Origin: Escherichia coli
Lineage (GTDB): Bacteria > Pseudomonadota > Gammaproteobacteria > Enterobacterales > Enterobacteriaceae
Assembly: GCF_024700885.2 (NCBI RefSeq)
Contig: NZ_CP117016.1
Strand: one strand, 5' to 3'
Length of the DNA stretch: 64,000 nt
Shown here: positions 1-64,000 of the stretch, one piece after another
How the letters are laid out: each line of letters opens with the position of its first letter
Numbering within the stretch: position 1 is the stretch's first letter
The notes under the pieces: generated by a model
The model's input: the letters and a program-made list of their open reading frames with translations, nothing else
What the model was told of the DNA's origin: nothing
The model's database searches: none
Translations under genes and position numbers: made by a program

Positions 1-256
1 GCATAGTGAAAACCAAAGTAAAGGTGTGCATTATGCAAAATCACAGCGTCTCTTAGAAATTAATCATGCGCACTTGCATTTAATGGAATTATTGGATGAA
101 GGGAAGAAACACAATATTTTTAAGGCAGATAGCGACCCATTGCAGGTGAATATTAATATTGCTGCGCTTGGGGGATATTATTTGATCAACCAGCATACGC
201 TTGGCCTGGTTTATCCAGTGCGCCGTAAAACCCCGTCCTTCAGGGCGGGGATATAA
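1..256 (+). CDS. 3' portion of a regulator-like gene entering from the window edge (possibly ytfA-like); last ~10 codons are encoded by the IS left-end hairpin
   Basis: Frame is open from position 2 with no upstream stop; ORF track lists 26..256; stop at 254-256 lies just after the hairpin at 231-250. Family assignment is a guess from the translated fragment. Confidence 0.35.
231..250. repeat. IS200/IS605 left-end subterminal imperfect palindrome (CCCCGTCC-TTCA-GGGCGGGG)
   Basis: 8-bp stem with one T-G mismatch and TTCA loop, read directly from sequence. Confidence 0.6.
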
Positions 257-271
257 GGCGCGGTTTTCCAC

Positions 272-703
272 CTAACCAGGTGTTTGCTGTTGTTCAATGT
301 ATTGACGGATGGCGGATATTGGCGCACCTCCGCAGCTACTGGCAAAATAGCCAGGACTCCACAAAACGCCTTTGTAGTAATACCTGACTGCAATATCTGG
401 TCGATCTCGTCGCAGTAACCTACTCGATACGCCTTTGAGGCTGTTTACCAGACTGGATATCGCCAGTTTGGGAGGATAGTTAATTAACAAATGGACGTGA
501 TCTGGTTCGCCATCCATTTCAACCAGTTCAGCTTCAAAATCAGCACATACCTTTGAAAAGTAAGTGCGTAGTTTTTCTTTCGCGTCATGGTCAAAAATCT
601 GGCGTCGGTATTTGGTGACAAAGACCAGGTGAACATGCATCAGGAAAACACAATGCTTTCCACGCCGGATATCGGTTTCTTTTTTCACAGACCAAAGTAT
701 CAT
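272..703 (-). CDS. tnpA: IS200-like Y1 (HUH) transposase TnpA
   Basis: 143-aa ORF with HVH motif (DHVHLLINYPP), KYRR motif and C-terminal catalytic-type Tyr (IRQYIEQQ); size typical of IS200 TnpA. Confidence 0.85.
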   Translation of the reverse strand: MILWSVKKETDIRRGKHCVFLMHVHLVFVTKYRRQIFDHDAKEKLRTYFSKVCADFEAELVEMDGEPDHVHLLINYPPKLAISSLVNSLKGVSSRLLRRDRPDIAVRYYYKGVLWSPGYFASSCGGAPISAIRQYIEQQQTPG

Positions 704-710
704 TTGACCT

Positions 711-1919
711 GTGAAACGATTACAGGCATTTAAATTCCAGTTAAGACCAGGTGGTCAACAGGAGTGTGAAATGAGGCGCTTCGCAGGCGCATGTCGTTTC
801 GTTTTCAATCGTGCTCTGGCGCTTCAGAATGAGAATCATGAGGCCGGTAATAAATACATCCCTTACGGGAAAATGGCTTCCTGGTTGGTTGAGTGGAAAA
901 ATGCCACTGAAACGCAATGGCTTAAAGATTCTCCCTCACAGCCATTGCAACAGTCACTGAAAGACCTTGAGCGGGCTTACAAAAACTTCTTCCGGAAGCG
1001 GGCTGCTTTTCCCCGATTCAAAAAGCGGGGACAGAATGATGCATTCCGCTACCCGCAGGGCGTTAAGCTCGATCAGGAAAACAGCCGTATTTTTCTGCCG
1101 AAACTTGGCTGGATGCGCTACCGGAACAGCCGTCAGGTCACGGGTGTTGTAAAAAATGTCACTGTCAGCCAGTCCTGCGGTAAGTGGTACATCAGTATTC
1201 AGACAGAAAGTGAAGTATCAACTCCGGATCACCCTTCAGCATCAATGGTCGGGCTGGATGCTGGCGTGGCTAAACTCGCCACGCTGTCAGATGGCACAGT
1301 CTTTGAGCCTGTAAACAGTTTTCAGAAAAACCAGAAGACGCTGGCGAGACTTCAGCGACAGTTAAGCCGCAAGGTCAAATTCAGCAACAACTGGCAGAAG
1401 CAGAAACGCAAAATACAGCGACTGCATTCCTGTATCGCAAATATCCGCAGGGACTACCTTCACAAAGTCACAACGACCGTCAGCAAAAACCACGCAATGA
1501 TAGTCATTGAGGATTTGAAGGTCAGCAACATGTCAAAGTCAGCAGCGGGTACGGTCAGCCAGCCGGGGCGCAATGTCCGGGCAAAATCAGGTTTAAACCG
1601 TTCGATACTGGATCAGGGCTGGTATGAAATGCGCCGCCAGCTTGAGTACAAGCAGCTCTGGCGTGGCGGTCAGGTGCTTGCTGTTCCGCCAGCGTACACA
1701 AGCCAGCGTTGCGCGTGCTGTGGTCATACAGCGAAAGAAAATCGCCTGTCACAAAGTAAATTCAGATGCCAGGCATGTGGATATACAGCGAACGCTGATG
1801 TAAATGGCGCTCGTAACATTTTAGCGGCGGGGCACGCCGTTCTTGCCTGTGGAGAGATGGTGCAGTCAGGCCGCTCGTTGAAGCAGGAACCCACCGAAAT
1901 GATTCAGGCGACAGCCTGA
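711..1919 (+). CDS. tnpB: TnpB (OrfB) RNA-guided endonuclease homolog, IS605/IS1341 type
   Basis: 402-aa ORF with RuvC-I (GLDAGV), RuvC-II (IVIEDLKV), Cys-rich zinc finger (CACCGH...CQACGY) and RuvC-III ([10 protein letters not shown]) motifs, all apparently intact. Confidence 0.9.
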
Positions 1920-1975
1920 ACGTAGCAGGGATCCACGTCCTTCAGGGCGTGGAGGATGTCAACATATCAGTATGG
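1780..1975 (+). ncRNA. Predicted omega-RNA (reRNA) scaffold plus flank-derived guide for TnpB (inferred, not demonstrated)
   Basis: By analogy with characterised TnpB systems, where the guide RNA derives from the tnpB 3' end and right end; the RE hairpin at 1932-1953 lies in this span. Confidence 0.25.
1932..1953. repeat. IS200/IS605 right-end subterminal imperfect palindrome (TCCACGTCC-TTCA-GGGCGTGGA)
   Basis: 9-bp stem with one T-G mismatch at the same relative position as in the left-end hairpin, same TTCA loop. Confidence 0.6.
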
Positions 1976-2053
1976 TTTCCCCCCAGGCACTGGAAGCCAG
2001 ACGTAAGGTCATCAAAGAGACGCTCCTTAGCTGGCTTTTGGTTGATTCTTCAT

Positions 2054-2728
2054 CTACCGCGCACGAATAAAACTGCCATCCGGCTGGCGGGTAAACAGGA
2101 CCTGTTGATTATTCCCCGTATCAATGGTTAAGCCCGTCACCACGCCGCTGGCGTTCTGGCGGATTTTCACCATCTGCCCGTTTTGCAAATTACTCAGCGG
2201 CTTACCCGCGCCTTCTACCTGCGCCATTGCATAGACATCGGTAGCGGGCAGTCCGTGGTCGCGGAACAGCTGCGCCATCGTTTTACCGGGTTCGACACGA
2301 TAGGAGCGCCATTGATTATCAATTCCGCTATCTGGCTGGAATGGTTGCGTTTGGGTGGTTTGCGGCTGCTCTTCTGGCTGGCCTTCCTGTATAGGTTCTG
2401 GAGCGAGCGGAGCCACCTGATCAGGATCATTTTGTGGCGTGACTAATTGCGCCCGCAGCTGTTCTTCTGTCGGTGGTTGTGATTGCGACTGAATATCTAA
2501 CTGTGCTTCACGCGTCACCACCGGCGCGTTGGGCGTATCATCAGATGGAAGCAGAAATCCGACCACCAATACAATGGCGGCAATAATGATCCCCCGACGA
2601 TGCATCTGCGGCAGCGGGTCCATGAAGCGAAAATTGTCCGGCGCGTGCCAGACTTTCTCCAGGGTTGGTTTTAGTTCAAAGCGCCCGGGCATGGTTTCCT
2701 CCTGCTCCGCGTCTTGTTCCTCAATCAT
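2054..2728 (-). CDS. ytfB: YtfB-like OapA-domain membrane protein (cell-division associated)
   Basis: 224-aa ORF with N-terminal TM segment, Pro/Gln-rich linker and C-terminal OapA-like domain; position next to fklB matches the E. coli gene order. Confidence 0.8.
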
Positions 2729-2909
2729 AGCCTATGAATATGCTAACGCTATGATGTCCGTGGTAAACCCGCCTTTATTATATTCATACGGGATATTGCT
2801 ATTGTTTCTTTTTCCCCGGGATTTGTCATCATTCCCGCGACAAAGTTTTACCCAAAGAAGTGTGGCTGATATGCTGCCCGCTACTTTATACCCTAAGAAA
2901 GGAAATACG

Positions 2910-3530
2910 ATGACCACCCCAACTTTTGACACCATCGAAGCGCAAGCAAGCTACGGCATTGGTTTGCAGGTAGGGCAACAACTGAGTGAATCTGGCCTGG
3001 AAGGGCTGCTGCCAGAAGCACTGGTTGCAGGCATTGCCGATGCGCTGGAAGGCAAACATCCGGCTGTTCCGGTTGATGTGGTGCACCGCGCGCTGCGTGA
3101 AATCCACGAACGCGCCGATGCCGTTCGTCGTCAGCGTTTCCAGGCGATGGCTGCTGAAGGTGTGAAATACCTGGAAGAAAACGCCAAAAAAGAAGGTGTA
3201 AATAGCACCGAATCTGGCCTGCAATTCCGCGTGATCAACCAGGGCGAAGGCGCAATTCCGGCACGTACCGACCGCGTTCGTGTTCATTACACCGGAAAAC
3301 TGATCGACGGCACCGTGTTTGACAGCTCCGTCGCTCGCGGCGAGCCCGCTGAATTCCCGGTTAACGGCGTGATCCCTGGCTGGATTGAAGCACTGACTCT
3401 GATGCCGGTAGGTTCTAAATGGGAACTGACTATCCCGCAGGAACTGGCATATGGCGAGCGTGGCGCAGGCGCGTCCATCCCTCCGTTCAGCACCCTGGTG
3501 TTTGAAGTCGAACTGCTGGAAATCCTCTAA
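2910..3530 (+). CDS. fklB: FKBP-type peptidyl-prolyl cis-trans isomerase FklB
   Basis: Start chosen at internal ATG ([20 protein letters not shown]...) 127 codons into the 2529..3530 ORF, giving the expected 206 aa; purine-rich RBS upstream. Confidence 0.9.
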
Positions 3531-3838
3531 GCAGCGCATTCTGTTCCCCTCGAGCCAGAGGGGAGCAGACATTCAGCAATAAACCCTTCAGTTTGCCAAA
3601 CGGCGCTATTTTGTGTTGCAAAGACCCCGTAAGCGTGTATTTTTGTGAGCTGTTTCGCGTTATCACCGTGATATGACACTCACTTTAAACATAAAATTAA
3701 CATTAGATCTAAATCTTAGTATTCATCCCGCGTATTGTTACCTAATATCGATGAGTCCCGATACAGATTCGTCGTATCATAGATTGACTAAAGGCCGTAG
3801 AGCCTGAACAACACAGACAGGTACAGGAAGAAAAAAAC

Positions 3839-5251
3839 ATGGTAGATCAGGTAAAAGTCGTTGCCGATGATCAGGCTCCGGCTGAACAGTCGCTACGGCG
3901 CAATCTCACAAACCGACATATTCAGCTTATTGCCATTGGCGGTGCCATTGGTACGGGGTTGTTTATGGGGTCCGGCAAAACGATTAGCCTTGCCGGGCCG
4001 TCGATCATTTTCGTTTATATGATCATCGGTTTTATGCTCTTTTTCGTGATGCGGGCAATGGGGGAATTGCTGCTTTCGAATCTGGAATACAAATCTTTTA
4101 GTGACTTCGCTTCCGATTTACTCGGGCCGTGGGCAGGATATTTCACCGGCTGGACTTACTGGTTCTGCTGGGTTGTAACCGGTATGGCAGACGTGGTGGC
4201 GATCACGGCTTATGCTCAGTTCTGGTTCCCCGAGCTCTCCGACTGGGTCGCCTCGCTGGCGGTGATAGTGCTGCTGCTGACGCTCAACCTCGCCACCGTG
4301 AAAATGTTCGGTGAGATGGAGTTCTGGTTTGCGATGATCAAAATCGTCGCCATTGTGTCGCTGATTGTCGTCGGCCTGGTCATGGTGGCGATGCACTTTC
4401 AGTCACCGACCGGTGTGGAAGCGTCATTCGCGCATTTGTGGAATGATGGCGGCTGGTTCCCGAAAGGTTTAAGTGGCTTCTTTGCCGGATTCCAGATAGC
4501 GGTTTTCGCTTTCGTAGGGATTGAGCTGGTAGGTACAACAGCTGCGGAAACCAAAGATCCAGAGAAATCACTGCCACGCGCGATTAACTCCATTCCGATC
4601 CGTATCATTATGTTCTACGTCTTCGCGCTGATTGTGATTATGTCCGTGACGCCGTGGAGTTCGGTAGTCCCGGAGAAAAGCCCGTTCGTTGAACTGTTCG
4701 TGTTGGTAGGTTTGCCTGCGGCTGCCAGCGTGATCAACTTTGTGGTGCTGACCTCTGCGGCGTCTTCCGCTAACAGCGGTGTCTTCTCTACCAGCCGTAT
4801 GCTGTTTGGTCTGGCGCAGGAAGGTGTGGCACCGAAAGCGTTCGCTAAACTCTCTAAGCGCGCAGTACCCGCGAAAGGGCTGACCTTCTCTTGTATCTGT
4901 CTGCTCGGCGGCGTGGTGATGTTGTATGTGAATCCCAGCGTGATTGGCGCGTTCACGATGATTACAACCGTTTCCGCGATTCTGTTTATGTTCGTCTGGA
5001 CGATTATCCTTTGCTCGTACCTGGTGTATCGCAAACAGCGTCCGCACCTGCATGAGAAATCAATCTACAAGATGCCGCTCGGCAAGCTGATGTGCTGGGT
5101 ATGTATGGCATTCTTTGTGTTCGTGGTCGTGCTGCTGACACTGGAAGATGATACCCGCCAGGCGCTGCTGGTTACCCCGCTGTGGTTTATCGCTCTGGGG
5201 CTGGGCTGGTTGTTTATTGGTAAGAAGCGGGCTGCTGAACTGCGGAAATAA
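3839..5251 (+). CDS. cycA: D-serine/D-alanine/glycine APC-family transporter CycA
   Basis: 470-aa polytopic membrane ORF recognised as CycA. Confidence 0.95.
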   Translation: MVDQVKVVADDQAPAEQSLRRNLTNRHIQLIAIGGAIGTGLFMGSGKTISLAGPSIIFVYMIIGFMLFFVMRAMGELLLSNLEYKSFSDFASDLLGPWAGYFTGWTYWFCWVVTGMADVVAITAYAQFWFPELSDWVASLAVIVLLLTLNLATVKMFGEMEFWFAMIKIVAIVSLIVVGLVMVAMHFQSPTGVEASFAHLWNDGGWFPKGLSGFFAGFQIAVFAFVGIELVGTTAAETKDPEKSLPRAINSIPIRIIMFYVFALIVIMSVTPWSSVVPEKSPFVELFVLVGLPAAASVINFVVLTSAASSANSGVFSTSRMLFGLAQEGVAPKAFAKLSKRAVPAKGLTFSCICLLGGVVMLYVNPSVIGAFTMITTVSAILFMFVWTIILCSYLVYRKQRPHLHEKSIYKMPLGKLMCWVCMAFFVFVVVLLTLEDDTRQALLVTPLWFIALGLGWLFIGKKRAAELRK

Positions 5252-5295
5252 CCGCATTATCATGCTGGATGGCGCAATGCCATCCAGCTTTTAGA

Positions 5296-5958
5296 TCACT
5301 CACCCGCCAGTGCGCGCGGGAACAGCACATTATTTTCCAGGCTGATGTGCTCCATCAGGTCATCAATCAGTTCATTAATGCCGTTATACATCGCTTTCCA
5401 GGTGGTGCAGGCTTCCGGCGGCGGTGTGACGTTATTGGTAGTGTGTTTGATTACTTCCAGCAGTTCACCCGCTTCATCGTGCTCGCTTTCCATTACGCTG
5501 ATTGGCCCCATAGCCTGGCTGCCCATGCCTTGTTTGATCATCGGGAAGAGGATCTGCTCTTCTTTCATCATGTGGCTGGAAAGCTCTTCATGCAGCATAG
5601 TCAGGTATTTTGTCAGCCCTTTTGGCACGCTCGGTTTGTCGGCGTGAACGCGCTCGACTTTAGTCGCTTGCAGGATCAGCTCCGGCAGTTGCTCGCGGTG
5701 ACGATCGTGGTAGCGCACGATGATATGGTCGATGATTTCTGCCAGCGGGGCGCTACGCCAGTCTTTCTCAATCGGTTGTTCAGCAAGCTTTGCCAGCTCA
5801 GCTTCAATGACCTCAACATCCAGTTCTTTACGTGCCGCCGCACGCGCCAGCGTTTGCTTACCGCCGCAGCAGTAATCCATATCATATTTACGAAACAGAG
5901 CTGAAGCGCGAGGAATAGAGAGCGCCAGTTCACCTAAAGGTTGGTCGCGATAAGCCAT
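5296..5958 (-). CDS. ytfE: Iron-sulfur cluster repair di-iron protein YtfE (RIC)
   Basis: 220-aa ORF recognised as YtfE, with an NsrR-type operator immediately upstream. Confidence 0.95.
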
Positions 5959-5984
5959 AGCTGATACCTCATTCTTAATAAGAT

Positions 5985-6007
5985 AAGATGCATTTTAAAT
6001 GCACCTT
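5985..6007. promoter_or_regulatory. NsrR-type operator in the ytfE promoter (AAGATGCATTTTAAATGCACCTT)
   Basis: Near-perfect 11-1-11 inverted repeat matching the NsrR consensus as remembered, about 30-50 bp upstream of the ytfE start. Confidence 0.6.
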
Positions 6008-6065
6008 TAAGGCAAAAGCTATAACCCTTACGTAGCAGAGGCTTATTTAACTCACTGCCAGCGTG

Positions 6066-7040
6066 TCAACTTTCTGAGACAGATTCAGTTAAAGGTTTTT
6101 CTGGTTTTGCTCTGACCGCAATGACCACGCCAACCACTAACATCGCGATACCGCTCAGCGTCATTAGTGGCGGCATTTGCTGGCGTAACAAAAAGGTGTA
6201 CAGCAAACCTGCCAGCGTTTCGAAGACAATCAGTGGCCCGAGAATCACCGTTGGTAATCGCTGGCTGGCGACGTTCCAGCAAAGTGCGCCGACCCATGAG
6301 CAAAGCACAGCTATCGCAATCATCAGGCTAACAAATACAAGCGGACGGGGGCCAAAAGGTAGGGAGAAGTCCGGCGTTTGCGTATTCAGCCAGTAACAAG
6401 CGACGAGATAGCCGATAAGCGAAACCGGCAGCGTGACCAGCGCCTGCGCCGTCGCCCACATCATCGGATGTTTGTCGGGATTTTCCCGCAGCCAGCGGGC
6501 GTTGCGCAGGGCATACCATGCCCAGCAGACCACGGAAACTAACGCCAGCACGATGCCAGAGGTATAACGTGCCCAGTCAAAATCGGGGAGTCCGTGGTTT
6601 AACTCAGCAATATTCACACTCGCCAGGCCGATGCCAATACAAATCAGTGCCGGGGCGAGTTTTCCCCACGCGAGTTTGCCGTCGCGCTGGCTATAAAGCA
6701 GATTGGCAAAGACAGGAATGACCACCGGCAGGGTGCCGATAATCATCGTGGAAACAGGCGCGCCAGTACGTTGAATGGCACTGGCAAGGCAGAAGTAATA
6801 AATGAGGTTGCCCATCATAGTGAGCATCAAGGCGGTAAGCCAGTCCCGACGCGCCAACTGACGCAGACGCACGCGTCCCAGCCAGGCAATGGGTAGCGCA
6901 ATTAACCCTAACGCCAGATAACGCCCCATAGACTGCAACATCGCCGGGTATTCCGGTACGATCAACGGCCCGACAAAAATAAGCCCCCACATCAACCCTG
7001 CTAACAGGGCGTACAGCACGCCGCTAATCATTACTGGCAT
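6066..7040 (-). CDS. ytfF: EamA/DMT-family inner membrane transporter YtfF
   Basis: 324-aa polytopic membrane ORF in the expected position. Confidence 0.85.
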   Translation of the reverse strand: MPVMISGVLYALLAGLMWGLIFVGPLIVPEYPAMLQSMGRYLALGLIALPIAWLGRVRLRQLARRDWLTALMLTMMGNLIYYFCLASAIQRTGAPVSTMIIGTLPVVIPVFANLLYSQRDGKLAWGKLAPALICIGIGLASVNIAELNHGLPDFDWARYTSGIVLALVSVVCWAWYALRNARWLRENPDKHPMMWATAQALVTLPVSLIGYLVACYWLNTQTPDFSLPFGPRPLVFVSLMIAIAVLCSWVGALCWNVASQRLPTVILGPLIVFETLAGLLYTFLLRQQMPPLMTLSGIAMLVVGVVIAVRAKPEKPLTESVSES

Positions 7041-7139
7041 CCATTGGTCTGTCAGAAGAAACGTTCAGGAAGCAGATATGATTGCTCCCGGCATCCCGTC
7101 ATTATCAGAGAGGATGCGGGAGGATGCCACTTTAATTAA

Positions 7140-8000
7140 CTACTTATTAACATTAAAAAGATTGCTTACGCTTTCGGCTAACGTTGTCGTTGGGCGGCCA
7201 ATCAATTTGCTCAGCGTTTTGCTGTCATCAAACAGACCGCCTTTCGATGCGCCAACGTCAGAATCCGCCAGCATATCCGCCAGTCCGTCAGGCAGGCCAA
7301 CGCTTTTCAGCGCCGCAGCGAAATCGGTTTCGCTCAGATTTTGATAGGTAACCGATTTTCCGCTCTGTTTGGTCAGCTCTGCCACTAACTGTGTCAGCGT
7401 CCAGGCACTATCGCCCGCCAGCTCGTAAACCTTGCCTTCGTGACCGGCTTCGCTAATCACGAGCGCCGCAGCTGCCGCATAATCTGCCCGCGTTGCCGAG
7501 GCAATTTTGCCATCGCCCGCGGCACCGATAAATACGCCGTGTTCCAGTGCTGCCGGGGCGCTGGCGAGGTAGTTTTCGGTGTACCAGCCGTTGCGCAGCA
7601 GGGTGTAAACGATGCCAGAATCAGCCAGCATTTTCTCCGTCTCGATGTGCTCATCGGCGAGGCCGAGCGGGGAGGTATCTGCATGTAGCAGGCTGGTATA
7701 AGCGATAAATTTCACGTCCGCCGCCTTTGCGGCATTAATAACATTACGATGCTGCGTGGCACGTTGACCCACTTCGCTGGAAGAGATCAGCAGTAGTTTT
7801 TCTACTCCCTGAAGTACAGATGTTAGTGCGGCTTCATCGCCGTAGTCAGCCTGACGCACGGCAATGCCTTGTGCTGTCAGTGCCTGTGCTTTTGCCGGAT
7901 TACGAACGATAGCCACTATTTGGCTGGCAGGAACCGTTTTCATCAAGGATTCAATAACATAGTGACCAAGTTGGCCAGTGGCACCAGTAATAGCGATCAT
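7140..8000 (-). CDS. qorB: NAD(P)H:quinone oxidoreductase QorB (YtfG), NmrA-like SDR
   Basis: 286-aa ORF with N-terminal GATGQLG Rossmann motif. Confidence 0.9.
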   Translation of the reverse strand: MIAITGATGQLGHYVIESLMKTVPASQIVAIVRNPAKAQALTAQGIAVRQADYGDEAALTSVLQGVEKLLLISSSEVGQRATQHRNVINAAKAADVKFIAYTSLLHADTSPLGLADEHIETEKMLADSGIVYTLLRNGWYTENYLASAPAALEHGVFIGAAGDGKIASATRADYAAAAALVISEAGHEGKVYELAGDSAWTLTQLVAELTKQSGKSVTYQNLSETDFAAALKSVGLPDGLADMLADSDVGASKGGLFDDSKTLSKLIGRPTTTLAESVSNLFNVNK

Positions 8001-8088
8001 GGGAAGTCTCCATCGTTTTGTCTTGTGTTTAAATACGCTAACACCTAAACTTACTTTTAGTAAGTACGTACAAAAAGGTAAGTATGAA

Positions 8089-8469
8089 ATGAGTCAGGTT
8101 AGCCTGTCGCAACAACTGAAAGAGGGAAATCTCTTTGCGGAACAGTGCCCGTCGCGCGAGGTGTTAAAACACGTCACCAGCCGTTGGGGGGTGTTGATTC
8201 TGGTGGCGCTACGCGAAGGTACTCATCGCTTTAGCGACCTGCGGCGCAAAATCGGTGGGGTGAGTGAAAAGATGCTTGCGCAGTCGTTACAGGCGCTAGA
8301 GCAGGATGGTTTTCTTAACCGTATCGCGTATCCGGTGGTGCCGCCGCATGTGGAATATAGCCTCACGCCGCTGGGCGAGCAGGTGAGCGAAAAGGTTGCT
8401 GCACTGGCGGACTGGATTGAGCTGAATTTGCTCGAGGTGTTGGCGGTGCGGGATGAACGTGCGGCATAA
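8089..8469 (+). CDS. ytfH: HxlR-family transcriptional regulator YtfH
   Basis: Start moved to internal ATG (MSQVSLSQQL...) for the expected 126 aa; divergent from qorB. Confidence 0.85.
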   Translation: MSQVSLSQQLKEGNLFAEQCPSREVLKHVTSRWGVLILVALREGTHRFSDLRRKIGGVSEKMLAQSLQALEQDGFLNRIAYPVVPPHVEYSLTPLGEQVSEKVAALADWIELNLLEVLAVRDERAA

Positions 8470-8470
8470 C

Positions 8471-8575
8471 TGCCGGATGCGCTGAGCTTATCTGGTCTAC
8501 GGTGCATGGCTTGTAGGGCGGATAAGATGCGCCAGCATCGCATCCGCCAATAAATGCCGGATGCGGTTGATGATT
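8471..8575. repeat. REP/BIME palindromic repeat cluster
   Basis: GCCGGATGCG... and GCATCCGCC... REP-like units between ytfH and cpdB. Confidence 0.55.
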
Positions 8576-8597
8576 TGCAGGCCGAAAAAGAAGTGTA

Positions 8598-10541
8598 TTA
8601 CTTACTCAAATCCACCTGATAAATCGCAAACCCGATATCATCGGTCGCGACTTTATTCATCGGATATTGCCCTTTATCTTTAATAAACGCTGCGGCTTTA
8701 TCTGACGGAGAGGTTTCGAAACGGATATCCAGTTTCTTATCGCCAGTTATCGGTGCTAAACGCCAGTTGTTATCCGCCGCCGGGTGAATTTCCCCCGCAC
8801 GTTTCGACTCTTCAGCAATCCACGCTGCCAGCACCGAGCGGTTCTCATCCGGTGAAGCAAAAGCGATATGGCTGTCGCCCGTACCGGCAAATTTGCCGCC
8901 GTAAGCGCGATAGTTATTGGTGGCAACGAGGAACATGGCGTTCGGATCAATCGGCTTGCCGTTAAAGATCAGGTTCTTAATCCTTTCCGCATTGGCATTA
9001 ATCATCTGGCACTCGCCGTCATAACGGGCGGGCTGGGTAACATCAATCTGATAATTCACACCATCAATCACATCAAAGTTATAGGTGCGGAAACCATCCC
9101 AGTTGATGAGTGACTGTGGTTTCGTGCTGTTAGGATCAATCTGGTTAAACTGTCCGGCGGAGCACTCCAGCCACTCTTTCACCTCTTTACCGCTGGCTTT
9201 CACCACAATCAGCGTATTCGGATAGAGATAAAGATCGGCGGCATTACGGAAAGTCAGCTGACCTTTTTCCACCTCCACATAGCTTGCCGGGTCATTTTTG
9301 CGACCACCAACTTTAAACGGTGCGGCAGCTGAAAGCACCGGCAGTTTTGCCAGATCCGGATCGCCCTGAATGTAATGCTCGACATACGCTTTTTGCGCGT
9401 TGTTCACCACCTGCACGGTCGGATCGTCCTGCACTAGCGCCAGATAGCTATACATATTGTCGGCGGATTTACCGATTGGCTTGCTGACGAACTGGCGTGT
9501 GGCATCGTGATCGGCTTTGAGTGTTTCTACCAGCTTGCTGTCTTCCGCCGCGAGGGATTTTTTATTCGCGATGTCGTAAATCGGTCTTGCTTCCGCTTTC
9601 GCCTGCGTCACCTGCCATTTACCGCTGTCATTACTGAGTTGTAAGTCGACCACACCAAGATGATCGCCCCACATGCCTGGCATTACCGCCGGAACACCAT
9701 TCAGCGTGCCTTTCGCGATATCAGCCCCTTCGATATCAGCAAAATCTTTACCTGGGAAAACGGCGTGAGCATGGCCAAACATAATGGCGTTAACGCCCGG
9801 AATTTCACTGAGGTAATAAACTGAGTTTTCCGCCATCATTTTATACGGATCGGCAGACAGCCCGGAATGCGCCAGAACGACAACGACATCGGCACCTTTC
9901 TCGCGCATTTCAGGCACGTATTTGCGCACGGTTTCGGTAATATCATTCACCGTCACTTTCCCGGATAAATTAGCTTTATCCCAGCCCATGATTTGCGGCG
10001 GCACGACGCCAATATAGCCAATCTTCAGCGTCTGTTTTTTTCCGTCTTTATCGACCACTTCGGTGTCTTTAATTAAATACGGTGTAAACATTGGCTGTTT
10101 GGTTCTGGCGTCAATGACGTTGGCATTTACATAAGGGAATTTCGCTCCCGCCAGCGCATTTTTCAGGTAATCCAGACCGTAGTTAAACTCGTGGTTGCCA
10201 AGCGTGCCGACGGTATAGTCCAGCGTGTTTAATGCCTTATAGACCGGGTGAATATCACCTGCTTTTAAACCTTTCGCCGACATGTAATCTGCAAGCGGAC
10301 TCCCCTGAATCAAATCGCCGTTATCCACCAGTACGCTGTTTTTCACTTCATTGCGGGCATCGTTAATCAGGCTTGCGGTACGTACCAGTCCGAATTTTTC
10401 CGTGGCGGTGTCTTTGTAATAATCGAAATCCATCATGTTGCTATGCAGATCAGTGGTTTCCATGATACGCAGATCGACCGTCGCTGCATTCACACTGGCG
10501 GCAATCAGCGTGGCCAGGAGCGTTGCGCTAAACTTAATCAT
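8598..10541 (-). CDS. cpdB: Periplasmic 2',3'-cyclic-nucleotide 2'-phosphodiesterase/3'-nucleotidase CpdB
   Basis: Recognised as CpdB; start set three codons inside the track ORF (MIKFSATLL...) with signal peptide, 647 aa. Confidence 0.95.
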
Positions 10542-10730
10542 CAGGGACATCCTTTTATCATCGGGAATACGAAAGAAAAGGGAGAATAAACGTCTTACTT
10601 ATAGAACAGTGAAGAATGCCACAATTTTACGCTTTGAAAATGATGACACTATCACAGTTGGCGCATTCATTAACGATAGGGTATAAGTAAAACAATAAGT
10701 TAACACCGCTCACAGAGACGAGGTGGAGAA

Positions 10731-11471
10731 ATGTTAGATCAAGTATGCCAGCTTGCACGGAATGCAGGCGATGCCATTATGCAGGTCTACGACGGGACGA
10801 AACCGATGGACGTCGTCAGCAAAGCGGACAATTCTCCGGTAACGGCAGCGGATATTGCCGCACACACCGTTATCATGGACGGTTTACGTACGCTGACACC
10901 GGATATTCCGGTCCTTTCTGAAGAAGATCCTCCCGGTTGGGAAGTCCGTCAGCACTGGCAGCGTTACTGGCTGGTAGATCCGCTGGATGGTACTAAAGAG
11001 TTTATTAAACGTAATGGCGAATTTACCGTTAACATTGCGCTCATCGACCACGGCAAACCGATTTTAGGTGTGGTGTATGCGCCGGTAATGAACGTAATGT
11101 ACAGCGCGGCAGAAGGCAAAGCGTGGAAAGAAGAGTGCGGCGTGCGCAAGCAGATTCAGGTCCGTGATGCGCGCCCGCCGCTGGTGGTTATCAGCCGTTC
11201 CCATGCAGATGCGGAGCTGAAAGAGTATCTGCAACAGCTTGGCGAACATCAGACCACGTCCATCGGCTCTTCGCTGAAATTCTGCCTGGTGGCGGAAGGA
11301 CAGGCGCAGCTGTACCCGCGCTTCGGACCAACGAATATTTGGGACACCGCCGCTGGACATGCTGTGGCCGCAGCTGCCGGAGCGCACGTTCACGACTGGC
11401 AGGGTAAACCGCTGGATTACACTCCGCGCGAGTTGTTCCTGAATCCGGGGTTCAGAGTGTCTATTTACTAA
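10731..11471 (+). CDS. cysQ: 3'(2'),5'-bisphosphate nucleotidase CysQ
   Basis: 246-aa ORF with inositol-monophosphatase family motifs (WLVDPLDGT). Confidence 0.95.
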
Positions 11472-11682
11472 ATTCAGATGGCAGAAACAGTGTATTTCCT
11501 GATTCTGCCATCCTGATTTCTCCCAACCTAAAAAGTTATAAATAAAAAGAGATTGTATTTAAAGTGCAAAAGTTCAATTGCTAATAAGTTATATTTTAAT
11601 AATGAGCGTTTTTTGATAGTTTACTTCTATAATGAGATATTTAATGGCGACATAAAATAACCAAATAAAATAAGGTAGCCAT

Positions 11683-12594
11683 ATGTTACCCAGGATCAGA
11701 CACAATAATTTTATTGGTGCGGTGGAGTTATTCGTAAAATCATCGCATACAAAAACACATTCAAACAATTTTTTTAACAATATCCAGCATGCATTTAATA
11801 AAAAAGATTGGATTTCAAATTATGATAGCCTGTTAACTTTGAGGGAGTTCTTTCGTTGCGCAACTCAGATTGATAAAAATAGTTATCAGGTACTTTCATC
11901 AAAAAATGAAACTGTTAACGCCATGGATAAGTTTCTTATCAGTTTCAGCCTTAAAGATAACGGTGCCGAATATATAATGACATTGCGAGGCAGTGGATTT
12001 GAATACGAAGAAATTCCCATAACAATAAATGAGTATAACTCATTCATGGATTTCAAAAACCGCGAGTTTCCGTTAGAACAAAACAGAAGATTGTATGCCT
12101 GGGATATTCTGCAGAAAAAACAGTCTGACATACCGGAAAGGATTAAAGGTTATATTCGCCAGGCGTTTGGTGACGTGTCTTTAGGTTATGCTGTATTGGA
12201 TGATATAGTAAGTAAATTAAAACGGGGTAAATTTGACCCCCAAATTCCAGGAGGTGGAATTAAAGAATGCGATGGATGGTATATTTACGAAAAAATAATT
12301 GATGATAATTTTGCCATAGTCATAGAATCTTTGGGCTTTGCGCTTAAAATCTATGGAGGGGATGAACGTTTTCGTAATGGTTCCTCTGTTGTTTTGGAGG
12401 ATGAAGATTACTCTCTTATTTATAATTTTCTGGTTAATGCAGGTTGCCAACAAGTCGAATTAGCCGAACAAGTGGATGCGATAGTAAGTGCGAATCTGGC
12501 CGCAGATAGTGATATTACCGAAGAAAAGATTTGCGAGAAATATAAATCGACCATTGAGGCGTTTAAAAAAAAGCAACTAGCGTTACCAGTATGA
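11683..12594 (+). CDS. ytfI: Uncharacterised protein YtfI (AT-rich gene)
   Basis: 303-aa ORF in a markedly AT-rich segment, recognised as the ytfI product; function unknown. Confidence 0.65.
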   Translation: MLPRIRHNNFIGAVELFVKSSHTKTHSNNFFNNIQHAFNKKDWISNYDSLLTLREFFRCATQIDKNSYQVLSSKNETVNAMDKFLISFSLKDNGAEYIMTLRGSGFEYEEIPITINEYNSFMDFKNREFPLEQNRRLYAWDILQKKQSDIPERIKGYIRQAFGDVSLGYAVLDDIVSKLKRGKFDPQIPGGGIKECDGWYIYEKIIDDNFAIVIESLGFALKIYGGDERFRNGSSVVLEDEDYSLIYNFLVNAGCQQVELAEQVDAIVSANLAADSDITEEKICEKYKSTIEAFKKKQLALPV

Positions 12595-12683
12595 GTTCGG
12601 CGTAAGAACTCAGAGGCTTAATTCCCCTATCCCATAGATAACGATAGGGGAAAATTATTTTTGCAGAATTTATGTTATTGCCA

Positions 12684-13238
12684 TTATTTGAGCAACTTTT
12701 GCAGCAGGCCCATCACTTGCTGTACCTCTTCCGGTGTGAGCGCCCCGTCTTTGGCCCATTGCACGCGACCGTCTTTATCCAGCACCACTACAGCGGAACT
12801 TTCTTCATCCAGCTGCCAGGCACCGCGCGCGACGCCATTGCTATCGACAATAAACTGCGACCAGGGATAAAGCTTTTTATTACTCTCCAGACTGCTGCGC
12901 ACAAACATCCCTGAACCCGGAATCGCGTCGTCGGTGTTAACAATGGTGGTGGTCTGGTAACGATCGTGCGGTAACTTTGCTGATTTAATCGCTTCAATCA
13001 GCGTCGCGTTTTTCTCTTTTGCAGAGGTGCGACCAGCAATATGTTGCAGTACTCGCACTTTTCCCACTAACTGCGCGCTGTTCCAGGTTTTGTAGCTAAA
13101 CTGATCTTTATCAAGCACCAACTCGCCCCGATCGGTAATGCCAATCGGCGGCACTCGCTGACCGGTTTCGAACTGATGTGCGGAAGCCATCATCGGCAAC
13201 AGCAGGCAGGTGAGTGCCAGAATCTTGCGTAGGGTCAT
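12684..13238 (-). CDS. ytfJ: Periplasmic protein YtfJ (signal peptide, thioredoxin-like fold family)
   Basis: 184-aa ORF with N-terminal signal peptide, recognised as YtfJ. Confidence 0.85.
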   Translation of the reverse strand: MTLRKILALTCLLLPMMASAHQFETGQRVPPIGITDRGELVLDKDQFSYKTWNSAQLVGKVRVLQHIAGRTSAKEKNATLIEAIKSAKLPHDRYQTTTIVNTDDAIPGSGMFVRSSLESNKKLYPWSQFIVDSNGVARGAWQLDEESSAVVVLDKDGRVQWAKDGALTPEEVQQVMGLLQKLLK

Positions 13239-13562
13239 GGTGTTTCCTTCTTATGATATGCAGGTGATCCGACCACTTGGGTCTGAGTTTTAATCATATG
13301 TGCTATTTATCGAATTTCCCGCAAGTGTGATGCCAGTTTGCGGTCAAGCGCACAAATCATATGAAAAATGAATGCTTATACTGAAGACCGCGCTTCGGTA
13401 AAAAGATAATTCTGAATAATTGTAACCTTTAGGTAAAAAAAGTTATACGCGGTGGAAACATTGCCCGGATAGTCTATAGTCACTAAGCATTAAAATTTGC
13501 GCCTCATAATAGTTGGGCCGATTGTGGCACCGCACAGGCGTAATACTCAGCAGGAGATAACA

Positions 13563-13769
13563 ATGAAAATTTTCCAACGGTACAACCCACTTCAGGTGGC
13601 GAAGTACGTAAAGATCCTGTTCCGTGGACGGTTATACATCAAGGACGTTGGCGCTTTTGAATTTGATAAGGGTAAGATTCTTATCCCAAAAGTGAAGGAT
13701 AAGCTGCATTTGTCAGTGATGTCCGAAGTTAACCGTCAGGTTATGCGTCTGCAAACAGAGATGGCTTAA
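13563..13769 (+). CDS. ytfK: Small protein YtfK (DUF1107)
   Basis: Start moved to internal ATG ([11 protein letters not shown]...) for the expected 68 aa. Confidence 0.8.
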
Positions 13770-13830
13770 CCAAAGTGCTATGCAGTAATAAGACGGCTCC
13801 TGATTCAGGAGCCGTTGATGTTTCTGGGGG

Positions 13831-15174
13831 TTACGCGACGCTTTCTTCTTTATCTTTAGCATCAGGCAATTTTGGCGAAAGGGCGGTGGCCTTGCTGTCG
13901 ATCCGGGTCACCAGCAGCTGGTCGATGCGGTAGTTATCGATATCCACCACTTCAAATTTGTAGCCGGCGAATTTCACCGAATCGGTGCGTTTCGGGATCT
14001 TACGCAGCATAAACATCATAAAGCCGCCGATGGTTTCGTAGTTGCCCGACTGCGGGAACTCGTCAATATCCAGCACGCGCATGACGTCGTCAATCGGAGT
14101 GCCGCCGTCAATCAGCCATGAGTTCTCATCACGGGCGACAATCTGCTCTTCCAGCCCCTGACCGACCAGATCGCCCATCAGCGTGGTCATCACGTCGTTG
14201 AGGGTGATGATCCCCACCACCAGCGCGTACTCGTTCATGATCACCGCGAAGTCTTCACCTGCGGTTTTAAAACTTTCCAACGCCTCTGAAAGGGTTAACG
14301 TATCCGGCACAATCAGCGTGTTGCGAATTTGTACGCCGCTGTTCAGTGCCAGGCTTTGGTTAGCCAGCACGCGGTTCAGCAGGTCTTTAGAATCGACATA
14401 GCCGATGATGTGGTCAATATCTTCATTACAGACGAGGAACTTAGAGTGCGGATGTTCCGCCACCTTATTCTTCAGACTTTGCTCATCTTCGTGGAGATCA
14501 AACCAAATCACGTTTTCACGCGGTGTCATTGACGACGGAACGGTACGGGATTCCAGCTCAAAGACGTTTTCAATCAGCTCGTGTTCCTGTTTACGTAACA
14601 CGCCCGCCAGCGCACCGGCTTCCACTACCGCGTAGATGTCATCAGAAGTGATGTCATCTTTACGTACCATTGGCAGTTTGAAAATACGGAAGATCATGTT
14701 CGCCAGTCCGTTGAAGAACCACACCAGCGGGGTGCAAACGTACAGGCAGAAGCGCATCGGGTTGATGATACGCAAAGCCACCGCTTCTGGCGCAATCATA
14801 CCGATGCGTTTCGGGGTTAAATCCGCAAACAGGATAAACATGCCAGTCACTAACGAGAAAGAGAGAATAAAGCTCAGTTGCTCAGAGAGTTCTGCCGACA
14901 TATAGCGGGAGAACAGGCTGTGAAAAGCTGGAGAAAATGCCGCATCACCGACGATACCGCCGAGAATCGCCACTGCGTTCAGACCGATTTGGACCACGGT
15001 AAAGAACATGCCGGGATTTTCCTGCATATTCAGAACGCGTTGGGCATTTATATTGCCTTCATCAGCCAGCAGTTTAAGTTTGATTTTGCGTGAGGCCGCA
15101 AGCGAGATCTCGGACATCGAGAAGAACGCACTTACAGCGATCAAACAGAGTATGACTAAAATACTGTTTAACAT
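13831..15174 (-). CDS. ytfL: CNNM/HlyC-family inner membrane protein with CBS domains, YtfL (PaeA)
   Basis: 447-aa ORF with N-terminal TM domain, CBS pair and C-terminal CorC/HlyC-type domain. Confidence 0.9.
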   Translation of the reverse strand: MLNSILVILCLIAVSAFFSMSEISLAASRKIKLKLLADEGNINAQRVLNMQENPGMFFTVVQIGLNAVAILGGIVGDAAFSPAFHSLFSRYMSAELSEQLSFILSFSLVTGMFILFADLTPKRIGMIAPEAVALRIINPMRFCLYVCTPLVWFFNGLANMIFRIFKLPMVRKDDITSDDIYAVVEAGALAGVLRKQEHELIENVFELESRTVPSSMTPRENVIWFDLHEDEQSLKNKVAEHPHSKFLVCNEDIDHIIGYVDSKDLLNRVLANQSLALNSGVQIRNTLIVPDTLTLSEALESFKTAGEDFAVIMNEYALVVGIITLNDVMTTLMGDLVGQGLEEQIVARDENSWLIDGGTPIDDVMRVLDIDEFPQSGNYETIGGFMMFMLRKIPKRTDSVKFAGYKFEVVDIDNYRIDQLLVTRIDSKATALSPKLPDAKDKEESVA

Positions 15175-15349
15175 ATCTTATCCGACCTTTCAGGCCAGAT
15201 CCTCGGAAGGGGAAGTTGATTAATTTGTGTGAAATACACATTGAAAGCCGATTCGAAGAAAGTGAACCGGCATTTTCAGTGGCTAGTATAGCGTAAGGTA
15301 CTGTAAAGCCGCCAGAGGGTTAAAATTCAGACTGCTGATAAATGAAAAA

Positions 15350-15455
15350 CTGGCTGATGCGCTATGCCGATCAGGCCTACGCAGTCCCCACAATATATTG
15401 ATTTTGGACGATTTTGTAGGCCTGGCAAGGCGTTTACGCCGCATCCGGCATAGAC
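15350..15455. repeat. REP/BIME palindromic repeat cluster
   Basis: GCCGATCAGGCCTACG and GCGTTTACGCCGCATCCGGCA REP-like units between ytfL and msrA. Confidence 0.5.
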
Positions 15456-15496
15456 AAATAGCACTTTATCAACAATCTACATTTGTACCCGTAACG

Positions 15497-16135
15497 CTAT
15501 GCTTCCGGCGGCAGACAGACGCCAATTCCGCCAATTCCACAGTAACCATACGGGTTTTTATGCAGATATTGCTGGTGGTCATCTTCGGCATAATAAAACG
15601 GTGTGGCGTTAGCAATTTCCGTGGTGATGCGACGATCGTCATCGGCGGCAAGCATCGCCGCCTGAAAACGTTCCAGACTGGCGCGAGCAGCAGCATCCTG
15701 TTCTGGGGTCAGCGGATAAATCGCTGAACGATACTGCGTGCCGTGGTCATTGCCCTGACGCATTCCCTGGGCGGGATCGTGATTCTCCCAAAATACCTGT
15801 AGCAACTGCTCATAGCTGATGACGGAAGGATCGTAAACAATGCGTACCGCTTCGGCATGACCCGTATCACCGGAGCACACTTCCCGATAAGTCGGATTTG
15901 GCGTATAGCCGCCGGTATAGCCTGCGGCGGTGCTGTAAACGCCGGGTAACTGCCAGAACAGACGCTCCACACCCCAGAAACAACCCATCGCAAAAATGGC
16001 AATCTCCATTCCGTCAGGTACATTGGTCATTGAGTGACCGTTGACCGCATGCAGTGTGGCTACGGGCATCGGGGTGTTACGTCCAGGCAGGGCATCGGCG
16101 GGGGAAACCAGATGCTTTTTATCAAATAAACTCAT
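15497..16135 (-). CDS. msrA: Peptide methionine sulfoxide reductase MsrA
   Basis: Start moved to [10 protein letters not shown]... for the expected 212 aa; active-site GCFWG motif present. Confidence 0.95.
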
Positions 16136-16298
16136 GGTGTCGCTCTCCCGAAAATCGGTCATTGGGGTTAAGGTTGTAACAAGAGGCGTATTTGCACACA
16201 ATAACCGTTGTGAATAGGTCTAAAGTAAAACATAAGAAATATTTGGGGTTTAGTCTGCTTTTTAATCCATATTACTGGATTTTTGTTAAGCCGTTTAA

Positions 16299-21850
<5,552 letters not shown>

Positions 21851-21852
21851 CA

Positions 21853-22194
21853 ATGCGAATATTTGTCTACGGCAGTTTACGCCACAAACAAGGCAACAGT
21901 CACTGGATGACCAATGCCCAGTTACTGGGCGATTTCAGTATCGATAACTACCAGTTGTATAGCCTGGGCCACTATCCAGGCGCAGTTCCGGGGAACGGAA
22001 CAGTACACGGTGAAGTTTATCGTATTGACAACGCCACGCTGGCCGAACTTGATGCCTTGCGCACCAGGGGCGGTGAATACGCGCGCCAGTTGATTCAGAC
22101 GCCGTACGGGAGTGCATGGATGTACGTTTATCAACGACCCGTCGATGGATTAAAGCTAATTGAAAGCGGCGACTGGTTAGACAGGGATAAGTAA
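21853..22194 (+). CDS. ytfP: Gamma-glutamylcyclotransferase-like protein YtfP
   Basis: 113-aa ORF starting 3 nt after the tamB stop. Confidence 0.9.
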   Translation: MRIFVYGSLRHKQGNSHWMTNAQLLGDFSIDNYQLYSLGHYPGAVPGNGTVHGEVYRIDNATLAELDALRTRGGEYARQLIQTPYGSAWMYVYQRPVDGLKLIESGDWLDRDK

Positions 22195-22204
22195 CCATAC
22201 GCAT

Positions 22205-22232
22205 ACGCCACCTTCGGGTGGCGTTGTTTTTT
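22205..22232 (+). terminator. Rho-independent terminator after ytfP
   Basis: GC stem (ACGCCACC-TTCG-GGTGGCGT) followed by a T-run. Confidence 0.7.
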
Positions 22233-22373
22233 GCGAAACGACTCGCATTCTGTTTTGTAATTCCCTCACCTTTTGCTTTTCTCTCCGAGCCGCTTTCCAT
22301 ATCTGTTAACGCATAAAAAACTCTGCTGGCGTTCACAAATGCGCAGGGGTAAAACGTTTCCTGTAGCACCGTG

Positions 22374-22392
22374 AGTTATACTTTGTATAACT
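22374..22392. promoter_or_regulatory. Candidate chpSB operator: perfect 8-bp inverted repeat AGTTATAC-TTT-GTATAACT
   Basis: Palindrome 14-30 bp upstream of the chpS start, overlapping the RBS-proximal promoter region. Confidence 0.45.
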
Positions 22393-22405
22393 TAAGGAGG
22401 TGCAG

Positions 22406-22657
22406 ATGCGTATTACCATAAAAAGATGGGGGAACAGTTCAGGTATGGTCATTCCTAATGTTGTGATGAAAGAACTTAACTTACGGCCGGGGCAGAGCGT
22501 GGAGGCGCAAGTGAGCAACAATCAACTGATTCTGACACCCATCTCCAGGCGCTACTCGCTTGATGAACTGCTGGCACAGTGTGACATGAACGCCACGGAA
22601 CTTAGCGAGCAGGATGTCTGGGGTAAATCCACCCCTGCGGGTGACGAAATATGGTAA
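22406..22657 (+). CDS. chpS: Antitoxin ChpS (ChpBI), MazE/AbrB-like
   Basis: Start at ATG (MRITIKRWGNSSG...) with AAGGAGG RBS about 5 nt upstream. Confidence 0.9.
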   Translation: MRITIKRWGNSSGMVIPNVVMKELNLRPGQSVEAQVSNNQLILTPISRRYSLDELLAQCDMNATELSEQDVWGKSTPAGDEIW

Positions 22658-23001
22658 AGAAAAGTGAATTTGAACGGGGAGACATTGTGCTGGTTGGCTT
22701 TGATCCAGCAAGCGGCCATGAACAGCAAGGTGCTGGTCGACCTGCGCTTGTGCTCTCCGTTCAAGCCTTTAATCAACTGGGAATGACGCTGGTGGCCCCC
22801 ATTACGCAGGGCGGAAATTTTGCCCGTTATGCCGGATTTAGCGTTCCTTTACATTGCGAAGAAGGCGATGTGCACGGCGTGGTGCTGGTGAATCAGGTGC
22901 GGATGATGGATCTACGCGCCCGGCTGGCAAAGCGTATTGGTCTGGCTGCGGGTGAGGTGGTGGAAGAGGCGTTATTACGTTTGCAGGCGGTGGTGGAATA
23001 A
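22651..23001 (+). CDS. chpB: Toxin ChpB (ChpBK), MazF-family endoribonuclease
   Basis: 116-aa ORF overlapping the chpS 3' end by 7 nt. Confidence 0.95.
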   Translation: MVKKSEFERGDIVLVGFDPASGHEQQGAGRPALVLSVQAFNQLGMTLVAPITQGGNFARYAGFSVPLHCEEGDVHGVVLVNQVRMMDLRARLAKRIGLAAGEVVEEALLRLQAVVE

Positions 23002-23079
23002 GGTGTGTTTATTTATCGCGGGCATAAAAAACCCCTACTAACCGAAGCCCGGCGTTCAGGGTTATTACGCTAGAAGAAC

Positions 23080-23610
23080 TTATTTATTCTTTGCGCGCTC
23101 GAAGGAGGCAACGATTTCAGCTTTAGCGGCTTCTGCGTTTTCCCAGCCTTCAACTTTCACCCACTTGCCTTTTTCGAGGTCTTTGTAGTGCTCGAAGAAG
23201 TGAGCGATCTGTGCTTTCAGCAGTTCAGGCAGATCGTTAACGTCTTTAATGTGATCGTATTCTTTGCTCAGCTTGCTGTGCGGAACCGCAACCAGTTTCG
23301 CATCTTCACCGGCTTCGTCGGTCATTTTCAGAACGCCAACAGGACGGCAACGGATCACAGAACCCGGCTGCAGCGGGTACGGAGTCGGGACCAGTACGTC
23401 AACCGGGTCACCGTCCAGAGACAGGGTGTGGTTGATGTAACCGTAGTTGCACGGATAGAACATCGCGGTGGACATGAAGCGGTCAACGAACAGTGCGCCG
23501 CTCTCTTTGTCGATTTCGTATTTGATCGGATCTGCGTTAGCCGGGATCTCAATAACAACGTAGATGTCTTCCGGCAGATCTTTACCCGCAGGGACGTTGA
23601 GTAAGCTCAT
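23080..23610 (-). CDS. ppa: Inorganic pyrophosphatase
   Basis: 176-aa ORF recognised as Ppa. Confidence 0.95.
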
Positions 23611-23919
23611 GTCTGTTTCCTTTAAAAATATGTGGCAAACAAGTGCCGAGTATTATAGCCAACTCGCGCCGAATGTCTTCGCTTGTTTTCTTCTTCATTT
23701 TCCTTTTTAGCCAGTTTTAAGATGGTTTAAAGAGCAGGAAAATCCATAACCGTAGCCGCATTTTTCATAGTGAGATGAAAGCGATTACAAACTTGTGATT
23801 AACGTTTTATTTACTTTTTTGAAGTGTGATGTAACGCAATCCGTTACATAACGAATTGTCTATAGTTTTTTCGCGAACATCTTTTCACCAATAATAATTA
23901 CCCCGACGAGGACAACCCT

Positions 23920-24876
23920 ATGTGGAAACGCTTACTTGTAGTCTCTGCAGTCTCGGCAGCCATGTCGTCTATGGCGTTGGCCGCTCCATTAACCGTTGGA
24001 TTTTCGCAGGTCGGATCGGAATCCGGCTGGCGCGCCGCAGAAACCAATGTGGCGAAAAGTGAAGCCGAAAAGCGCGGAATTACGTTGAAAATTGCCGATG
24101 GTCAGCAAAAGCAGGAAAACCAGATTAAAGCGGTACGTTCCTTCGTCGCGCAAGGGGTGGATGCGATCTTTATCGCTCCAGTGGTAGCGACCGGTTGGGA
24201 GCCGGTATTAAAAGAGGCGAAAGATGCCGAAATCCCGGTCTTCTTGCTTGACCGTTCCATCGATGTGAAAGACAAATCTCTCTATATGACCACTGTCACC
24301 GCCGACAACATCCTCGAAGGCAAGTTGATTGGTGACTGGCTGGTAAAAGAAGTGAATGGCAAACCATGCAACGTGGTGGAGCTGCAGGGCACCGTTGGGG
24401 CCAGCGTCGCCATTGACCGTAAGAAAGGCTTTGCCGAAGCCATTAAGAATGCGCCAAATATCAAAATTATCCGCTCGCAGTCAGGTGACTTCACCCGCAG
24501 CAAAGGCAAAGAAGTGATGGAGAGCTTTATCAAAGCGGAAAACAACGGCAAAAACATCTGCATGGTTTACGCCCATAACGATGACATGGTGATTGGTGCA
24601 ATTCAGGCAATTAAAGAAGCGGGCCTGAAACCGGGCAAAGATATCCTGACAGGCTCTATCGACGGTGTGCCGGACATCTACAAAGCGATGATTGATGGCG
24701 AAGCGAACGCCAGTGTTGAATTGACGCCGAACATGGCAGGCCCCGCTTTTGATGCGCTGGAGAAATATAAAAAAGACGGCACCATGCCTGAAAAGCTGAC
24801 CCTGACCAAGTCCACCCTTTACCTGCCTAATACCGCAAAAGAAGAGTTAGAGAAGAAGAAAAACATGGGGTATTGA
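23920..24876 (+). CDS. ytfQ: Periplasmic sugar-binding protein YtfQ (galactofuranose ABC transporter)
   Basis: 318-aa ORF with signal peptide and periplasmic-binding-protein fold. Confidence 0.9.
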   Translation: MWKRLLVVSAVSAAMSSMALAAPLTVGFSQVGSESGWRAAETNVAKSEAEKRGITLKIADGQQKQENQIKAVRSFVAQGVDAIFIAPVVATGWEPVLKEAKDAEIPVFLLDRSIDVKDKSLYMTTVTADNILEGKLIGDWLVKEVNGKPCNVVELQGTVGASVAIDRKKGFAEAIKNAPNIKIIRSQSGDFTRSKGKEVMESFIKAENNGKNICMVYAHNDDMVIGAIQAIKEAGLKPGKDILTGSIDGVPDIYKAMIDGEANASVELTPNMAGPAFDALEKYKKDGTMPEKLTLTKSTLYLPNTAKEELEKKKNMGY

Positions 24877-24907
24877 GGGGCATCAATGCCTAATGCCGAC
24901 TTGTGGG

Positions 24908-24988
24908 CCGCCGGATAAGGCATTCACGCCGCATCCGGCGGTTGTGCGAGATGCCTGATGCGACGCTGTTGTGTCTTATCTGGCGCAC
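24908..24988. repeat. REP/BIME palindromic repeat cluster
   Basis: GCCGGATAAGGC...GCCGCATCCGGC and GCCTGATGCGACGC units between ytfQ and ytfR. Confidence 0.5.
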
Positions 24989-25008
24989 GCTTTACAACGG
25001 GGGAAACT

Positions 25009-26511
25009 ATGAATATTAACCAACACCAGGAAATCCTCCGCACCGAAGGATTAAGTAAATTTTTCCCCGGCGTCAAAGCGTTAGATAACGTTAATTTCAG
25101 CCTGCGCTGTGGCGAAATCATGGCGCTGCTCGGTGAAAACGGAGCGGGAAAATCAACGCTAATCAAAGCATTAACCGGTGTCTACCACGCCGATCGTGGC
25201 ACCATCTGGCTGGAAGGCCAGACTATCTCACCGAAAAATACCGCCCATGCACAACAACTCGGCATCGGCACCGTCTATCAGGAAGTCAACCTGCTACCCA
25301 ATATGTCGGTCGCTGATAATCTCTTCATAGGTCGCGAACCCAAACGTTTCGGCCTTCTACGACGTAAAGAGATGGAAAAGCGCGCCACCGAACTGATGGC
25401 ATCTTACGGTTTCTCCCTCGACGTGCGCGAACCGCTCAACCGCTTTTCAGTCGCGATGCAGCAAATCGTCGCCATTTGCCGGGCCATCGATCTCTCCGCC
25501 AAAGTGCTGATCCTCGATGAACCCACCGCCAGCCTCGACACTCAGGAAGTAGAGTTACTGTTTGGCCTGATGCGTCAGTTGCGCGATCGCGGCGTCAGCC
25601 TGATCTTCGTTACTCACTTTCTCGATCAGGTCTATCAGGTCAGCGATCGGATCACCGTCTTACGCAACGGCAGTTTCGTAGGCTGTCGGGAAACCCGCGA
25701 GCTACCGCAGATCGAACTGGTAAAAATGATGCTGGGGCGCGAGCTGGACACCCACGCGCTACAGCGTGCCGGACGAACATTGCTGAGCGACAAACCCGTT
25801 GCCGCATTCAAAAATTACGGCAAAAAAGGAACGATCGCACCGTTTGATCTCGAAGTACGCCCCGGCGAGATCGTTGGCCTGGCAGGCTTGCTGGGATCCG
25901 GACGTACCGAAACTGCCGAAGTGATCTTCGGTATCAAACCTGCTGATAGCGGCACGGCGTTGATCAAAGGCAAAGCGCAAACGCTACGCTCGCCACATCA
26001 GGCTTCGGTTCTTGGCATTGGCTTCTGCCCGGAAGACAGGAAAACCGATGGCATTATCGCCGCCGCCTCGGTGCGGGAAAATATCATCCTCGCTCTCCAG
26101 GCCCAGCGCGGCTGGCTGCGACCAATTTCCCGCAAAGAGCAGCAAGAGATTGCCGAACGCTTTATCCGCCAGCTTGGCATTCGCACACCTTCCACCGAAC
26201 AACCGATTGAATTTCTCTCCGGCGGCAATCAGCAAAAAGTGTTGCTTTCACGTTGGCTACTGACCCGACCGCAATTTCTGATCCTCGACGAGCCAACGCG
26301 CGGAATTGATGTTGGTGCCCACGCCGAGATCATCCGCCTGATTGAAACGCTGTGCGCCGATGGACTGGCGCTGCTGGTGATCTCCTCCGAGCTGGAAGAG
26401 CTGGTGGGCTATGCCGACCGGGTGATTATCATGCGCGATCGCAAACAGGTAGCGGAGATCCCGCTGGCAGAGCTTTCCGTTCCGGCGATCATGAACGCCA
26501 TTGCGGCGTAA
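25009..26511 (+). CDS. ytfR: ABC transporter ATP-binding protein YtfR (duplicated ABC domains)
   Basis: Start moved to MNINQHQEIL... (about 500 aa); Walker A GENGAGKST present. Confidence 0.9.
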   Translation: MNINQHQEILRTEGLSKFFPGVKALDNVNFSLRCGEIMALLGENGAGKSTLIKALTGVYHADRGTIWLEGQTISPKNTAHAQQLGIGTVYQEVNLLPNMSVADNLFIGREPKRFGLLRRKEMEKRATELMASYGFSLDVREPLNRFSVAMQQIVAICRAIDLSAKVLILDEPTASLDTQEVELLFGLMRQLRDRGVSLIFVTHFLDQVYQVSDRITVLRNGSFVGCRETRELPQIELVKMMLGRELDTHALQRAGRTLLSDKPVAAFKNYGKKGTIAPFDLEVRPGEIVGLAGLLGSGRTETAEVIFGIKPADSGTALIKGKAQTLRSPHQASVLGIGFCPEDRKTDGIIAAASVRENIILALQAQRGWLRPISRKEQQEIAERFIRQLGIRTPSTEQPIEFLSGGNQQKVLLSRWLLTRPQFLILDEPTRGIDVGAHAEIIRLIETLCADGLALLVISSELEELVGYADRVIIMRDRKQVAEIPLAELSVPAIMNAIAA

Positions 26512-26521
26512 GGAGAACAGT

Positions 26522-27547
26522 GTGATGCCTCAATCTCTCCCGGACACTACGCCGCCGAAAAGGCGCTTTCGCTGGCCAACAGGAATGCCGCAGCTGGTAG
26601 CACTATTGCTGGTGCTGCTGGTCGATAGCCTGGTGGCCCCGCATTTCTGGCAGGTGGTGCTTCAGGATGGGCGTTTGTTCGGTAGCCCTATCGACATTCT
26701 TAACCGTGCGGCCCCCGTTGCGCTACTGGCGATTGGCATGACGCTGGTTATCGCCACTGGTGGGATTGATCTCTCCGTAGGGGCGGTGATGGCTATCGCC
26801 GGAGCCACAACGGCTGCGATGACGGTCGCGGGATTCAGCCTGCCGATTGTTTTGTTAAGCGCCCTGGGCACTGGCATCCTGGCGGGATTGTGGAACGGCA
26901 TACTGGTAGCGATCCTCAAAATTCAGCCGTTTGTTGCCACCCTGATCCTGATGGTCGCCGGGCGCGGCGTGGCGCAACTGATCACCTCCGGACAGATCGT
27001 CACGTTTAACTCGCCGGATCTCTCATGGTTTGGCAGCGGATCGCTGGTGTTCCTGCCAACACCAGTCATTATTGCGGTACTGACGCTTCTCCTGTTCTGG
27101 CTGTTGACCCGCAAAACGGCACTGGGGATGTTTATCGAAGCCGTTGGTATCAACATTCGGGCGGCAAAAAATGCCGGAGTCAACACACGAATCATCGTCA
27201 TGCTTACCTACGTGTTGAGCGGGCTGTGTGCGGCGATTGCGGGCATTATCGTGGCGGCGGATATTCGCGGTGCCGATGCCAACAACGCCGGATTATGGCT
27301 GGAGCTGGACGCCATTCTTGCGGTGGTGATTGGCGGCGGATCGCTGATGGGCGGGCGTTTTAACCTGCTGCTCTCAGTGGTAGGGGCGCTGATTATTCAG
27401 GGGATGAACACCGGAATTTTGCTTTCGGGCTTTCCGCCAGAGATGAACCAGGTGGTGAAAGCGGTAGTGGTGCTTTGCGTGCTGATTGTTCAGTCGCAAC
27501 GCTTTATCAGTCTGATTAAAGGAGTGCGTAGCCGTGATAAAACGTAA
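26522..27547 (+). CDS. ytfT: ABC transporter permease YtfT
   Basis: Probable GTG start giving about 341 aa. Confidence 0.85.
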   Translation: MMPQSLPDTTPPKRRFRWPTGMPQLVALLLVLLVDSLVAPHFWQVVLQDGRLFGSPIDILNRAAPVALLAIGMTLVIATGGIDLSVGAVMAIAGATTAAMTVAGFSLPIVLLSALGTGILAGLWNGILVAILKIQPFVATLILMVAGRGVAQLITSGQIVTFNSPDLSWFGSGSLVFLPTPVIIAVLTLLLFWLLTRKTALGMFIEAVGINIRAAKNAGVNTRIIVMLTYVLSGLCAAIAGIIVAADIRGADANNAGLWLELDAILAVVIGGGSLMGGRFNLLLSVVGALIIQGMNTGILLSGFPPEMNQVVKAVVVLCVLIVQSQRFISLIKGVRSRDKT

Positions 27548-28529
27548 CCTACCGCTTATGATCACCATCGGCGTCTTTGTGCTGGGTTATCTCTACTGTC
27601 TGACGCAGTTTCCCGGTTTTGCTTCCACAAGAGTGATCTGCAATATCCTGACCGATAACGCTTTTCTGGGGATCATCGCCGTTGGCATGACCTTTGTGAT
27701 CCTCTCCGGTGGGATCGATCTCTCCGTCGGTTCGGTGATCGCCTTTACCGGCGTGTTTCTGGCAAAAGTGATTGGCGATTTCGGCCTCTCGCCGCTGCTG
27801 GCGTTTCCACTGGTGCTGGTGATGGGCTGTGCCTTTGGCGCATTTATGGGGCTTTTGATCGACGCCCTGAAGATCCCGGCGTTTATCATTACTCTGGCAG
27901 GAATGTTCTTTTTGCGTGGCGTCAGCTATCTCGTTTCGGAAGAGTCGATCCCGATAAATCATCCTGTTTATGACACGCTCTCAAGCCTTGCATGGAAAAT
28001 CCCTGGCGGCGGTCGCTTAAGTGCGATGGGGCTGCTGATGTTGGCGGTGGTGGTTATCGGCATATTCCTCGCGCATCGTACCCGTTTTGGTAATCAGGTA
28101 TACGCCATTGGCGGCAACGCAACGTCGGCGAACCTGATGGGGATTTCCACTCGCAGCACCACTATTCGCATTTATATGCTTTCCACCGGACTGGCAACGC
28201 TGGCGGGGATTGTCTTCTCGATTTATACCCAGGCCGGATATGCGCTGGCGGGCGTAGGTGTGGAACTGGACGCCATCGCGTCGGTGGTGATTGGCGGTAC
28301 GTTGTTAAGTGGTGGGGTAGGAACGGTGCTGGGAACGCTATTTGGTGTGGCGATTCAGGGACTGATTCAGACATATATCAACTTTGACGGTACGCTGAGT
28401 TCCTGGTGGACGAAAATCGCCATCGGCATTTTGTTGTTTATTTTTATAGCATTACAGCGTGGATTAACAGTGCTGTGGGAGAATCGTCAGAGTTCGCCAG
28501 TGACAAGAGTCAACATTGCGCAGCGATAA
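27534..28529 (+). CDS. yjfF: ABC transporter permease YjfF
   Basis: 331-aa membrane ORF, GTG start overlapping the ytfT 3' end. Confidence 0.9.
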   Translation: MIKRNLPLMITIGVFVLGYLYCLTQFPGFASTRVICNILTDNAFLGIIAVGMTFVILSGGIDLSVGSVIAFTGVFLAKVIGDFGLSPLLAFPLVLVMGCAFGAFMGLLIDALKIPAFIITLAGMFFLRGVSYLVSEESIPINHPVYDTLSSLAWKIPGGGRLSAMGLLMLAVVVIGIFLAHRTRFGNQVYAIGGNATSANLMGISTRSTTIRIYMLSTGLATLAGIVFSIYTQAGYALAGVGVELDAIASVVIGGTLLSGGVGTVLGTLFGVAIQGLIQTYINFDGTLSSWWTKIAIGILLFIFIALQRGLTVLWENRQSSPVTRVNIAQR

Positions 28530-28561
28530 AAACGCCTCTCCGTGTGGAGAGGCGCAGGGGA

Positions 28562-29560
28562 TTACGCGTCCGGGAACTCACGGATAAAGCGTTCGACATC
28601 TTCAACCATATGGTCGTTGCCGACAAAGAACGAACGGCGCTGGTGCAGGGTTTCCGGGATGATATCCAGAATACGCTCTTTGCCATCGCTCGCTTTACCG
28701 CCCGCTTGTTCCGCCAGGAATGCCATCGGGTTGCACTCATACAGTAAACGCAGTTTACCGTCCGGGTGGCTGGCGGTGCTTGGGTAGAGATAAATCCCAC
28801 CTTTCAGCAGGTTACGGTGGAAATCCGCAACCAGTGAGCCGATATAACGCGAGGTATACGGGCGATTGGTGGACTTATCTTCTTCCTGGCAGAATTTAAT
28901 GTATTTCTTCACCCCGTTCGGAAACTTAATGTAGTTTCCTTCGTTGATGGAGTAGGTTTTGCCTTTCTCCGGGAAGCGCATCCGTTCCTGGCACAGGCAG
29001 AAAACGCCGAGTGAAGGATCGTAAGTAAAGGCGTGAACACCGCATCCGGTGGTGTAAACCAGCATGGTAGAGGAGCCGTATACCACGTAACCTGCCGCAA
29101 CCTGTTTGTTACCAGGCTGGAGGAAATCTTCTTCCGTTACCGGCGTGCCAACAGGCGTAACGCGGCGGTAGATGGAGAAAATGGTACCGACAGAGACGTT
29201 AACATCGATGTTGGACGAGCCATCCAGGGGGTCCATCAGCACCACGTATTTTGCGTGTTCACAGCCTTCAAAGACGACAATCTCATCTTCTTCTTCAGAG
29301 GCAATGCCTGCAACGATATCGCGTGCTTTCAGTGCGGCTTTCAGTTTTTCATTAGCGAACAAGTCGAGTTTCTGCTGAACCTCGCCCTGCACGTTCTCAG
29401 CACCGCTGGCACCCAGGATATCAACCAGTCCTGCTTTGTTGATATCGCGATGGATAATCTTGGCGCCCAGTTTTATTGCCGACAGCAAAGCAGTGAGCTC
29501 ACCGGTAGCATGAGAAAACTCGTGCTGCTTTTCGACAATAAATTCACCTAACGTTTTCAT
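28562..29560 (-). CDS. fbp: Fructose-1,6-bisphosphatase class 1
   Basis: Start moved to [12 protein letters not shown]... for the expected 332 aa; the track ORF extends 61 codons upstream into the mpl start and is rejected. Confidence 0.95.
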
Positions 29561-29735
29561 AAAACTTTCCCTGCAATGTTTATGGAGTAAAGCGACCGCA
29601 ACAATCTTAACAAATAATCTCAATGTTGCGCTCAGGTGAATCGCGCCAGCAAATTGCGGATTATCCTGAAATGCGTTTCTCACTTGCCCGACATATGCGT
29701 AAAATGAGCGGCAGATTAAAAAAGGATAGTGACGT

Positions 29736-31109
29736 ATGCGCATTCATATTTTAGGAATTTGTGGCACGTTTATGGGCGGTCTGGCGATGCTGGCGCGCCA
29801 GTTAGGCCATGAAGTAACGGGTTCGGACGCCAATGTGTATCCGCCGATGAGCACCTTACTTGAGAAGCAAGGCATTGAACTGATTCAGGGTTACGATGCC
29901 AGCCAGCTCGACCCGCAGCCGGATCTGGTGATTATTGGCAACGCCATGACCCGTGGAAATCCGTGTGTGGAAGCGGTACTGGAAAAAAACATCCCTTATA
30001 TGTCAGGTCCGCAGTGGCTGCACGATTTTGTGCTGCGTGACCGTTGGGTGCTGGCCGTCGCCGGTACACACGGTAAAACGACTACAGCGGGAATGGCGAC
30101 CTGGATTCTGGAACAGTGCGGTTACAAACCAGGATTTGTGATCGGCGGTGTGCCGGGGAACTTTGAGGTCTCGGCGCGTCTGGGCGAAAGCGACTTCTTT
30201 GTTATCGAAGCGGATGAGTACGACTGCGCCTTCTTCGACAAACGCTCTAAATTTGTCCATTACTGCCCGCGTACGCTGATCCTCAACAACCTTGAGTTCG
30301 ATCACGCCGATATCTTTGACGACCTGAAAGCGATCCAGAAACAGTTCCACCATCTGGTGCGTATCGTTCCGGGGCAGGGCCGTATTATCTGGCCGGAAAA
30401 CGACATCAACCTGAAACAGACCATGGCGATGGGCTGTTGGAGCGAGCAGGAGCTGGTGGGCGAGCAAGGTCACTGGCAGGCGAAAAAGCTGACCACTGAC
30501 GCTTCTGAATGGGAAGTCTTGCTGGATGGCGAAAAAGTGGGTGAAGTGAAATGGTCGCTGGTAGGCGAACATAATATGCACAATGGCCTGATGGCGATTG
30601 CGGCGGCTCGCCATGTTGGTGTAGCGCCGGCAGATGCCGCTAACGCGCTGGGTTCGTTTATTAATGCTCGTCGCCGTCTGGAGTTGCGTGGTGAAGCGAA
30701 TGGCGTCACGGTATATGACGATTTTGCCCATCACCCGACGGCGATTCTGGCAACGCTGGCGGCGCTGCGTGGCAAAGTTGGTGGTACGGCGCGCATTATT
30801 GCTGTGCTGGAACCGCGCTCGAATACCATGAAAATGGGGATCTGCAAAGACGATCTGGCACCTTCATTAGGTCGTGCCGATGAAGTCTTCCTGCTGCAAC
30901 CGGCGCATATTCCGTGGCAGGTGGCAGAAGTGGCAGAAGCCTGCGTTCAGCCTGCACACTGGAGCGGCGATGTGGATACGCTGGCAGATATGGTGGTGAA
31001 AACCGCTCAGCCTGGCGACCATATTCTGGTGATGAGCAATGGCGGTTTTGGTGGGATCCATCAGAAACTGCTGGATGGACTGGCGAAGAAAGCGGAAGCC
31101 GCGCAGTAA
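29736..31109 (+). CDS. mpl: UDP-N-acetylmuramate:L-alanyl-gamma-D-glutamyl-meso-diaminopimelate ligase (murein peptide ligase)
   Basis: 457-aa ORF, Mur ligase family. Confidence 0.95.
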
Positions 31110-31133
31110 TTCTGAAGCCTTGCATGTGTGTGT

Positions 31134-31245
31134 ATGCCGGATAAAGCGTTTACGCCGCATCCGGCATTTGAGCATAGTGCCTGATGCGACGCTTGATGCG
31201 TCTTATCAGGCCTACAGGTGCACCGTATCCGGCAAACCATACTCA
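31134..31245. repeat. REP/BIME palindromic repeat cluster
   Basis: Several GCCGGATAAAGCGTTTACGCCGCATCCGGCA and GCCTGATGCGACGC units between mpl and yjgA. Confidence 0.5.
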
Positions 31246-31260
31246 CATCAACAACGAAAA

Positions 31261-31812
31261 TTACCCTTCGTTCTCCGCTAACTCGCGCAGATACTGGAAA
31301 ATCTGGCGTGCGGATTTCGGCGGCTTATTCCCTTCTTTCTCTTTCTTCGCGTTGCGGATCAGAGTTCGCAGTTGCTGACGATCGGCATCGGGCCACAGAT
31401 TTAATACTTCAGCGATGGCGTCATCACCCTGGTCGATCAGACGATCGCGCAGGTTTTCCAGTTTATGGAACAGTACCACCTGCTGGTTGTGACGGTTTTT
31501 CAGCTTATCCAGCGCCTGACGGATCGGTTCAACATCGCGCTGGCGCAGCATCTTACCGATGAGCTGCAACTGGCGGCGGCGACCTTCCATCTTAATACGC
31601 TGGGCGAGCTCAATAGCCGCGCGCAGATCCGCATCTAACGGGATCTTATCCAGCGCGTTTTTCCCCAGATCAACAATTTCCGCGCCAAGGCGTTTTAGCT
31701 CTTCGGCATCGCGTTTAATTTCACTTTTACTGACCCAGATAATTTCATCGCCTTCGTCTTCGATGTCATCACCGGGAACGTCGTCGAGCCAGTCTTCGGG
31801 CTGCTTAGTCAT
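31261..31812 (-). CDS. yjgA: Ribosome-associated protein YjgA (DUF615)
   Basis: 183-aa ORF recognised as YjgA. Confidence 0.9.
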
Positions 31813-31905
31813 CTCAGGCTCCTTAAAAAAAGAGGCTAATGTTACCAGTTAAGATGCGCACTGAAAAACGGTTCTCTGTTAGACTTCAGAGAAACTCTCT
31901 ACATT

Positions 31906-33258
31906 ATGGCACTTGCAATGAAAGTAATCTCTCAAGTTGAAGCGCAGCGCAAGATTCTGGAAGAAGCAGTTTCCACTGCGCTGGAGTTGGCCTCAGGCAA
32001 ATCGGACGGTGCGGAAGTTGCCGTCAGCAAGACCACCGGCATTAGCGTAAGCACGCGTTATGGTGAAGTGGAGAATGTTGAATTCAATAGCGATGGCGCG
32101 TTGGGGATCACTGTTTATCACCAGAACCGCAAAGGTAGCGCATCGTCTACCGATTTAAGCCCGCAGGCCATTGCCCGCACCGTACAGGCGGCACTGGATA
32201 TTGCCCGTTATACCTCGCCAGATCCCTGTGCCGGCGTGGCAGACAAAGAGCTGCTGGCCTTTGACGCACCGGATCTCGACTTGTTCCACCCTGCGGAAGT
32301 TTCCCCGGATGAAGCCATTGAACTGGCGGCCCGCGCAGAACAGGCGGCATTGCAGGCGGACAAACGCATCACCAATACCGAAGGCGGCAGCTTTAACAGC
32401 CACTACGGTGTCAAAGTTTTCGGCAACAGCCACGGCATGTTGCAGGGTTACTGCTCTACGCGTCATTCGCTCTCCAGCTGTGTAATTGCTGAAGAAAATG
32501 GCGATATGGAGCGTGATTACGCCTACACCATTGGTCGTGCGATGAGCGATCTGCAAACGCCAGAGTGGGTTGGGGCCGACTGTGCTCGCCGTACTTTATC
32601 GCGCCTGTCACCGCGTAAACTCTCCACCATGAAAGCGCCGGTCATTTTTGCCAATGAAGTGGCAACCGGGCTTTTTGGGCATCTGGTGGGGGCGATAGCG
32701 GGTGGATCGGTTTACCGTAAATCTACCTTCCTGCTGGATTCGCTGGGTAAACAAATTCTGCCGGACTGGCTGACCATTGAAGAGCATCCGCATCTGCTGA
32801 AAGGGCTGGCCTCTACGCCATTCGACAGCGAAGGTGTGCGCACCGAGCGTCGCGATATTATTAAAGATGGCATTCTGACTCAGTGGCTGCTGACCAGCTA
32901 CTCGGCGCGGAAACTGGGGCTGAAAAGCACTGGACACGCAGGCGGTATTCACAACTGGCGGATTGCCGGACAAGGGCTAAGCTTCGAACAAATGCTCAAA
33001 GAGATGGGTACCGGGCTGGTGGTGACGGAGCTGATGGGCCAGGGCGTGAGTGCCATTACCGGTGATTATTCCCGTGGTGCAGCGGGCTTCTGGGTAGAGA
33101 ATGGCGAAATTCAGTATCCTGTTAGTGAAATCACCATCGCAGGTAATTTGAAAGATATGTGGCGCAATATTGTCACCGTCGGTAACGATATTGAAACACG
33201 CAGTAATATACAGTGTGGTTCTGTGCTGTTGCCGGAGATGAAAATCGCCGGGCAGTAA
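31906..33258 (+). CDS. pmbA: Metalloprotease PmbA (TldE)
   Basis: 450-aa ORF recognised as PmbA. Confidence 0.95.
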
Positions 33259-33438
33259 AAAAACTGGCGCGACCTGCCGCGCTATAAACTAAAAAATTAC
33301 ACAAAATCATTCGCACTGCATCGAGACGGAAAGTGAATGAGGGCCGGGGAGCGTACTCGCAGTACGTGACTCGGGCGAATGAGCGTAGCCGTCGATGAGG
33401 CAGTGTGAAGGATGAAGTGTAAATAAAAAAGGAAGTGA

Positions 33439-33828
<390 letters not shown>

Positions 33829-33961
33829 TTCCTTATTGGGCGGTGAAACGTTACCGCCCAACGCTTTCTTCTCCCTTCGTAAAATCACCGCAATATCTAT
33901 CTTCACCACGGCATATTCCTGCGTGTCGTCCTCATTTTTGCGAGGCGTTTTCCAGAAATGA

Positions 33962-33996
33962 ATGTAATGCATATGTAATGCTATAATGCATTACAC
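33962..33996. promoter_or_regulatory. Candidate operator/promoter of the relBE-like pair: repeated TGTAATGC motifs and palindrome TAATGCATTA overlapping a TATAAT -10 box
   Basis: Repeat motifs read directly from sequence 25-60 bp upstream of the antitoxin start. Confidence 0.4.
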
Positions 33997-34019
33997 TTTT
34001 CATAATTACCGGAGGCATA

Positions 34020-34262
34020 ATGGCCACACTTAACGTCCGCCTGGATGACAAACTGAAAAATGAGGCTTATGCGGTGCTGGAAAAATTAAATATCACGCCT
34101 ACTGAAGCAGTGCGACTGCTGTTTCAGTACGTTGCGGAAAATGGACGAATGCCGGTAAAAACGCTCACTGTCAGTGATAGTGAAGAAGCCTTGTTACGCA
34201 CTGTCAGGGAACGACTGGCCAACCCACAAGAGGCCATTAAGGTCCGACTGGATGAACTATGA
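34020..34262 (+). CDS. RelB/DinJ-family antitoxin (relB paralog)
   Basis: 80-aa ORF resembling E. coli RelB as I remember it; RBS GGAGG upstream. Confidence 0.8.
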   Translation: MATLNVRLDDKLKNEAYAVLEKLNITPTEAVRLLFQYVAENGRMPVKTLTVSDSEEALLRTVRERLANPQEAIKVRLDEL

Positions 34263-34542
34263 GCTGGCGTTTGATCCGCGGGCGCTGAAAGAGTGGCAAA
34301 AACTGGGCGTGACAGTCCGGGAACAATTTAAAAAAAAGCTTGAGGATGTGCTGAAAAGGCCGCGCAATCCATCGGCTAAACTGCGGGATTTACCGGACTG
34401 CTACAAAATTAAGCTGCGCACACAGGGATATCGCCTGGTTTATCAGGTTAACGATAAAGAGTTGCTCGTGTTGGTGATAGCTATTGGTAAGAGAGAGAAC
34501 TCAGCCGTTTATGAAGACGCGACTAAACGGCTGGATGAGTGA
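34252..34542 (+). CDS. RelE/ParE-family mRNA interferase toxin (relE paralog)
   Basis: 96-aa ORF starting at MNYELAFDPRALKEW..., overlapping the antitoxin by 11 nt; strongly RelE-like (PDCYKIKLR, GYRLVYQV motifs). Confidence 0.85.
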   Translation: MNYELAFDPRALKEWQKLGVTVREQFKKKLEDVLKRPRNPSAKLRDLPDCYKIKLRTQGYRLVYQVNDKELLVLVIAIGKRENSAVYEDATKRLDE

Positions 34543-35007
34543 CTAACGCAAATGATGCACCACCTGATTGCTGCTGCCGCGCCAGATCAGGGAAGGGTCT
34601 TTTAAATCCTGCACAAATTTGCCGTCGACCAGTACGTTAATCAAATCAACAACCTGCATTTGCGCAGCGTTGAGTTCGTCGAGTTTATAGCCTGTCCACA
34701 CCCAAATGTCTTTACCCGGACATTCGGCGCGGATTCGTTGTACCAGTTTCAGAATATCCGGCACGTTTTGCGGATGCAGCGGATCGCCGCCGGAGAGGGA
34801 AATACCCTGGCGTTTGATGCGAGTGTCATTCAGATCGTTAATGATCTGGTCTTCCATTGCTTTGGTAAATGGCTGACCGGAATTTACCCGCCAGGTGCTT
34901 TTGTTATAGCAACCGGGGCATTCATGAACACACCCGGAGACAAACAGGGTGCAGCGAGTGCCGGGGCCGTTGACGATGTCGACAGGATAGTACTGATGAT
35001 AATTCAT
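34543..35007 (-). CDS. nrdG: Anaerobic ribonucleoside-triphosphate reductase activating protein
   Basis: 154-aa radical-SAM activase ORF (CxxxCxxC region). Confidence 0.95.
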   Translation of the reverse strand: MNYHQYYPVDIVNGPGTRCTLFVSGCVHECPGCYNKSTWRVNSGQPFTKAMEDQIINDLNDTRIKRQGISLSGGDPLHPQNVPDILKLVQRIRAECPGKDIWVWTGYKLDELNAAQMQVVDLINVLVDGKFVQDLKDPSLIWRGSSNQVVHHLR

Positions 35008-35039
35008 TATTTCGCCTGGCTTATCAGTCCGCGTGTAGG

Positions 35040-35150
<111 letters not shown>

Positions 35151-35164
35151 GCGCAGAGTGAAGA

Positions 35165-37303
35165 TTAACCTATCTGCCCATTTCCCAAATGTTTAACGCG
35201 GCGCTTAACTTCTTCCTGCTTACCAGCGTTAAACGGACGTGCATCCGGGCTACCTAAATATCCGCACACGCGGCGAGTCACCGATACACGGGAGGTGTCA
35301 TGGTTACCACATTTCGGACAAGTGAAGCCTTTACTAGTGCACTCGAACTCACCGGTAAAGCCACACTCGTAGCACTCATCGATCGGCGTATTGGTGCCGT
35401 AATACGGTACATGCTGATAGCTGTAATCCCAGACATCTTCCAGCGCCTTCAGGTTGTGCTGAATGTTTGGATACTCGCCGTAGCAAATGAAACCACCGTT
35501 CGCCAGCGGCGGGTAAGGCGCTTCAAAGTCGATCTTGTCGTATGGGTTCACCTTCTTCTCCACATCGAGGTGGAAACTGTTGGTGTAGTAACCTTTATCG
35601 GTCACGCCCGGCACCACGCCAAACTCAGCGGTATCGAGACGGCAGAAGCGGTCGCACAGGTTTTCACTTGGCGTGCTGTAGAGACTGAAACCGTAACCCG
35701 TTTCTTCTTTCCACTGATCCACTGCCTGACGCAGACGTTCAACAATTGCGATACCTTTCGCGCGAAGCTGCTCGTTGTCGTAAACATGCTCGCCGCCGAA
35801 CAGCGCGTTAATGGTTTCGTGGATGCCGATGTAACCCAGCGAAATAGACGCACGACCGTTTTTGAAGATTTCAGAAACATCATCGTCAGCATTGAGACGC
35901 ACGCCACAAGCACCTTCCATATAGAGGATCGGGGCCACGCGCGCTTTCACGCCTTCGAGACGAGCGATACGGGTCATCAGCGCTTTACGTGCCAGCACCA
36001 GACGTTCATCCAGCAGCTTCCAGAAGGTGGCTTCATCGCCTTTTGCTTCCAGAGCAATACGCGGCAGGTTCAGGCTGATCACGCCGAGGTTGTTACGACC
36101 ATCGTGGATCTGCTCGCCGTTTTCATTTTCCCACACGCCGAGGAAGCTGCGGCAGCCCATCGGGGTTTTAAACGAACCGGTGACTTTCACTACCTGATCG
36201 TAGTTCAGGATATCCGGATACATGCGCTTGCTTGCGCACTCCAGCGCCAGCTGTTTGATGTCGTAGTTCGGATCGCCTTTTTTATGGTTCAGACCATCGC
36301 GAATTGCAAACACCAGTTTCGGGAACACCGCAGTTTTACGGTTTTTACCGAGGCCTGCGATACGATTACGCAGGATAGATTCCTGAATCAGGCGCGATTC
36401 CCAGCTGGTGCCCAGACCAAAACCAAAGGTTACAAACGGTGTTTGACCGTTGGCGGTGTGCAGGGTGTTTACTTCGTACTCCAGCGACTGGAAGGCATCG
36501 TAGCACTCTTTGATGGTACGAGAGTTAGCGTAGCCTTCGGCGTCCGGGATGTTCCACTCTTCTGCGGTCTTGCGATGTTTGTTGTAGCTGGCGGTGACAA
36601 ACGGTGCCAGCACTTCATCGATACGGTTAATGGTGGTGCCGCCATAAATATGGCTGGCGACCTGGGCAATAATCTGCGCAGTTACCGCGGTTGCCGTAGA
36701 GATCGACTTCGGCGGTTCAATCTCGGCGTTCCCCATTTTAAAGCCCTGGGTCAGCATGCCTTTCAGGTCGATCAACATGCAGTTGAACATCGGGAAGAAC
36801 GGTGAGTAATCGAGATCGTGATAGTGAATATCACCACGTTCATGTGCCTGCACCACGTCACGCGGCAGCAGGTGCTGGCGTGCATAGTGTTTAGCCACGA
36901 TCCCGGCCAGCAGATCGCGCTGGGTTGGAATCACCTTGCTGTCTTTGTTGGCGTTTTCGTTGAGCAACGAGGAGTTGGTCTGCTCGACCAGACCACGGAT
37001 CTCCTGGTTCAGGCGGCCGCGTTTTTCACGTTCAATGTCGCGATCGTGACGGTACTCGATGTAAGCACGAGCCAGTTGTTTGTATGGACCCGACATCAGC
37101 TGGTTTTCAACTGCGGTCTGGATCTCATTGATATCCACCTGGTTGCGGCCCTGCATCTGCTCGCTGACAACCGCAGCAACAGTGGCGCAATAATCGGCAT
37201 CATCGACTTCCGCTGCTTTAGCTGCACGCAGAATCGCTTCTTTGATGCGCTCTGATTTAAACGGCACTTTGCAGCCGTCTCGTTTCATCACATGCGGTGT
37301 CAT
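35165..37303 (-). CDS. nrdD: Anaerobic ribonucleoside-triphosphate reductase (class III RNR)
   Basis: 712-aa ORF with C-terminal glycyl-radical region and Cys-rich zinc site. Confidence 0.95.
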   Translation of the reverse strand: MTPHVMKRDGCKVPFKSERIKEAILRAAKAAEVDDADYCATVAAVVSEQMQGRNQVDINEIQTAVENQLMSGPYKQLARAYIEYRHDRDIEREKRGRLNQEIRGLVEQTNSSLLNENANKDSKVIPTQRDLLAGIVAKHYARQHLLPRDVVQAHERGDIHYHDLDYSPFFPMFNCMLIDLKGMLTQGFKMGNAEIEPPKSISTATAVTAQIIAQVASHIYGGTTINRIDEVLAPFVTASYNKHRKTAEEWNIPDAEGYANSRTIKECYDAFQSLEYEVNTLHTANGQTPFVTFGFGLGTSWESRLIQESILRNRIAGLGKNRKTAVFPKLVFAIRDGLNHKKGDPNYDIKQLALECASKRMYPDILNYDQVVKVTGSFKTPMGCRSFLGVWENENGEQIHDGRNNLGVISLNLPRIALEAKGDEATFWKLLDERLVLARKALMTRIARLEGVKARVAPILYMEGACGVRLNADDDVSEIFKNGRASISLGYIGIHETINALFGGEHVYDNEQLRAKGIAIVERLRQAVDQWKEETGYGFSLYSTPSENLCDRFCRLDTAEFGVVPGVTDKGYYTNSFHLDVEKKVNPYDKIDFEAPYPPLANGGFICYGEYPNIQHNLKALEDVWDYSYQHVPYYGTNTPIDECYECGFTGEFECTSKGFTCPKCGNHDTSRVSVTRRVCGYLGSPDARPFNAGKQEEVKRRVKHLGNGQIG

Positions 37304-37538
37304 GATCGCTCCATATTTTTAAGAACAGGTTATCCACAGAAATTGGGAAAGGCGTTTTCCGGTTTTTTCGTTTCGTTTTCCGGTGCTTTCCGCAATCGCC
37401 ATCCGCTTATCCACAACGCCGCACCTTTTTCGTGGGGAGCTGTAGTAGCAATTATAGTCGATTAATACAACATATTGGGTTGGGACGCATTTTAAAGTCT
37501 ATATATAGTGCTTTGCATCAAGGATGTTTGAACTTTTT

Positions 37539-37552
37539 TTGATGTAGCTCAA
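37539..37552. promoter_or_regulatory. FNR-like site TTGAT-GTAG-CTCAA upstream of nrdD
   Basis: Close match to TTGAT-N4-ATCAA about 240 bp upstream of the nrdD start; whether it is a functional site is not established here. Confidence 0.35.
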
Positions 37553-37696
37553 AGTAAAAAGCAGAGCGTACGGATGACGGGCGCTACAGCGATATGTAAA
37601 TTTTTTAATGAATTTGCTGGTTGAAAAATCAACAAAAACAACATGCTGACAGACAAAACCCCGGAATGACCGGCATTACCGGGGTTTAGCGAAGAT

Positions 37697-39352
37697 TTAC
37701 TTTTGTAACCACCAGACAGCCTCAAAAGGCCGTAAAGTCATGGCGCAGGGTTGTGGTGAGGCTTCTTCGTAGTTATGCATCACAAGCTGCCAGTTGCCGC
37801 GCATTTGCCCTAGTTGCCAGGGTTGGATCTCACGGCTAAGGTTGGCAATGACCAACAAGGTTTGCCCCTTCCATTCACGGCGATAGCACCACAATACAGG
37901 GCTGTTTGGCAGCAGATCCTGGTAATCGCCCCATGTCAGAACGGCTTCTTGCTTACGCAGTGCGATTAACTTTTGGTAGGTGTAAAACACCGAGGACTCA
38001 TCGGTCAGCGCGGCTTCTACGTTGATTTGTTGATAGTTATCGCCTAGGCCAATCCACGGTTCGCCAGCCGTAAACCCGGCATTATCGCCGTTGGTCCATT
38101 GCATGGGTGTGCGACTGTTGTCACGGGATTTACTGGCGAGGATTGCCAATAACTCGTCGGCATCACGACCATCGTTGCGCAGCTCGGCAAACATATTGAG
38201 GCTCTCCACGTCGCGATAGTCAGTAATGCGCGTGAAATGCGGGTTGGTCATGCCAATCTCTTCGCCCTGGTAGATATACGGCGTTCCCTGCATGCCATGC
38301 AGCACCATCGCCAGCATTTTTGCCGCAGGCACGCGGTATTCACCTTCATCACCAAAGCGAGAAACAATGCGCGGCTGATCGTGGTTACACCAGAACAAGG
38401 CATTCCATGCCACGTTGTGCATTCCTTGTTGCCAGTGGCGGAACAATGTTTTCAACGCTACAAAGTCAGGTTTAGCCAGCGTCCATTTTTCACCACCGGG
38501 ATAATCGACTTTCAGGTGATGAAAATTAAAGGTCATCGACAATTCACTGCCTGTCAGTGCCGCGTATCGCTGGCAATGCTCAAGGCTGGTGGAGGACATT
38601 TCACCTACGGTCATTAACCCGCGTGGCGTAAACACATCGCGGTTCATCTCGTGCAAAAACTCGTGTGCTCGTGGCCCGTCGGTGTAGAAGCGACGCCCGT
38701 CGCCATCCAGGTCATCAGGGAAACGCGGGTCTTTGGAGATCAGATTCACCACATCCAGGCGCAACCCGTCGACCCCACGATCGGCCCAGAACTCACAGAC
38801 TTTTTTCAGCTCTGCGCGTACCGCTGGATTCTCCCAGTTGAGATCCGCCTGTTCTGGTGCAAAGAGATGCAAATAGTACTGTTCGCTTTCCGCATGCCAG
38901 CGCCACGCACTACCGCCAAATTTTGAACGCCAGTTGTTCGGTGGCGTTTCTGGTTCTCCATCGCGCCAGATATAAAACTGGCGGTAAGGGCTTGCTTTGT
39001 TCAGCGCCTCGCGAAACCAGGCATGTTGGGTAGAGGTATGGTTAAACACCATATCGAGAATGATACGAATCCCGCGCGATTTTGCCTGTGTCACCAGTTC
39101 GTCAAAATCGTCCAGCGTGCCGTAGGTGGGATCAATCGCTGTATAGTTCGCTACGTCGTAACCGTTATCGACCTGGGGAGAGACATAAAAGGGGGTTAGC
39201 CAGATGGCATCAACGCCCAGTTTATGCAGATAGTCCAGGCGCTGGATAACGCCACGTAAATCGCCGGTGCCGCTACCCGTGGTGTCCTGAAAACTCTTTG
39301 GATAAATCTGGTAGATAACGCCGTTTTGCCACCAGTGGGGAAGATTAGTCAT
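37697..39352 (-). CDS. treC: Trehalose-6-phosphate hydrolase
   Basis: Start moved to MTNLPHWWQNGV... for about 551 aa; GH13 alpha-amylase family. Confidence 0.95.
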   Translation of the reverse strand: MTNLPHWWQNGVIYQIYPKSFQDTTGSGTGDLRGVIQRLDYLHKLGVDAIWLTPFYVSPQVDNGYDVANYTAIDPTYGTLDDFDELVTQAKSRGIRIILDMVFNHTSTQHAWFREALNKASPYRQFYIWRDGEPETPPNNWRSKFGGSAWRWHAESEQYYLHLFAPEQADLNWENPAVRAELKKVCEFWADRGVDGLRLDVVNLISKDPRFPDDLDGDGRRFYTDGPRAHEFLHEMNRDVFTPRGLMTVGEMSSTSLEHCQRYAALTGSELSMTFNFHHLKVDYPGGEKWTLAKPDFVALKTLFRHWQQGMHNVAWNALFWCNHDQPRIVSRFGDEGEYRVPAAKMLAMVLHGMQGTPYIYQGEEIGMTNPHFTRITDYRDVESLNMFAELRNDGRDADELLAILASKSRDNSRTPMQWTNGDNAGFTAGEPWIGLGDNYQQINVEAALTDESSVFYTYQKLIALRKQEAVLTWGDYQDLLPNSPVLWCYRREWKGQTLLVIANLSREIQPWQLGQMRGNWQLVMHNYEEASPQPCAMTLRPFEAVWWLQK

Positions 39353-39401
39353 TACGTTATTCCTGCAAATGCGAGGGGGCGCAATTGCGCCCCGAAGAAA
39401 A

Positions 39402-40823
39402 TTAAACAATGTCCAGCGTGCCCAGGCGGTATTTCCGCTGATAGATAAACGAGGTGAGTACAATCGGGATGATGATGGCGATAGCCATTGCCAGCGCAAA
39501 CACCTGCCAGTAGCTCGGTTGAATCGAGAGAATTCCCGGCAGGCCGCCTACGCCAATGCCATTCGCCATAACGCCGTTCAGGCCGCATAGCAATCCTGCC
39601 AGACCAGAACCAATCATCGCGCACAGCATCGGGAAGCGATATTTCAGGTTGATGCCGTACATAGCAGGCTCAGTGACTCCAAGCCAGGCGGAGATAGCGG
39701 CAGGCACGGAGATCTCGCGTTCATTGTGCTTGCGGCTGGAAATGATAATGCCTATCACGGCGGAACCCTGAGCGATATTCGACAGCGCAATCAGCGGCCA
39801 CACTGGCGTACCACCCATGCTTTGAATCATCTGCAAATCAATAGCAAGCGTGGTCTGATGTACGCCGGTGATCACCAGCGGGGCGTACAGGAAGCCAAAC
39901 AATGCCGCGCCAATCGGAGCAAAGCTGCCGGTCATCAGGTGACGTACCGCAAAGGCAACGCCATCGCCAATCATGCGACCAAACGGACCAATCAGCGCAT
40001 GGGCGAGGAACACCGCGAGGATCAGCGAACAAACGGGCACCACCACCAGATAGAGGTAATCCGGCACGATGCGCTTAAGACGAGTTTCAATAACGCCCAG
40101 CGCCAGCCCGGCTAACAGTGCCGGGATCACCTGCGCCTGATAGCCCACTTTGGCGATGCTGAACATGCCAAAGTCCCACACTTCCGGCAGCTGCTGCCCG
40201 AGCAGATAAGCGTTCATCAGCTGTGGAGAAACCAGCGTTACGCCAAGCACGATACCAAGGATCGGCGTGCCGCCCATTTTTTTCACCGCTGACCAGCAAA
40301 TCCCGACCGGCAGGTAGAAGAAGATCGCTTCACCGATCAACCACAGAAAATCGTAGATCGTTTGCAGGGAAGGGTACATTTGCGCCAGCGTTTGACCGTT
40401 GCTCATGGGCAAATCGCCGATCACATTGCGAAAACCGAGGATCAAACCGCCGCTAATCAACGCGGGCAGCAACGGGAAGAAAATCTCCGCGAAATGAGAG
40501 ATCAACTGCTCATGCCATTTCATATTCTGCCGGGCGGCTTTTTTTACCTGCTCTTTATCAACCTGCGCCTGTCCGGTTGACGCTATCAGTGCTTGATAGT
40601 AATCACCCACGTTGGTGCCAATCACCACCTGAAATTGCCCGGCATTGGTGAAACAGCCTTTCACCATGGGGAGTTGCTCAATTTCTTTCGGTCTGGCATT
40701 GGCCGGTTGGTTGAGGACAAAGCGCAGACGAGTAATACAGTGGCTCACCGTCGCAATATTGCCGCGCCCGCCGACCAGTTCAATCAACCGATCGATATCC
40801 GTTTGGTTTATTTTGCTCATCAT
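39402..40823 (-). CDS. treB: PTS trehalose-specific EIIBC component
   Basis: 473-aa ORF with N-terminal EIIB Cys motif (CITRLR) and EIIC membrane domain. Confidence 0.95.
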   Translation of the reverse strand: MMSKINQTDIDRLIELVGGRGNIATVSHCITRLRFVLNQPANARPKEIEQLPMVKGCFTNAGQFQVVIGTNVGDYYQALIASTGQAQVDKEQVKKAARQNMKWHEQLISHFAEIFFPLLPALISGGLILGFRNVIGDLPMSNGQTLAQMYPSLQTIYDFLWLIGEAIFFYLPVGICWSAVKKMGGTPILGIVLGVTLVSPQLMNAYLLGQQLPEVWDFGMFSIAKVGYQAQVIPALLAGLALGVIETRLKRIVPDYLYLVVVPVCSLILAVFLAHALIGPFGRMIGDGVAFAVRHLMTGSFAPIGAALFGFLYAPLVITGVHQTTLAIDLQMIQSMGGTPVWPLIALSNIAQGSAVIGIIISSRKHNEREISVPAAISAWLGVTEPAMYGINLKYRFPMLCAMIGSGLAGLLCGLNGVMANGIGVGGLPGILSIQPSYWQVFALAMAIAIIIPIVLTSFIYQRKYRLGTLDIV

Positions 40824-40941
40824 AAAGCCCCATGGCAGATGACATTTTTGGTTGGCTGCAGAATATATTGCGCTGAAAAATTTAAAAACGGGAACGTTCC
40901 CGAAACGCAGCGAAGATCACAATTTATCGTTCAGGAAACGA

Positions 40942-41889
40942 TCAGGACAGGGTGGCGGGAATGATGATTTGTTGCGGTTCGCTGCGCCCGGTTACCTGCG
41001 CGATCAACTGGCAGGCCGCCTGGCGTCCAGCTTCGGCGTAACCGGGATCTACGGTGACGATCTCCGGATGGAGGAATTTCATTAACGGCGTATTACCGAC
41101 GCTCGCCAGTTGCAAGGTGTCGATGCGTTGCTCTTGCAGGTATTTACTTGCGCCAAGTGCCAGCGTGTCGGTTGCGCACAGTAACGCGGTAGTTTCAGGC
41201 GTAATCACTTTTGCTACGTTCTCATAGCCTTGCTTCATAGCAAGCCCTGGCAGAGCGGCAACGGGATGCAATTTATGCGCTTTGCAGAACGCCAGGTAGG
41301 CTTCGTGACGTCGCTTACCGGTCGTCACGTCACTGTGCGGCACGCCGAGATAACTGATATTACGATGTCCCTGGTCATACAGCCGTTGCATCAGGATCTT
41401 GATTGCCCCTTCGTCGTCATAACAGACCGAAGCAAAGCCTTTTGCGTCACGCGCCAGCAGAACCAGCGATGACTGCCAGTGGGCTAACATTTCTTCTGTT
41501 ATGCCGGTAAAACCGAACAGCACTACGCCGTCGATATTACGCCGTTTCAGCACCCCCAAATGTTCGGCAACTAATTGCGGGGAAAACTGACTTTCCATCA
41601 TGATTGGGTCGTAACCTTGTTCATAGAACGCTGGCAGCATGGTTTGAACGGCGAGATTTTCTGACAACGAATCCAGACGGGTAACAATGATGGCGACCAC
41701 TTTATCGCTTTGACCACGCATAGCGCGCGCAGAGCGGGAAGGGGAAAATCCATGCTGATTCATCACTGCTTCAACACGCTCGCGCGTGCGCTGGCTCACG
41801 CCGCTTTCGTTATTCAGCACCCGGGAAACCGTAGATTTCCCCACGCCGCTTAAGCGCGCGATGTCTTTGATGGTCAGCCGATTTTGCAT
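40942..41889 (-). CDS. treR: Trehalose operon repressor (LacI family)
   Basis: 315-aa ORF with N-terminal helix-turn-helix. Confidence 0.95.
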   Translation of the reverse strand: MQNRLTIKDIARLSGVGKSTVSRVLNNESGVSQRTRERVEAVMNQHGFSPSRSARAMRGQSDKVVAIIVTRLDSLSENLAVQTMLPAFYEQGYDPIMMESQFSPQLVAEHLGVLKRRNIDGVVLFGFTGITEEMLAHWQSSLVLLARDAKGFASVCYDDEGAIKILMQRLYDQGHRNISYLGVPHSDVTTGKRRHEAYLAFCKAHKLHPVAALPGLAMKQGYENVAKVITPETTALLCATDTLALGASKYLQEQRIDTLQLASVGNTPLMKFLHPEIVTVDPGYAEAGRQAACQLIAQVTGRSEPQQIIIPATLS

Positions 41890-41999
41890 CCTGTTGTCCC
41901 GTAACGTGTTGTTTAATTATTTGAGCCTAACTTTACCCGTGCATTCAGCAATGGGTAAAGTCTGGTTTATCGTTGGTTTAGTTGCCAGCAGGTATTATA

Positions 42000-42267
42000 T
42001 CGCCATAGATGCTACGAATATTATTGGATTCTCCTTATTATTTGCGGCGCTTTTTTCACTTACCGGAGGTTATATGGAACCTGATCCCACGCCTCTCCCT
42101 CGACGGAGATTAAAACTTTTCCGGTAAGCCCGTCTTTTCACGGCGTTACCGGATGCGTAAGGCCGTGACGTTTTAACGTCCCTGCTCAGCTTTATTACCT
42201 TCAGGTAAGGCTTCGCCACGCCTGAAGACATTTCTGTACTGTTTCAGACAGTGCGGAGGGACTCCTT
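42000..42267 (+). promoter_or_regulatory. mgtA 5' leader (Mg2+/proline-responsive attenuator region), extent approximate
   Basis: Long untranslated leader containing the Pro-rich leader ORF mgtL immediately upstream of mgtA. Confidence 0.55.
42074..42127 (+). CDS. mgtL: mgtA leader peptide MgtL ([17 protein letters not shown])
   Basis: 17-codon Pro-rich ORF with GGAGG RBS, inside the mgtA leader. Confidence 0.8.
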
Positions 42268-44964
42268 ATGTTTAAAGAAATTTTTACCCGGTTCATTCGC
42301 CATTTACCTTCCCGTCTGGTTCATCGCGATCCATTGCCTGGCGCGCAGCAGACAGTGAATACGGCGGTCCCGCCGTCCTTAAGTGCGCATTGCCTGAAAA
42401 TGGCGGTGATGCCCGAAGAAGAATTGTGGAAAACGTTCGACACCCATCCGGAAGGATTAAATCAGGCGGAAGTGGAATCTGCCCGCGAACAACATGGTGA
42501 AAATAAATTACCCGCACAACAACCGTCGCCGTGGTGGGTACATTTATGGGTCTGCTATCGCAACCCCTTTAATATTTTACTCACCATTCTCGGCGCTATT
42601 TCTTACGCCACGGAAGATTTATTTGCCGCGGGCGTTATCGCGCTAATGGTCGCTATTTCTACGTTGCTGAACTTTATTCAGGAAGCACGTTCCACTAAAG
42701 CGGCAGATGCCCTGAAAGCGATGGTCAGCAATACTGCGACGGTGCTGCGCGTAATTAACGACAAAGGCGAAAATGGCTGGCTGGAGATCCCGATCGACCA
42801 GCTGGTGCCCGGCGATATTATAAAACTGGCGGCAGGGGATATGATCCCGGCAGATTTACGTATCTTGCAGGCGCGGGATCTGTTCGTCGCTCAGGCGTCG
42901 TTAACCGGTGAGTCTCTGCCCGTGGAAAAAGCCGCTACCACTCGCCAGCCGGAGCACAGCAATCCGCTGGAGTGCGACACGCTGTGTTTTATGGGCACCA
43001 CCGTGGTGAGCGGCACGGCACAAGCAATGGTGATTGCTACAGGTGCCAACACCTGGTTTGGTCAACTGGCGGGGCGTGTTAGTGAGCAGGAAAGCGAGCC
43101 GAATGCCTTTCAGCAAGGGATCAGCCGCGTCAGTATGCTGCTGATTCGCTTTATGCTGGTGATGGCTCCGGTGGTGTTGCTTATCAACGGTTACACCAAA
43201 GGTGACTGGTGGGAAGCGGCACTGTTTGCGCTTTCGGTCGCGGTAGGCTTAACGCCAGAAATGTTGCCGATGATTGTTACCTCGACGCTGGCGCGCGGCG
43301 CAGTAAAGCTGTCGAAACAGAAAGTGATCGTCAAACATCTGGATGCCATTCAGAACTTTGGCGCAATGGATATTCTGTGCACTGATAAAACCGGCACCCT
43401 GACACAGGATAAAATTGTGCTGGAGAATCATACCGATATCTCCGGTAAAACCAGCGAACGCGTGCTGCATAGCGCGTGGTTGAACAGTCATTACCAGACC
43501 GGACTTAAAAACCTGCTTGATACCGCGGTGCTCGAAGGTACGGATGAAGAGTCAGCGCGTTCGCTGGCCAGCCGTTGGCAAAAAATTGATGAGATTCCGT
43601 TTGATTTCGAGCGTCGCCGGATGTCGGTGGTAGTGGCAGAAAATACCGAACACCATCAGCTGGTTTGCAAAGGCGCATTGCAGGAAATCCTCAATGTGTG
43701 TTCGCAAGTGCGTCACAATGGCGAGATTGTACCGCTCGATGACACCATGCTACGTAAGATTAAGCGGGTTACTGATACGCTGAATCGTCAGGGGCTGCGC
43801 GTGGTTGCGGTTGCGACGAAATACCTGCCAGCGCGTGAAGGAGATTACCAGCGAGCGGATGAATCCGACCTGATCCTCGAAGGATATATTGCTTTCCTTG
43901 ATCCGCCAAAAGAGACAACTGCTCCGGCACTGAAGGCATTAAAATCGAGTGGAATTACCGTAAAAATCCTTACTGGCGACAGTGAGTTAGTTGCAGCGAA
44001 AGTGTGCCATGAAGTGGGGCTGGACGCGGGAGAGGTGGTCATTGGTAGTGATATTGAAACGCTATCTGACGACGAACTGGCAAATCTCGCACAGCGCACC
44101 ACGCTGTTTGCTCGCCTGACGCCGATGCATAAAGAACGCATTGTGACCTTACTGAAGCGCGAAGGGCATGTGGTTGGCTTTATGGGCGATGGTATTAATG
44201 ATGCGCCCGCCTTACGTGCTGCGGATATCGGCATTTCTGTGGACGGCGCGGTAGATATTGCCCGTGAAGCGGCTGATATCATCCTGCTGGAAAAAAGCCT
44301 GATGGTGCTGGAAGAGGGGGTTATTGAGGGACGTCGCACTTTCGCCAACATGCTGAAATACATCAAAATGACGGCGAGCTCTAACTTCGGTAATGTGTTC
44401 AGCGTGCTGGTGGCGAGTGCTTTCTTGCCCTTCCTGCCGATGTTGCCGTTACACTTGCTTATTCAGAACCTGCTGTACGATGTGTCACAGGTGGCGATCC
44501 CGTTTGATAACGTCGACGACGAGCAAATTCAAAAGCCGCAGCGTTGGAATCCGGCGGATCTGGGGCGCTTTATGATCTTCTTCGGACCGATCAGCTCGAT
44601 CTTCGATATTCTGACGTTTTGCCTGATGTGGTGGGTATTCCATGCCAACACGCCGGAAACGCAAACGCTGTTCCAGTCGGGCTGGTTTGTGGTGGGCTTA
44701 CTGTCGCAAACGCTGATTGTGCATATGATCCGCACCCGTCGTGTACCGTTTATTCAGAGCTGTGCATCGTGGCCGTTAATGATCATGACCGTGATCGTGA
44801 TGATTGTCGGGATCGCATTGCCGTTTTCACCGCTGGCCAGTTATCTGCAGCTGCAGGCGCTGCCGTTAAGCTATTTCCCGTGGCTGGTTGCGATTCTGGC
44901 AGGGTATATGACGTTAACCCAGTTGGTGAAAGGGTTCTATAGCCGTCGTTACGGCTGGCAGTAA
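42268..44964 (+). CDS. mgtA: Mg2+-importing P-type ATPase
   Basis: 898-aa ORF with DKTGTLT phosphorylation motif and GDGINDAPAL motif. Confidence 0.95.
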   Translation: MFKEIFTRFIRHLPSRLVHRDPLPGAQQTVNTAVPPSLSAHCLKMAVMPEEELWKTFDTHPEGLNQAEVESAREQHGENKLPAQQPSPWWVHLWVCYRNPFNILLTILGAISYATEDLFAAGVIALMVAISTLLNFIQEARSTKAADALKAMVSNTATVLRVINDKGENGWLEIPIDQLVPGDIIKLAAGDMIPADLRILQARDLFVAQASLTGESLPVEKAATTRQPEHSNPLECDTLCFMGTTVVSGTAQAMVIATGANTWFGQLAGRVSEQESEPNAFQQGISRVSMLLIRFMLVMAPVVLLINGYTKGDWWEAALFALSVAVGLTPEMLPMIVTSTLARGAVKLSKQKVIVKHLDAIQNFGAMDILCTDKTGTLTQDKIVLENHTDISGKTSERVLHSAWLNSHYQTGLKNLLDTAVLEGTDEESARSLASRWQKIDEIPFDFERRRMSVVVAENTEHHQLVCKGALQEILNVCSQVRHNGEIVPLDDTMLRKIKRVTDTLNRQGLRVVAVATKYLPAREGDYQRADESDLILEGYIAFLDPPKETTAPALKALKSSGITVKILTGDSELVAAKVCHEVGLDAGEVVIGSDIETLSDDELANLAQRTTLFARLTPMHKERIVTLLKREGHVVGFMGDGINDAPALRAADIGISVDGAVDIAREAADIILLEKSLMVLEEGVIEGRRTFANMLKYIKMTASSNFGNVFSVLVASAFLPFLPMLPLHLLIQNLLYDVSQVAIPFDNVDDEQIQKPQRWNPADLGRFMIFFGPISSIFDILTFCLMWWVFHANTPETQTLFQSGWFVVGLLSQTLIVHMIRTRRVPFIQSCASWPLMIMTVIVMIVGIALPFSPLASYLQLQALPLSYFPWLVAILAGYMTLTQLVKGFYSRRYGWQ

Positions 44965-45019
44965 AGAATAAACTGGGCATGGTGGCCCGGATTCAGATTG
45001 CAGACAAAGTGAGCTTTGT

Positions 45020-45039
45020 TCATGCCGGATGCGGCGTAA
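45020..45039. repeat. Left half of a REP unit interrupted by the IS insertion
   Basis: ...GCCGGATGCGGCGTAA directly abuts the IS left inverted repeat; the rest of the REP (ACGCC...ATCCGGCCTACA) resumes after the IS right end. Confidence 0.55.
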
Positions 45040-45090
45040 TGAACTGCACCCCAAATGTTGGACATAATCTGACATCTGAAGGTGCAGTTT

Positions 45091-45612
45091 ATGAAACATT
45101 CATTTGAAGTAAAACTTGCCGCTGTAAATCATTACCTGGCTGGTCATGCAGGCATCATTTCTACGGCAAAACTCTTTCAACTTTCTCACACCAGCCTCTC
45201 ACACTGGATTAATCTTTTTCTTCTTCACGGTCCTCGGGCACTGGATTGCAGACACAAGCGTAGCTATTCTCCTGAAGATAAACTTTGCGTGGTTCTTTAT
45301 GCTCTCGGGCATTCTGAGTCTCTACCCCGGGTAGCTGCCCGGTTTAATATTCCCAGCCACAACACGGTTAAAAACTGGATAAAAGGCTACCGCAAATCTG
45401 GTAATGAGGCCTTTATCAGGCGCAGGAAGGAGAAAAGCATGACCCGTTCTGATGATACCCATGAAAACGAGGCAAACATGACGCCGGAAGAGATGAAGAA
45501 TGAGCTGCGTTATCTTCGCGCAGAAAATGCATATCTGAAAGCCATGCAGGAGCATCTCCTGGAAAAAAAGCGCCAGGAGCTGGAGAAAAAACGAAAGTCA
45601 TCCGGAGCCTGA
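45091..45612 (+). CDS. insJ: IS3-family transposase OrfA (InsJ-like, helix-turn-helix)
   Basis: ATG at 45091 with AAGGTG RBS; protein recognised as IS150 InsJ-like from memory; ends downstream of the slippery heptamer. Confidence 0.8.
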   Translation: MKHSFEVKLAAVNHYLAGHAGIISTAKLFQLSHTSLSHWINLFLLHGPRALDCRHKRSYSPEDKLCVVLYALGHSESLPRVAARFNIPSHNTVKNWIKGYRKSGNEAFIRRRKEKSMTRSDDTHENEANMTPEEMKNELRYLRAENAYLKAMQEHLLEKKRQELEKKRKSSGA

Positions 45613-45716
45613 GGTGCGGACACTGCCAGCCTGACCTGTTAAAGGCTGCAGGGCTGGCCAGAAGCACGCTGTACTACCAGCTGTCACTGCAGAAGGCTAA
45701 GGACAAGTATGCTGAT

Positions 45717-46471
<755 letters not shown>

Positions 46472-46600
46472 GTAAACGCCCAATCCGGCCTACAAATTCA
46501 ATAAATTGCAGGAATCACATAGGCCTGATAAGCGTAGCGCATCGGGCGATTTTGCTTTTGTCATCAGACTTAATCCGGGCATGATAGCCCGGATTTCCGT
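46472..46600. repeat. Remainder of the interrupted REP plus further REP-like units
   Basis: ACGCCCAATCCGGCCTACA... and GCCTGATAAGCGTAGCGCATC... between the IS and ridA. Confidence 0.5.
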
Positions 46601-46605
46601 CAAGA

Positions 46606-64000: not shown

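Follow-up and report, generated by a model that had tools for sequence, protein, structure and literature searches.

A structurally intact IS609 element, probably a long-standing resident of the ytfA gene of Escherichia coli

Near one end of the 64-kb stretch of Escherichia coli DNA analysed here (hereafter, the window) lies a transposon of the IS200/IS605 type, which raises the questions of what this element is, which gene it occupies and whether it arrived there recently. Its sequence identifies the element as IS609, an already catalogued E. coli insertion sequence of the IS200/IS605 family, and shows this copy to be structurally intact. Its nucleotide sequence is 98.1–98.7% identical to copies at ygjK, between ydcL and ydcO in K-12, and at other loci, and RefSeq names the comparison copies IS609, including the K-12 copy and one 'IS609 family transposase'. 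The copy of K-12 MG1655 (ydcL-ydcO, insP'/insQ), which occupies another chromosomal site, has the same length (1748 bp), the same ends (CC[A/G]GTGCGCC...GGAGGATGTCAA), the same TTAT and TCAA sites and divergent tnpA and tnpB genes; it is 98.1% identical to the window element in nucleotide sequence, and its 402-aa TnpB differs by 8 substitutions. IS609 and the biology of TnpB are established, and both proteins are correctly named in NCBI. Overall, we favour, with a probability of about 0.88, an old, polymorphic IS609 insertion in ytfA to which the TnpA and TnpB–omega-RNA mechanism of the family would apply. Beyond correct annotation this carries little weight; what is gained are the boundaries, the TTAT and TCAA sites, and a predicted guide with its target. 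The features of the locus are collected in Table 1.

Table 1. Features of the IS609 copy and of its surroundings, in window coordinates.
Feature	Position	Strand	Remarks
ytfA upstream fragment, TetR/AcrR family, left flank	1..214	+	collinear with K-12 ytfA
TTAT, insertion target and left cleavage site	211..214	+	predicted TnpB transposon-adjacent motif (TAM)
IS609 element, 1748 bp	215..1962	+	from empty versus occupied sites; target-site duplication absent
Left-end subterminal imperfect palindrome	220..261	+	core hairpin 231-250, loop TTCA
tnpA, Y1 HUH transposase, 143 aa, intact	272..703	-	ATG start, H69-V-H71, Y135, TAG stop
Imperfect palindrome over both divergent start codons	683..716	.	inverted repeat, 14-nt arms, 86% complementary
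tnpB (insQ), TnpB-family RNA-guided endonuclease, 402 aa, intact	711..1919	+	RuvC D183/E267/D363; zinc C334, C337, C353, C356
Predicted omega-RNA scaffold	1824..1962	+	six conserved helices; overlaps tnpB 3' end and right end
Right-end subterminal hairpin, 9 bp	1932..1953	+	loop TTCA
TCAA, right cleavage site	1959..1962	+	final four element bases
Predicted omega-RNA guide, CATATCAGTATGGTTT	1963..1978	+	equals the right flank; from the TnpB mechanism (Meers et al.)
ytfA C-terminal fragment, 36 codons including stop	1963..2070	+	overlaps ytfB 3' end; RefSeq annotation of strain 1190
ytfB (cell division protein), intact	2054..2692	-	stop codon 92 bp from the right end of the IS

The boundaries follow from the comparison of empty and occupied sites. 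The element, whose termini read CCAGTGCG...GGATGTCAA, had originally been placed at 212-1975; the ytfA sites without insertion (L003 and L005), the empty ygjK site of K-12 and five other copies fix it at 215-1962. With the insertion point marked by a slash, the two empty ytfA sites read GGTTTAT/CATATCAG, and the empty ygjK site reads GGGATTTAT/GCACCTG, so that at both loci the insertion is seamless, directly 3' of TTAT and without duplication of the target. Limits of 216-1963, obtained from the K-12 empty site alone, were rejected because K-12 has an SNP at the junction; the empty sites of NCTC9699, U14A and K-12 ygjK, together with the variable base that follows TCAA in other copies, lead to 215-1962. 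TTAT directly precedes the left end at six of six independent insertion sites, and ...GGAGGATGTCAA is common to all copies and relatives, which diverge immediately past it. The published cleavage sites of IS609, TTAT on the left and TCAA on the right (PMC6906374), are the same in the window element.

Both subterminal hairpins that had been predicted are present and, with TnpA and TnpB, make up a complete IS200/IS605-family element. The left-end palindrome, folded as single-stranded DNA, reaches -16.8 kcal/mol (z = -4.4); its core reads CCCCGTCC-TTCA-GGGCGGGG, and its counterpart at 1933-1952 reads CCACGTCC-TTCA-GGGCGTGG. The two hairpins are 90% identical direct-repeat copies in the same orientation and the only matches within the 64 kb, where 0.04 would be expected by chance. 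In relatives, the right-end hairpin shows a compensatory change from A-T to C-G (pair 119/134). A search of the 64-kb window for a second IS609 copy or a solo end returned none.

The organization of the ends resembles that of IS608 from Helicobacter pylori, which likewise has subterminal imperfect palindromes, a right end in TCAA and no target-site duplication; in both, the target tetranucleotide is found 16–19 nt 5' of the left hairpin. By analogy with IS608, in which AAAG corresponds to TTAC, the AAAA at 227-230 presumably serves TTAT as left DNA guide. By contrast with the window element, IS608 targets TTAC rather than TTAT and carries tnpA and tnpB in the same direction rather than divergently, and its proteins are only distantly related to those of the window (TnpA, E 5e-20).

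The insertion lies inside ytfA, about 108 bp before the stop codon and in the 3' third of the gene, rather than between ytfA and ytfB and beside the latter, as first described; ytfB is untouched. In K-12 there is no gap between the two genes because they overlap convergently. In strain 1190, which is 100% identical, as are ST70 and O166:H15 isolates, both flanks of the IS are annotated as 'TetR/AcrR family transcriptional regulator, incomplete', and the left flank of the window is 95.9% identical to K-12 (gapped BLAST). The supposition that K-12 MG1655 lacks the element at this position proved right, since the comparison revealed an empty site there. The annotation should thus record a disrupted ytfA and an insertion that is common, being found in 32% of complete genomes, and ordinary.

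Both genes of the element are intact, as predicted. The tnpA product matches the NCBIfam model transpos_IS200 (E 4.7e-44) and retains the HUH motif and the catalytic tyrosine of Y1 transposases, its residues H69, H71 and Y135 aligning opposite H64, H66 and Y127 of the IS608 TnpA. The exact TnpA protein is already present in NCBI on at least 1000 public contigs, and the exact TnpB protein on 785. The start codons of the two genes are divergent and 7 bp apart.

TnpB matches the NCBIfam model guided_TnpB with E 7e-116 (387.7 bits; cutoff 100) and contains the Pfam domains HTH_OrfB_IS605 (PF12323, residues 1-48), OrfB_IS605 (PF01385, 162-277) and Cas12f1-like TNB (PF07282, 304-370). In the published numbering, the catalytic residues of the TnpB of ISDra2 are D191, E278 and D361. 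The alignment to this protein (8BF8/8EXA) places them opposite D183, E267 and D363 of the window TnpB, and the zinc cysteines of ISDra2 TnpB opposite C334, C337, C353 and C356; the gene has no frameshift. Residues 3-376 align with the Deinococcus radiodurans protein (PDB 8BF8/8EXA/8H1J; E 5e-54), and both the D/E/D triad of RuvC and the CxxC...CxxC zinc-finger pattern are kept. Given the intact RuvC triad, exaptation to a TldR-type regulator without nuclease activity was rejected. Intact motifs are nevertheless no guarantee of activity, because the TnpB of H. pylori IS608 was inactive in one assay. Nine TnpBs were purified in PMC12781874, one of them from IS609.

The completeness of the element, whose ORFs, ends and catalytic residues are all intact, the empty site in K-12 and the occurrence of IS609 at six or more chromosomal sites and on plasmids across E. 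coli would all fit an insertion that is recent, confined to one strain and still active, a reading close to the initial interpretation of the locus. The distribution of the junctions argues strongly against this reading: the left and right junctions are found in 1744 and 1743, respectively, of 5426 complete E. coli genomes (32%), whereas 3247 genomes have the empty site, so that the insertion is not specific to one strain. Copies at the ytfA site differ by 30–35 of 1748 nt, those compared with the window copy by 32–35 (about 2%), and their flanks by 5–6 of 273 nt; this similar divergence of element and flanks indicates that the insertion is probably old and vertically inherited. Moreover, the ytfA copies have decayed independently in other lineages, by loss of the start codon, a tnpB frameshift or truncation by IS1203. 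The suggestion that the element might still be active has nothing beyond the intact ORFs in its favour: the exact window variant occurs in 30 genomes, in all 30 at ytfA and as a single copy, and therefore gives no sign of recent movement. We thus regard a recent and active insertion as very improbable, although the presence of IS609 at least at six chromosomal sites and on plasmids implies past movement of the family within E. coli.

In contrast to the window copy, most of the IS609 copies sampled contain a tnpA that is dead or altered, owing to TGA at codon 96, a change of the ATG start to ATA, or a lost stop codon, and such copies keep a full-length, 402-aa tnpB. The K-12 copy is a case in point: it differs from the window copy, with its complete 143-aa TnpA, in having TGA at tnpA codon 96 and CAG in place of the TAG stop, and is non-autonomous because of these two changes. 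In K-12 mutation-accumulation lines, IS609, the copy with TGA at codon 96, never transposed. Across six IS609 copies, tnpB has a pN/pS of 0.17–0.33, compared with about 0.6–2.4 for tnpA, the latter from a small sample with 0–2 synonymous differences. With a ratio of about 0.2, tnpB is under purifying selection, and the 43 nt of the right end are nearly invariant among the same six copies.

These observations would also be compatible with a relic that no longer moves, its tnpB and omega-RNA alone being maintained, through selfish retention or a benefit to the host, whereas tnpA is effectively neutral and intact in the window by an accident of lineage. The contrast in pN/pS, the nearly invariant right end, the prevalence of copies that combine a damaged tnpA with a full-length tnpB and the immobility of the K-12 copy all point in this direction. 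However, autonomous copies persist, with tnpA intact both in the window and at yoaG-yeaQ, the tnpA counts are tiny, and tnpB has decayed too in some copies (L008, annotated in RefSeq as a pseudogene, and L014). We consider such a relic possible but doubtful.

The 3' end of tnpB and the right end of the element share a conserved RNA structure. The consensus comprises 38 pairs, with pairing in 92% of cells, and compensatory changes affect 8 pairs, compared with 0–4 in slid controls, in an alignment of 7 sequences of 79–100% identity from which the structure itself was also taken. Homology among relatives ends exactly at TCAA. Within the element, Rfam returned no match at the gathering threshold; below this threshold, the + strand matched HgcC (1852-1975), RAGATH-18 (1846-1889) and sot0042 (1792-1953), and HgcC, sot and RAGATH-18 have been linked in the literature to the 3' ends of tnpB genes and to guide RNAs. 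The conserved, covarying structure thus weakly resembles Rfam families connected with TnpB guides. A scan of positions 1-2200 for sigma-70 promoters and terminators scored no better than shuffled sequences and gave no usable signal for either gene or for the omega-RNA; no sigma-70-like promoter emerged for tnpB or the omega-RNA.

The mechanism outlined here is the established one of the family, carried over to the window copy, whose expression, omega-RNA processing, cleavage and present-day mobility we infer. TnpA would release the top (+) strand in the form of a single-stranded circle, cutting after TTAT (214/215) and after TCAA (1962/1963) with the help of the two subterminal hairpins, and the circle would reinsert 3' of another TTAT without duplicating the target. 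TnpB would bind an omega-RNA that comes from the 3' end of tnpB together with the right end (about 1824-1962), with the adjoining flank CATATCAGTATGGTTT as the guide. This layout, with the scaffold predicted from the tnpB 3' end plus right end and the flank serving as guide, resembles that of ISDra2, which differs in its TAM (TTGAT, as opposed to the predicted TTAT) and in an omega-RNA of unrelated nucleotide sequence. TTAT followed by CATATCAGTATGGTTT would then constitute both the donor joint and the empty-site target. The seamless donor joint that remains after excision (TTAT, then flank) would be the substrate of TnpB, whose cut would force recombinational repair from a sister copy, whereby the element would be retained. 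The empty sites L003 and L005 read TTAT followed by CATATCAGTATGG, the K-12 allele has CAC at guide position 3, and within the window there is no intact target of the guide.

The flanks of the ytfA site display a four-gamete pattern, with the haplotypes CAT...CCCCCC and CAC...CACCCC each found both occupied and empty, and the ytfA copies differ as much from one another as from copies at other loci. Instead of a single ancient insertion, these patterns could reflect repeated independent insertions at one favoured position or, following horizontal transfer of DNA, homing into alleles that lacked the element. However, a single old insertion with subsequent seamless excision, of which this family is capable, or ordinary homologous recombination in the flanks, would give the same pattern, and we consider recurrence or homing unlikely.

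Combining homing with the state of tnpA leads to a more elaborate and, in our view, quite unlikely scenario. The window-type ytfA copy and the copy at yoaG-yeaQ, the other one found with an intact tnpA, would be among the few autonomous 'masters' of IS609 in E. coli, supplying TnpA in trans to the widespread copies at several loci whose tnpA is dead and has TGA at codon 96. Homing by TnpB and the omega-RNA would then counteract seamless excision and keep the ytfA insertion in a third of the species, yielding the four-gamete pattern together with the SNP at guide position 3. If true, this would make IS609 a native E. coli system for TnpB-driven transposon retention.

As a separate observation, the IS609 copy of this lineage has an undamaged tnpA, a state found in a minority of copies. 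Strains of the lineage are accordingly a suitable natural setting in E. coli for work on excision by TnpA and on retention through TnpB.

Judging from sequence comparison, the element is IS609, an already known insertion sequence with a known annotation, so that its significance as a discovery is low. Full-length comparison with copies at other loci gives 98.1-98.7% identity. Among these is the single K-12 copy, located between ydcL and ydcO, which goes by the name IS609 in the literature, and RefSeq labels the tnpA of one ytfA-site copy 'IS200/IS605-like element IS609 family transposase'. At least 1000 public contigs carry the identical 143-aa TnpA as 'IS200/IS605 family transposase', and 785 carry the identical 402-aa TnpB as 'RNA-guided endonuclease InsQ/TnpB family protein'.

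The original prediction of a complete element at 212-1975 holds, but with slightly shifted coordinates. In K-12 MG1655, the site is uninterrupted, as predicted: window positions 1-215 and 1963-3000 are collinear with adjoining K-12 sequence. The junction itself has a SNP in K-12, so the boundary was set from other empty ytfA sites, those of NCTC9699 and U14A, which read GGTTTAT/CATATCAGTATGG. A second locus agrees: the empty ygjK site of K-12 is GGGATTTAT/GCACCTG, and the same site, where IS609 occupies it in another strain, reads GGGATTTAT-CCGGTG...GTCAA-GCACCTG. All copies share the right end ...GGAGGATGTCAA and diverge directly after it. Together, these comparisons define an element of 1748 bp (215-1962) inserted without target duplication. 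At 6/6 independent loci (ytfA, ygjK, ydcL-ydcO, near yedK, yhgE-hslO and yoaG-yeaQ), the left end is immediately preceded by TTAT. In IS608, the TTAC target is read by AAAG located 5' of the left hairpin; by analogy, AAAA at 227-230 would fit the TTAT target. The two predicted subterminal hairpins are real, being direct copies of each other and the sole two matches in 64 kb (chance expectation 0.04).

Features of IS609, its flank and other RNA matches in the window
Feature	Position	Strand	Details
Left hairpin	231-250		CCCCGTCC-TTCA-GGGCGGGG; ssDNA fold z = -4.4
Right hairpin	1933-1952		CCACGTCC-TTCA-GGGCGTGG; ssDNA fold z = -2.5
tnpA ORF	272-703	minus	143 aa, ORF listing
tnpB ORF	711-1919	plus	402 aa, ORF listing
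TnpB, Pfam HTH_OrfB_IS605	residues 1-48
TnpB, Pfam OrfB_IS605	residues 162-277
TnpB, Pfam Cas12f1-like TNB zinc ribbon	residues 304-370
Imperfect palindrome	683-716		TTTCACAGACCAAA / TTTGACCTGTGAAA
Rfam HgcC	1852-1975	tnpB sense	24.6 bits, E 0.007, sub-threshold
Rfam RAGATH-18	1846-1889	tnpB sense	29.5 bits, sub-threshold
Rfam sot0042	1792-1953	tnpB sense	17.6 bits, sub-threshold
Predicted guide	1963-1978		CATATCAGTATGGTTT
ytfB	2054-2692	minus	intact; stop 92 bp from IS right end
Mg riboswitch	42059-42174		at gathering threshold
naRNA4	24909-24985		at gathering threshold
naRNA4	31135-31212		at gathering threshold
ES239	10542-10664		at gathering threshold
STnc450	15236-15293	minus	at gathering threshold
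Ysr276	61210-61404		at gathering threshold

Rather than lying between ytfA and ytfB, as first proposed, IS609 splits ytfA about 108 bp upstream of the stop codon, as indicated by ytfA fragments on both flanks. The window and strain 1190 are 100% identical over 1901 bp; in that strain, RefSeq annotates TetR fragments to the left and right of the IS, the upstream one also lacking the N-terminus. UTI89, NCTC9699 and others carry ytfA intact, as a 648-bp TetR/AcrR-family gene in convergent overlap with the 3' end of ytfB; in K-12, it is an N-terminally truncated pseudogene. The distribution of these alleles, with ytfA intact (215-aa TetR/AcrR regulator) in UTI89, NCTC9699, U14A and isolate 538 and truncated in both K-12 and the window lineage, shows more than one route of ytfA loss in E. 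coli.

The two-gene description was correct. TnpA matches the NCBIfam model 'IS200/IS605 family transposase' (E = 4.7e-44, 149.6 bits, cutoff 55) and TnpB matches 'RNA-guided endonuclease TnpB family protein' (E = 7e-116, 387.7 bits, cutoff 100), with the three Pfam domains forming the canonical TnpB set. The HMMER alignment with ISDra2 TnpB (PDB 8BF8/8EX9/8EXA; E = 5e-54) spans residues 3-376 and, together with the HTH match from residue 1, supports the GTG start at 711. As counted on the alignment, D183, E267 and D363 fall opposite ISDra2 D191, E278 and D361, the catalytic triad according to published ISDra2 work, and zinc cysteines C334, C337, C353 and C356 match as well. In TnpA, H69-V-H71 lies opposite H64/H66 and Y135 opposite Y127 of IS608 TnpA (2A6M/2VHG). 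Neither gene of the window copy contains frameshifts or internal stops. The start codons are divergent and only 7 bp apart (tnpA ATG, 703-701), so that the tnpA promoter must be within tnpB and vice versa. Both starts are covered by the imperfect palindrome, which could be an operator or a hairpin sequestering the start codon in either mRNA.

Among six full-length IS609 copies, pN/pS is 0.17-0.33 for tnpB and about 0.6-2.4, based on very few substitutions, for tnpA; the right end hardly varies. Most sampled copies combine a damaged tnpA with a full-length tnpB; the sample, though small, agrees with the known pattern in which tnpB tends to survive longer than tnpA. Fully intact tnpA is found in the window and yoaG-yeaQ copies. 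Comparison of the window with L010 (ydcL-ydcO), L007 (ygjK), L014-L016 (ytfA sites) and L024 showed that the tnpA stop (272-274) is polymorphic, being TAG in the window and yoaG-yeaQ copies but replaced by CAG in K-12, at ygjK and in the other copies at ytfA. The CAG variant lets the ORF extend across the hairpin of the left end and on beyond the element, yielding the site-dependent 167-186-aa 'TnpA' proteins of public databases. A TGA at tnpA codon 96 is common to two chromosomal loci, ygjK (L007) and ydcL-ydcO (L009/L010), reflecting either a non-autonomous variant mobilised in trans or gene conversion between copies.

Junction-centred 240-bp queries, for which 80% coverage forces a match across the junction, detected the left junction in 1744 and the right in 1743 of 5426 complete E. 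coli genomes, and the K-12-type empty site in 3247/5426. The insertion is thus a common polymorphism (about 32% of genomes) rather than strain-specific. Relative to the window, other ytfA-site copies have 32-35 differences in 1748 nt (about 1.9%) and the right flank has 5-6 in 273 nt (about 2%), similar divergence that fits an old insertion diverging along with the chromosome. Independent decay at ytfA in other lineages includes loss of the tnpA stop (L014-L016), a tnpA start changed from ATG to ATA (L016), a frameshifted tnpB (L014) and truncation by IS1203 (L017). Thirty genomes have a left end identical to that of the window (86 nt, 100% identity), always in ytfA and always as the sole left-end copy of the genome, giving no sign of recent movement of that variant. 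IS609 never transposed in K-12 mutation-accumulation lines (PMC5009759), which fits the codon-96 TGA of the K-12 copy. The original interpretation is partly supported: an intact element absent from K-12 at this site stands, whereas the intergenic location and strain specificity do not, the insertion being within ytfA and common; it is also old, with nothing pointing to present activity. Comparison of window 1963-1985 with the equivalent flank in L001, L003-L006 and L014-L017 revealed haplotypes CAT...CCCCCC and CAC...CACCCC, each both occupied and empty; this four-gamete pattern points to seamless excision, recurrent insertion or flank recombination.

Rfam searches of the element yielded only sub-threshold matches, all three located at the tnpB 3' end and the element's right end; HgcC, RAGATH-18 and sot families have been tied to tnpB 3' ends and TnpB guide RNAs (PMC4615843, PMC11061315; Meers et al.). 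Diverged relatives sharing 79-94% identity were gathered from Salmonella, Klebsiella, Pantoea and E. coli plasmids, and their homology ends precisely at TCAA. The consensus fold comprises six helices (1824-1953), four within the tnpB coding sequence, with a standard pair in 92% of cells. Eight pairs show compensatory changes, versus 0-4 with partners slid by 1-3 columns, and the covariation score is 0.206, versus 0.04-0.07 in slid controls. As the alignment had only seven sequences and itself supplied the fold, these figures support a covarying RNA structure, the putative omega-RNA, without proving it. The predicted guide is the flank, and the predicted TnpB target, TTAT followed by CATATCAGTATGGTTT, corresponds to the donor joint or empty allele seen at two empty ytfA sites (L003, L005); no intact copy of this target occurs within the window. 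By inference from the family, TnpA would remove the top strand between TTAT and TCAA without leaving a scar and reinsert it 3' of another TTAT, and TnpB with omega-RNA would cut the resulting donor joint, whereupon recombination would restore the element. The first flank SNP is at predicted guide position 3. In its TAM-proximal region, the guide of the window element would be mismatched with K-12-type empty alleles.

The IncY P1-like plasmid pAPEC201602 (NZ_CP127299.1; L022, 1901-2039) carries an isolated 139-bp fragment with 79% identity to the putative omega-RNA and right-end region of IS609, between repA and a ParA-like ATPase gene; it ends in GGAGGATGCCAA, keeps most predicted helices and has no tnpB nearby. 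In the copy next to yedK (L008, about 3840-3860; NZ_CP035832.1), whose tnpA and tnpB are both annotated pseudogenes, about 100 bp are missing between two GGAG motifs; this loss takes out most of the predicted scaffold and keeps the terminal GATGTCAA. A relative that shares about 81.5% identity with IS609 over the tnpB 3' end and the right end is very widespread on Klebsiella plasmids (L021), with 1191 matching Klebsiella records in the plasmid collection; at many of these matches, the gene table has only a 'hypothetical protein' or no gene. The RNAs that Rfam matched at gathering threshold in other parts of the window are ordinary enterobacterial features unrelated to IS609.

Follow-up and report, generated by a model that had tools for sequence, protein, structure and literature searches.

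Subterminal hairpins as the end structures of an intact IS609 copy in Escherichia coli

Two short hairpins with the same loop and the same mispaired T flank a pair of divergent genes in the 64,000-nucleotide stretch of Escherichia coli DNA analysed here (the window). They raise the questions of whether they are the ends of a mobile element of the IS200/IS605 family and whether the mispaired T is a feature that is read by the transposase TnpA. Concerning the first, we consider it very probable (at about 0.92) that the pair constitutes the left and right end structures of a complete E. coli copy of IS609, a member of this family, which means that the feature is already known. With the same confidence, positions 215-1962 are assigned as a complete IS609, an element in which tnpA and tnpB diverge, as in others of the IS605/IS606-like subgroup. 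PMC9956272 lists IS609 under its subgroup 'IS605c'. The features are as follows.

211..214, + strand: TTAT, target tetranucleotide and left cleavage site (CL), in the flanking DNA outside the element
215..1962, + strand: IS609-type element, 1748 bp, with the + strand as the predicted active 'top' strand; ends taken from an empty site and three other insertion loci
227..230, + strand: AAAA, left guide (GL), the tetranucleotide directly 5' of the foot of IPL
231..250, + strand: left imperfect palindrome (IPL), CCCCGTCC-TTCA-GGGCGGGG, 8-bp stem with a T236.G245 wobble, apex C-T-TC-A-G
272..703, − strand: tnpA, Y1 HUH transposase, 143 aa, intact
711..1919, + strand: tnpB (insQ), RNA-guided endonuclease by homology, 402 aa, intact
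1846..1982, + strand: predicted omega RNA, with a scaffold that runs from the 3' end of tnpB as far as position 1962, where the IS ends, and some 16-20 nt of flank after it as guide
1929..1932, + strand: GGAT, right guide (GR), the 4 nt 5' of the right foot
1933..1952, + strand: right imperfect palindrome (IPR), CCACGTCC-TTCA-GGGCGTGG, 8-bp stem with a T1938.G1947 wobble, apex as in IPL
1953..1962, + strand: right linker AGGATG and right cleavage site (CR) TCAA (1959-1962), the last 4 nt of the IS

The hairpins and the element that they delimit

The sequence-only reading had placed hairpins at 231-250 and 1932-1953, with a shared core, a TTCA loop and a mispaired T at the same relative position of the stem. 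All of this is borne out, and the mispair is a T.G wobble at pair 6 from the foot at both ends. The right-hand span as first given reads T CCACGTCC TTCA GGGCGTGG A. By analogy with IS608, we take the functional right stem to be probably the 8 bp of 1933-1952, so that T1932 is counted with the guide, as its fourth base, and not with the stem. A 9-bp stem would make the guide GGGA, which is a worse fit. The two hairpins are identical at 18 of 20 positions, and the two differing positions form one compensatory pair, C233-G248 on the left being replaced by A1935-T1950 on the right. Within the window, the 14-mer CGTCCTTCAGGGCG is found at two places only, 234-247 and 1936-1949, on the + strand in both cases, while the shuffled control gives 0.47 matches even with two mismatches allowed.

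Both ends fold as single-stranded DNA, the left hairpin with −6.5 kcal/mol (z −2.9) and the right one with −7.1 kcal/mol (z −4.4), and both are kept in the minimum-energy and centroid folds when folded in their context. At the left end, the fold also contains an outer helix of 220-224 with 257-261 and a second small hairpin at 269-282. The minus strand has a C.A mismatch in place of the wobble and folds differently. Among the six hairpins of comparable quality on the + strand of the window, only IPL and IPR are strand-specific. A reading of the hairpins as transcription terminators was set aside, as a consensus terminator scan called neither of them and the right one is without a T run.

The ends of the element follow from a comparison of an empty site (locus L001), ...GGTTTAT/CACATCAG..., with the occupied one, ...GGTTTAT[CCAGTG...GATGTCAA]CATATCAG... 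(element in brackets), which reveals no target-site duplication. At three other loci, namely ydcL/ydcO in K-12 (L002), yedK (L003) and yidH (L004), the element starts with CC(A/G)GTGCGCC after TTAT and finishes with GGATGTCAA, the right flanks being unrelated. The element begins with CCAGTG... and finishes with ...GTCAA, and terminal inverted repeats are absent. The present copy interrupts a TetR-family regulator gene adjoining ytfB.

The tnpA product matches the Pfam family Y1_Tnp over the entire profile (positions 1-121 of 121, E 2e-43, 147.8 bits) and, more remotely, the TnpA of ISHp608 (2a6m, E 5e-20). In the latter alignment, the HUH motif (DHVHLL) falls on the HUH region and the catalytic Tyr (RQYIEQ) on the Y127 region of the ISHp608 protein. 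The divergently oriented tnpB, whose start codon is 7 bp from that of tnpA, encodes a protein with matches to Pfam OrfB_IS605, Cas12f1-like TNB and HTH_OrfB_IS605 and to ISDra2 TnpB (8bf8, E 5e-54, residues 3-376); a literature search found nothing specific on the function of InsQ/IS609 TnpB.

Features that define the IS200/IS605 family are present in a Y1 HUH TnpA with a single catalytic Tyr, an accessory tnpB, an imperfect palindrome near either end, both of them on one strand, and insertion 3' of a specific tetranucleotide with no duplication. The earlier assignment of the hairpins to the ends of such an element is therefore supported. The assignment to IS609 in particular relies on high nucleotide identity and the same ends: the identity is ca 98% to other IS609 copies and 98.1% to the K-12 copy over 210-1965, and the termini and the TTAT/TCAA sites are the same as in K-12 and other E. 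coli copies. The K-12 element has the same divergent layout, with the genes insP/tnpA and insQ/tnpB, and tnpA at the same locus in other strains carries the PGAP (NCBI) label 'IS609 family transposase'. Compared with the copies in E. coli genomes, no difference of substance from the known IS609 was found.

Cleavage sites, guides and a proposed mechanism

Cleavage motifs had been anticipated at fixed offsets from the hairpin feet, and they are indeed found there. The cut point after TTAT is 16 nt 5' of the left foot and the one after TCAA is 10 nt 3' of the right foot, compared to 19 and 10 nt in IS608 (PMC3201880). The same two sites, TTAT for the left end and TCAA for the right end, are given for IS609 in Supplementary Table S1 of PMC9956272. 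TTAT precedes the element at 4/4 E. coli loci and also in the Klebsiella relatives.

In IS608, the cleavage sites pair with the guides according to the rule −4:G2, −3:G1, −1:G4, with G3 = A (PMC5934647, PMC3479197, PMC3201880). At the sequence level, TTAT/AAAA then gives three Watson-Crick pairs out of three, all T:A, and TCAA/GGAT gives a T:G wobble, a C:G and an A:T pair, with G3 being A in both cases; the T:G wobble of the right guide, in place of T:A, counts against the IS608-like reading. Among relatives with the same hairpin, the left site and guide covary (TTAC/AAAG, TGAC/CAAG, TGAT/CAAA), and the right guide of the Klebsiella and actinobacterial relatives is GAAT, as in IS608. The rule was scored over 122 rows, consisting of 120 pattern matches in genome contigs and the two window ends. 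In its strict form it holds on the right only at an offset of 10 nt (with one stray at 11) and on the left only at 15/16 and 18/19 nt, and at these offsets both CL/GL and CR/GR covary. Counterexamples exist in some left ends of the IS609 group (L004, L127), which have ATAT instead of AAAA and break the rule. The 10-nt AGGATGTCAA is identical across the Klebsiella, Pseudomonas, actinobacterial and Halorubrum elements, and an ATAT at 251-254, 3' of IPL, parallels the ATAC found 3' of IPL in IS608 (PMC3201880). Taken together, IS609 fits the guide/cleavage rule of IS608, with compensating base changes.

It is useful to compare the element with IS608 (ISHp608) of Helicobacter pylori, the mechanistic paradigm, keeping in mind that the comparison uses published descriptions of sites, guides and offsets and general background for the hairpin shape. 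The two have in common the Y1 HUH TnpA with aligned HUH and Tyr, the subterminal hairpins on one strand, the left cleavage site outside the element, and the terminal TCAA at a distance of 10 nt from the right foot. In both, a 4-nt guide precedes each foot and follows one and the same rule of pairing, and an A-T dinucleotide lies on the 3' side of the left foot. The differences are the remote TnpA match, the target (TTAT vs TTAC) with a matching change in the guide (AAAA vs AAAG), the left spacing (16 vs 19 nt), the gene order (divergent vs co-directional), and the apical loop (TC vs TT). The stem of IS609 is GC-rich with a T.G wobble, whereas the irregularity of the IS608 hairpin is an extrahelical T on the 3' arm rather than a wobble pair. 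ISDra2 of Deinococcus radiodurans shares the full-length TnpB homologue, the right cleavage site TCAA and, at a natural left end, the CTTCAG apex, but it has the pentanucleotide target TTGAT and another stem sequence.

Building on the anatomy, ends, target site, folding, protein families and guide/cleavage complementarity described above, we infer the binding, the cleavage chemistry, the omega RNA and any current activity by analogy with IS608 and ISDra2. When the + (top) strand becomes single-stranded, for example as the lagging-strand template, each hairpin would fold and be taken up by one site in the dimer of TnpA, the Y1 transposase. AAAA would then pair with the TTAT just outside the left end and GGAT with the terminal TCAA, which would position the catalytic Tyr. 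The top strand would leave as a circle and reinsert 3' of another single-stranded TTAT, with no target duplication. The GC skew is positive on the + strand in 8/8 bins, which assigns the top strand to the lagging-strand template, the placement that this family favours. The strand-specific wobble and the lagging-strand position agree with a strand-specific, single-strand 'peel and paste' transposition and would lend it indirect support.

As RNA, the right hairpin and the AGGATGTCAA linker would form the 3' end of the TnpB omega RNA, with IPR as its predicted last stem-loop and the flank after 1962 as the guide. The omega RNA is inferred from ISDra2 TnpB, from which the TnpB/omega-RNA model derives (PMC8612924), and from the sotRNAs reported for E. 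coli K12 (PMC4615843). TTAT is, again from ISDra2 (PMC8612924), also the predicted target-adjacent motif of TnpB, and the excised donor site (TTAT and flank) could thus be cut again and the element be restored by recombination. Three Rfam models tied to tnpB 3' transcripts (PMC4615843) match the region with sub-threshold scores: RAGATH-18 at 1846-1889 (29.5 bits vs gathering 44.9), HgcC at 1852-1975 (24.6 vs 50) and sot0042 at 1792-1953 (17.6 vs 88). The 5' limit of 1846 is provisional. The sub-threshold HgcC alignment puts the right hairpin on the HgcC terminal stem, and the HgcC consensus CCccCGcccUUuAgggCGggGAGGAGGUCAG aligns to 1932-1962, with a C-G pair where IS609 has T.G. The hairpin class, with its 8-bp GC-rich stem and UUCA (TTCA) loop at the 3' end of tnpB, is known from the literature as the 'RE-like tetraloop' of RNAs from tnpB 3' ends, which include sotRNAs, HgcC (RF00062) and PATEs (PMC4615843). 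Halorubrum copies have the identical linker. Those RNAs are described mainly in archaeal tnpB-only (IS1341-type) elements, and IS609 scores below the gathering thresholds. A full-text literature search for the hairpin sequence itself gave no match.

The T.G wobble and alternative readings of the hairpins

We now consider the wobble, which the sequence-only reading had found at the same position of the two ends and taken for a feature that TnpA recognizes. This part of the proposal is not supported in that form, because relatives shift the wobble or have perfect stems. In the Klebsiella relatives (77-79% identical), pair 6 is still T.G at the left end, but at the right end it is C-G and a T.G is found at pair 3. 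The right end of a Pseudomonas relative has its wobble at pair 5, and in many elements with this hairpin pair 6 is a perfect C-G. It should be noted that the degenerate hairpin pattern yields many chance matches in GC-rich coding DNA when genome contigs are scanned, and that the statistics of the wobble position are qualitative, as TnpA or TnpB could be detected with the window proteins for only 18/123 pattern matches. The wobble marks the strand on which the structure would work. Most likely it is a C-to-T change that is tolerated, not a contact that is needed, and its part in recognition should not be regarded as proven. The apex CTTCAG would be the stronger candidate for what is recognized, since it matches the published TnpA-bound apical motif CTT(T/C)AG (bioRxiv 10.1101/2024.12.22.630000).

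That the single 5'-arm wobble is nevertheless a selected feature appears doubtful to us. The wobble costs 3.5 kcal/mol per hairpin and is present at both ends in every E. coli IS609 copy examined, with varying stem positions in relatives. If it were selected, TnpA, or TnpB acting on the RNA form (U.G), might use it to discriminate the top strand from the bottom one, or it might tune the stability of the hairpin for release of the guide bases, replacing the extrahelical T of IS608 in that role.

Another option is a role of the hairpins chiefly as RNA, in which the right one would serve as the terminal stem of the omega RNA and the left one, on the minus strand, as a terminator of tnpA, with the similarity of the ends being secondary. 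The alignment of the right hairpin to the terminal stems of HgcC and sot0042, albeit sub-threshold (PMC4615843), would fit, as would the location of the left hairpin 21 nt beyond the tnpA stop and followed by TTTTAC on the minus strand, and the retention of the same hairpin in TnpB-only elements. However, both ends have their T.G on the + strand, which would leave a C.A mismatch in the tnpA RNA from the minus strand, and the left end has the full guide/cleavage geometry, for which TnpA alone has a use. A role as RNA is moreover compatible with one as DNA, and we regard the purely RNA-centred account as quite improbable. Far less credible still is that the hairpins are host repeats of REP/BIME type, on which a RAYT transposase acts, or ordinary terminators that are alike by chance. 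E. coli is rich in REP hairpins, Rfam naRNA4/REP-type matches occur elsewhere in the window, and the REP/RAYT (TnpA-REP) system shares imperfect hairpins, a 4-nt guide 5' of the foot and a Y1 HUH enzyme (PMC3479197). But within the 64 kb the 14-nt core is present only at the two mapped IS ends, and the hairpins move with the element to other loci and species. The GTAG (or GTGG) guide of the REPs (PMC3479197) is absent, the IS609 guides being AAAA and GGAT, and the mismatch bulge, the high copy number of extragenic hairpins and the lack of a linked tnpB that go with REPs are not seen in IS609.

State of the copy

Returning to the end structures of IS609, the proposal that they belong to a functional element rather than a relic stands in part. 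In the window copy tnpA, tnpB, both hairpins, the guides and the cleavage sites are all intact, and function is, judged from these sequences, plausible. The K-12, E272 and CT29 copies examined are, in contrast, degenerate: tnpA is a pseudogene in each of the three other E. coli copies, and in L002 and L003 the hairpins are mutated as well. IS609 has roughly 14,000 places in E. coli genomes.

It is also possible, although we find it the less likely case, that the copy is fixed, vertically inherited and effectively immobile, with hairpins that are intact through low divergence and not through use. Of 5426 E. coli genomes, 1699 share the ytfA-like::IS609 insertion, and in the closest one IS609 is present once. 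The window copy may not have moved for a long time. The decay of other E. coli copies points in the same direction, with a G-to-A change in the left hairpin of K-12 and C.A and T.T mismatches in L003 besides the tnpA pseudogenes. Against this stand the intact parts of the window copy and the occurrence of IS609 at several loci across strains and on many plasmids, which indicates that the family has been mobile.

Nothing in these results is new in kind. Their value is mainly one of annotation, as they provide the exact ends, target site, guides and predicted active strand of an intact IS609 copy, and a copy with both tnpA and tnpB intact could be a native E. coli model for the interplay of TnpA and TnpB. 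The tnpA gene is annotated as intact also in strain 1190, in a stretch that is identical to the window. This identity covers the IS609 stretch and not the whole window, which has a different IS at the IS621 spot.

Identity and ends of the insertion sequence

The two hairpins are a textbook part of an insertion sequence that is already known, IS609, which BLAST finds in essentially every complete E. coli genome. PGAP names its genes 'IS200/IS605-like element IS609 family transposase' and 'RNA-guided endonuclease InsQ/TnpB'. The alignment of TnpA with ISHp608 TnpA takes in both the HUH motif and the region of the catalytic Tyr, and ISDra2 TnpB is a full-length homologue of the element's TnpB (E 5e-54). 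The relevant features are as follows.

211-214: left cleavage site TTAT, in the flank, 16 nt to the hairpin foot
227-230: left guide AAAA, predicted to form three T:A pairs; guide base 3 is A
231-250, plus strand: left hairpin CCCCGTCC-TTCA-GGGCGGGG, read from the sequence
272-703, minus strand: tnpA, 143-aa ORF, Pfam Y1_Tnp across the full profile
711-1919, plus strand: tnpB, 402-aa ORF with OrfB_IS605, Cas12f1-like TNB and HTH_OrfB_IS605 domains
1929-1932: right guide GGAT, predicted to pair T:G, C:G and A:T; guide base 3 is A
1932-1953, plus strand: right hairpin (T)CCACGTCC-TTCA-GGGCGTGG(A), read from the sequence
1959-1962: right cleavage site TCAA, last 4 nt of the IS, 10 nt from G1952

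The empty site (L001) reads GGTTTAT/CACATCAG, while the occupied site reads GGTTTAT, then the element (CCAGTG...GGATGTCAA), then CATATCAG. The K-12 ydcL/ydcO, yedK and yidH copies have CC(A/G)GTGCGCC immediately 3' of TTAT and the terminus GGATGTCAA, with unrelated right flanks. Taken together, the empty site and these three loci place the element at 215-1962 (1748 bp), inserted 3' of TTAT without duplication within a TetR-family gene adjoining ytfB. The derived sites agree with Supplementary Table S1 of PMC9956272, where TTAT and TCAA are the LE and RE cleavage sites of IS609. The interrupted gene, a ytfA-like TetR/AcrR-family regulator, lies at 1-256 and 1963-2070; in the empty-site strain 21F61 it is intact and overlaps the ytfB end.

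The sequence-only reading considered the element functional rather than a relic. In its favor, all parts are intact here; in three other E. coli copies tnpA is a pseudogene, and two of these (ydcL/ydcO and yedK) carry hairpin-disrupting substitutions as well. However, 1699 of the 5426 complete E. coli genomes share this interrupted form, and a single IS609 copy is present in the closest genome, so that current mobility is no more than plausible. Strain 1190 is 100% identical over 1-2400.

The end hairpins and their T.G wobble

The 14-mer core CGTCCTTCAGGGCG has exactly two copies in the window (234-247 and 1936-1949, both on the plus strand), where shuffles give just 0.47 expected matches with two mismatches permitted. 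The hairpins differ solely by a compensatory pair, C233-G248 versus A1935-T1950, and, counting from the foot, pair 6 of each stem is its single T.G wobble (T236.G245 on the left, T1938.G1947 on the right). Folded as ssDNA, the left one has an energy of −6.5 kcal/mol (z −2.9) and the right one −7.1 kcal/mol (z −4.4), and both are retained in sequence context. Sequence and folding thus confirm the earlier observation of a common TTCA loop and a mispaired T at the same stem position, with stable folds at both ends. A T-to-C change at the wobble is computed to stabilize each hairpin by 3.5 kcal/mol, and the minus strand has a C.A mismatch instead. No more than six hairpins on the plus strand of the 64 kb reach this quality, and among them the two of IS609 alone are strand-specific.

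It had also been proposed that TnpA recognizes imperfect palindromes with an unpaired or mispaired T; a direct reading of the T at one fixed stem position is conjectural. The four E. coli copies compared all have the T.G at pair 6 of the left and right hairpins, and it is also at pair 6 at the left end of the Klebsiella plasmid relatives (77-79% identical). However, the right end of the latter (CCTCGCCC/GGGCGGGG) has its T.G at pair 3 and C-G at pair 6, in a Pseudomonas relative the right-end wobble is pair 5, and many elements with the same hairpin have a perfect stem. At true ends T.G, a C-to-T change in the 5' arm, is common and C.A rare, an excess that fits a structure at work in the top strand or the corresponding RNA. 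That excess is no evidence that TnpA reads a T at a fixed position.

We have considered other explanations. Resemblance by chance and REP/RAYT elements are both excluded, as the core occurs only twice and at the mapped IS ends. The one other near match, CGTCCTTAAGTGCG inside mgtA (42374-42387, 2 mismatches), forms no hairpin and is thus a chance match. The hairpins are unlikely to be explained mainly by a purely RNA-level role or by termination, since both wobbles are on the plus strand, neither hairpin is called by a consensus terminator scan, and the left end carries the complete TnpA geometry. On the minus strand (227-250) the left hairpin, 21 nt beyond the tnpA stop codon, has TTTTAC after it; this is a weak terminator-like arrangement, lacking a consensus-scan call, with the guide AAAA doubling as U tract.

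Guides, cleavage sites and relatives

In IS608, the cut lies 19 nt upstream of the left foot at one end and 10 nt downstream of the right foot at the other, and each foot has a 4-nt guide on its 5' side, one guide A being inserted into the protein (PMC3201880). A+42 and T+43 join the T-4:A+17 and T-3:A+16 pairs to give triplets (PMC5934647), and guide base 4 sets the base 5' of the cut (PMC3479197). Judged from sequence, IS609 fits this model closely: AAAA would pair with TTAT and GGAT with TCAA as IS608 guides do, and AT directly follows the left foot, as in IS608. The search for cleavage motifs near the hairpin feet was thus successful, at 16 nt (TTAT) and 10 nt (TCAA). The fit favors an 8-bp right stem with T1932 as a guide base, and the ninth pair previously assigned to T1932 is dropped. 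The apex C-T-TC-A-G corresponds to CTT(T/C)AG, a published motif that in IS608 and ISDra2 TnpA complexes has a T.A Hoogsteen pair beneath a two-base loop (bioRxiv 10.1101/2024.12.22.630000). GC skew on the plus strand is positive in 8 of 8 bins, which makes the top strand the lagging-strand template, the orientation preferred by the family.

The pattern CCNCGNCCTTCAGGNCGNGG was searched in one genome per species, giving chance matches in GC-rich DNA mixed with true IS ends (Halorubrum, Halobacterium, Streptomyces, Pararhizobium, Treponema, Desulfobulbus and others); element boundaries there were placed solely by where copies diverge. A strict guide rule, scored on 122 rows (120 scan matches and the two window ends), was satisfied only at the expected offsets, with one stray at right offset 11.

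Cleavage site/guide combinations satisfying the strict rule
Right end, 10 nt: TCAA/GAAT, TTAA/AAAT
Left end, 15-16 nt: TTAT/AAAA, TTAC/AAAG, TGAC/CAAG, TGAT/CAAA
Left end, 18-19 nt: haloarchaeal elements

This covariation, read from sequence, supports an IS608-type mechanism. Single Halorubrum hairpins (L017-L020, L070) have TTAT and AAAA in left-end positions (19 nt upstream) together with AGGATGTCAA in the right-end position, and resemble the PATE elements with fused LE and RE of PMC4615843. Two left-end variants, L004 (~401-460, E. coli CT29) and L127 (~143-192, Klebsiella plasmid), have ATAT instead of AAAA, which makes CGCCTTATAT[hairpin]ATATAAGGCG a perfect extended palindrome and breaks the guide/cleavage rule; this could be palindrome symmetrization in inactive copies. 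Salmonella and Klebsiella conjugative plasmids (L128, L129, L130) carry IS609-type derivatives of ~1.33 kb without tnpA, laid out as left end, tnpB, right end; the hairpin scan found both hairpins in L129 and L130 and only the left one in L128. In all, 2668 plasmid records match the element, 1242 of them from Klebsiella.

The right end as a predicted RNA, and other features

E. coli, Klebsiella, Halorubrum, a Pseudomonas MAG and an actinobacterial MAG all have the same 10-nt right linker, AGGATGTCAA; such conservation is consistent with a sequence constrained twice, by TnpA and by the TnpB guide RNA. Rfam matches below the gathering score were obtained at the tnpB 3' end for RAGATH-18 (1846-1889, 29.5 bits, conserved letters matched), and over the tnpB 3' end and RE for HgcC (1852-1975, 24.6 bits) and sot0042, the latter also sub-threshold. 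These probably outline the predicted IS609 omega RNA scaffold (1846-1975). The hairpin class was already described in PMC4615843, where an '8-bp stem plus UUCA' is the RE-like tetraloop of tnpB 3' transcripts, HgcC RNAs and fused-end PATEs, and an E. coli K12 example is mentioned.

An IS3-family element (45040-46512) lies between mgtA (42268-44964) and a ridA-like ORF, with these genes.

45082-45612, plus strand: orfA (HTH_28/HTH_Tnp_1)
45717-46439, plus strand: orfB (rve)

Strain 1190, otherwise 98-99% identical, has an IS621 (IS110 family) in this very gap; two different IS families have thus struck one site. A ~0.7-kb segment between cybC and nrdG (33838-34546), which encodes a RelB antitoxin (34020-34262) together with a toxin of ParE/RelE type (34174-34542), is missing from 1190. 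A chpS/chpB pair is found at 22406-23001.

Follow-up and report, generated by a model that had tools for sequence, protein, structure and literature searches.

At the left edge of a 64,000-nucleotide stretch of Escherichia coli DNA (hereafter the window), a plus-strand reading frame enters from outside, and the question that it raises is which gene this frame belonged to, where its last codons come from, and whether an insertion sequence (IS) put an end to a working regulator. The sequence-only reading had proposed that the frame runs straight through the left-end hairpin of an IS to a stop at 254-256, that its last 10-15 or so codons are IS-derived, and that the insertion probably replaced the native C-terminus of a host gene, possibly a ytfA-like one. 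The answer that we favor, with a probability of about 95%, is that IS609 inserted 3′ of TTAT into an already dead ytfA remnant, and that the resulting fusion tail ends at a fortuitous TAA.

Translation confirmed the course of the frame, which gives 84 residues from base 2 to its stop and crosses the left-end hairpin before reaching the TAA. The IS boundary falls between positions 214 and 215, and the IS-derived share of the frame, put earlier at roughly 10-15 codons, is exactly 13 codons plus the stop. The features of the locus and the basis for each are collected in Table 1.

Table 1. Features at the left edge of the window (window coordinates; +, strand shown; -, complementary strand)
Feature	Positions	Strand	Description and basis
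ytfA pseudogene remnant	1-214	+	Middle of a TetR/AcrR regulator; Pfam TetR_C_29; aligns to K-12 ytfA and WP_015674817.1
Chimeric ORF	2-256	+	Frame 2, codons from base 2; open at the window edge; stop TAA at 254-256
TTAT target tetranucleotide	211-214	+	Directly 5′ of the IS left end; left flank at five independent IS609 sites
IS609 (IS200/IS605 family)	215-1962	+ (top strand)	1748 bp, no target duplication; copies elsewhere, junction alignment, empty site, RefSeq name
IS-derived end of chimeric ORF	215-256	+	13 codons (215-253) and TAA; translation
Left-end subterminal hairpin	231-250	+	CCCCGTCC-TTCA-GGGCGGGG; 8-bp stem including a T-G position, TTCA loop
tnpA, Y1 (HUH) transposase	272-703	-	143 aa, intact; Pfam Y1_Tnp E = 2e-43, full-length match; RefSeq WP_000604902.1
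tnpB / insQ, RNA-guided endonuclease family	711-1919	+	402 aa, intact; Pfam domains; RefSeq WP_001468889.1
Right-end subterminal hairpin	1933-1952	+	CCACGTCC-TTCA-GGGCGTGG
TCAA, right cleavage site	1959-1962	+	Final four IS bases; all copies end GGATGTCAA, then unrelated flank
Displaced native ytfA 3′ end	1963-2070	+	35 codons (HISMVSPQ...STAHE) and stop; RefSeq TetR/AcrR fragment missing N-terminus
ytfB (cell division protein)	2054-2692	-	Convergent neighbor, intact; RefSeq, 3554-4192 of the strain 1190 locus (L001)

The element carries the features of the IS200/IS605 family, i.e., a Y1 TnpA, a TnpB, imperfect subterminal hairpins at both ends in place of terminal inverted repeats, and insertion 3′ of a tetranucleotide without duplication, with the protein families observed directly in Pfam searches that matched tnpB to HTH_OrfB_IS605, OrfB_IS605, and Cas12f1-like_TNB, all above cut-offs. 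Its left and right hairpin cores share one orientation and differ by 2 mismatches in 20 positions. Folded as single-stranded DNA, the 66-nt stretch at 205-270 that contains the left hairpin reached -16.8 kcal/mol (z = -4.4 against dinucleotide shuffles), and the right-hairpin stretch gave z = -2.5 against shuffles. The junctions were read directly from other copies: megablast aligned IS609 copies elsewhere in E. coli (ydcL/ydcO, yedK, near yidH, and yoaG/yeaQ) to window positions 210/211 through 1962/1965, and an alignment of five independent sites gave ttat followed by CC(A/G)GTGCGCC at the left junction and, at the right, GGATGTCAA with unrelated sequence after it. Ends at 216 or 1965 were considered and rejected, as only 215-1962 leaves an empty site without an indel and the flanks at the other sites diverge immediately after TCAA. 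The copy is 97.9% identical at the nucleotide level to that of O157:H7, where RefSeq labels the tnpA product “IS200/IS605-like element IS609 family transposase,” and the name IS609, based on the annotation in RefSeq and on a nucleotide identity of 97-98% across the entire element with copies annotated IS609, is probably the appropriate one.

These recurrences also bear on a reading without any insertion at this point, in which the host gene natively ends at 254-256 and the hairpin belongs to the host as a terminator or a REP-like element. Though a GC-rich hairpin near a stop codon does resemble a terminator in the raw sequence, the hairpin, with the sequence around it from 215 onward, is found again at unrelated loci joined to tnpA and tnpB, and IS-lacking genomes have a different C-terminus at this gene; we consider the reading refuted and give it no weight at all.

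The native end can be followed by removing the element in silico. Deletion of 215-1962 directly restored a continuous ytfA frame matching K-12 ytfA and the 215-aa protein WP_015674817.1, and the excised window reads GGTTTATCATATCAGTATGG against GGTTTATCACATCAGTATGG in the IS-lacking K-12 MG1655 and FDAARGOS_497, a difference of one synonymous SNP in a His codon (CAT/CAC) that itself varies among IS-bearing alleles (CAC in O157:H7 and MS10858). In K-12 MG1655 b4205 and in WP_015674817.1, ...GLVY is followed by a native end in (H/R)E and a stop, not by the 13 IS-derived residues, and a search of these two IS-lacking references (K-12 MG1655 b4205 and FDAARGOS_497 WP_015674817.1) for an uninterrupted homologue with the 13-codon tail, i.e., one with the same C-terminal residues and no IS, returned none. 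A short ORF at 1972-2070, in a frame open from 1963, is the other half of the split ytfA, and this displaced end overlaps the 3′ end of ytfB by 17 bp. Hence, the proposed replacement of the native C-terminus stands insofar as a chimeric end now occupies its place, but the native end was displaced 1748 bp downstream and not deleted.

The suspicion of a ytfA-like host gene was borne out, with Pfam TetR_C_29 and the K-12 annotation both identifying ytfA of the TetR/AcrR family. The window fragment matched only TetR_C_29, the C-terminal ligand and dimerization domain of TetR proteins (E = 1.2e-13), and the match is partial (profile positions 28-109 of 119, 51.7 bits), its end reaching into the IS-derived tail. 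The IS breaks this domain at ...GLVY, with the remainder beyond the right end at 1963-2070. By comparison, an intact 215-aa allele has TetR_N at residues 19-61 and TetR_C_29 at residues 83-201. Window positions 1-2100 are 100% identical to E. coli strain 1190 by megablast, and that strain extends the view upstream: homology to the intact allele begins at codon 83 (L001, position 1423), codons 1-82 are missing together with the DNA-binding TetR_N helix-turn-helix (HTH), and DNA adjoining yjfZ stands in their place. The ytfA remnant thus delimited starts 77 bp upstream of the window, and the historical K-12 ytfA ORF starts at a GTG 2 bp upstream of it. RefSeq lists, in order, a TetR/AcrR fragment lacking N- and C-termini, tnpA, insQ, a TetR/AcrR fragment lacking the N-terminus, and ytfB in strain 1190.

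Two structures were seen upstream of ytfA. In K-12, O157:H7, and strain 1190, yjfZ (DUF2686) abuts the truncated gene, while in the other (L002) an intact TetR gene lies beside genes for a 3-ketoacyl-ACP reductase and a sugar phosphate isomerase/epimerase. K-12 ytfA (b4205) has the same truncation breakpoint by yjfZ and the same frame as the window allele, and its C-terminal 35 codons are alike bar two residues; it differs in having the empty site, whereas in the window allele IS609 splits the gene, and there are in addition a 3-bp in-frame deletion and further amino-acid changes. The deletion lies at 86-91 (MESLL to MELL, with loss of a Ser), and the nonsynonymous differences from K-12 comprise Q to H, P to A, I to S, W to R, and D to G. 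Taken as sequence differences, the deletion and substitutions are consistent with neutral decay of the remnant.

Whether the IS struck a working gene was addressed in a collection of 5426 complete E. coli genomes, using megablast and junction probes. The IS609 left junction was counted in 1744 of the 5426 genomes, a recurrence showing that it is not a chance feature, and a combined probe that requires the truncation junction as well as the IS junction was likewise found in 1744/5426. An uninterrupted insertion site was present in 3247/5426 genomes. Since both junction probes gave 1744, the IS occurs only on an already truncated ytfA background, and by parsimony from these population counts the truncation preceded the insertion.

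These counts weigh against the idea that a functional TetR-family regulator lost its activity when IS609 replaced its C-terminus, and that regulation in the strain was affected. That idea draws on the intact 215-aa TetR/AcrR gene that many E. coli have at this locus (3143/5426 genomes carry its N-terminal half) and on the position of the IS inside the TetR_C_29 domain. However, strain 1190, identical to the window, is without codons 1-82, the probe for truncation plus IS picked out the very 1744 genomes found with the IS junction on its own, and K-12 has the same truncation without the IS and a ytfA annotated as a pseudogene. We rejected the knock-out of an intact regulator on the combined-junction probe (1744 = 1744) and regard it as extremely improbable. 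Our preferred reading remains an insertion into a gene that was already dead.

The tail itself differs among alleles of this one insertion. In the ytfA::IS609 alleles of O157:H7, WCHEC005237, and MS10858 (L004, L005, and L006), positions 254-256 are TAC instead of the TAA of the window, and the fusion frame, here antisense to tnpA, extends to 68 IS-derived residues. In contrast to these three sampled ytfA-site alleles, IS609 copies outside ytfA have the TAA. Given this TAA/TAC difference, and tails of 13 or 68 residues, the chimeric tail is not conserved even between alleles of one insertion. A separate insertion was observed in E. coli JNE170426 (L010:1858-2046), where IS609 entered yoaG (DUF1869) after ...RSY (TTAT); the product is an annotated 62-aa CDS (WP_000513743.1) ending in the identical 13-aa IS-derived tail, and the native yoaG continuation (DTENEHDV...) stands directly past the IS right end. 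The identical 13 residues on YoaG, with TAT again in frame, argue that the tail is a mechanical consequence of the left-end sequence and not a selected feature.

The same YoaG case, an independent insertion annotated as a CDS, is what could be cited for the chimeric ORF as an expressed and selected product, or for the IS left end as a provider of functional tails or tags to host proteins. Against this, the tail has 13 aa here and 68 aa in three other ytfA::IS609 alleles, its sequence is dictated by a transposase-binding hairpin, the frame shared at two sites is a 1-in-3 chance, and the remnant to which it is joined has a 3-bp deletion and several nonsynonymous changes relative to K-12; we find this reading scarcely credible. 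We infer instead that the chimeric ORF is a by-product with no expected function, arising as the fusion tail of IS609 in a ytfA remnant.

The sequence of events may be reconstructed as follows. An older rearrangement near yjfZ would have removed ytfA codons 1-82, including the TetR HTH, and IS609 would then have entered the remnant directly 3′ of TTAT by single-strand “peel and paste,” leaving no target duplication. Since the TAT of the target also serves, in frame, as the Tyr codon of ...GLVY, the ytfA frame stays open across the left junction; it passes the left-end hairpin and meets a fortuitous TAA after 13 codons, and the original final 35 codons now sit just past the IS right end. For the chemistry of transposition, we infer from IS608 and ISDra2 that TnpA handles the top strand as single-stranded DNA in both excision and integration, recognizing the subterminal hairpins, and by the same analogy cleavage would fall after TTAT at the left and after TCAA at the right. 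A positive GC skew throughout the window places the IS top strand (the plus strand of the window) on the lagging-strand template. A lagging-strand template bias for the top strand is usual in the IS200/IS605 family.

For TnpB/InsQ, the expected omega-RNA would come from the 3′ end of tnpB together with the IS right end, and the neighboring ytfA fragment would serve as its guide. An Rfam scan of positions 1-2800 returned only sub-threshold matches (HgcC, 24.6 bits; RAGATH-18, 29.5 bits; sot0042, 17.6 bits), and since these scores are below the gathering thresholds we claim no omega-RNA family. The sub-threshold matches span 1792-1975 (+), a stretch that takes in the 3′ end of tnpB as well as the right-end hairpin and is where an omega-RNA would be expected. 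More speculatively, the IS609 left end might be a recurrent “tail donor” that adds the 13 residues to a host protein wherever TTAT puts TAT in frame (as in ytfA and yoaG), with fusions perhaps expressed and of some consequence to the host, and, separately, the TnpB guide might be the displaced ytfA 3′ fragment CATATCAGTATGGTTT following TTAT as the TAM (target-adjacent motif), so that a precisely excised site would be cut again; we hold this to be quite unlikely. If true, re-cutting of the precisely excised ytfA site by TnpB could explain the persistence of the insertion in 1744 genomes.

Set beside known systems, the element is a familiar one. The E. coli IS609 copy in K-12 next to ydcO (insQ/ydcM) has in common with it the divergent tnpA(-)/tnpB(+) layout, the hairpins, the TTAT flank, and the TCAA terminus, and relative to IS609 copies elsewhere only the location (inside ytfA, not beside ydcO) and a few SNPs differ, e.g., A and not G at 217, and TAA and not TAC at 254-256 in comparison with other ytfA-site copies. 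The window copy also has an intact tnpA, in contrast to the pseudogene of many other IS609 copies. Of eight other sampled copies, five (L005, L006, L007, L008, and L009) have a tnpA annotated as a pseudogene, owing to truncation, a frameshift, or an internal stop; four of these five have a tnpB annotated as intact, the exception being L006, where it is frameshifted. The mechanistic paradigm is provided by Helicobacter pylori IS608 and IS605, which have a Y1 HUH transposase and imperfect subterminal hairpins, insert without duplication on the 3′ side of a fixed tetranucleotide, and end in TCAA at the right, with tnpA and tnpB divergent in IS605. As far as sequence comparison reveals, the window IS609 resembles them in its Y1 transposase, its hairpins, the lack of duplication, and its TCAA terminus, and IS605 in its divergent genes, but its target is TTAT where that of IS608 is TTAC.

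Literature searches on IS609, ytfA, InsQ, and TTAT turned up no dedicated account of the ytfA::IS609 insertion. The insertion is nonetheless already known from annotation, with RefSeq recording both TetR fragments that flank IS609 as parts of a split TetR/AcrR pseudogene, and the allele is widespread; this is an ordinary IS609 copy at a common chromosomal site, within the known behavior of its family, and its significance beyond correct annotation is little. For annotation, the ORF at 2-256 should be labeled as the 5′ fragment of a split pseudogene and not as a protein-coding gene. For the family, ytfA::IS609 is a clear natural case of an IS200/IS605 element entering 3′ of TTAT and leaving no target duplication, and within E. 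coli it serves as a stable lineage marker that always occurs on the truncated ytfA adjoining yjfZ.

Follow-up and report, generated by a model that had tools for sequence, protein, structure and literature searches.

In the H. pylori elements IS605 and IS606, tnpA and tnpB are divergent. The two genes point in the same direction and overlap in IS608 and ISDra2, whereas those of IS609 are divergent. Divergent, non-overlapping tnpA and tnpB are found in the IS605-group elements, as in IS609, and close relatives of IS605 have been described as 'divergently transcribed' (Kapitonov et al. 2016, PMC4810608). The layout is thus already known, and what is added here is an explanation in terms of promoters that is tidy and conserved across phyla. 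In the literature, we found no description of promoter architecture or leaderless transcripts for IS605-group elements and nothing on leaderless TnpB or IS200 relevant to bacterial IS605 elements, and insQ is not mentioned in the supplement of a 2026 NAR paper on bidirectional promoters. TnpB and its guide RNA have been studied almost entirely from artificial promoters, and the native control of transposase, nuclease, and guide-RNA levels is poorly known.

The IS609 copy at ytfA

The window analyzed here, 64,000 nucleotides of the E. coli contig NZ_CP117016.1, contains an IS609 copy (IS200/IS605 family, IS605 group) that extends from left to right end over positions 215 to 1962 of the + strand (1748 bp) and has 97% mean column identity, over all 1748 bp, to the K-12 feature annotated 'insertion sequence:IS609'. 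The copy sits in the TetR-type gene ytfA, directly 3' of TTAT (211-214), and the TetR/AcrR fragments that flank it are annotated by PGAP as split pseudogenes. The K-12 copy (the yncK pseudogene and insQ/ydcM, b1432) is the same element with the same ends and lies at another site; its tnpA has an in-frame stop, whereas that of the window copy is intact. In both copies the element is preceded by TTAT and ends in TCAA (two insertion sites compared). The ends carry subterminal hairpins on both sides rather than terminal inverted repeats, with a fixed short target adjoining. The left-end hairpin, CCCCGTCC-TTCA-GGGCGGGG (231-250, not assigned to a strand), has the same loop and stem design as the right-end hairpin (1933-1952), both read from the sequence, and the element terminates in GTCAA at 1962. 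The putative guide-RNA (omega-RNA) region, 1792-1975 on the + strand, comprises the 3' end of tnpB and the right end with its hairpin; all of its Rfam matches are below threshold (HgcC, 24.6 vs 50 bits; sot0042, 17.6 vs 88 bits; RAGATH-18, 29.5 vs 44.9 bits). We take HgcC and sot0042 to be TnpB-linked RNAs.

Both genes are intact, and TnpA and TnpB both retain the residues aligned to catalytic positions in their solved homologues. As annotated, tnpA (272-703, - strand) encodes a Y1/HUH transposase of 143 residues, with matches to Pfam Y1_Tnp (147.8 bits, E=2e-43, residues 18-139) and NCBIfam transpos_IS200 (149.6 bits, cut-off 55, residues 13-138); its homologues in the PDB include the TnpA proteins of IS608 and ISDra2. 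The 402-residue ORF of tnpB (insQ; 711-1919, + strand) reads toward the right end of IS609 and matches Pfam OrfB_IS605, Cas12f1-like_TNB, and HTH_OrfB_IS605, NCBIfam guided_TnpB (387.7 bits, cut-off 100), and PDB entries. Most E. coli genomes (5034 of 5426) carry IS609 at fixed sites, in a median of 3 places, while the ytfA insertion occurs in a minority of strains only (61 records at >=99%), which implies mobility of IS609 within E. coli. The window copy is an ordinary element, and the explanation of its spacer is modestly new.

Start codons and mapped transcription starts

The preliminary description placed the divergent start codons of tnpA and tnpB only 7 bp apart. The coordinates are exact: the annotated tnpA ATG occupies 703-701 on the - strand, the tnpB GTG occupies 711-713, and the two are separated by the 7 bp TTGACCT (704-710). 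PGAP gives the same starts in an identical E. coli genome, and the annotated gap of K-12 IS609 is also 7 bp. As a property of the family, however, the spacing does not hold. Our comparison covered 63 compact loci, non-redundant and drawn from several bacterial phyla, 61 of them non-E. coli relatives; the loci are phylogenetically related, and counts over them are therefore not independent events. The clade is found in gamma-, beta-, alpha-, and deltaproteobacteria, Melainabacteria, Acidobacteria, and Bacillota.

The tnpB start at GTG 711 is secure. An in-frame TGA lies just upstream (705-707), the HTH_OrfB_IS605 profile spans TnpB residues 1-48, TnpB aligns colinearly with the solved ISDra2 TnpB beginning at residue 3, and the start position is an ATG in 58 of the 63 loci. 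An alternative at ATG 771 (Met21) has a good ribosome-binding site, the canonical AGGAG-N6-ATG at 760-773 (+ strand, read from the sequence), but was rejected as the tnpB start because 20 conserved N-terminal residues would be lost. Met21 is a conserved hydrophobic residue in the relatives, and codons resembling a Shine-Dalgarno occur in the enterobacterial subgroup only; judging from the sequence, Met21 could serve as a secondary start on long transcripts, at the cost of the conserved N-terminus.

Published K-12 data place the 5' end of the tnpB mRNA at this codon. Kim et al. (2012, PMC3415461), who enriched primary transcripts with terminator exonuclease, list 18 leaderless E. coli genes, with ydcM/insQ among them. 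In their Table S4 ('leaderless mRNAs'), the ydcM transcription start site (TSS) at 1501681 equals the gene start, with a 5'UTR of 0 and 14 reads, and the 51-mer upstream of it is identical to window positions 661-711. In an independent K-12 set, obtained by SMRT-Cappable-seq, the b1432 TSS is at 1503656 and the GTG at 1503657. As transcription in identical sequence thus starts on the tnpB start codon (711) or one nucleotide before it (710), the tnpB mRNA is leaderless.

The preliminary description had reasoned that, unless the true start codons differ, transcription must begin inside the opposing coding sequences. Such starts are indeed found in K-12, at 355 (+) and 1185 (-), but the main mapped tnpB start lies on the gene's own start codon. 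The start at 355, inside and antisense to tnpA (343-355, + strand), is TSS 1501325 of Table S1 of Kim et al. 2012; the 51-mer ending at 355 matches at 49 of 51 positions. Its signal is the stronger one (28 vs 14 reads), and the leaderless start is therefore not the sole source of tnpB RNA in K-12. The start at 1185 (TSS 1502155 of Kim et al., 2 reads, 50/51 match ending at 1185) is weak and is associated with a promoter-like TTGATA-16-AATACT found by the promoter scan inside tnpB and directed toward tnpA (1185-1221, - strand).

The annotated tnpA start is a different matter. Codon 6, a GTG in the window (686-688, - strand), is conserved as ATG in 61/61 relatives, and in 23 of the 63 loci an in-frame stop leaves this ATG as the earliest possible start. 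Most TnpA homologues are annotated as 138 residues long, from the codon-6 position. When tnpA is taken from codon 6, the gap between the start codons is 20-23 bp across the family, and a plasmid-borne E. coli relative has an annotated gap of 22 bp. On these grounds, ATG 703 is probably not the family start of tnpA, GTG 688, five codons further in, being the better candidate, and the gene has probably been called five codons too early in IS609-type copies. This agrees with the alternative raised in the preliminary description, that the true start differs from the annotated one, although not with its suggestion of Met22, in the motif MHVHLVFV. A start there would cost the protein residues 9-21, all of them invariant or almost invariant, and would truncate the profiles Y1_Tnp (from residue 18) and transpos_IS200 (from residue 12-13); the solved TnpA homologues begin at the equivalents of residues 3-10. 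The 7-bp gap, to judge from the alignment, is specific to the IS609 lineage: an A-to-C change in a -10 box, discussed below, created ATG 703, so that the annotated starts look only 7 bp apart.

It is also conceivable that in the E. coli lineage translation of TnpA truly begins at ATG 703, which would make the 7-bp gap real, with tnpA expressed from leadered transcripts begun in tnpB and tnpB expressed partly from within tnpA. The ATG is present and preceded by a weak Shine-Dalgarno-like AGG at 710-708, but the 4-nt spacing makes this a poor ribosome-binding site. The change of the codon-6 ATG to GTG is confined to the lineage that gained the upstream ATG, and Salmonella and Photorhabdus variants carry both ATGs (MILWSM), in line with a shifted start site. 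Most relatives, however, lack the MILWS extension or have it out of frame. In many loci the conserved ATG is preceded by a stop at a distance of 4-8 codons, in 23 of 63 a stop precludes any extension, and we rejected MILWS as coding. The K-12 starts inside the opposing genes would fit such expression, the promoter-like site at 1221-1194 matching the start at 1185, but the latter has 2 reads only. The core described in the next section is weakened in the E. coli copy; the tnpB start mapped at 711 nevertheless demonstrates that the core promoter remains active in E. coli. Overall, we consider a genuine start at ATG 703 rather unlikely.

A predicted two-way promoter on a shared -10 core

Between the two family start positions lies a -10 core shared by both strands, AGTATCAT (696-703). 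On the + strand, the tnpB side, it reads TATCAT (698-703; TATAAT in relatives), and the annotated ATG of tnpA is the CAT of this hexamer (701-703). On the - strand, the tnpA side, it reads GATACT (701-696; TATAcT or TATAgT in relatives), 7 nt upstream of 688. The TTGACCT between the tnpB -10 and the TSS (704-710, + strand) is not conserved (major-allele frequency 0.33-0.65). The -35 position of the tnpB promoter falls within tnpA codons (GTTTCT, 675-680, + strand, 2/6 matches), where many distant relatives have TTGTCA or TTGTTA at 16-18 bp, and that of the tnpA-side promoter falls within tnpB codons 4-5 (CTGTAA, 720-725, - strand, 3/6), aligned with TTGAAG, TTGTAG, or TTGCAA in relatives. There is no room for two conventional promoters, as had been noted from the sequence, and parts of both, the -35 positions, lie inside the opposing genes. 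Agreement with the -35 consensus is modest (3-4 of 6 in most cases) and may partly reflect coding constraint, since these positions overlap coding sequence.

The -10 hexamers are considerably better conserved. The + hexamer matches TATAAT at 5 or more of 6 positions in 61 of the 63 loci, perfectly in 31, and is separated from the tnpB start by 6-7 nt in 60; the - hexamer does so at 5 or more positions in 51, at 6-8 nt upstream of the tnpA ATG. The two overlap by 4 bp in 55/63 loci, and the start-to-start distance is 21-24 bp, mostly 23. The base that provides T6 of the - hexamer is an A in 54 of 61 relatives, even though the + promoter has no need of it. By chance, such a -10 occurs at about 1% of window positions and at 2/114 ORF starts. 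Neither tnpA nor tnpB is preceded by a Shine-Dalgarno. The generic promoter scan of the E. coli sequence did not report the shared core, because it requires 4/6 matches in both hexamers.

We therefore propose, with a probability of roughly 0.7, that the tnpA/tnpB spacer is a compact bidirectional sigma-70 promoter built on one palindromic TATA core, which yields a leaderless tnpB mRNA and a predicted leaderless tnpA mRNA. TATCAT on the + strand would drive transcription from the first base of the tnpB start codon, giving an mRNA with neither leader nor Shine-Dalgarno, while GATACT on the - strand would direct a leaderless tnpA mRNA starting at 688, 23 bp from the tnpB start, the -35 positions of both falling within the first codons of the opposing genes. 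As the -10 region is common to the two binding modes of RNA polymerase, these should exclude one another at the IS609 core. As neither ORF has a ribosome-binding site, read-through and long antisense transcripts should be poorly translated, which would insulate both genes from read-through. The tnpA-side start position is inferred from the alignment, and in the relatives a leaderless tnpA mRNA is probable on the same grounds. The K-12 TSS tables covered here contain no minus-strand start near 688, in a shallow dataset and for a copy in which tnpA is a pseudogene with a weakened GATACT; the tnpA half of the model thus rests on sequence conservation.

Other readings of the surrounding sequence were considered and dismissed. 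TTGACC (704-709) and GGTCAA (753-758), around the palindrome ATTTAAAT, could be taken for face-to-face internal promoters, but they are not conserved in relatives, and the K-12 TSS tables list no start near 740 or 722. CTG-N11-CAG has the wrong spacing for a LexA box. The terminator-like hairpin CCTGTGA-AACGA-TTACAGG around the tnpB GTG (708-726, + strand) has a folding energy of -8.6 kcal/mol (z -2.96) on the + strand, is not significant on the - strand, and is confined to the E. coli lineage; its absence from relatives rules against a conserved regulator. It forms only in transcripts starting upstream of 708 and is hence impossible in the leaderless one.

In the E. coli lineage the signals are weakened: both starts are GTG, a single A-to-C change hits both -10 boxes, and the TTG of the tnpA-side -35 has become CTG. 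Efficient leaderless translation in E. coli needs a 5'-terminal AUG, and leaderless GUG starts are poorly translated there; tnpA (at codon 6) and tnpB both start with GTG in the window copy and in K-12. The tight spacing may have no regulatory meaning here, IS609 in E. coli being a decaying and largely silent element whose promoter-like features are ancestral relics. The degraded start codons and hexamers would fit this, as would the in-frame stop in K-12 tnpA and the fixed sites in most E. coli genomes. On the other hand, tnpA and tnpB of the window copy are intact, with the catalytic-aligned residues conserved, the ytfA insertion in a minority of strains implies mobility, and the tnpB start is detected by two methods. 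An entirely relict spacer is, in our judgment, unlikely.

One feature of the spacer is not accounted for by the promoter model, namely the near-invariance, on the tnpA side only, of the non-coding 7-mer AGACCAA (689-695, not assigned to a strand; TTGGTCT as read in the direction of tnpA), which separates the tnpA start from the -10 core. Its major-allele frequency is 0.78-1.0, compared to 0.60-0.62 at neighboring third codon positions. It persists where the spacer is longer or no tnpB adjoins, stays fixed beside the tnpA ATG when the distance to the -10 shifts, and is not part of a conserved RNA helix.

Such conservation goes far beyond what a spacer between -10 and start requires and, together with the missing Shine-Dalgarno, might be taken to mean that the conserved segment is an A/U-rich, Shine-Dalgarno-independent translation-initiation region, or a protein operator, for two leadered mRNAs. 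Several observations make this very unlikely. The hexamers specifically match TATAAT, with A2 and T6 kept on both strands. Their distance to the start codons, 6-8 nt, is canonical, and TTG-type -35 elements are found 16-18 bp away. Furthermore, the primary 5' end of tnpB is on its start codon, so that the tnpB side of the spacer is not transcribed.

Extended to the clade, the bidirectional promoter would have wider consequences. TnpA, TnpB, and, by way of tnpB, the guide-RNA precursor would be made from leaderless mRNAs of one promoter of about 23 bp, in which the orientation of the polymerase sets the TnpA:TnpB ratio, the absence of ribosome-binding sites insulates both genes from host read-through, and the invariant GGTCT by the tnpA ATG serves as an added control site. 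We offer this broader proposal tentatively, at somewhat less than even odds. If true, a shared -10 leaderless promoter would be a minimal host-independent expression module, able to function whatever the host, leaderless translation being universal; TnpA would be balanced against TnpB by the competing orientations of the polymerase, and both would be shielded from outside transcription. For annotation, the point is that the tnpA ATG called in IS609-type copies is part of the tnpB -10 box.

Comparison with leaderless mRNAs, IS200, and shared -10 promoters

Lambda cI and Tn1721 tetR are known to have leaderless mRNAs. Like the leaderless mRNAs of E. coli, the tnpB mRNA lacks a Shine-Dalgarno and begins at the first nucleotide of its start codon; the E. 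coli copy has GUG where the relatives have AUG.

Salmonella IS200, which has tnpA only, IS608, and ISDra2 share with IS609 the transposase family and the subterminal hairpins. The mRNA of IS200 is leadered, with a stem-loop that hides the ribosome-binding site, and is additionally subject to the antisense RNA art200. Themes common to the two elements are a weakly expressed transposase and a transcript antisense to tnpA (the start at 355 in the case of IS609). In contrast to the IS200-type leader stem-loop, no conserved RNA structure was found at the tnpA start of the IS609 relatives (RNAalifold, 23 relatives; consensus of -0.47 kcal/mol, with no helix near the start).

The closest parallel for the promoter itself is given by the shared -10 bidirectional promoters of Warman et al. 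(2021), for which the summary in PMC12825309 gives distances of 18, 10, or 23 bp between the divergent starts and mutually exclusive polymerase binding. By that account of the sigma-70 promoters, the IS609-type core is likewise an overlap of -10 elements on opposite strands, and its predicted starts, 21-24 bp apart, would fit the 23-bp class; low basal activity and mutually exclusive binding would then be expected by analogy. The IS609-type core differs in that its starts, the mapped one of tnpB and the predicted one of tnpA, coincide with start codons, so that both products would be leaderless, and in that it is borne by a mobile element and conserved across phyla.

Element and annotated starts

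The element at 215-1962 is a copy of IS609, showing 97% identity with the K-12 feature 'insertion sequence:IS609'. It encodes a Y1/HUH transposase (tnpA; Pfam Y1_Tnp, NCBIfam transpos_IS200) and a TnpB RNA-guided nuclease (tnpB; Pfam OrfB_IS605, Cas12f1-like_TNB and HTH_OrfB_IS605, NCBIfam guided_TnpB), in the divergent arrangement already known for the IS605 group (PMC4810608). TTAT directly precedes the left end, TCAA forms the right terminus, and subterminal hairpins lie at 231-250 and 1933-1952. The TetR-type gene ytfA is interrupted, its pieces lying at 26-214 and 1963-2070. Among 5426 complete E. coli genomes, 5034 carry IS609-like DNA, and a query containing the ytfA junctions has matches of at least 99% in 61 E. 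coli records only; the ytfA insertion is thus relatively recent and strain-variable. Over the tnpB 3' end and right end (1792-1975, + strand), Rfam matches to HgcC, sot0042 and RAGATH-18 stay below threshold. HgcC and sot0042 are RNAs linked with TnpB guide RNAs in other organisms, and the IS609 guide RNA presumably lies in this stretch.

As annotated, tnpA (272-703, - strand, 143 aa) starts at ATG 703-701 and tnpB (711-1919, + strand, 402 aa) at GTG 711-713, separated by the seven bases TTGACCT. An E. coli genome of identical sequence carries the same coordinates in its PGAP annotation, and the K-12 copy likewise has a 7-bp gap, so the divergent start codons 7 bp apart of the preliminary description are correct as annotation. 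Its corollary, that transcription starts inside the opposing genes or the true starts differ, holds in part: the family start of tnpA probably does differ, and the -35 hexamers lie inside the opposing genes, but the main mapped tnpB start is on its own GTG.

A -10 element in the spacer and leaderless tnpB

The spacer between the two genes holds a -10 element, tnpB transcription begins on tnpB's own start codon, and this architecture is conserved across phyla. Primary 5' ends of K-12 MG1655, obtained by terminator-exonuclease enrichment and modified 5'RACE sequencing (Kim et al. 2012, PMC3415461), include ydcM (b1432, now insQ) in Table S4, 'Leaderless mRNAs', with the TSS at the gene start (1501681), a 5'UTR length of 0 and 14 reads; the upstream 51-mer listed there (CACGCC...TATCATTTGACCTG) is identical to window 661-711. 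SMRT-Cappable-seq, an independent method, has a b1432 transcription unit that begins at 1503656 (Supplementary Data 2, PMC6131387). The tnpB GTG is 1503657 in NC_000913.3. This table may be 0-based, because it has thrL at 147 rather than 148; under either numbering the tnpB start falls 0-1 nt from G711 and 7-8 nt downstream of TATCAT, which fits the expectation for a sigma-70 promoter.

GTG 711 is the sole candidate for the tnpB start. An in-frame TGA lies just upstream (705-707), the HTH_OrfB_IS605 profile spans TnpB residues 1-48, the guided_TnpB profile starts at residue 7, and the protein is colinear with the solved ISDra2 TnpB from residue 3 onward. The canonical AGGAG-N6-ATG at Met21 (760-773, +) could give an N-terminally shortened TnpB off long transcripts.

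We fetched 80 loci, each encoding a TnpA relative (63-86% identical), from gamma-, beta-, alpha- and delta-proteobacteria, Melainabacteria, Granulicella and one Bacillota metagenome-assembled genome, and almost every one carries a divergent tnpB in the same close arrangement. In the 63 non-redundant compact loci the start codons are 18-23 nt apart (20-23 in all except one), with the consensus CAT-AGRCCAA-N(1-3)-TATAAT-N(6-7)-ATG, and the position of GTG 711 is ATG in 58. The + hexamer matches TATAAT in at least 5/6 bases in 61 loci (perfectly in 31) and ends 6-7 nt before tnpB in 60, and the - hexamer, TATAcT or TATAgT, reaches at least 5/6 in 51, its end being 6-8 nt from the tnpA ATG. The palindromic TATA common to both makes a 4-bp overlap in 55 of the 63, and the base giving T6 of the - hexamer, dispensable for the + promoter, is an A in 54 of the 61 relatives. 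On each side a TTG-type -35 hexamer is found at a distance of 16-18 bp, where the opposing gene has its first codons; the arrangement TTGTCA-17-TATAAT-6-ATG occurs in several distant relatives. In the compact loci both ATGs lack a Shine-Dalgarno sequence. By chance, a comparable -10 at that distance occurs at about 1% of positions in the 64-kb window and at 2 of 114 mechanical ORF starts.

Six relatives (L047, L059, L068, L074, L077 and L037) have spacers of 32-49 nt that keep the tnpA-proximal TATA and GGTCT motif and carry additional DNA ahead of tnpB, some with its own TTGACA-like hexamer; tnpB would be leadered there. A 2057-bp contig labeled Streptomyces mutabilis (L009, NZ_BMTT01000064.1) carries an element with nearly the same core as the copy from Proteus mirabilis (L015) and looks like contamination, a short enterobacterial-type contig within a Streptomyces assembly.

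The near-invariance of AGACCAA (689-695; TTGGTCT-ATG on the tnpA strand) is without explanation in the promoter model. In some 60 loci spanning several phyla its conservation is 0.78-1.0, versus 0.60-0.62 at adjacent third codon positions and only 0.33-0.65 for the equivalent tnpB-side stretch, and GGTCT adjoins the tnpA ATG also in longer-spacer loci and in loci without adjacent tnpB. The motif is non-coding and belongs to no conserved RNA helix.

K-12 has further transcripts here. A second + start in the table of Kim et al., at 355 (343-355; 28 reads), exceeds the leaderless start in reads; it lies inside and antisense to tnpA. A long RNA running in the tnpB direction from there would pair with most of the tnpA mRNA, which recalls the antisense control in IS200. 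Within tnpB, a weak - start at 1185 (2 reads) directed toward tnpA coincides with a promoter-like site of our scan (1221-1194, -; TTGATA-16-AATACT). SMRT-Cappable-seq also lists a read-through transcript ydcL-insQ (b1431-b1432) across the left end (PMC6131387). A hairpin around the tnpB GTG (708-726, 7-bp stem, RNA -8.6 kcal/mol, z -2.96), present in the E. coli lineage only, can form only in transcripts begun upstream (read-through or from 355), never in the leaderless mRNA.

The tnpA start and the derived state of E. coli IS609

Met22 (MHVHLVFV), suggested in the preliminary description as an alternative tnpA start, is contradicted by the homologues: residues 9-21 are invariant or almost so, family profiles begin at residues 12-18, and solved homologues begin at the equivalents of residues 3-10. 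Homologue alignments place the family start at codon 6, and ATG 703, although annotated, is probably not where the family starts. Codon 6 is a conserved ATG in 61/61 non-E. coli compact loci and the earliest start possible after an in-frame stop in 23 of the 63, possible upstream starts in the remainder being scattered and inconsistent in position. Of the 120 closest protein clusters, roughly half have TnpA annotated from this Met, and a plasmid-borne E. coli relative has a PGAP tnpA of 138 aa, 22 bp from tnpB.

In the window and in K-12 codon 6 is GTG (688-686), and both starts of E. coli IS609 are GTG. One A-to-C change at 701 converts TATAAT to TATCAT and, on the other strand, TATACT to GATACT, and ATG 703 arose from it; the annotated tnpA ATG (CAT, 701-703) is the three final bases of the tnpB -10 box (698-703). 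The tnpA-side -35 has gone from TTG to CTG by a synonymous CAA-to-CAG change. The IS609 tnpA start may have moved to 703, and both ATGs are present in Salmonella and Photorhabdus variants (MILWSM); alternatively, tnpA expression may simply have been lowered. The K-12 start tables examined hold no - start near 688; tnpA there (yncK, 5219-5650 of the fetched K-12 locus) has a weakened hexamer and is a pseudogene because of an in-frame stop at codon 96.

A proposed shared -10 and known promoter classes

In consensus-type elements the overlapping - strand -10 would give a leaderless tnpA mRNA, the predicted tnpA and tnpB starts being 21-24 bp apart. Competition via the shared -10 could then provide a simple balance of TnpA versus TnpB and guide-RNA precursor, and outside or internal antisense transcripts would be poorly translated, since they lack a ribosome-binding site.

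The element, its divergent arrangement and the insQ transcription start are already public. Our literature search found no published description of a conserved shared -10, double-leaderless architecture for this clade, nor a publication noting the IS609 tnpA start codon inside the tnpB -10 box, points that concern researchers on TnpB and transposon regulation. The IS609 core falls among two established classes, leaderless mRNAs and bidirectional promoters. Bidirectional promoters with a common -10 include a '23 bp' class, in which polymerase binding is mutually exclusive by orientation and basal activity is low (PMC12825309), and the start distance predicted here fits that class.

Follow-up and report, generated by a model that had tools for sequence, protein, structure and literature searches.

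A probable omega-RNA scaffold with a predicted flank-supplied guide at the tnpB end of IS609 in Escherichia coli

A well-described counterpart of the locus analysed here is ISDra2, whose TnpB is programmed by an RNA lying over the 3′ end of tnpB and the right end of the element, with approximately 16 nt of flank as guide; its transposon-adjacent motif (TAM), TTGAT, precedes the left end (Karvelis et al. 2021, PMC8612924). A model of retention or homing has been derived from ISDra2 (PMC8612924) and from Geobacillus elements (bioRxiv 10.1101/2023.03.14.532601). Some natural TnpBs were inactive on testing, such as that of Helicobacter pylori IS608 (Meers et al., bioRxiv 10.1101/2023.03.14.532601).

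Several families of RNA bear on the comparison. The guide RNA of IS607 TnpBs has RAGATH-18 as its kink-turn core (Ren et al. 2024, PMC11061315), and kink-turns of this type have so far been presented as a hallmark of IS607 TnpB guide RNAs located outside the gene. A 2015 paper (PMC4615843) tied the HgcC and sot RNAs to the 3′ ends of tnpB genes and also reports, from RNA-seq of E. coli K-12, transcripts that run over the tnpB 3′ end. A 2026 report (PMC12781874, with Tables S1–S3) describes a 207-nt ‘IS609 omega-RNA scaffold’ for a metagenomic IS609-type TnpB with a TTAT-flanked target; TTAT served there as the TAM, and this TnpB, assayed for trans-cleavage, was not the best performer. PMC4615843 and PMC12781874 were the only direct work on the guide RNA of E. 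coli IS609/insQ found in a literature search.

The window, that is, the whole 64,000-nucleotide stretch of E. coli DNA analysed, holds in its first 2.3 kb the 5′ part of ytfA, an IS200/IS605 element, the 3′ part of ytfA and ytfB (minus strand), in that order. The features of the element and its left border were as follows.

211–214, plus strand: TTAT, the TAM and target tetranucleotide directly 5′ of the left end, from the empty-site comparison
215–1962, plus strand: complete IS609 (IS200/IS605 family), 1748 bp, in the TetR-type gene ytfA and adjoining ytfB
231–250, plus strand: left-end subterminal hairpin, CCCCGTCC-TTCA-GGGCGGGG, read from the sequence
272–703, minus strand: tnpA, intact Y1 (HUH) transposase of 143 aa (Pfam Y1_Tnp, E = 2e-43)
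711–1919, plus strand: tnpB/insQ, intact RNA-guided endonuclease of 402 aa (Pfam domains and match to ISDra2 TnpB)

The element was identified as IS609 from its near-identity to annotated copies and from its layout, in which tnpA and tnpB diverge and each end bears a hairpin. A megablast search of 5,426 complete E. coli genomes, using a 2.3-kb query made up of the element and its flanks on both the ytfA and ytfB sides, recovered copies annotated as IS609 or IS200/IS605 family that were 97–100 % identical to the window element, with tnpA labelled by RefSeq as ‘IS200/IS605-like element IS609 family transposase’. At least 80 % of the query was covered in 1,699 of these genomes. Other IS609 sites in E. 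coli were ydcL/ydcO, yedK and a position near yidH, and several other chromosomal copies carry a dead tnpA. For a sequence 100 % identical to the window copy (strain 1190, NZ_CP023386.1), RefSeq annotates an intact tnpA, insQ under the product name ‘RNA-guided endonuclease InsQ/TnpB family protein’ and, for the TetR gene, a pseudogene in two fragments; no RNA gene is annotated there.

Both proteins were found to be complete. The Pfam match to tnpA spans profile positions 1–121 of 121, and the identical sequence is an intact CDS in RefSeq (WP_000604902.1). An intact tnpB running into a right-end hairpin had been described in the first-pass annotation and was borne out, with the gene at 711–1919 followed by the hairpin at 1932–1953 and the product carrying the Pfam domains OrfB_IS605, Cas12f1-like TNB and HTH_OrfB_IS605. 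The ISDra2 TnpB structures 8BF8, 8EXA and 8H1J matched residues 3–376 (E = 5e-54), so that the two proteins are homologous over nearly their full length. The RuvC residues D183, E267 and D363 were invariant in an alignment with nine relatives of down to 39 % identity (alignment A1), as were the zinc-finger cysteines C334, C337, C353 and C356. The protein is thus full-length with both the RuvC D-E-D triad and the zinc-finger cysteines, as in active forms of TnpB.

The ends of the element were placed by comparison with the empty site in ABU 83972 (L001) and with three other IS609 insertion sites. With a slash marking each junction, the empty site reads ...GGCCTGGTTTAT/CACATCAGTATGG..., giving TTTAT/CACATCAG... 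at the joint, and the occupied site in the window reads ...GGTTTAT/CCAGTG...(element)...GGAGGATGTCAA/CATATCAGTATGG.... This sets the left end at 215 and the right end at 1962 (...GGAGGATGTCAA). The three other insertion sites shared the same sequence through ...GGAGGATGTCAA and diverged beyond it. No target duplication was found at the element junctions when the window was compared with the empty site and the other insertion sites. Of eight IS609-type copies, six had TTAT directly before the left end and two had TTAC.

Conservation across the right boundary was measured over 88 distinct loci. The last twelve element positions (GGAGGAUGUCAA) carried 1.1–2.0 bits each, and flank positions +1 to +25 carried 0.00–0.07 bits each. 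Conservation therefore ends at the boundary and unconserved flank follows, in agreement with the earlier proposal that the guide is specified by the flank beyond the element end; a drop of this kind is the signature that would be expected of a scaffold joined to a flank-supplied guide. Since conservation falls exactly after 1962, the guide is predicted as follows.

1963–1982, plus strand: predicted guide of 16 nt, CATATCAGTATGGTTT, ending at 1978, or of as many as 20 nt, ending at 1982; the flank directly past the boundary

The guide had been expected at about 1960–1980, which was right to within 3 nt, the boundary at 1962 in the empty-site comparison giving a start of 1963. The 3′ part of the interrupted ytfA opens with the guide bases at 1963–1978/1982 (CATATCAGTATGGTTTCCCC), and the 3′ TetR fragment in RefSeq begins at the same base, 1963.

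The predicted target occurs in nature, with an uninterrupted ytfA site in 3,242 E. coli genomes. Joining TTAT to the guide side gave a sequence 100 % identical over 100 nt to the uninterrupted sites in H91–H93. The TAM at the left end and the flank at the right end together rebuild the donor joint, which is the uninterrupted ytfA site, and programming against the empty donor site, as originally suggested, therefore holds at the level of sequence. Within the whole window, no other match to the guide with fewer than three mismatches was found, and neither of the two sites with three mismatches was preceded by TTAT. At guide position 3, the window differs by C/T from the empty site of ABU 83972; an escape mutation was considered and rejected in favour of ordinary polymorphism, because empty sites with the exact sequence of the window exist.

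The source of the RNA was examined from the surrounding signals. No sigma-70-like promoter was found on the plus strand within or upstream of the scaffold, and the tnpB mRNA was therefore assumed to be the source; the negative result is itself uninformative because the ISDra2 RNA is known to be processed from the tnpB mRNA. No intrinsic terminator was found past the right end at 1955–2000.

A single-sequence fold of 1780–1961 was just mildly better than those of shuffled sequences (z = −2.6), and comparative evidence was therefore used. The relatives of tnpB comprised 90 loci with 38–93 % protein identity from many phyla, made up of plasmid loci (L005–L014) and 80 loci from one genome per species. 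RNAalifold on a MAFFT alignment of 27 of the 3′ regions predicted a helix at 1824–1829/1835–1840 with many compensatory changes, located in the codons for A-A-G-H-A-V, together with an invariant stem CCUGU/GCAGG enclosing a covarying inner stem, and the right-end hairpin. From a second MAFFT alignment (A3) of 16 sequences, including three published scaffolds, with a specified structure of 32 pairs, we built the covariance model R1. The resulting parts of the putative RNA were as follows.

1816–1962, plus strand: conserved core of the putative omega-RNA scaffold, 147 nt (R1, full-length match, 165.2 bits)
1825–1839, plus strand: helix 1 (1825–1829/1835–1839), wholly within the tnpB coding sequence, from covariation
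1846–1889, plus strand: RAGATH-18-like kink-turn hairpin (CCUGUGGAG...CGUUGAAGCAGGAA), within the coding sequence (Rfam RF03064, 29.5 bits)
1894–1929, plus strand: variable middle hairpin (1894–1895/1928–1929 and 1899–1909/1914–1923), from covariation
1932–1953, plus strand: right-end hairpin UCCACGUCC-UUCA-GGGCGUGGA, from covariation of helix 7
1951–1962, plus strand: terminal block GGAGGAUGUCAA at the 3′ end, nearly invariant, where the scaffold joins the guide, from information content over 88 loci

The scaffold core consists of the last 104 nt of tnpB and 43 nt of the right end. In A3, 92.3 % of cells were paired, against 41–47 % when the partners were slid by one to three columns. Double changes occurred at 18 of the 32 pairs (3–10 in the slid controls), and the covariation score was 0.369 (0.04–0.11 in the slid controls). 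None of 500 column shuffles reached these observed values, except that two of 500 reached the count of further pair types.

On the window, R1 scored 165 bits (E = 1e-44) at 1816–1962, and all 90 related loci gave a full-length match on the coding strand of tnpB, at the 3′ end of the gene; these loci came from Proteobacteria, Acidobacteria, Firmicutes, Cyanobacteria-related lineages, Actinobacteria and others. In the alignment of the 90 loci fitted to R1, 94.6 % of cells were paired against 46–52 % in slid controls, 30 of 32 pairs showed compensatory changes, including those of helices wholly within the coding sequence, and the covariation score was 0.433 against 0.05–0.08. An alignment fitted to R1 is biased towards the structure, so the result from A3, a MAFFT alignment independent of R1, is important. 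The feature at 1816–1962 is far beyond chance.

Support was spread over the individual helices. In helix 1, all five pairs were compensatory and 98.7 % of cells were paired in 90 sequences; in helix 3, also within the coding sequence, all three pairs were compensatory. The kink-turn hairpin had a near-invariant outer stem and a covarying inner stem. The middle hairpin, which includes the tnpB stop codon (1917–1919), differed in length from lineage to lineage, with compensatory changes at eight of eight pairs in helix 5 and two of two in helix 6. Helix 7, the right-end hairpin, was paired in 94.6 % of cells with all seven pairs compensatory.

The first-pass annotation had placed the omega-RNA at 1780–1975. 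A covarying scaffold over the tnpB 3′ end and right end was recovered there, and both limits required correction: the core starts at approximately 1816, and an end at 1975 shortens the guide. The start at 1780 was without structural support. A helix at 1788–1814, seen in the single-sequence fold, was rejected as only 61.9 % of cells were paired in 27 relatives and many pairs were broken, and the same 27 relatives showed no structural conservation 5′ of 1816. A long-range closing helix at 1816–1821/1954–1959 is tentative and was left out of R1; it was paired in 91.4 % of cells with one-sided changes only, because its 3′ side is nearly invariant. As 1788–1814 is not conserved and the closing helix is tentative, the conserved scaffold core begins at about 1816.

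The scaffold was then compared with catalogued RNAs. No Rfam family reached its gathering score in positions 1–3000, nor in the relatives. The three best sub-threshold matches in 1–3000 were all to families of RNAs at tnpB 3′ ends.

1846–1889: RAGATH-18 (RF03064), 29.5 bits against a gathering score of 44.9 (E = 0.0085, model positions 1–71)
1852–1975: HgcC (RF00062), 24.6 bits against 50
1792–1953: sot0042 (RF02656), 17.6 bits against 88, with only the terminal hairpin aligning well

The relatives behaved alike, scoring 31.8–34.2 bits on RAGATH-18 (with matches in L060, L028 and L012) and up to 37.4 bits on HgcC at the same relative place, all below threshold. In the window and in the relatives, the near-hits were exclusively to TnpB-associated families. 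For RAGATH-18, the kink-turn consensus CCUGUGGAG...CGAUGAAGCAGGAA was matched almost base for base at 1846–1889; the score falls below the gathering score because the distal hairpin of the IS609 RNA is 17 nt long rather than approximately 44 nt. The IS609 motif also lies inside tnpB in an element with a Y1 TnpA, unlike the IS607 (serine-recombinase) reRNA of Ren et al., which lies outside the coding sequence. With HgcC and sot0042, found with IS1341-type tnpB (PMC4615843), the RNA shares a terminal hairpin with a UUCA-type loop, a GGAGGA.GUCA tail and the position at the tnpB 3′ end; its upstream helices differ, and the hosts of HgcC and sot0042 are archaeal.

The published 207-nt IS609 scaffold aligned to 1756–1962 with 83 % identity and the same 3′ end, GGAGGAUGUCAA. 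It is another allele whose in-stem differences from the window are compensatory, its guide is synthetic, and its 5′ end is a design choice approximately 60 nt upstream of the conserved core. The locus resembles ISDra2 in arrangement, with the RNA over the tnpB 3′ end and right end followed by a flank guide of approximately 16 nt (a likeness of layout), and in having a TAM that precedes the left end and, as predicted target, the donor joint. It is set apart from ISDra2 by its TAM (TTAT rather than TTGAT), by a tnpA divergent from tnpB and by a scaffold whose kink-turn hairpin is like that of RAGATH-18 and whose 3′ end is like that of HgcC.

Positions 1816–1962 are therefore very probably the omega-RNA (right-end RNA) scaffold of IS609 TnpB, with 1963 to approximately 1978–1982 as its guide. 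The boundaries, the motif, the covarying scaffold, the sharp end of conservation, the intact catalytic residues and an exact natural empty-site target were all observed at this locus. From other TnpB systems, we infer transcription, processing, RNP formation, cleavage and retention in IS609. The RNA would most likely arise from the tnpB transcript, or from read-through of tnpB, and then be trimmed and bound by TnpB. TnpA would excise IS609 as single-stranded DNA, leaving the flanks rejoined as TTAT/CATATCAGTATGGTTT.... TnpB with its RNA would then recognize TTAT as the adjacent motif, pair the guide with the rejoined flank and cut the joint, and repair by recombination with a sister chromosome still carrying IS609 would restore the element. 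The occupied site would be spared, because the bases before the target are ...GTCAA and not TTAT.

An unlikely alternative is that the structured RNA is a relic, or a sotRNA-type sense-overlapping regulator of tnpB or tnpA, and that the TnpB–RNA pair is inactive as a nuclease in E. coli. The original description of sotRNAs presented them as functional non-coding RNAs that affect growth (PMC4615843), and two further reports (bioRxiv 10.1101/2023.03.14.532601; PMC11844463) give little or no activity for many natural TnpBs. In those chromosomal IS609 copies whose tnpA is dead, retention would be idle. The window copy, however, has tnpA and both ends intact, and its TnpB retains the zinc finger and every catalytic residue; all 90 loci conserve the scaffold together with the protein, and the conservation boundary falls exactly where a guide must begin.

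We consider it very improbable that there is no functional RNA, the conserved sequence being just the 3′ coding end of tnpB followed by the right-end DNA hairpin and cleavage site of TnpA, each conserved for its own purpose. Of the 147 nt of the core, 104 are coding, and, as established for IS608, TnpA of the IS200/IS605 family normally acts on a right-end hairpin and a ...TCAA end of this kind. The left-end hairpin at 231–250 has nearly the same sequence as that at 1932–1953, and R1 itself gave a weak match at 188–251, to its right-end hairpin part. The right-end hairpin is presumably also the TnpA recognition hairpin in DNA, and its covariation is equally accounted for by the requirement of TnpA for a DNA hairpin. 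By contrast, helix 1, helix 3 and the kink-turn stem are located 60–130 nt into the element and in coding sequence, and helices 1 and 3 keep their pairing through many double substitutions. Neither coding constraint nor a TnpA DNA hairpin accounts for the covariation of these three, and the excess of pairing over the slid controls is predicted by neither coding nor TnpA binding. The module also matches RAGATH-18, a proven core of TnpB guide RNA (PMC11061315).

Domestication of the pair as a TldR-like RNA-guided repressor of ytfA/ytfB, rather than a transposon nuclease, has a documented parallel in enterobacterial TnpB-derived transcription factors (PMC10705468) and an insertion present in 1,699 of 5,426 E. 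coli genomes, but is negligibly probable given that the guide matches only its own flank, which lacks the TAM when occupied; membership of the TldRs (nuclease-dead TnpB-derived repressors) was rejected since the RuvC triad is intact in a full-length protein of 402 aa and tnpA and both transposon ends are present.

As an omega-RNA and its nuclease, the locus is a textbook TnpB arrangement in a well-known insertion sequence, real but ordinary. Earlier publications cover the concept and the element, and even a scaffold of the IS609 type, and tnpB is already annotated as an RNA-guided endonuclease. Only two points are mildly new: a very widespread scaffold class lacks an Rfam family of its own, and a RAGATH-18-like module sits within the coding region of a tnpB of IS605 type. 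It is possible, though we hold it at somewhat less than even, that the IS609-clade scaffold represents an uncatalogued and very widespread class of omega-RNA combining a RAGATH-18-type kink-turn and an HgcC-type 3′ end in the coding sequence of IS605-type tnpB. If these resemblances reflected common descent, the guide RNAs of IS605, IS607 and archaeal IS1341 elements would share one ancestral core, and the three separate families in Rfam would be fragments of one superfamily.

Beyond correct annotation, the result matters little. The coordinates (scaffold 1816–1962, guide from 1963, TAM TTAT) would help to annotate approximately one-third of complete E. coli genomes, as insQ is annotated without a guide RNA in RefSeq and no Rfam family scores above threshold. 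The repurposing of the locus as a programmable nuclease, raised in the first-pass annotation, is not new, because an IS609-type TnpB and scaffold have already been purified and assayed (PMC12781874). The native target, TTAT followed by CATATCAGTATGGTTTCCCC, is defined and is uninterrupted in other E. coli, so that a simple and fully native test of retention or homing would be possible in the organism in which most TnpB assays have already been run.

The disruption of ytfA by the IS609 copy in the window was common, with the disrupted allele present in ~31% of complete E. coli genomes (1699 of 5426, matching at least 80% of a 2.3-kb query of the element plus flanks). In the window, IS609 splits this gene for a TetR/AcrR-family regulator into two parts. 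In genomes without the insertion, as in the uninterrupted ABU 83972 locus, full-length ytfA and ytfB overlap at their 3' ends.

1-214, part of ytfA on one side of IS609
1963-2070, part of ytfA on the other side

The window copy of IS609 retained an intact tnpA. Other chromosomal copies, located at ydcL/ydcO, at yedK and next to yidH, carried an internal stop or frameshift in tnpA, called as a pseudogene in RefSeq, together with an intact tnpB/insQ and a scaffold (predicted omega-RNA core) nearly identical to that of the window. Therefore, tnpB appears to be longer-lived than tnpA in several lineages.

L002, 369-794, tnpA pseudogene
L003, 368-793, tnpA pseudogene
L004, 363-793, tnpA pseudogene

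Among the plasmid-borne relatives from Salmonella, Xylella and Klebsiella, only ~80–95 bp separated the left-end hairpin from the downstream tnpB, which starts at 701. These are LE-tnpB-RE derivatives without tnpA, and the full scaffold was kept.

L005, left end at ~617
L007, left end at ~606
L008, left end at ~621

A RAGATH-18-like kink-turn hairpin was found within the coding sequence of IS605-type (Y1 TnpA) tnpB, in the window and at three related loci; none of the four matches reached the Rfam gathering score. RAGATH-18 has been presented as characteristic of IS607 TnpB guide RNAs, which are situated outside the gene (PMC11061315) rather than inside the coding sequence as here.

Window, 1846-1889, RAGATH-18-like hairpin
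L060, 1654-1696, the same
L028, 1927-1970, the same
L012, 1842-1882, the same

The right-end hairpin section of the scaffold covariance model also weakly matched window 188-251 (+) (13 bits, E = 0.04); this is the left-end hairpin, a near-copy of the right-end hairpin in sequence. On an mcr plasmid (L010), the tnpB element was followed ~300 bp downstream, on the opposite strand, by a second, weak full-model match (2280-2369, -; 23 bits, E = 2e-4), which could represent a right-end fragment, either degenerate or solo.

In the rest of the window, six Rfam matches exceeded the gathering score, at 10542-10664, 15236-15293, 24909-24985, 31135-31212, 42059-42174 and 61210-61404. These were ES239 sRNA, STnc450, two REP-derived naRNA4 copies, a magnesium (Mg-II) riboswitch and Ysr276. 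Each is an ordinary feature of enterobacteria.

Follow-up and report, generated by a model that had tools for sequence, protein, structure and literature searches.

ytfI as a probable ancient foreign gene inserted in the cysQ/ytfJ overlap of Escherichia coli

Between the core genes cysQ and ytfJ of this Escherichia coli chromosome lies ytfI, a gene of unusually low GC content. The locus raises the question of where this DNA came from, how long it has been there and what it encodes. We analyzed it within a window of 64,000 nucleotides, which is the whole stretch of DNA under study. From 11300 to 12800, the window has 100% DNA identity to E. coli strain 1190 and 96.7% to K-12, where the gene is annotated as ytfI. 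The K-12 gene is b4215 (UniProt P39317). The features of the locus are as follows.

10731..11471, + strand: cysQ, 3'(2'),5'-bisphosphate nucleotidase, the left core gene (ORF; annotation in strain 1190, whose sequence is identical here; dN/dS 0.01-0.045)
11461..11471, no strand: left copy CTATTTACTAA of the ancestral 11-bp cysQ/ytfJ overlap (CTATTTATTGA/TAA), with the cysQ stop codon (junction comparison with empty-site E. coli and outgroups)
11472..12683, no strand: inserted AT-rich block of about 1.21 kb, GC about 0.35, not in the ancestral site (presence/absence across genomes)
11474..11516, + strand: strong stem-loop directly 3' of the cysQ stop codon (-21.4 kcal/mol, z -6.6; core invariant in 4/4 alleles)
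11517..11682, + strand: conserved AT-rich region upstream of ytfI, GC about 0.28 (83% identity to the most divergent allele)
11683..12594, + strand: ytfI coding sequence, 303 aa (ORF; orphan family)
11683..12162, + strand: N-terminal module, codons 1-160, conserved (dN/dS 0.13-0.15)
12163..12591, + strand: C-terminal module, codons 161-303, fast-evolving (dN/dS 0.32-0.71)
12622..12663, no strand: conserved GC-rich hairpin with 10-bp perfect arms, then AAAATTATTTTT (T-run) (conservation across alleles)
12684..12691, no strand: right copy TTATTT-GA of the ancestral overlap, with a 3-bp deletion and the ytfJ stop codon (junction comparison)
12684..13238, - strand: ytfJ, periplasmic protein of the YtfJ_HI0045 family, the right core gene, GC 0.524 (ORF; annotation)

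Composition and H-NS binding of the block

The first-pass annotation had described a sharply AT-rich block between cysQ and ytfJ, with an abrupt drop in GC relative to its flanks and a long AT-rich region upstream of ytfI. All of this is real. The GC content of positions 11472-12660 is 0.347 compared to 0.507 for the whole window (z -3.45 among all 1189-bp windows, 1.6% of which are equally low). In a 300-bp sliding profile, GC steps from 0.56 at 11200-11499 to 0.28 at 11500-11799, stays at 0.31-0.38 until about 12700 and is 0.48-0.54 again inside ytfJ. The 211-bp spacer 5' of ytfI (11472-11682) has a GC content of 0.28, and ytfI itself 0.359, compared to 0.549 for its left neighbor cysQ and 0.524 for ytfJ on its right. 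The right edge of the block is the ytfJ stop codon at 12684, slightly past the 12660 given initially.

Codon usage departs from that of the neighboring genes as clearly as GC content does. GC3 is 0.327 in ytfI and 0.569±0.077 in the 52 other genes of the region (z -3.2; second lowest of 53). The GC contents of codon positions 1, 2 and 3 are 0.44, 0.31 and 0.33 in ytfI, compared to 0.57-0.65, 0.37-0.42 and 0.56-0.59 in cpdB, cysQ and ytfJ. Per thousand codons, ytfI has 29.8 ATA, 9.9 AGA, 9.9 AGG and 13 CTG, while the other genes have 4.0, 1.7, 0.9 and 54. The three rare codons are thus 6-10x over-represented and CTG is 4x under-represented. GC3 is 0.30-0.33 in all four of the ytfI alleles compared, so ytfI has kept its low GC content instead of approaching that of the host.

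The annotation had also associated the block with H-NS, and for the K-12 allele such binding has already been reported. Higashi et al. 2016 (PMC4720273) gave ytfI as an example of a strain-specific inserted segment that is in K-12 and not in SE11 or SE15. K-12 ytfI is bound by H-NS in their ChAP-seq data, and the H-NS signal on cpdB, cysQ, ytfJ and ytfK, onto which binding spreads from ytfI, depends on the ytfI segment (PMC4720273, S10 Fig and S6 Table). These data belong to the K-12 allele (96.7% DNA identity) and not to the window allele. Since binding is what has been documented, we infer rather than observe transcriptional silencing of ytfI. The case matches the H-NS-bound xenogeneic genes of E. 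coli and Salmonella, K-12 ytfI among them (PMC4720273), in gene, locus, AT-richness and strain variability. A scan for the 10-bp high-affinity H-NS motif showed no enrichment, with 68 matches in the window compared to 66 expected; two of the matches were in the block. In the literature on ChIP, the ytfI locus is also listed as a sigma-32 site with a high score, which is disputed, and among the regions prone to false positives. Inspection of the sequence by eye gave no convincing match to a sigma-32 promoter.

The window allele differs from the published K-12 gene (PMC4720273) in its length. It encodes 303 aa and stops earlier, with a TGA where K-12 continues for nine codons (LVRRKNSET), so that it is nine residues shorter than the 312-aa K-12 protein, to which it has 95% protein identity. 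A total of 468 genomes carry the 303-aa allele at ≥99% identity. In RefSeq, the name "protein YtfI" is given to the 312-aa form, and the 303-aa form is called only "hypothetical protein".

Taken with the comparisons below, our favored reading, which we hold with good confidence, is that the block is ancient foreign DNA carrying a single gene, that it sits in the ancestral cysQ/ytfJ overlap and is bound by H-NS, and that ytfI is a real orphan gene.

The YtfI protein and other cargo at the junction

YtfI is soluble and acidic (pI 5.3), with no transmembrane or hydrophobic span. Its predicted secondary structure consists of helices at residues 10-58, a five-strand beta-meander at 60-114, helices at 115-181 and then a second beta/alpha unit. 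The first-pass annotation had found no recognizable motif in the 303-aa protein, and Pfam and NCBIfam agree, with no family at E<=1. Searches by sequence, profile and structure likewise gave no confident match to the fold of a housekeeping family: YtfI has no PDB match and no confident fold match, and AlphaFold2 gave no confident model (pLDDT 39-49). No homologue outside Escherichia/Shigella was found in about 15 billion proteins, which places YtfI among the remaining K-12 proteins that have no family, fold or relative in a set of that size. An exhaustive HMMER search (1.84 billion representatives) and a profile scan (5.8 billion clusters) returned only YtfI, plus one repeat-driven match. This match (P0036, HMMER E 4.6e-4) is to a Gram-positive surface protein of 1,100 aa with Ig repeats. 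Its score adds up over five repeats of a "DxDYxLxY" motif, and the match was put down to chance.

Three further candidates were rejected. A T4 gp32-like ssDNA-binding protein was suggested by a phmmer match to the gp32 core (E 0.04), but a profile of seven alleles had no PDB match at E<=10, and the match is attributed to chance. LisH (PF08513) reached at best 20.0 bits, over 14 residues of the 77% allele, which is below the gathering threshold of 21.6 bits; it was counted at E<=10 in 5/7 alleles, and a direct scan of the window allele and of the K-12-type allele (P0001) gave no match. An internal duplication of the two beta/alpha units was also considered, and its Smith-Waterman score was below the shuffle mean. 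The best explanation of the protein's features is that YtfI would be a soluble cytoplasmic alpha/beta protein, restricted to Escherichia and other than a housekeeping enzyme. In published screens, YtfI or ytfI appears for HOCl resistance on overexpression, on a lactoferricin B chip and in a stress-network list.

The cysQ/ytfJ junction holds different cargo in other lineages and is therefore an insertion hot spot. In E. albertii, the insert at this junction measures 1,513 bp and has a GC content of 0.33 and no DNA similarity to the ytfI block. In strain NBRC 107761 (L017 4792-5949), this insert encodes, on the opposite strand, a 385-aa pentapeptide-repeat protein (PF00805, E 7.6e-12), which may resemble the pentapeptide-repeat type III effectors. 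Citrobacter youngae ATCC 29220 (L044 4676-6631) has a 2.1-kb insert at the same junction that encodes a radical SAM/SPASM enzyme and a membrane protein with a Ser/Gly/Cys-rich tail; the two may form a peptide-modification pair. Two Kluyvera species (L060 and L066, about 4556-5608) have a 0.9-kb insert with a gene for an S11 D-Ala-D-Ala carboxypeptidase-like peptidase. In its lineage-varying cargo, the junction is like the small genomic islets at convergent-gene junctions and the hot spots of the E. coli pangenome. In contrast to such islets, the ytfI insert has no integrase, tRNA, IS or recognizable att site, and it is a single gene that has been in place long enough for alleles to reach 70% identity.

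Could YtfI have a role in conflict, either as an anti-phage or abortive-infection system that consists of one gene, or as, for example, an orphan immunity protein or a secreted effector? The gene is accessory and variable, the junction that it occupies is an insertion hot spot, a conserved N-terminal module is joined to a fast C-terminal one, and the E. albertii pentapeptide-repeat protein lies at the same junction. In addition, all seven alleles examined give a weak PADLOC match to Cas6b over 41 residues (112-152; E 1e-3 to 2.6e-4), with no CRISPR context. However, no defense, immunity or effector family is significant. PADLOC-DB v2 yielded no significant full-length defense model, and PHROGs yielded only a short, marginal match to phrog_3250 (E 0.002). 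The very long stay at one locus is unlike typical defense cargo, which turns over quickly, the radical SAM/SPASM enzyme and the S11 peptidase are not defense-like, and the dN/dS of the C-terminal module is below 1. We regard a conflict role as rather unlikely. A bolder version is that YtfI would be a new fold found only in Escherichia and kept under H-NS control as a balanced presence/absence polymorphism since about the split of E. coli from the cryptic clades, where it would act as a single-protein conflict factor (phage defense or interbacterial) with an N-terminal effector and a C-terminal sensor. This version is unlikely. Our own guess at a role, which comes from the pattern of selection and from the gene's accessory distribution, is a tentative one: YtfI may be an accessory protein that cells can do without and express only under certain conditions, with a core that is constant and a recognition part that varies, perhaps acting in some conflict or in a niche-specific interaction.

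Polarity and age of the insertion

The distribution of the block was examined in 5,426 complete E. coli genomes, and the ytfJ locus in 80 Enterobacteriaceae species representatives (GTDB). The cysQ/ytfJ flanks are present in 5,418 of the E. coli genomes and the block in 1,602-1,622 (about 30%), a count that is raised by the K-12 derivatives and O157:H7 strains in the genome set. In the other E. coli (about 70%), the convergent cysQ and ytfJ genes overlap tail-to-tail by 11 bp with nothing between them. The gap between ytfJ and cysQ, measured end to end by tblastn, is about 0-26 bp in about 74/80 species representatives. Species with the empty site include Citrobacter, Salmonella arizonae, Klebsiella, Raoultella, Enterobacter, Kosakonia, Trabulsiella, E. 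whittamii and two further Escherichia species. The block is thus patchy among close relatives and the ancestral empty site is intact. Together with the aberrant composition, the empty junction in most species and most complete E. coli supports the horizontal acquisition that the first-pass annotation had proposed.

The junction itself gives the polarity. Outgroup YtfJ proteins have 185 aa and the C-terminus LLHKLL(N/S)K, and the E. coli empty site has exactly the same architecture. Since the two agree, it is the empty site that represents the ancestral state, and the filled site, with its AT-rich insertion, is derived. In the ancestral state, the end codons of cysQ and ytfJ share the same 11 bases, while the filled allele has this segment on either side of the insert. 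There, the CysQ C-terminus is complete and YtfJ ends with LLQKLLK and then the stop codon. The overlap CTATTTATTGA could be a target-site duplication, represented by CTATTTACTAA and TTATTT-GA; the copies are short and degenerate, and both are needed for the two stop codons. The two-sided segment looks like a short target duplication, and mechanism and selection are indistinguishable here. Other traces of a mobile element were not detected. There is no transposase or integrase gene in the block, where ytfI is the only long ORF and has no Pfam, NCBIfam or PHROG enzyme match. There is also no tRNA, IS or recognizable att site at the insertion in the window, and no long direct repeat was found in the block. 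The best terminal inverted repeat (ATGGCA..AACA, 10/12 bases) is not significant, as it is equalled by 19% of shuffles.

Another possible explanation of the patchy distribution is a deletion polymorphism, in which ytfI and its AT-rich surroundings would be ancestral to Escherichia and its relatives and would have been lost in 70% of E. coli. The ytfI alleles have diverged as much as the flanks, as expected of an old gene, and losses do occur, such as an IS1-associated deletion in ETEC1738 and the frameshifted alleles. However, the precise 11-bp overlap and the 185-aa YtfJ are found in Citrobacter, Salmonella, Klebsiella, Enterobacter and several Escherichia, and independent deletion would not rebuild this junction base for base. 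As an account of the origin, a deletion polymorphism is largely refuted, and we consider it quite improbable. Some E. coli lineages may have reverted to the empty state via recombination with an empty allele.

With insertion as the favored origin, the age of the block can be judged from its alleles. Alleles at 95, 88, 77 and 70% amino-acid identity to the window allele were found in K-12, O157:H7/O55:H7, avian and canine isolates and divergent Escherichia, and all alleles that could be placed sit between cysQ and ytfJ. Between the window and K-12 alleles, dS is 0.10 for ytfI and 0.08 for cysQ. For the 77% allele (L005), dS is 0.36 for ytfI, 0.21 for cysQ and 0.26 for cpdB, and for the 70% allele (L009), it is 0.72, 0.65 and 0.33. 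Third-position identity to L011 is 0.699 in cysQ, 0.671 in ytfI and 0.734 in ytfJ. For calibration, the dS of the flanking genes is 0.5-0.65 to E. whittamii and other cryptic-clade genomes, 0.8-0.9 to E. albertii and >1 to Citrobacter. Since alleles down to 70% identity occupy one site and differ at synonymous positions as much as the flanks do, the insertion is old. Judged by these sequence distances, the insert and its flanks would have accumulated divergence together, over about the time that separates E. coli from its cryptic sister lineages. The alternative to long co-divergence is that whole loci were swapped by homologous recombination; neither amounts to a recent acquisition by K-12.

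A recent, lineage-specific acquisition, in which ytfI would have entered K-12-like strains lately from a mobile element, as its label of a K-12-specific segment would imply, is very improbable. The absence of the block from SE11, SE15 and B2 strains (e.g., ST131, E2348/69 and 83972) and the composition of ytfI, which has not ameliorated, would suit it. These points are outweighed by the presence of ytfI in unrelated lineages at 70-95% identity, with one junction and a synonymous divergence equal to that of the flanks. Nor is there a copy on a phage, a clear plasmid record or another element: phage genomes had none, and the four plasmid matches are all in chromosome-sized records of 0.66-4.9 Mb, which are probably mislabelled, leaving no true extrachromosomal copy.

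Selection on ytfI and on the non-coding parts

The ytfI frame is intact across a dS of 0.7-0.9, and the indels are all in-frame. Overall dN/dS is 0.22-0.37. It is uneven along the gene, with 0.13-0.15 in codons 1-160, as low as in ytfJ, and 0.32-0.71 in codons 161-303. We estimate the chance of a 303-codon open frame in DNA of 36% GC, with about 7% stops per codon, at about 3e-10. On this evidence from sequence comparison, ytfI is a real protein-coding gene. A reading of the ORF as non-functional, either left over from a decaying gene or open by chance, with any selection acting on the DNA through H-NS binding or terminators, is very improbable. The missing homologue and domain, low AlphaFold confidence, many truncated alleles, poor codon usage and conserved non-coding parts would fit such a view, but they are set against the improbability of the frame, its maintenance with in-frame indels and the constraint on the first 160 codons. 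N-terminally truncated, frameshifted and IS-deleted alleles are frequent. Because such alleles and IS-mediated deletions are common, ytfI is dispensable.

The non-coding parts of the block are conserved as well. The 211-bp upstream region has 83% identity to the most divergent allele, compared to 67-73% at third codon positions there. It contains a promoter-like site at 11613-11641 (TTGATA-17-GATATT, TG-extended), and AAGG precedes the ytfI ATG. A sigma-70 promoter scan gave a site count that was not above chance. Positions 11517-11682 are predicted to be a region of H-NS nucleation and regulation, which we consider probable. The stem-loop at 11474-11516 is likely a 3' terminator or stabilizer for cysQ that was supplied by the insert, and the hairpin at 12622-12663 is probably a terminator between the convergent ytfI and ytfJ genes. 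We infer that both hairpins are terminators, which the insert supplied to genes that formerly ended inside each other. Rfam had no match inside the block.

The favored reading of an old foreign insertion can be put as a sequence of events. About 1.2 kb of AT-rich DNA would have entered exactly at the 11-bp tail-to-tail overlap of cysQ and ytfJ in an early Escherichia lineage, bringing ytfI, its own conserved upstream region and two hairpins. Both cysQ and ytfJ would have kept their stop codons because the overlap segment was duplicated. Filled and empty alleles would have coexisted since then, the filled one now being in about 30% of sequenced E. coli. H-NS would nucleate on the block because its DNA is far more AT-rich than the genome, coat ytfI and spread onto the neighboring genes, and presumably it keeps ytfI transcriptionally quiet in laboratory conditions. 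In YtfI, an N-terminal module of about 160 residues would be under strong constraint, with a C-terminal module that evolves 3-4x faster.

H-NS binding to ytfI as a strain-specific insertion was already known (PMC4720273). New here are the polarity given by the empty site, the age of the insert, purifying selection in two modules, the conserved regulatory region and terminator hairpins, the orphan status of the protein and the hot-spot nature of the junction. The locus is a clean natural case of foreign DNA that persists, with a 1.2-kb insert of GC3 about 0.3 under purifying selection while the empty allele still circulates. As the N-terminal half of YtfI is as constrained as a core gene, an experimental structure or a phenotype would be new information.

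Several observations concern mobile elements and other parts of the window. In some genomes (L009 6967-7421; L010 4146-5126), IS elements adjoin ytfI, and a DDE_Tnp_1 transposase lies directly downstream of the 70% allele. In ETEC1738 (L093 5215-5912), IS1 replaces the block beyond its first 159 bp as well as the 3' end of ytfJ. An IS200/IS605-type element occupies 272-1919 of the window, with tnpA at 272-703 (-) and an insQ/TnpB-family ORF at 711-1919 (+). In the near-identical strain 1190, this element is inserted in a gene for a TetR/AcrR-family regulator, of which only pseudogene fragments remain. Outside the ytfI locus, the window and strain 1190 (NZ_CP023386.1) differ by a 12-bp offset near ytfH and in the length of the ORF at 51516-53387, and the genes of the second half of the window have no exact match in that strain, so the window comes from a relative of strain 1190 rather than from 1190. 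The ES239 sRNA has a full-length Rfam match at 10542-10664 (+) (157 bits, E 6e-32), between cpdB and cysQ and just upstream of cysQ.

The window contains further AT-rich blocks, with 1189-bp windows down to a GC content of 0.31 near 51-53 kb and of 0.35 near 55-56 kb. The first holds a 623-aa ORF without a Pfam domain at 51516-53387 (+), which we take to be yjgL-like; the gene at its position in strain 1190 is annotated as a hypothetical protein and has 531 aa there. Like this orphan AT-rich y-gene, ytfI has a low GC content, no Pfam domain and a distribution restricted to the genus, but the two proteins have no sequence similarity in the exhaustive YtfI search. The second block holds a 407-aa DUF898 protein (yjgN) at 55742-56965 (+). 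Both blocks look like the same H-NS-type foreign DNA as ytfI.

Follow-up and report, generated by a model that had tools for sequence, protein, structure and literature searches.

Based on the analysis reported here, we suggest that the 324-bp gap between the divergently transcribed genes ytfJ and ytfK (13239-13562) is very probably a bidirectional control region that is packed with elements for both genes, and in which almost half of the bases are strongly constrained. The gap is part of a window of 64,000 nucleotides of E. coli DNA, which between 13200 and 13600 is 100% identical to K-12 MG1655. According to the list of open reading frames and the RefSeq annotation, it is bounded by the coding sequence of ytfJ (12684-13238, minus strand), which encodes a periplasmic YtfJ family protein (PF09695), and by that of ytfK (13563-13769, plus strand), which encodes a 68-aa DUF1107 protein described in the literature as an activator of SpoT. 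The initial annotation had drawn the limits of the gap exactly in this way and had described it as a regulatory region, a description borne out by published promoters and sites together with strong conservation. That the gap is regulatory was already known, and the finding as first written adds little. In published work, the gap holds two ytfK promoters, a CRP site, two Pho boxes defined in vitro, an RcsB box (in Salmonella), a sigma-54 promoter and a sigma-E-dependent ytfJ start. Experimental work by others concerns the two ytfK promoters, CRP binding and dependence, sigma-54 occupancy and PhoB-dependent expression, as well as RcsB binding (in Salmonella only) and, as cited from Yoshida 2011, PhoB binding in vitro. 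Conservation, rigid spacing, matrix scores and RNA covariation were computed here, while the exact start sites, a reassigned CRP site, cross-talk between sigma-54 and the distal ytfK promoter and a function of the leader RNA are what we infer.

Conservation was computed over the orthologous gaps from 76 Enterobacteriaceae. In these gaps, 154 of the 324 columns (48%) are at least 90% conserved as compared to 11% of the third codon positions of ytfJ, and the length of the gap is kept at 318-336 bp across genera (79 loci). Three spacings are invariant in 76 of 76 orthologues, i.e. the 5-nt spacer of the sigma-54 promoter, the 22 nt from a CRP-like site to the -10 of the distal ytfK promoter P2, and the 20 nt from this -10 to the RcsB box. 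Moreover, the segment 13315-13450 has a fixed length in the 76 orthologues, even where its sequence varies freely. The P2 -10, the -10 of the proximal promoter P1 and the ytfK leader are retained in genomes without ytfJ (Edwardsiella, Brenneria and Lonsdalea) and, therefore, serve ytfK. The sigma-54 site and the two conserved blocks on the ytfJ side are found in Enterobacteriaceae only.

The gap had also been described as AT-rich and unusually long. The former holds, with a GC content of 0.41 as compared to 0.507 for the window. The latter holds in part: in the surrounding 100 kb of MG1655, which has 19 divergent gene pairs with gaps of 70-354 bp (median 192 bp), the ytfJ-ytfK gap ranks third in length, in the upper range but without being an outlier. 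A length inside the local range and a GC content of 41%, which is ordinary for E. coli intergenic DNA, would both suit an AT-rich spacer whose length has no functional meaning. However, conservation and published binding data already refute such a spacer, which we consider next to impossible, because columns are far more conserved than synonymous positions in ytfJ, gap length is kept across genera and multiple experimentally supported sites lie inside the gap. Instead, the gap is long because it is full of control elements; the sigma-54 promoter, the CRP-type site, the distal promoter, the RcsB box and the leader RNA, all of them unforeseen in the initial annotation, explain most of its length. 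Transcription starts close to the start codons had been named as an observation that would tell against an extended regulatory region. For ytfK, the starts that are inferred here or reported are ~76, 111 and 174 nt from the gene; for ytfJ, the distances are 24 and 71 nt. In two Cappable-seq data sets, no transcription start was found for this gap.

By contrast, the direct-repeat-like CTG...A motifs that had been noted in the gap are no commoner than expected by chance in shuffled sequences. CTG is present in three copies (13283, 13381 and 13412; 3.9 expected), CTGA in three copies (1.2 expected, P=0.11) and CTGT.A in zero copies. Two of the three CTGA copies fall within other elements, i.e. 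the distal -10 region TATACTGA and the TTCTGA of the RcsB box. In Erwinia, Pantoea and Serratia, a canonical CTGTCAT/CTGTCAA half-site stands in the alignment where E. coli has CTGAATA (13412); judging from these alignments, CTGAATA may be a decayed version of what was once a real half-site for a response regulator. A repeated 9-mer, AATCATATG, of a kind for which we estimate ~0.2 occurrences by chance in 324 bp, was dropped as its second copy is not conserved.

In the model that we propose for the ytfK side, a CRP-type site centred ~41.5 bp upstream of the start would drive the distal promoter P2. The P2 -10 hexamer TATACT (13377-13382, plus strand; inferred start 13388-13390, leader ~174 nt) is invariant in the 76 orthologues. 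It is likewise found in Erwinia, Pantoea, Ewingella and Serratia fonticola, while Brenneria and Lonsdalea, both of which lack ytfJ, have close variants. When the published fusion fragments and CRP truncations are placed on the window via the published primers, TATACT falls within the P2 fusion fragment (13220-13451), which is active, and is not part of the P1 fragment (13383-13629). P2 requires CRP and cAMP and is repressed by glucose. The published CRP site, TGTGATGCCAGTTTGC (site A, 13326-13341), was defined using mobility-shift truncations and a deletion (Meyer 2021). In the 76 orthologues, site A matches the CRP core at 6/10 positions only in Escherichia and at 1-5/10 elsewhere, and it shares bases with the -24 element of the sigma-54 promoter that faces ytfJ. 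The conserved CRP-like palindrome TGCGG-N6-GCACA (site B, 13339-13354), on the other hand, matches the core at 7/10 or 8/10 positions in 76/76 orthologues, and its centre is at -41.5/-42.5 from the inferred P2 start, with the 22 nt to the P2 -10 fixed in all of them. In E. coli, site B matches 7/10 positions of the core and, by hand count, 12/22 of the full consensus. Because 7/10 matches to the core are common by chance (~6 per kb), only conservation and position favour site B. The published truncation at 13342 and the deletion of 13326-13341 destroy site B as well, and the published CRP data do not separate site A from site B. On the sequence evidence, site B would fit the distal promoter better than site A, and we propose that it could be the ancestral CRP site for this promoter. 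In other words, the published assignment may be off by 13 bp. P2 shares with class II CRP-dependent promoters a TGNGN-N6-NCACA palindrome 22 bp from a good -10 and no usable -35 (AAATCA); it differs in that the core match is only 7/10, the start is only inferred and the published 16-mer overlaps site B but lies 13 bp further upstream. A third CRP-like 22-mer (13296-13317, 15/22 in E. coli) was discarded: conservation does not extend to its right half, and CRP binding does not need this region, as shown by the published truncation that begins at 13315. The P2 leader as a whole has no exceptional folding (z = +0.4).

Whichever of the two CRP sites is the real one, it clashes with a sigma-54 promoter on which the ytfK literature is silent. 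This promoter, CTGGCAT-CACAC-TTGCG (13320-13336, minus strand), which was found from the conservation pattern, faces ytfJ with a predicted start at ~13309 and a 71-nt leader. Its motif TGGCATCACACTTGCG matches TGGCAC-N5-TTGCW at 9/11 positions, including the GG at -24 and the GC at -12; in the 76 orthologues, both elements are near-invariant and the 5-nt spacer is invariant. It is identical to the ChIP-seq site OS42 (Bonocora 2015), which has a score of 34, is the seventh of 42 canonical sites by strength and lies 71 nt from ytfJ. The site was also detected by ChIP-chip, and ytfJ primers are listed for ChIP-qPCR in Salmonella. Occupancy is strong, with no known activator and no transcription under the conditions tested. 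In our model, sigma-54 RNA polymerase would sit at 13320-13336 awaiting an activator. The -24 GG, the -12 GC, the 5-nt spacer and the strong occupancy by inactive holoenzyme are common to sigma-54 promoters such as glnAp2, pspA and zraP, and the ytfJ site is likewise conserved in related species; however, the ytfJ promoter is without a known activator, enhancer or inducing condition, and it is packed tightly against a CRP-type site and a sigma-70 promoter of opposite orientation. Because the CRP-type site adjoins or overlaps the sigma-54 promoter, binding on one side should affect the other, and the sigma-54 holoenzyme at the ytfJ promoter may repress ytfK. On expression of rpoN in a deletion strain, ytfK RNA decreased from 516 to 100 and ytfJ RNA from 88 to 24, decreases that are confounded by a drop across the sigma-S regulon in the same experiment.

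A conserved block with rigid spacing is present at -93 to -139 of the predicted sigma-54 start and is common to ytfK control. This block (13402-13448) might have a second role as the enhancer of the ytfJ sigma-54 promoter, in which case the spacing would reflect activator-polymerase geometry. Strong sigma-54 occupancy despite the lack of a known activator or observed transcription, the fixed length of 13315-13450 and a 9-bp palindrome within the block (ATTCTGAAT, 13409-13417) would all be in line with such a dual role. We nevertheless consider it unlikely. The block, comprising the RcsB box and the downstream repeat, survives in an altered form in genomes without ytfJ and without the sigma-54 site and, therefore, its primary client is ytfK. 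Also, scans of the gap with the NtrC and GlrR consensus sequences gave matches at chance level, and no activator gene is present near the gap in the local gene map.

Closer to ytfJ, a further 5' end has been reported as sigma-E dependent. It maps 24 nt upstream of the ytfJ start codon (13262, minus strand) and was published as 4437309 in old coordinates, which we converted by +1977 and checked against the coordinate of the sigma-54 motif. It is surrounded by an invariant 19-nt block, GCAGGTGATCCGACCACTT (13260-13278), which is at least 90% conserved in the 76 Enterobacteriaceae gaps and absent in Erwinia and Serratia. The block is single copy in E. coli genomes, which rules it out as a dispersed repeat. 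A second conserved block in these gaps, TTTAATCATA..TGC, is at 13289-13305. Because the spacing between the two blocks varies by 7-10 nt, they are not the -35 and -10 of one promoter. The best match on the ytfJ strand to the sigma-E promoter GGAACTT-N15-17-TCTGA is 8/12, which is at chance level and not positioned at 13262, and a sigma-E consensus at ytfJ was, therefore, rejected; the -10-like TCGGA at 13272-13268 is the sole sigma-E-like element near the reported start. The main text of the 2006 paper on the sigma-E regulon does not include ytfJ. A terminator-like hairpin (13266-13283, plus strand) was rejected as its 3' arm is not conserved, and no RNA structure was found in the ytfJ leader (z = +0.7).

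Downstream of P2, the model would place the RcsB box, then a PhoB/OmpR-family direct repeat and then the stationary-phase proximal promoter P1. The conserved RcsB box, AAAGATAATTCTGA (13402-13415), matches 7/8 informative positions of TN(G/A)GAN4TC(T/C)NA (TNRGAN4TCYNA) and, thus, has the sequence of an RcsB-regulated promoter. Binding was shown only for its Salmonella counterpart, TTAGATAATTCTGA, which binds phosphorylated RcsB in mobility-shift assays and is at -50 to -36 of the Salmonella start. This start corresponds to ~13452, i.e. to neither P1 nor P2, and suggests a third ytfK promoter. The P1 -10 region CTATAGT (13474-13480, plus strand) is of the sigma-S/sigma-70 type, in line with the description of P1 as sigma-S-like in the ytfK literature; its inferred start is ~13487 with a leader of ~76 nt. 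It is invariant in the 76 orthologues, and in Erwinia, Pantoea and Edwardsiella it takes the form TCTATAGT; TGGAAA-16-TATAGT is the sole sigma-70-type match in the promoter scan. Fur control of ytfK has been cited only from expression data. The best match in the gap to the 19-bp Fur box GATAATGATAATCATTATC is 12/19, which is at chance level (~2 per kb) and rules out a recognisable Fur site. A scan of the gap with the IHF consensus also gave matches at chance level.

The reading of this region in terms of PhoB is partly supported. The initial annotation had stated that ytfK is induced by phosphate starvation and linked to the stringent response, both of which the literature confirms, and had considered Pho-box-like elements plausible. 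A PhoB-type direct repeat, TGTAACC-TTTA-GGTAAAA (TGTAACCTTTAGGTAAAA, 13421-13438, plus strand; referred to as Pho box I), is indeed present, and it is not one of the CTG...A motifs; however, its score is low, the second box is poor and PhoB was not detected by ChIP. In the weight-matrix scan, for which the lack of any Pho box above threshold had been named as a refutation, box I is weak but present with a score of 11.06. The matrix is based on 59 ChIP-seq PhoB sites, which score 6.7-23.5 (10th percentile 10.6, median 15.1). Thus, box I scores just above the 10th percentile of true sites and ranks 10 of ~128,000 window positions; one of the nine positions that outscore it is a bound site. Box I faces ytfK, is the best PhoB matrix hit in 76/76 orthologous gaps (median score 11.5) and conforms, weakly, to an 18-bp Pho box with two 7-bp TGTCA-type repeats at an 11-bp period. 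The candidate Pho box II (13443-13460, plus strand) is in phase with box I and overlaps the P1 -35 region; it is weak, with a matrix score of at most ~1.8 in all orthologues. Its half-site GGAAACA (13454) is at the 98.8th percentile, while TTATACG (13443) is poor.

The geometry is also off. Box I ends 36 bp before TATAGT (13475), which is ~22 bp too far upstream to replace the P1 -35. Box II ends 14 bp before the P1 -10, whereas a box that replaces the -35 would be ~10 bp from the -10 and this gap is 9-10 bp in the phoA and pstS promoters; box II is, therefore, half a helical turn out of register. The ytfK promoter has in common with those of the Pho regulon (pstS, phoA, phoE and ugpB) TGTNAN half-sites repeated every 11 bp on the coding strand, a weak -35 downstream of them and PhoB-dependent expression; the P1 -10 TATAGT is identical to the phoA -10. 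It differs from them in that its box scores 11, as compared to 23.5 for the best-scoring bound site, its second box is nearly unrecognisable, its register to the -10 is ~5 bp off, it is without in vivo occupancy by ChIP, and induction is 4-fold as compared to hundreds-fold at pstS.

Two explanations for the PhoB dependence of ytfK can be weighed against these data. In the first, P1 is a classical Pho promoter at which phosphorylated PhoB bound to 13421-13438 and 13443-13460 contacts sigma-70, substituting for a -35 element, and directly activates transcription in phosphate starvation. Papers that cite Yoshida 2011 report PhoB binding to two ytfK boxes in vitro and 15-fold induction. In RNA-seq, ytfK is at 1538/846 in wild type and 327/212 in a phoB deletion (log2 2.1, i.e. 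4.4-fold lower). Moreover, the ytfK promoter serves biotechnology as a phosphate-regulated part, ytfK is induced 4.9-fold in a Citrobacter pstCA mutant, and the rank and orientation of box I in all 76 orthologues also support a direct effect. However, two genome-wide studies, by ChIP-seq and ChIP-chip, detected no PhoB at ytfK in vivo, and the authors called the PhoB dependence indirect and excluded ytfK from the direct regulon, although weak sites could have been missed because the tagged PhoB used for ChIP-seq is ~8-fold impaired. The low-end score of box I, with nine higher-scoring positions of which one is bound, and the poor, misplaced box II also argue against a direct effect, as does the repeat outside Enterobacteriaceae, where its period is 10 bp and its PhoB scores are 3-6.6. 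On balance, we see direct activation by PhoB as a serious possibility that falls short of being probable.

In the second explanation, the effect of PhoB is indirect, and the repeat is read by a putative other OmpR-family regulator, e.g. CpxR, or by RNA polymerase as the core of a middle, RcsB-activated promoter with a start at ~13452. The negative ChIP data in combination with PhoB-dependent expression are as expected for an indirect effect. The repeat matches GTAAA-N6-GTAAA at 9/10 positions, and its period is 10 bp in distant relatives. The CpxR consensus also has a 10-bp period; its spacer, however, is N5 and not N6. The induction of ytfK by overproduced envelope, lipoprotein and pilus proteins is consistent with such a regulator, while CpxR control of ytfK is not reported in the literature searched. 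As for a middle promoter, the RcsB box begins 50 bp before the Salmonella start, so that box I falls over the spacer and -10 of this promoter, and TAAACT or TATACT is present at 13438-13443 in most genera; by contrast, the putative middle -10 in E. coli, AAAAGT, is a poor match. We regard this second explanation as credible while doubting that it is the correct one. Thus, the dispute over whether ytfK is a direct PhoB target narrows to one weak, deeply conserved repeat with its geometry off.

Whether initiated at P1 or at P2, ytfK transcripts would contain a conserved leader element of two helices, placed shortly before the ribosome-binding site. This predicted structure (13498-13542, plus strand) has an outer helix, 13498-13504/13536-13542, and an inner hairpin, 13514-13520/13525-13532. 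Using RNAalifold on 64 sequences, 14 pairs were identified, six of which have compensatory changes. In these sequences, 97.5% of the leader cells are paired as compared to 29-56% in slid controls (95-97.5% and 25-56%, respectively, for both sets together), and 0/500 shuffles reach the observed values. A covariance model found the leader upstream of ytfK in six more distant genomes, and in seven more distant sequences 8/14 pairs have changes on both sides. In other words, the pairs are kept by compensatory substitutions, as is the case for conserved cis-acting structured RNAs. The single-sequence fold is unexceptional (z = -1.2), and Rfam 15 gave no match at E<=1 over 12500-14200 on both strands. 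From this covariation, we tentatively raise the possibility, itself rather doubtful, that the 45-nt element at 13498-13542 is an undescribed cis-regulatory RNA, which covaries across Enterobacterales including genomes without ytfJ. Structured enterobacterial 5' leaders, such as the ompA 5' stem-loop and Rfam cis-regulatory leaders, similarly have a conserved hairpin-in-helix with compensatory changes between the start and the ribosome-binding site. The ytfK leader differs from these in that it has no Rfam match, is preceded by ~11 unpaired nt, leaves the Shine-Dalgarno sequence unsequestered and has no known ligand, protein or sRNA partner.

Two candidate pairings of the leader were rejected. 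Pairing of the loop AUUGU with ACAAU at the start codon is possible in E. coli but is not kept in Klebsiella or Erwinia, and for the sRNA BhsB, the full-length duplex is no better than with shuffled targets. The only clean predicted BhsB duplex falls in the ytfK coding region. As for the translation start, an in-frame TTG at 13497 (90-aa open reading frame) was rejected because the leader has 1-2-nt indels between genera, and the Shine-Dalgarno sequence AGGAG (13552-13556, plus strand), as read from the sequence, is invariant. MazF is reported to cleave at the ACA preceding the ytfK AUG (13560-13562, plus strand), which leaves a 3-nt leader, and ytfK is part of the published "MazF-regulon"; this ACA is not conserved in all genera.

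The product of ytfK is a small protein that turns SpoT into a ppGpp synthetase. Because YtfK activates SpoT, the stringent response receives phosphate, carbon, envelope and stationary-phase signals through whatever determines the YtfK level. Among the elements described here, the ytfK leader RNA and the activator-less sigma-54 promoter are leads worth following. A covarying leader RNA that has no Rfam family and would sit on every ytfK transcript could be of interest to specialists, as could the narrowed PhoB dispute and the possible reassignment of the CRP site. If cis-regulatory, this leader could set YtfK synthesis post-transcriptionally. It would then also explain why, in Salmonella, sigma-S governs ytfK RNA without a matching effect on the protein. 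SpoT is switched from hydrolysing to synthesising ppGpp by the YtfK:SpoT ratio and, therefore, such a leader would give the stringent response an RNA-level input.

The region between the divergent genes ytfJ (12684-13238, minus strand) and ytfK (13563-13769, plus strand) lies exactly where the initial annotation placed it, at 13239-13562, and at 324 bp agrees with the length of ~320 bp given there. Across 13200-13600, the sequence is 100% identical to K-12 MG1655 (window coordinate + 4,426,024 = NC_000913.3 coordinate), and the gap is present at at least 99% identity in 5386 of 5426 complete E. coli genomes. Its GC content is 0.41 compared to 0.507 for the window. The gap had been called unusually long; it is long, ranking third among the 19 divergent gene pairs in the 100 kb of MG1655 around the locus, but it is no outlier (range 70-354 bp, median 192 bp). 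The proposed CTG...A motifs are not enriched in the gap, with three CTG (3.9 expected), three CTGA (1.2 expected; P=0.11) and no CTGT.A. The suggested sigma-70 promoter scan gave one match, TGGAAA-16-TATAGT at 13453-13480.

Footprinting drew on 80 loci from many Enterobacteriaceae genera, obtained by a scan limited to one genome per species. In 79 of them, ytfJ and ytfK stand side by side in divergent orientation, 318-336 bp apart. When 76 distinct gaps were aligned, conservation of at least 90% was seen at 154 of the 324 E. coli gap positions (48%); the same measure gives 11% for ytfJ third codon positions and 41% for ytfK, which is extremely conserved. The conserved blocks fall on the ytfJ ribosome-binding site, the -12 and -24 elements of a sigma-54 promoter facing ytfJ, the -10 TATACT (13377) of the distal ytfK promoter P2, an RcsB box, a repeat at 13421-13448, the -10 CTATAGT (13474) of the proximal ytfK promoter P1, a leader RNA and the ytfK Shine-Dalgarno sequence. 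Three distances are constant in 76/76 gaps, namely 5 nt for the sigma-54 spacer, 22 nt between GCACA and TATACT, and 20 nt between TATACT and the RcsB box, the last being fixed even though the sequence of 13383-13402 is free to vary. Because Edwardsiella, Brenneria and Lonsdalea, which lack ytfJ and have cysQ as the upstream neighbour of ytfK, retain the distal -10, the repeat, a CTATAG-like -10 and the leader, these four elements serve ytfK. By contrast, the sigma-54 promoter, a CRP-like palindrome and two invariant blocks at 13260-13278 and 13289-13305 are restricted to Enterobacteriaceae. These two blocks are single copy, with variable spacing between them, and contain no RNA structure and, by consensus scan, no sigma-E match; a GATC (Dam methylation) site at 13266-13269, in the middle of the first block, is invariant across Enterobacteriaceae. 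Separately, YtfK is 94-100% identical across all 80 loci, and third codon positions are conserved at 75% in ytfK and 54% in ytfJ; on these alignments, the constraint on YtfK is unusually strong for a 68-aa protein. On the other side of the locus, ytfI (11683-12594, plus strand) lies between cysQ and ytfJ in a block of 28-39% GC (11400-12650), and cysQ is directly next to ytfJ in Erwinia, Serratia and Ewingella, with no ytfI between them. Thus, ytfI looks like a later insertion that was probably horizontally acquired.

It is already known that this is a regulatory region with a link to phosphate. Meyer et al. 2021 (PMC8600398) described two independent ytfK promoters, of which the proximal, sigma-S-like P1 has two Pho boxes upstream (P1 fragment from the primers, 13383-13629). 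In Fitzgerald et al. 2023 (PMC10294691), PhoB ChIP-seq signal was absent at ytfK, as in an earlier ChIP-chip study, and the 4.4-fold PhoB dependence of ytfK was termed indirect; the tagged PhoB was ~8-fold impaired. We built a PhoB matrix from the 59 sites of the ChIP-seq study (true-site scores 6.7-23.5, 10th percentile 10.6, median 15.1). Of the Pho boxes that the initial annotation held plausible, one PhoB-type repeat was recovered, box I (TGTAACCTTTAGGTAAAA, 13421-13438, plus strand), with a score of 11.06 at the low end of this range, while the in-phase candidate box II (13443-13460) scores at most 1.8. Box I ranks 10th of ~128,000 window positions; only one of the nine better scorers, 33181-33198, is a bound site, and the matrix alone predicts poorly at a score of ~11. 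The aligned box, on the same strand, is the best match in 76/76 orthologous gaps (median 11.5), and the repeat is therefore under selection. The end of box II is 14 bp from the -10. In phoA and pstS, the Pho box is 9-10 bp from the -10.

The E. coli repeat also matches GTAAA-N6-GTAAA at 9/10 positions. Its homologous stretch in Erwinia, Pantoea, Serratia, Edwardsiella and Brenneria has a 10-bp period (TGTCAx-N4-TGTAAA-N4-...) and PhoB scores of only 3-6.6, and CTGTCAT there aligns to E. coli CTGAATA (13412). Judged from sequence, a response-regulator repeat is really present, and PhoB could plausibly bind it weakly; it is also possible that the repeat is read by another OmpR-family protein or is part of a middle promoter. 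Direct activation by PhoB in vivo is a candidate reading. The gap resembles Pho-regulon promoters in its PhoB-type repeat and PhoB-dependent expression but differs from them in the position of the boxes and the absence of PhoB occupancy in the published ChIP; for these two reasons, we do not list ytfK as a confirmed direct member of the regulon. Within the repeat, ACCT-TT-AGGT (13425-13434) is a perfect palindrome in Escherichia only (other genera ATCAAAAGGT), and it resembles the MqsA operator ACCT-N2-4-AGGT. Elsewhere in the window, the bound site 33181-33198 (GGTAACGATATTGAAACA) lies inside pmbA/tldE, and ~780 bp downstream TGTAATGCATATGTAATG (33963-33980) has the window's top PhoB score, 15.96, and is not among the published PhoB-bound sites.

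The sigma-54 promoter was seen first in the conservation pattern and matched to the literature later, so that each is an independent check on the other. Bonocora et al. 2015 (PMC4591121) reported a previously unknown minus-strand site, CTGGCATCACACTTGCG (window 13320-13336), at a distance of 71 nt from ytfJ. With a ChIP-seq score of 34, it ranks seventh among 42 canonical sites; there is overlap with a ChIP-chip region, their Salmonella ChIP-qPCR primer list includes ytfJ, and their conservation profile agrees with the restriction to Enterobacteriaceae. The ytfK paper (PMC8600398) makes no mention of sigma-54. The site has the sequence and the published occupancy of a sigma-54 promoter, with no known activator. 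In published RNA-seq (PMC4591121), ytfK dropped from 516 to 100, and ytfJ from 88 to 24, when rpoN was expressed in a deletion strain; because many sigma-S genes fell as well, this is not specific evidence. For ytfJ, a 5' end dependent on sigma-E (Dartigalongue 2001) has been listed under the old coordinate 4437309, i.e. window 13262.

P2 requires cAMP-CRP, is active on a fragment that the primers place at 13220-13451, and has CRP assigned to TGTGATGCCAGTTTGC, 13326-13341 (Meyer et al. 2021, PMC8600398). This 16-mer matches the CRP core at 6/10 positions in Escherichia and at only 1-5/10 in other genera, whereas the adjacent palindrome TGCGG-TCAAGC-GCACA (13339-13354) matches at 7/10 or 8/10 in 76/76; chance matches at 7/10 are frequent. 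The published truncation that abolishes binding (starting at 13342) and the published deletion (13326-13341) both destroy this palindrome too. Its centre is separated by 30.5 bp from the start of TATACT and so falls at -41.5/-42.5 of an inferred start at 13388-13389, a class II geometry, and the -35 position of P2 holds the non-consensus AAATCA. We infer that the CRP site is 13339-13354 and that P2 would work like a class II CRP promoter. Because the published site and the palindrome both abut or overlap the sigma-54 -24 element, CRP, P2 polymerase and a parked sigma-54 holoenzyme should compete.

In Salmonella, phosphorylated RcsB binds TTAGATAATTCTGA (Huesa et al. 2021, PMC7913699). This sequence lies 161 bp upstream of the start codon of ytfK and spans -50 to -36 relative to a Salmonella start site; in E. 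coli it corresponds to AAAGATAATTCTGA (13402-13415).

For 64 distinct sequences from the inferred P1 start (~13487) to the Shine-Dalgarno sequence, RNAalifold predicted an outer helix (13498-13504 with 13536-13542) and an inner hairpin (13514-13520 with 13525-13532, A13529 bulged), both on the plus strand. Compensatory changes occur at 6 of 14 pairs (one pair is CG in 26, UA in 26 and UG in 10 sequences), 97.5% of cells are paired compared to 29-56% with partners slid by 1-3 columns, and none of 500 shuffles reached the observed counts. With a covariance model from these sequences, the element was also recovered in Erwinia, Pantoea, two Serratia, Brenneria and Edwardsiella, six genomes at a greater distance, in each of which it directly precedes ytfK (E 6e-5 to 0.37, with conserved flanks contributing). 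The outer helix is rewritten in these genomes, e.g. GUGCUG/CAGCAC or GCGCUC/GAGCGC, and both sides have changed at 8 of 14 pairs. The evidence is comparative, since the single E. coli leader folds unexceptionally (z = -1.2). An Rfam search over 12500-14200 on both strands gave no match at E<=1. By its covariation, the predicted leader qualifies as a structured RNA, and it matches no described family. The predicted structure leaves the ribosome-binding site unoccluded. A putative role in the stability or translation of the mRNA would agree with the discrepancy reported in Salmonella between control of ytfK RNA and control of the protein. Also within the leader, TGGCACCGCACAGGCG (13525-13540, plus strand), 25 bp from the ytfK AUG, matches the sigma-54 pattern at 8/11 positions with GG and GC correctly spaced; this more probably reflects the helix sequence than a promoter.

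Further along the transcript, a predicted 11-bp duplex including one G-U joins CCAUGGAACAG, the first 11 nt of the sRNA BhsB, to CUGUUCCGUGG (13618-13628, ytfK codons 19-22); the BhsB-ytfK interaction was reported by RIL-seq, and its contact may be made within the coding sequence instead of the leader. An 11-bp GC-rich hairpin at 13792-13816, between the convergent ytfK and paeA, is probably their shared bidirectional terminator, because it has an intrinsic-terminator score on both strands. MazF is reported to cleave at the ACA (13560-13562) that immediately precedes the ytfK AUG, leaving a leader of 3 nt; such a cut would strip both the Shine-Dalgarno sequence and the structured leader.

As first submitted, the finding is low in interest. 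The leads that came out of it are modest but concrete, namely the leader RNA, the overlap of the CRP site with the sigma-54 promoter, and a narrowed dispute over PhoB.

Follow-up and report, generated by a model that had tools for sequence, protein, structure and literature searches.

The chpSB locus and the inverted repeat ahead of chpS

The window considered in this work is a 64-kb stretch of the Escherichia coli chromosome, in which the RefSeq annotation displays the gene order tamB-ytfP-chpS-chpB-ppa. The region tested is 100% identical to that of E. coli strain 7/2 (NZ_CP023820.1). The antitoxin gene chpS (22406-22657) and the toxin gene chpB (22651-23001) are both located on the plus strand, overlap by 7 nt and are annotated by RefSeq as encoding an AbrB/MazE/SpoVT family antitoxin and a PemK/MazF-family endoribonuclease, respectively. 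ChpS matches PF04014 (MazE/AbrB-type antitoxin) with E = 1.5e-11 and 44.5 bits, for a cut-off of 24.7, and ChpB matches PF02452 (PemK/MazF toxin) with E = 3.7e-25 and 88.7 bits. The solved structures nearest to ChpS by sequence are MazE chains of the PDB, and the protein displays an AbrB/MazE-type DNA-binding domain in which the KRWGNS loop, common to MazE, is kept. The upstream gene ytfP ends at 22194. A terminator scan marked two terminator-like hairpins after it on the plus strand (22205-22247; individually 22205-22224 and 22232-22247), between chpSB and upstream transcription; the T-run and the second hairpin are partly conserved in orthologues. At the far left of the window (1-2083), an IS200/IS605-type tnpA pseudogene and an intact TnpB/InsQ gene split a TetR/AcrR-family regulator gene according to RefSeq.

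Immediately upstream of chpS, an inverted repeat is found at 22374-22392, composed of the arms AGTTATAC (22374-22381) and GTATAACT (22385-22392) on either side of TTT (22382-22384). A perfect 8-bp inverted repeat had been announced just upstream of chpS by an earlier, sequence-only reading, and the letters bear this out: an arm-length script returned perfectly complementary arms of length 8, which can be extended neither outward (G22373 facing T22393) nor inward. The ATG of chpS (22406) lies 13 nt 3' of the end of the palindrome, and the interval contains the Shine-Dalgarno sequence AAGGAGG (22394-22400, plus strand), which adjoins the repeat and is placed 5 nt before the start codon. The K-12-type coordinates of the palindrome are 4448415-4448433. 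Its reading as an intrinsic terminator or attenuator finds no support in the terminator scan, which marks only the two hairpins following ytfP, and the sequence that comes after the A+T-rich stem is TAAGGAGG.

Repeats with perfect 8-bp arms and a spacer of at most 10 nt amount to 39 nested matches in the window, or about 20 distinct loci, and 13.7 +/- 4.8 are expected from first-order Markov simulations of the same window. Any given stretch of 50-60 nt has about a 1% chance of containing a repeat with 8-bp arms, so that the chpS repeat, taken alone, is unremarkable. Its placement and the comparative evidence detailed below lift it well beyond chance. A search for GTTATA-N(3-8)-TATAAC with 0 or 1 mismatch returned a single match in the whole window, located at 22375-22391 and free of mismatches in both hexamers.

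The chpSB module is present in only 3097 of the 5426 complete E. coli genomes, and the 111-nt region surrounding the palindrome is at least 99% identical in 3086 of these 3097. In strain YPE12, which lacks chpSB (locus L005, 1545-1925), the upstream DNA is kept as far as GGGGTAAAACG (window 22205-22356); the palindrome and chpS are missing, and decayed fragments of chpB remain (window 22704-22769 at 80% identity, and 22991-23080). The absence of chpSB in this strain is a decay by deletion (window 22357-22990) and not an empty insertion site.

Conservation and kinship with parD region I

The ChpS family is isolated: in a representative search, relatives were found at 94% and 63% identity, the next ones not exceeding 44%. 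Species-representative genomes were scanned for orthologues using as query an alignment of 6 sequences sharing the ELLAQCD motif. Orthologues at 67-94% identity are found in E. whittamii, two other Escherichia species, Enterobacter asburiae, Lelliottia, Trabulsiella, Kluyvera, strain RIT691 and Cedecea. The tamB-ytfP left flank is common to Lelliottia and E. coli. The relative at 63% identity originates from metagenome contigs with unrelated flanks, yet it displays GGTTATACTTTGTATAACT ahead of its Shine-Dalgarno sequence. The orthologues at 63-94% identity, which represent eight other genera or species (E. whittamii, Enterobacter, Lelliottia, Trabulsiella, Kluyvera, Cedecea, strain RIT691 and a metagenome contig), differ by no more than one change in the core GTTATACT(T/A)TGT(A/C)TAAC, whereas the intergenic DNA on either side has diverged; the core is almost unchanged over 10 orthologous loci. 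The most conserved 17-nt window starts at 22375 and scores 0.985, versus an upstream median of 0.62; it corresponds to the 17-bp core GTTATAC-TTT-GTATAAC (GTTATACTTTGTATAAC, 22375-22391), whose half-sites GTTATA and TATAAC are separated by 5 bp. Uncompensated single changes affect one arm in Trabulsiella (right arm GTCTAAC) and in Cedecea (left arm TTTATAC).

The same hexamers are known from an operator that has been studied by experiment. In the parD locus of plasmid R1, both Kis and Kid-Kis shield "region I", GTTATATTTAAATATAAC, from hydroxyl radicals (PMC1865072). Using footprinting, gel shift and native mass spectrometry, Monti et al. established that dimeric Kis and Kid-Kis complexes bind region I (PMC1865072). 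This binding is sequence-specific and is strengthened by Kid in a ratio-dependent manner (PMC1865072; summary in PMC4803016); in parD, the -10 element overlaps with the left half of the site (PMC1865072). The outer half-sites GTTATA and TATAAC of the chpS palindrome are identical to those of region I. ChpS and plasmid PemI/Kis share 37% identity. The region upstream of pemI reads ...GGATGTTATATTTAAATATAACTTTTATGGAGGTGAAGAATG, and the alignment of the two loci from the palindrome through the Shine-Dalgarno sequence to the ATG opposes GTTATATTTAAATATAACTTTTATGGAGGTGAAGAATG (pemI) to GTTATACTTTGTATAACTTAAGGAGGTGCAGATG (chpS). As the outer hexamers are the same and the similarity extends up to the start codon, the chpS site represents the counterpart of parD region I. 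Further features are shared with parD/pemIK of plasmids R1 and R100: a perfect palindrome immediately precedes the Shine-Dalgarno sequence of the antitoxin, a TATAnn hexamer resembling a -10 element is present within the left arm, and an AbrB-fold antitoxin is paired with a toxin of the PemK/MazF family.

A number of differences nevertheless separate the two sites. The hexamers stand 6 bp apart in parD, forming an even palindrome of 18 bp, versus 5 bp in chpS and all its orthologues; with N5 in place of N6, the chpS site is filed here as a spacing variant of the Kis/PemI-type operator. The parD locus possesses a region II, a weaker pseudo-palindrome 33 bp upstream, beyond the -35 element, of which chpS shows no recognisable equivalent: allowing up to 2 mismatches, the 100 nt ahead of chpS contain no further GTTATA/TATAAC site, and all that resembles a half-site there is an isolated GTAAAAC at 22348-22354. 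The DNA-binding loop is KRWGNS in ChpS and KRVGGS in Kis. Finally, binding has been proven by experiment for parD, while its chpS counterpart is known from sequence comparison.

The survey was extended to 67 distant relatives at 34-45% identity, originating from Proteobacteria, Acidobacteria, Deinococcus, Actinobacteria and Desulfobacterota. Upstream of these antitoxin genes, the best inverted repeat usually reads (A)GTTATA...TATAAC(T) and stands 10-35 nt ahead of the start codon. With at most 2 mismatches and within 100 nt upstream, GTTATA-Nk-TATAAC was detected at 63 of 77 related antitoxin loci versus 0 of 154 control stretches, and the best inverted repeat comprised 9 or more paired bases in 13 upstream regions, versus 0 coding controls and 1 shuffled control. 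A common motif coinciding with parD region I was previously described by Chopra et al. (2013) directly upstream of 76 of 79 AbrB-antitoxin modules (PMC3879964). The signal of the present survey agrees with this generic upstream motif of AbrB-linked MazF-family modules. What Chopra et al. report is a generic gapped repeat with a 4-base palindrome; chpSB, the N5/N6 split and the flank complementarity described below are not singled out in that study (PMC3879964).

The spacing of the hexamers is 6 bp in 44 loci, including parD (PemI-type), and 5 bp in 15, among them chpS and every one of its orthologues. When the antitoxins were arranged in a neighbour-joining tree, the N6 loci made up the PemI clade, with the N-terminus MHTTxLRKVGGS. 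The N5 loci were placed in a separate clade with a MazE-like loop, (K/R)(K/R)(W/F)GNS, and ChpS belongs here and not to the RKVGGS clade; the transfer of Kis specificity to ChpS is therefore indirect. Thus, chpS joins Kis-type half-sites to a MazE-type loop and a one-base-pair contraction. Other repeats are also observed upstream of antitoxins of the same clade: MazE-like ATCTACA/GTAGAT inverted repeats at loci L018, L034 and L064 (antitoxin start at about 1201), and direct repeats of TGTTGAACA at L025 and of TGTTTAACA at L071. Since the upstream repeats differ among antitoxins with KRWGNS or RKFGNS loops, the type of operator changes within the clade.

The mazEF operator is an 'alternating palindrome' (sites c-a-b) that overlaps the promoter and at which MazF strengthens the binding of MazE (PMC4333400). 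Like the site proposed for chpS, it serves an AbrB-fold antitoxin whose DNA-binding loop is KRWGNS. Its sequence is unrelated and its organisation different, with ATCTACA arms, an ATATAT centre, three sites over 47 bp and two promoters, in contrast to the single GTTATAC dyad of chpS; the sequence upstream of chpS was read for mazEF-type ATCTACA arms and an ATATAT centre, and both are absent. A further module of the window, a relB/relE-like pair located between cybC and nrdG (34020-34542), encodes a RelB family antitoxin (PF04221). It is preceded by two direct copies of TGTAATGC (33963-33970 and 33974-33981) and an inverted copy, GCATTACA (33988-33995), which flank TATAAT (33982-33987); the repeats at 33963-33995 are likely to form a RelB-type operator over the promoter of the pair. 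The earlier claim that chpSB and the relBE-like pair use unrelated operators holds at the sequence level: as the repeats are different and the antitoxins belong to different families (RelB versus AbrB/MazE), the candidate operators of both modules appear unrelated.

Promoter candidates and flank complementarity

A literature search returned no published account of a characterised chpSB operator or promoter, on which the reviews are silent, and no mapped transcription start; the rows listed in the start-site tables of three genome-wide studies include neither chpS nor its coordinates. The best candidate for a -10 element is TATACT (22377-22382, plus strand), located within the left arm in a parD-like layout and matching the consensus at 5 of 6 positions. 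Two promoter elements of parD, a TGn-extended -10 and, at 17 nt, the -35 TGGTGT, are missing from E. coli chpS: the -35 hexamer of a parD-like promoter would match the consensus at 1 of 6 positions, and a consensus promoter scan called no site on the chpS strand. In the N6 relatives, TTGnnn occurs exactly 17 nt upstream of the left-arm TATAnn, as in parD, with a mean TTGACA match of 2.68 versus about 1.4 elsewhere. Four ChpS orthologues present ATGACA, ATGCCA or ATGACT 16 nt ahead of TATACT.

An alternative candidate lies further upstream on the plus strand (22326-22355), where the blocks CTGG (22326-22329) and tAaAAc (22350-22355), 18 nt apart, are conserved. Their invariant columns are C100, G102, G103, A125, A127 and A128 of alignment A3, and their spacing, examined by eye, is fixed across the orthologues. 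These blocks could constitute a weak alternative promoter with a candidate start near 22362; the GTAAAAC or GTAGAAC present here resembles the right half-site GTATAAC, and the blocks could instead be what remains of a half-site. The CTGG block was also considered as part of a sigma-54 promoter, an idea that was rejected: on inspection by eye, the GG-to-GC spacing exceeds the required length by one base in E. coli and varies among the orthologues.

The palindrome is embedded in an extended imperfect dyad (22361-22405, plus strand) whose left flank pairs with the right flank containing the Shine-Dalgarno sequence, as seen by RNA folding and shuffling. Folded as RNA, a 61-nt stretch reaches -19.8 kcal/mol (z = -3.3) in a predicted hairpin spanning 22361-22405 in which the Shine-Dalgarno sequence is paired; the core stem of the palindrome alone is weak (-3.6 kcal/mol). 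When the non-conserved left flank was paired with the right flank in ten orthologues, the summed fold energy amounted to -186.6 versus -114.8 +/- 9.7 for shuffled flanks, a value reached by 0 of 500 shuffles, and the in-register Watson-Crick matches of the flanks numbered 63 versus 37.7 +/- 4.9. Flank complementarity is seen in ChpS-type loci (62/132 versus 44.6 +/- 4.8) and is absent from 42 PemI-type loci (146/504 versus 141.8 +/- 8.9). Compared with the antisense strand, the sense strand yields folds that are more stable by an average of 4.9 kcal/mol. RNAalifold keeps only 9 core pairs, none of them with compensatory changes; as the flanks pair in different registers, nothing but the palindrome core is retained, and column-wise covariation was dropped as support for the extended hairpin. 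An excess of G.U pairs (G.T in the DNA), also considered as evidence of pairing at the RNA level, was set aside as well, the count of 24 versus a null of 21.3 being explained by base composition. Rfam covariance models searched over 22150-22700 gave 0 matches at E values up to 1. Fold-back inhibition of read-through transcripts, a leader hairpin and a neutral extension of the palindrome are all conceivable readings of the flank complementarity.

In one genome, that of the O111:H2 strain 08-3342 (locus L088, equivalent to 22362-22405 of the window), the usual left flank is replaced by CTGCACCTCCTTAA, which copies the right flank exactly in reverse complement; the resulting palindrome has perfect arms of 21 bp around a 3-bp centre and covers the Shine-Dalgarno sequence. 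The substitutions are clustered and the allele is a singleton (1 of 5426 genomes). It looks like the product of one template-switch event (quasipalindrome correction) or is possibly an assembly artefact; its interpretation as a selected state was dropped for its singleton occurrence. The cleavage motif of ChpB is reported as UAC or ACY (ACD) (PMC3827094, PMC10305079, PMC5888573). Such motifs, UAC/ACU, would be present in both arms if transcribed (22379-22382 and 22389-22392), which matters only with a start upstream of the palindrome.

Probable autoregulation of chpSB and alternative readings

The sequence-only reading had proposed the palindrome as a likely autoregulatory operator of the ChpS-ChpB complex. 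This proposal gains support from the half-sites of parD, the core kept in the orthologues, the 63 of 77 loci versus 0 of 154 controls and the AbrB/MazE-type nature of ChpS. Taken together, the homology with a footprinted site, the conservation of the core and its recurrence throughout the family make the operator reading a well-supported inference, and the palindrome at 22374-22392 is very probably the autoregulatory operator of the chpSB operon. No published experiment on the binding of ChpS or ChpS-ChpB to the palindrome DNA was found.

The proposed mechanism can be summarized as follows. A ChpS dimer would bind the palindrome through its N-terminal AbrB/MazE-type domain, with one half-site (GTTATA or TATAAC) per monomer, the centres of the half-sites being 11 bp apart, or about one helical turn. 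ChpB would act as a co-repressor, probably by tightening the binding of ChpS, and repression would be set by the toxin:antitoxin ratio, as for Kis-Kid. The operator overlaps both the left-arm TATACT, which is the best candidate for a -10 element, and the presumed start region, so that RNA polymerase would be denied access by the bound repressor. Were the promoter located further upstream, the bound repressor would form a roadblock to elongation at about +13 to +31. A protein sitting on the palindrome would thus repress under either promoter layout.

A different explanation would place the functional element in the RNA hairpin at 22361-22405, acting instead of or besides the DNA site by hiding the Shine-Dalgarno sequence of chpS. 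The hairpin could belong to a native leader starting near 22362 from the conserved CTGG-18-TAAAAC blocks, or form in ytfP read-through transcripts only, translation being limited to transcripts that start inside the palindrome. The latter variant is modelled on IS10, for which fold-back inhibition of read-through transcripts was reportedly described by Davis, Simons and Kleckner in 1985. As in IS10, the inverted repeat of chpS lies over the likely start site, its 3' half contains the ribosome-binding site in silico, and an occluding hairpin is possible only in transcripts begun upstream; the likeness is an in silico resemblance only. The fold energy of the 61-nt stretch, a flank pairing exceeding that of all 500 shuffles, the confinement of this effect to ChpS-type loci, the better folding of the sense strand and the fixed spacing of the upstream blocks all speak for such a hairpin. 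They have to be weighed against the lack of compensatory changes among the 9 pairs retained by RNAalifold, the compositional origin of the G.T excess, the weakness of the core stem and the absence of a matching Rfam family. Moreover, the TTT loop and every base of the core are conserved, which a hairpin does not need, the upstream hexamers are poor (3/6 and 4/6, with no T at -7), and orthologues with the strong ATGACA-16-TATACT promoter would begin their transcripts inside the palindrome. The hairpin as the functional element is judged rather unlikely.

The core could also be conserved merely as a core promoter, comprising the -10, the discriminator and the start site, in which case the dyad would be incidental or the product of a template switch and no repressor would bind it. 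The presence of TATACT within the left arm fits this view, and mutation alone can extend palindromes, as illustrated by the 21-bp arms of the O111:H2 genome. However, conservation is just as strong in the right arm GTATAAC, which has no promoter role, as in the left one, symmetric half-sites recur at the 63 of 77 distant loci despite differing central spacers, and the equivalent site of parD is physically bound by the antitoxin; this explanation is held to be very improbable. An equally slim chance is given to a palindrome used mainly by another regulator, either a plasmid-borne PemI/Kis by cross-regulation or MazE. The chpS hexamers are indeed identical to those of the Kis operator, and the KRWGNS loop is common to ChpS and MazE, but the N5 spacing differs from that of all PemI-type sites (N6), the palindrome is conserved in chromosomes whatever their plasmid content, and MazE-type relatives have other repeats (ATCTACA, at loci L018, L034 and L064).

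An autoregulatory operator bound by ChpS or ChpS-ChpB is thus the reading retained here. A broader proposal, considered doubtful, is that the ChpS clade has remodelled a Kis-type operator by combining the N5 spacing with the KRWGNS loop and by placing the invariant core within a lineage-variable dyad of about 45 nt that provides control at the RNA level. The RNA layer would then either silence ytfP read-through by IS10-like fold-back or gate the translation of a native leader. The shared hexamers could also permit operator-level cross-talk with plasmid-borne PemI/Kis.

The chpSB module is a classic chromosomal toxin-antitoxin locus of E. coli, and its palindrome is now placed as the counterpart of parD region I. 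The N5 and N6 sites constitute a natural test case for the reading of half-site spacing by AbrB-fold dimers, and for the insulation of chromosomal and plasmid modules residing in the same cell. If the flank complementarity is without function, the chpS palindrome is an ordinary autoregulatory operator; if it is functional, the control of a type II toxin-antitoxin module would gain a new layer.
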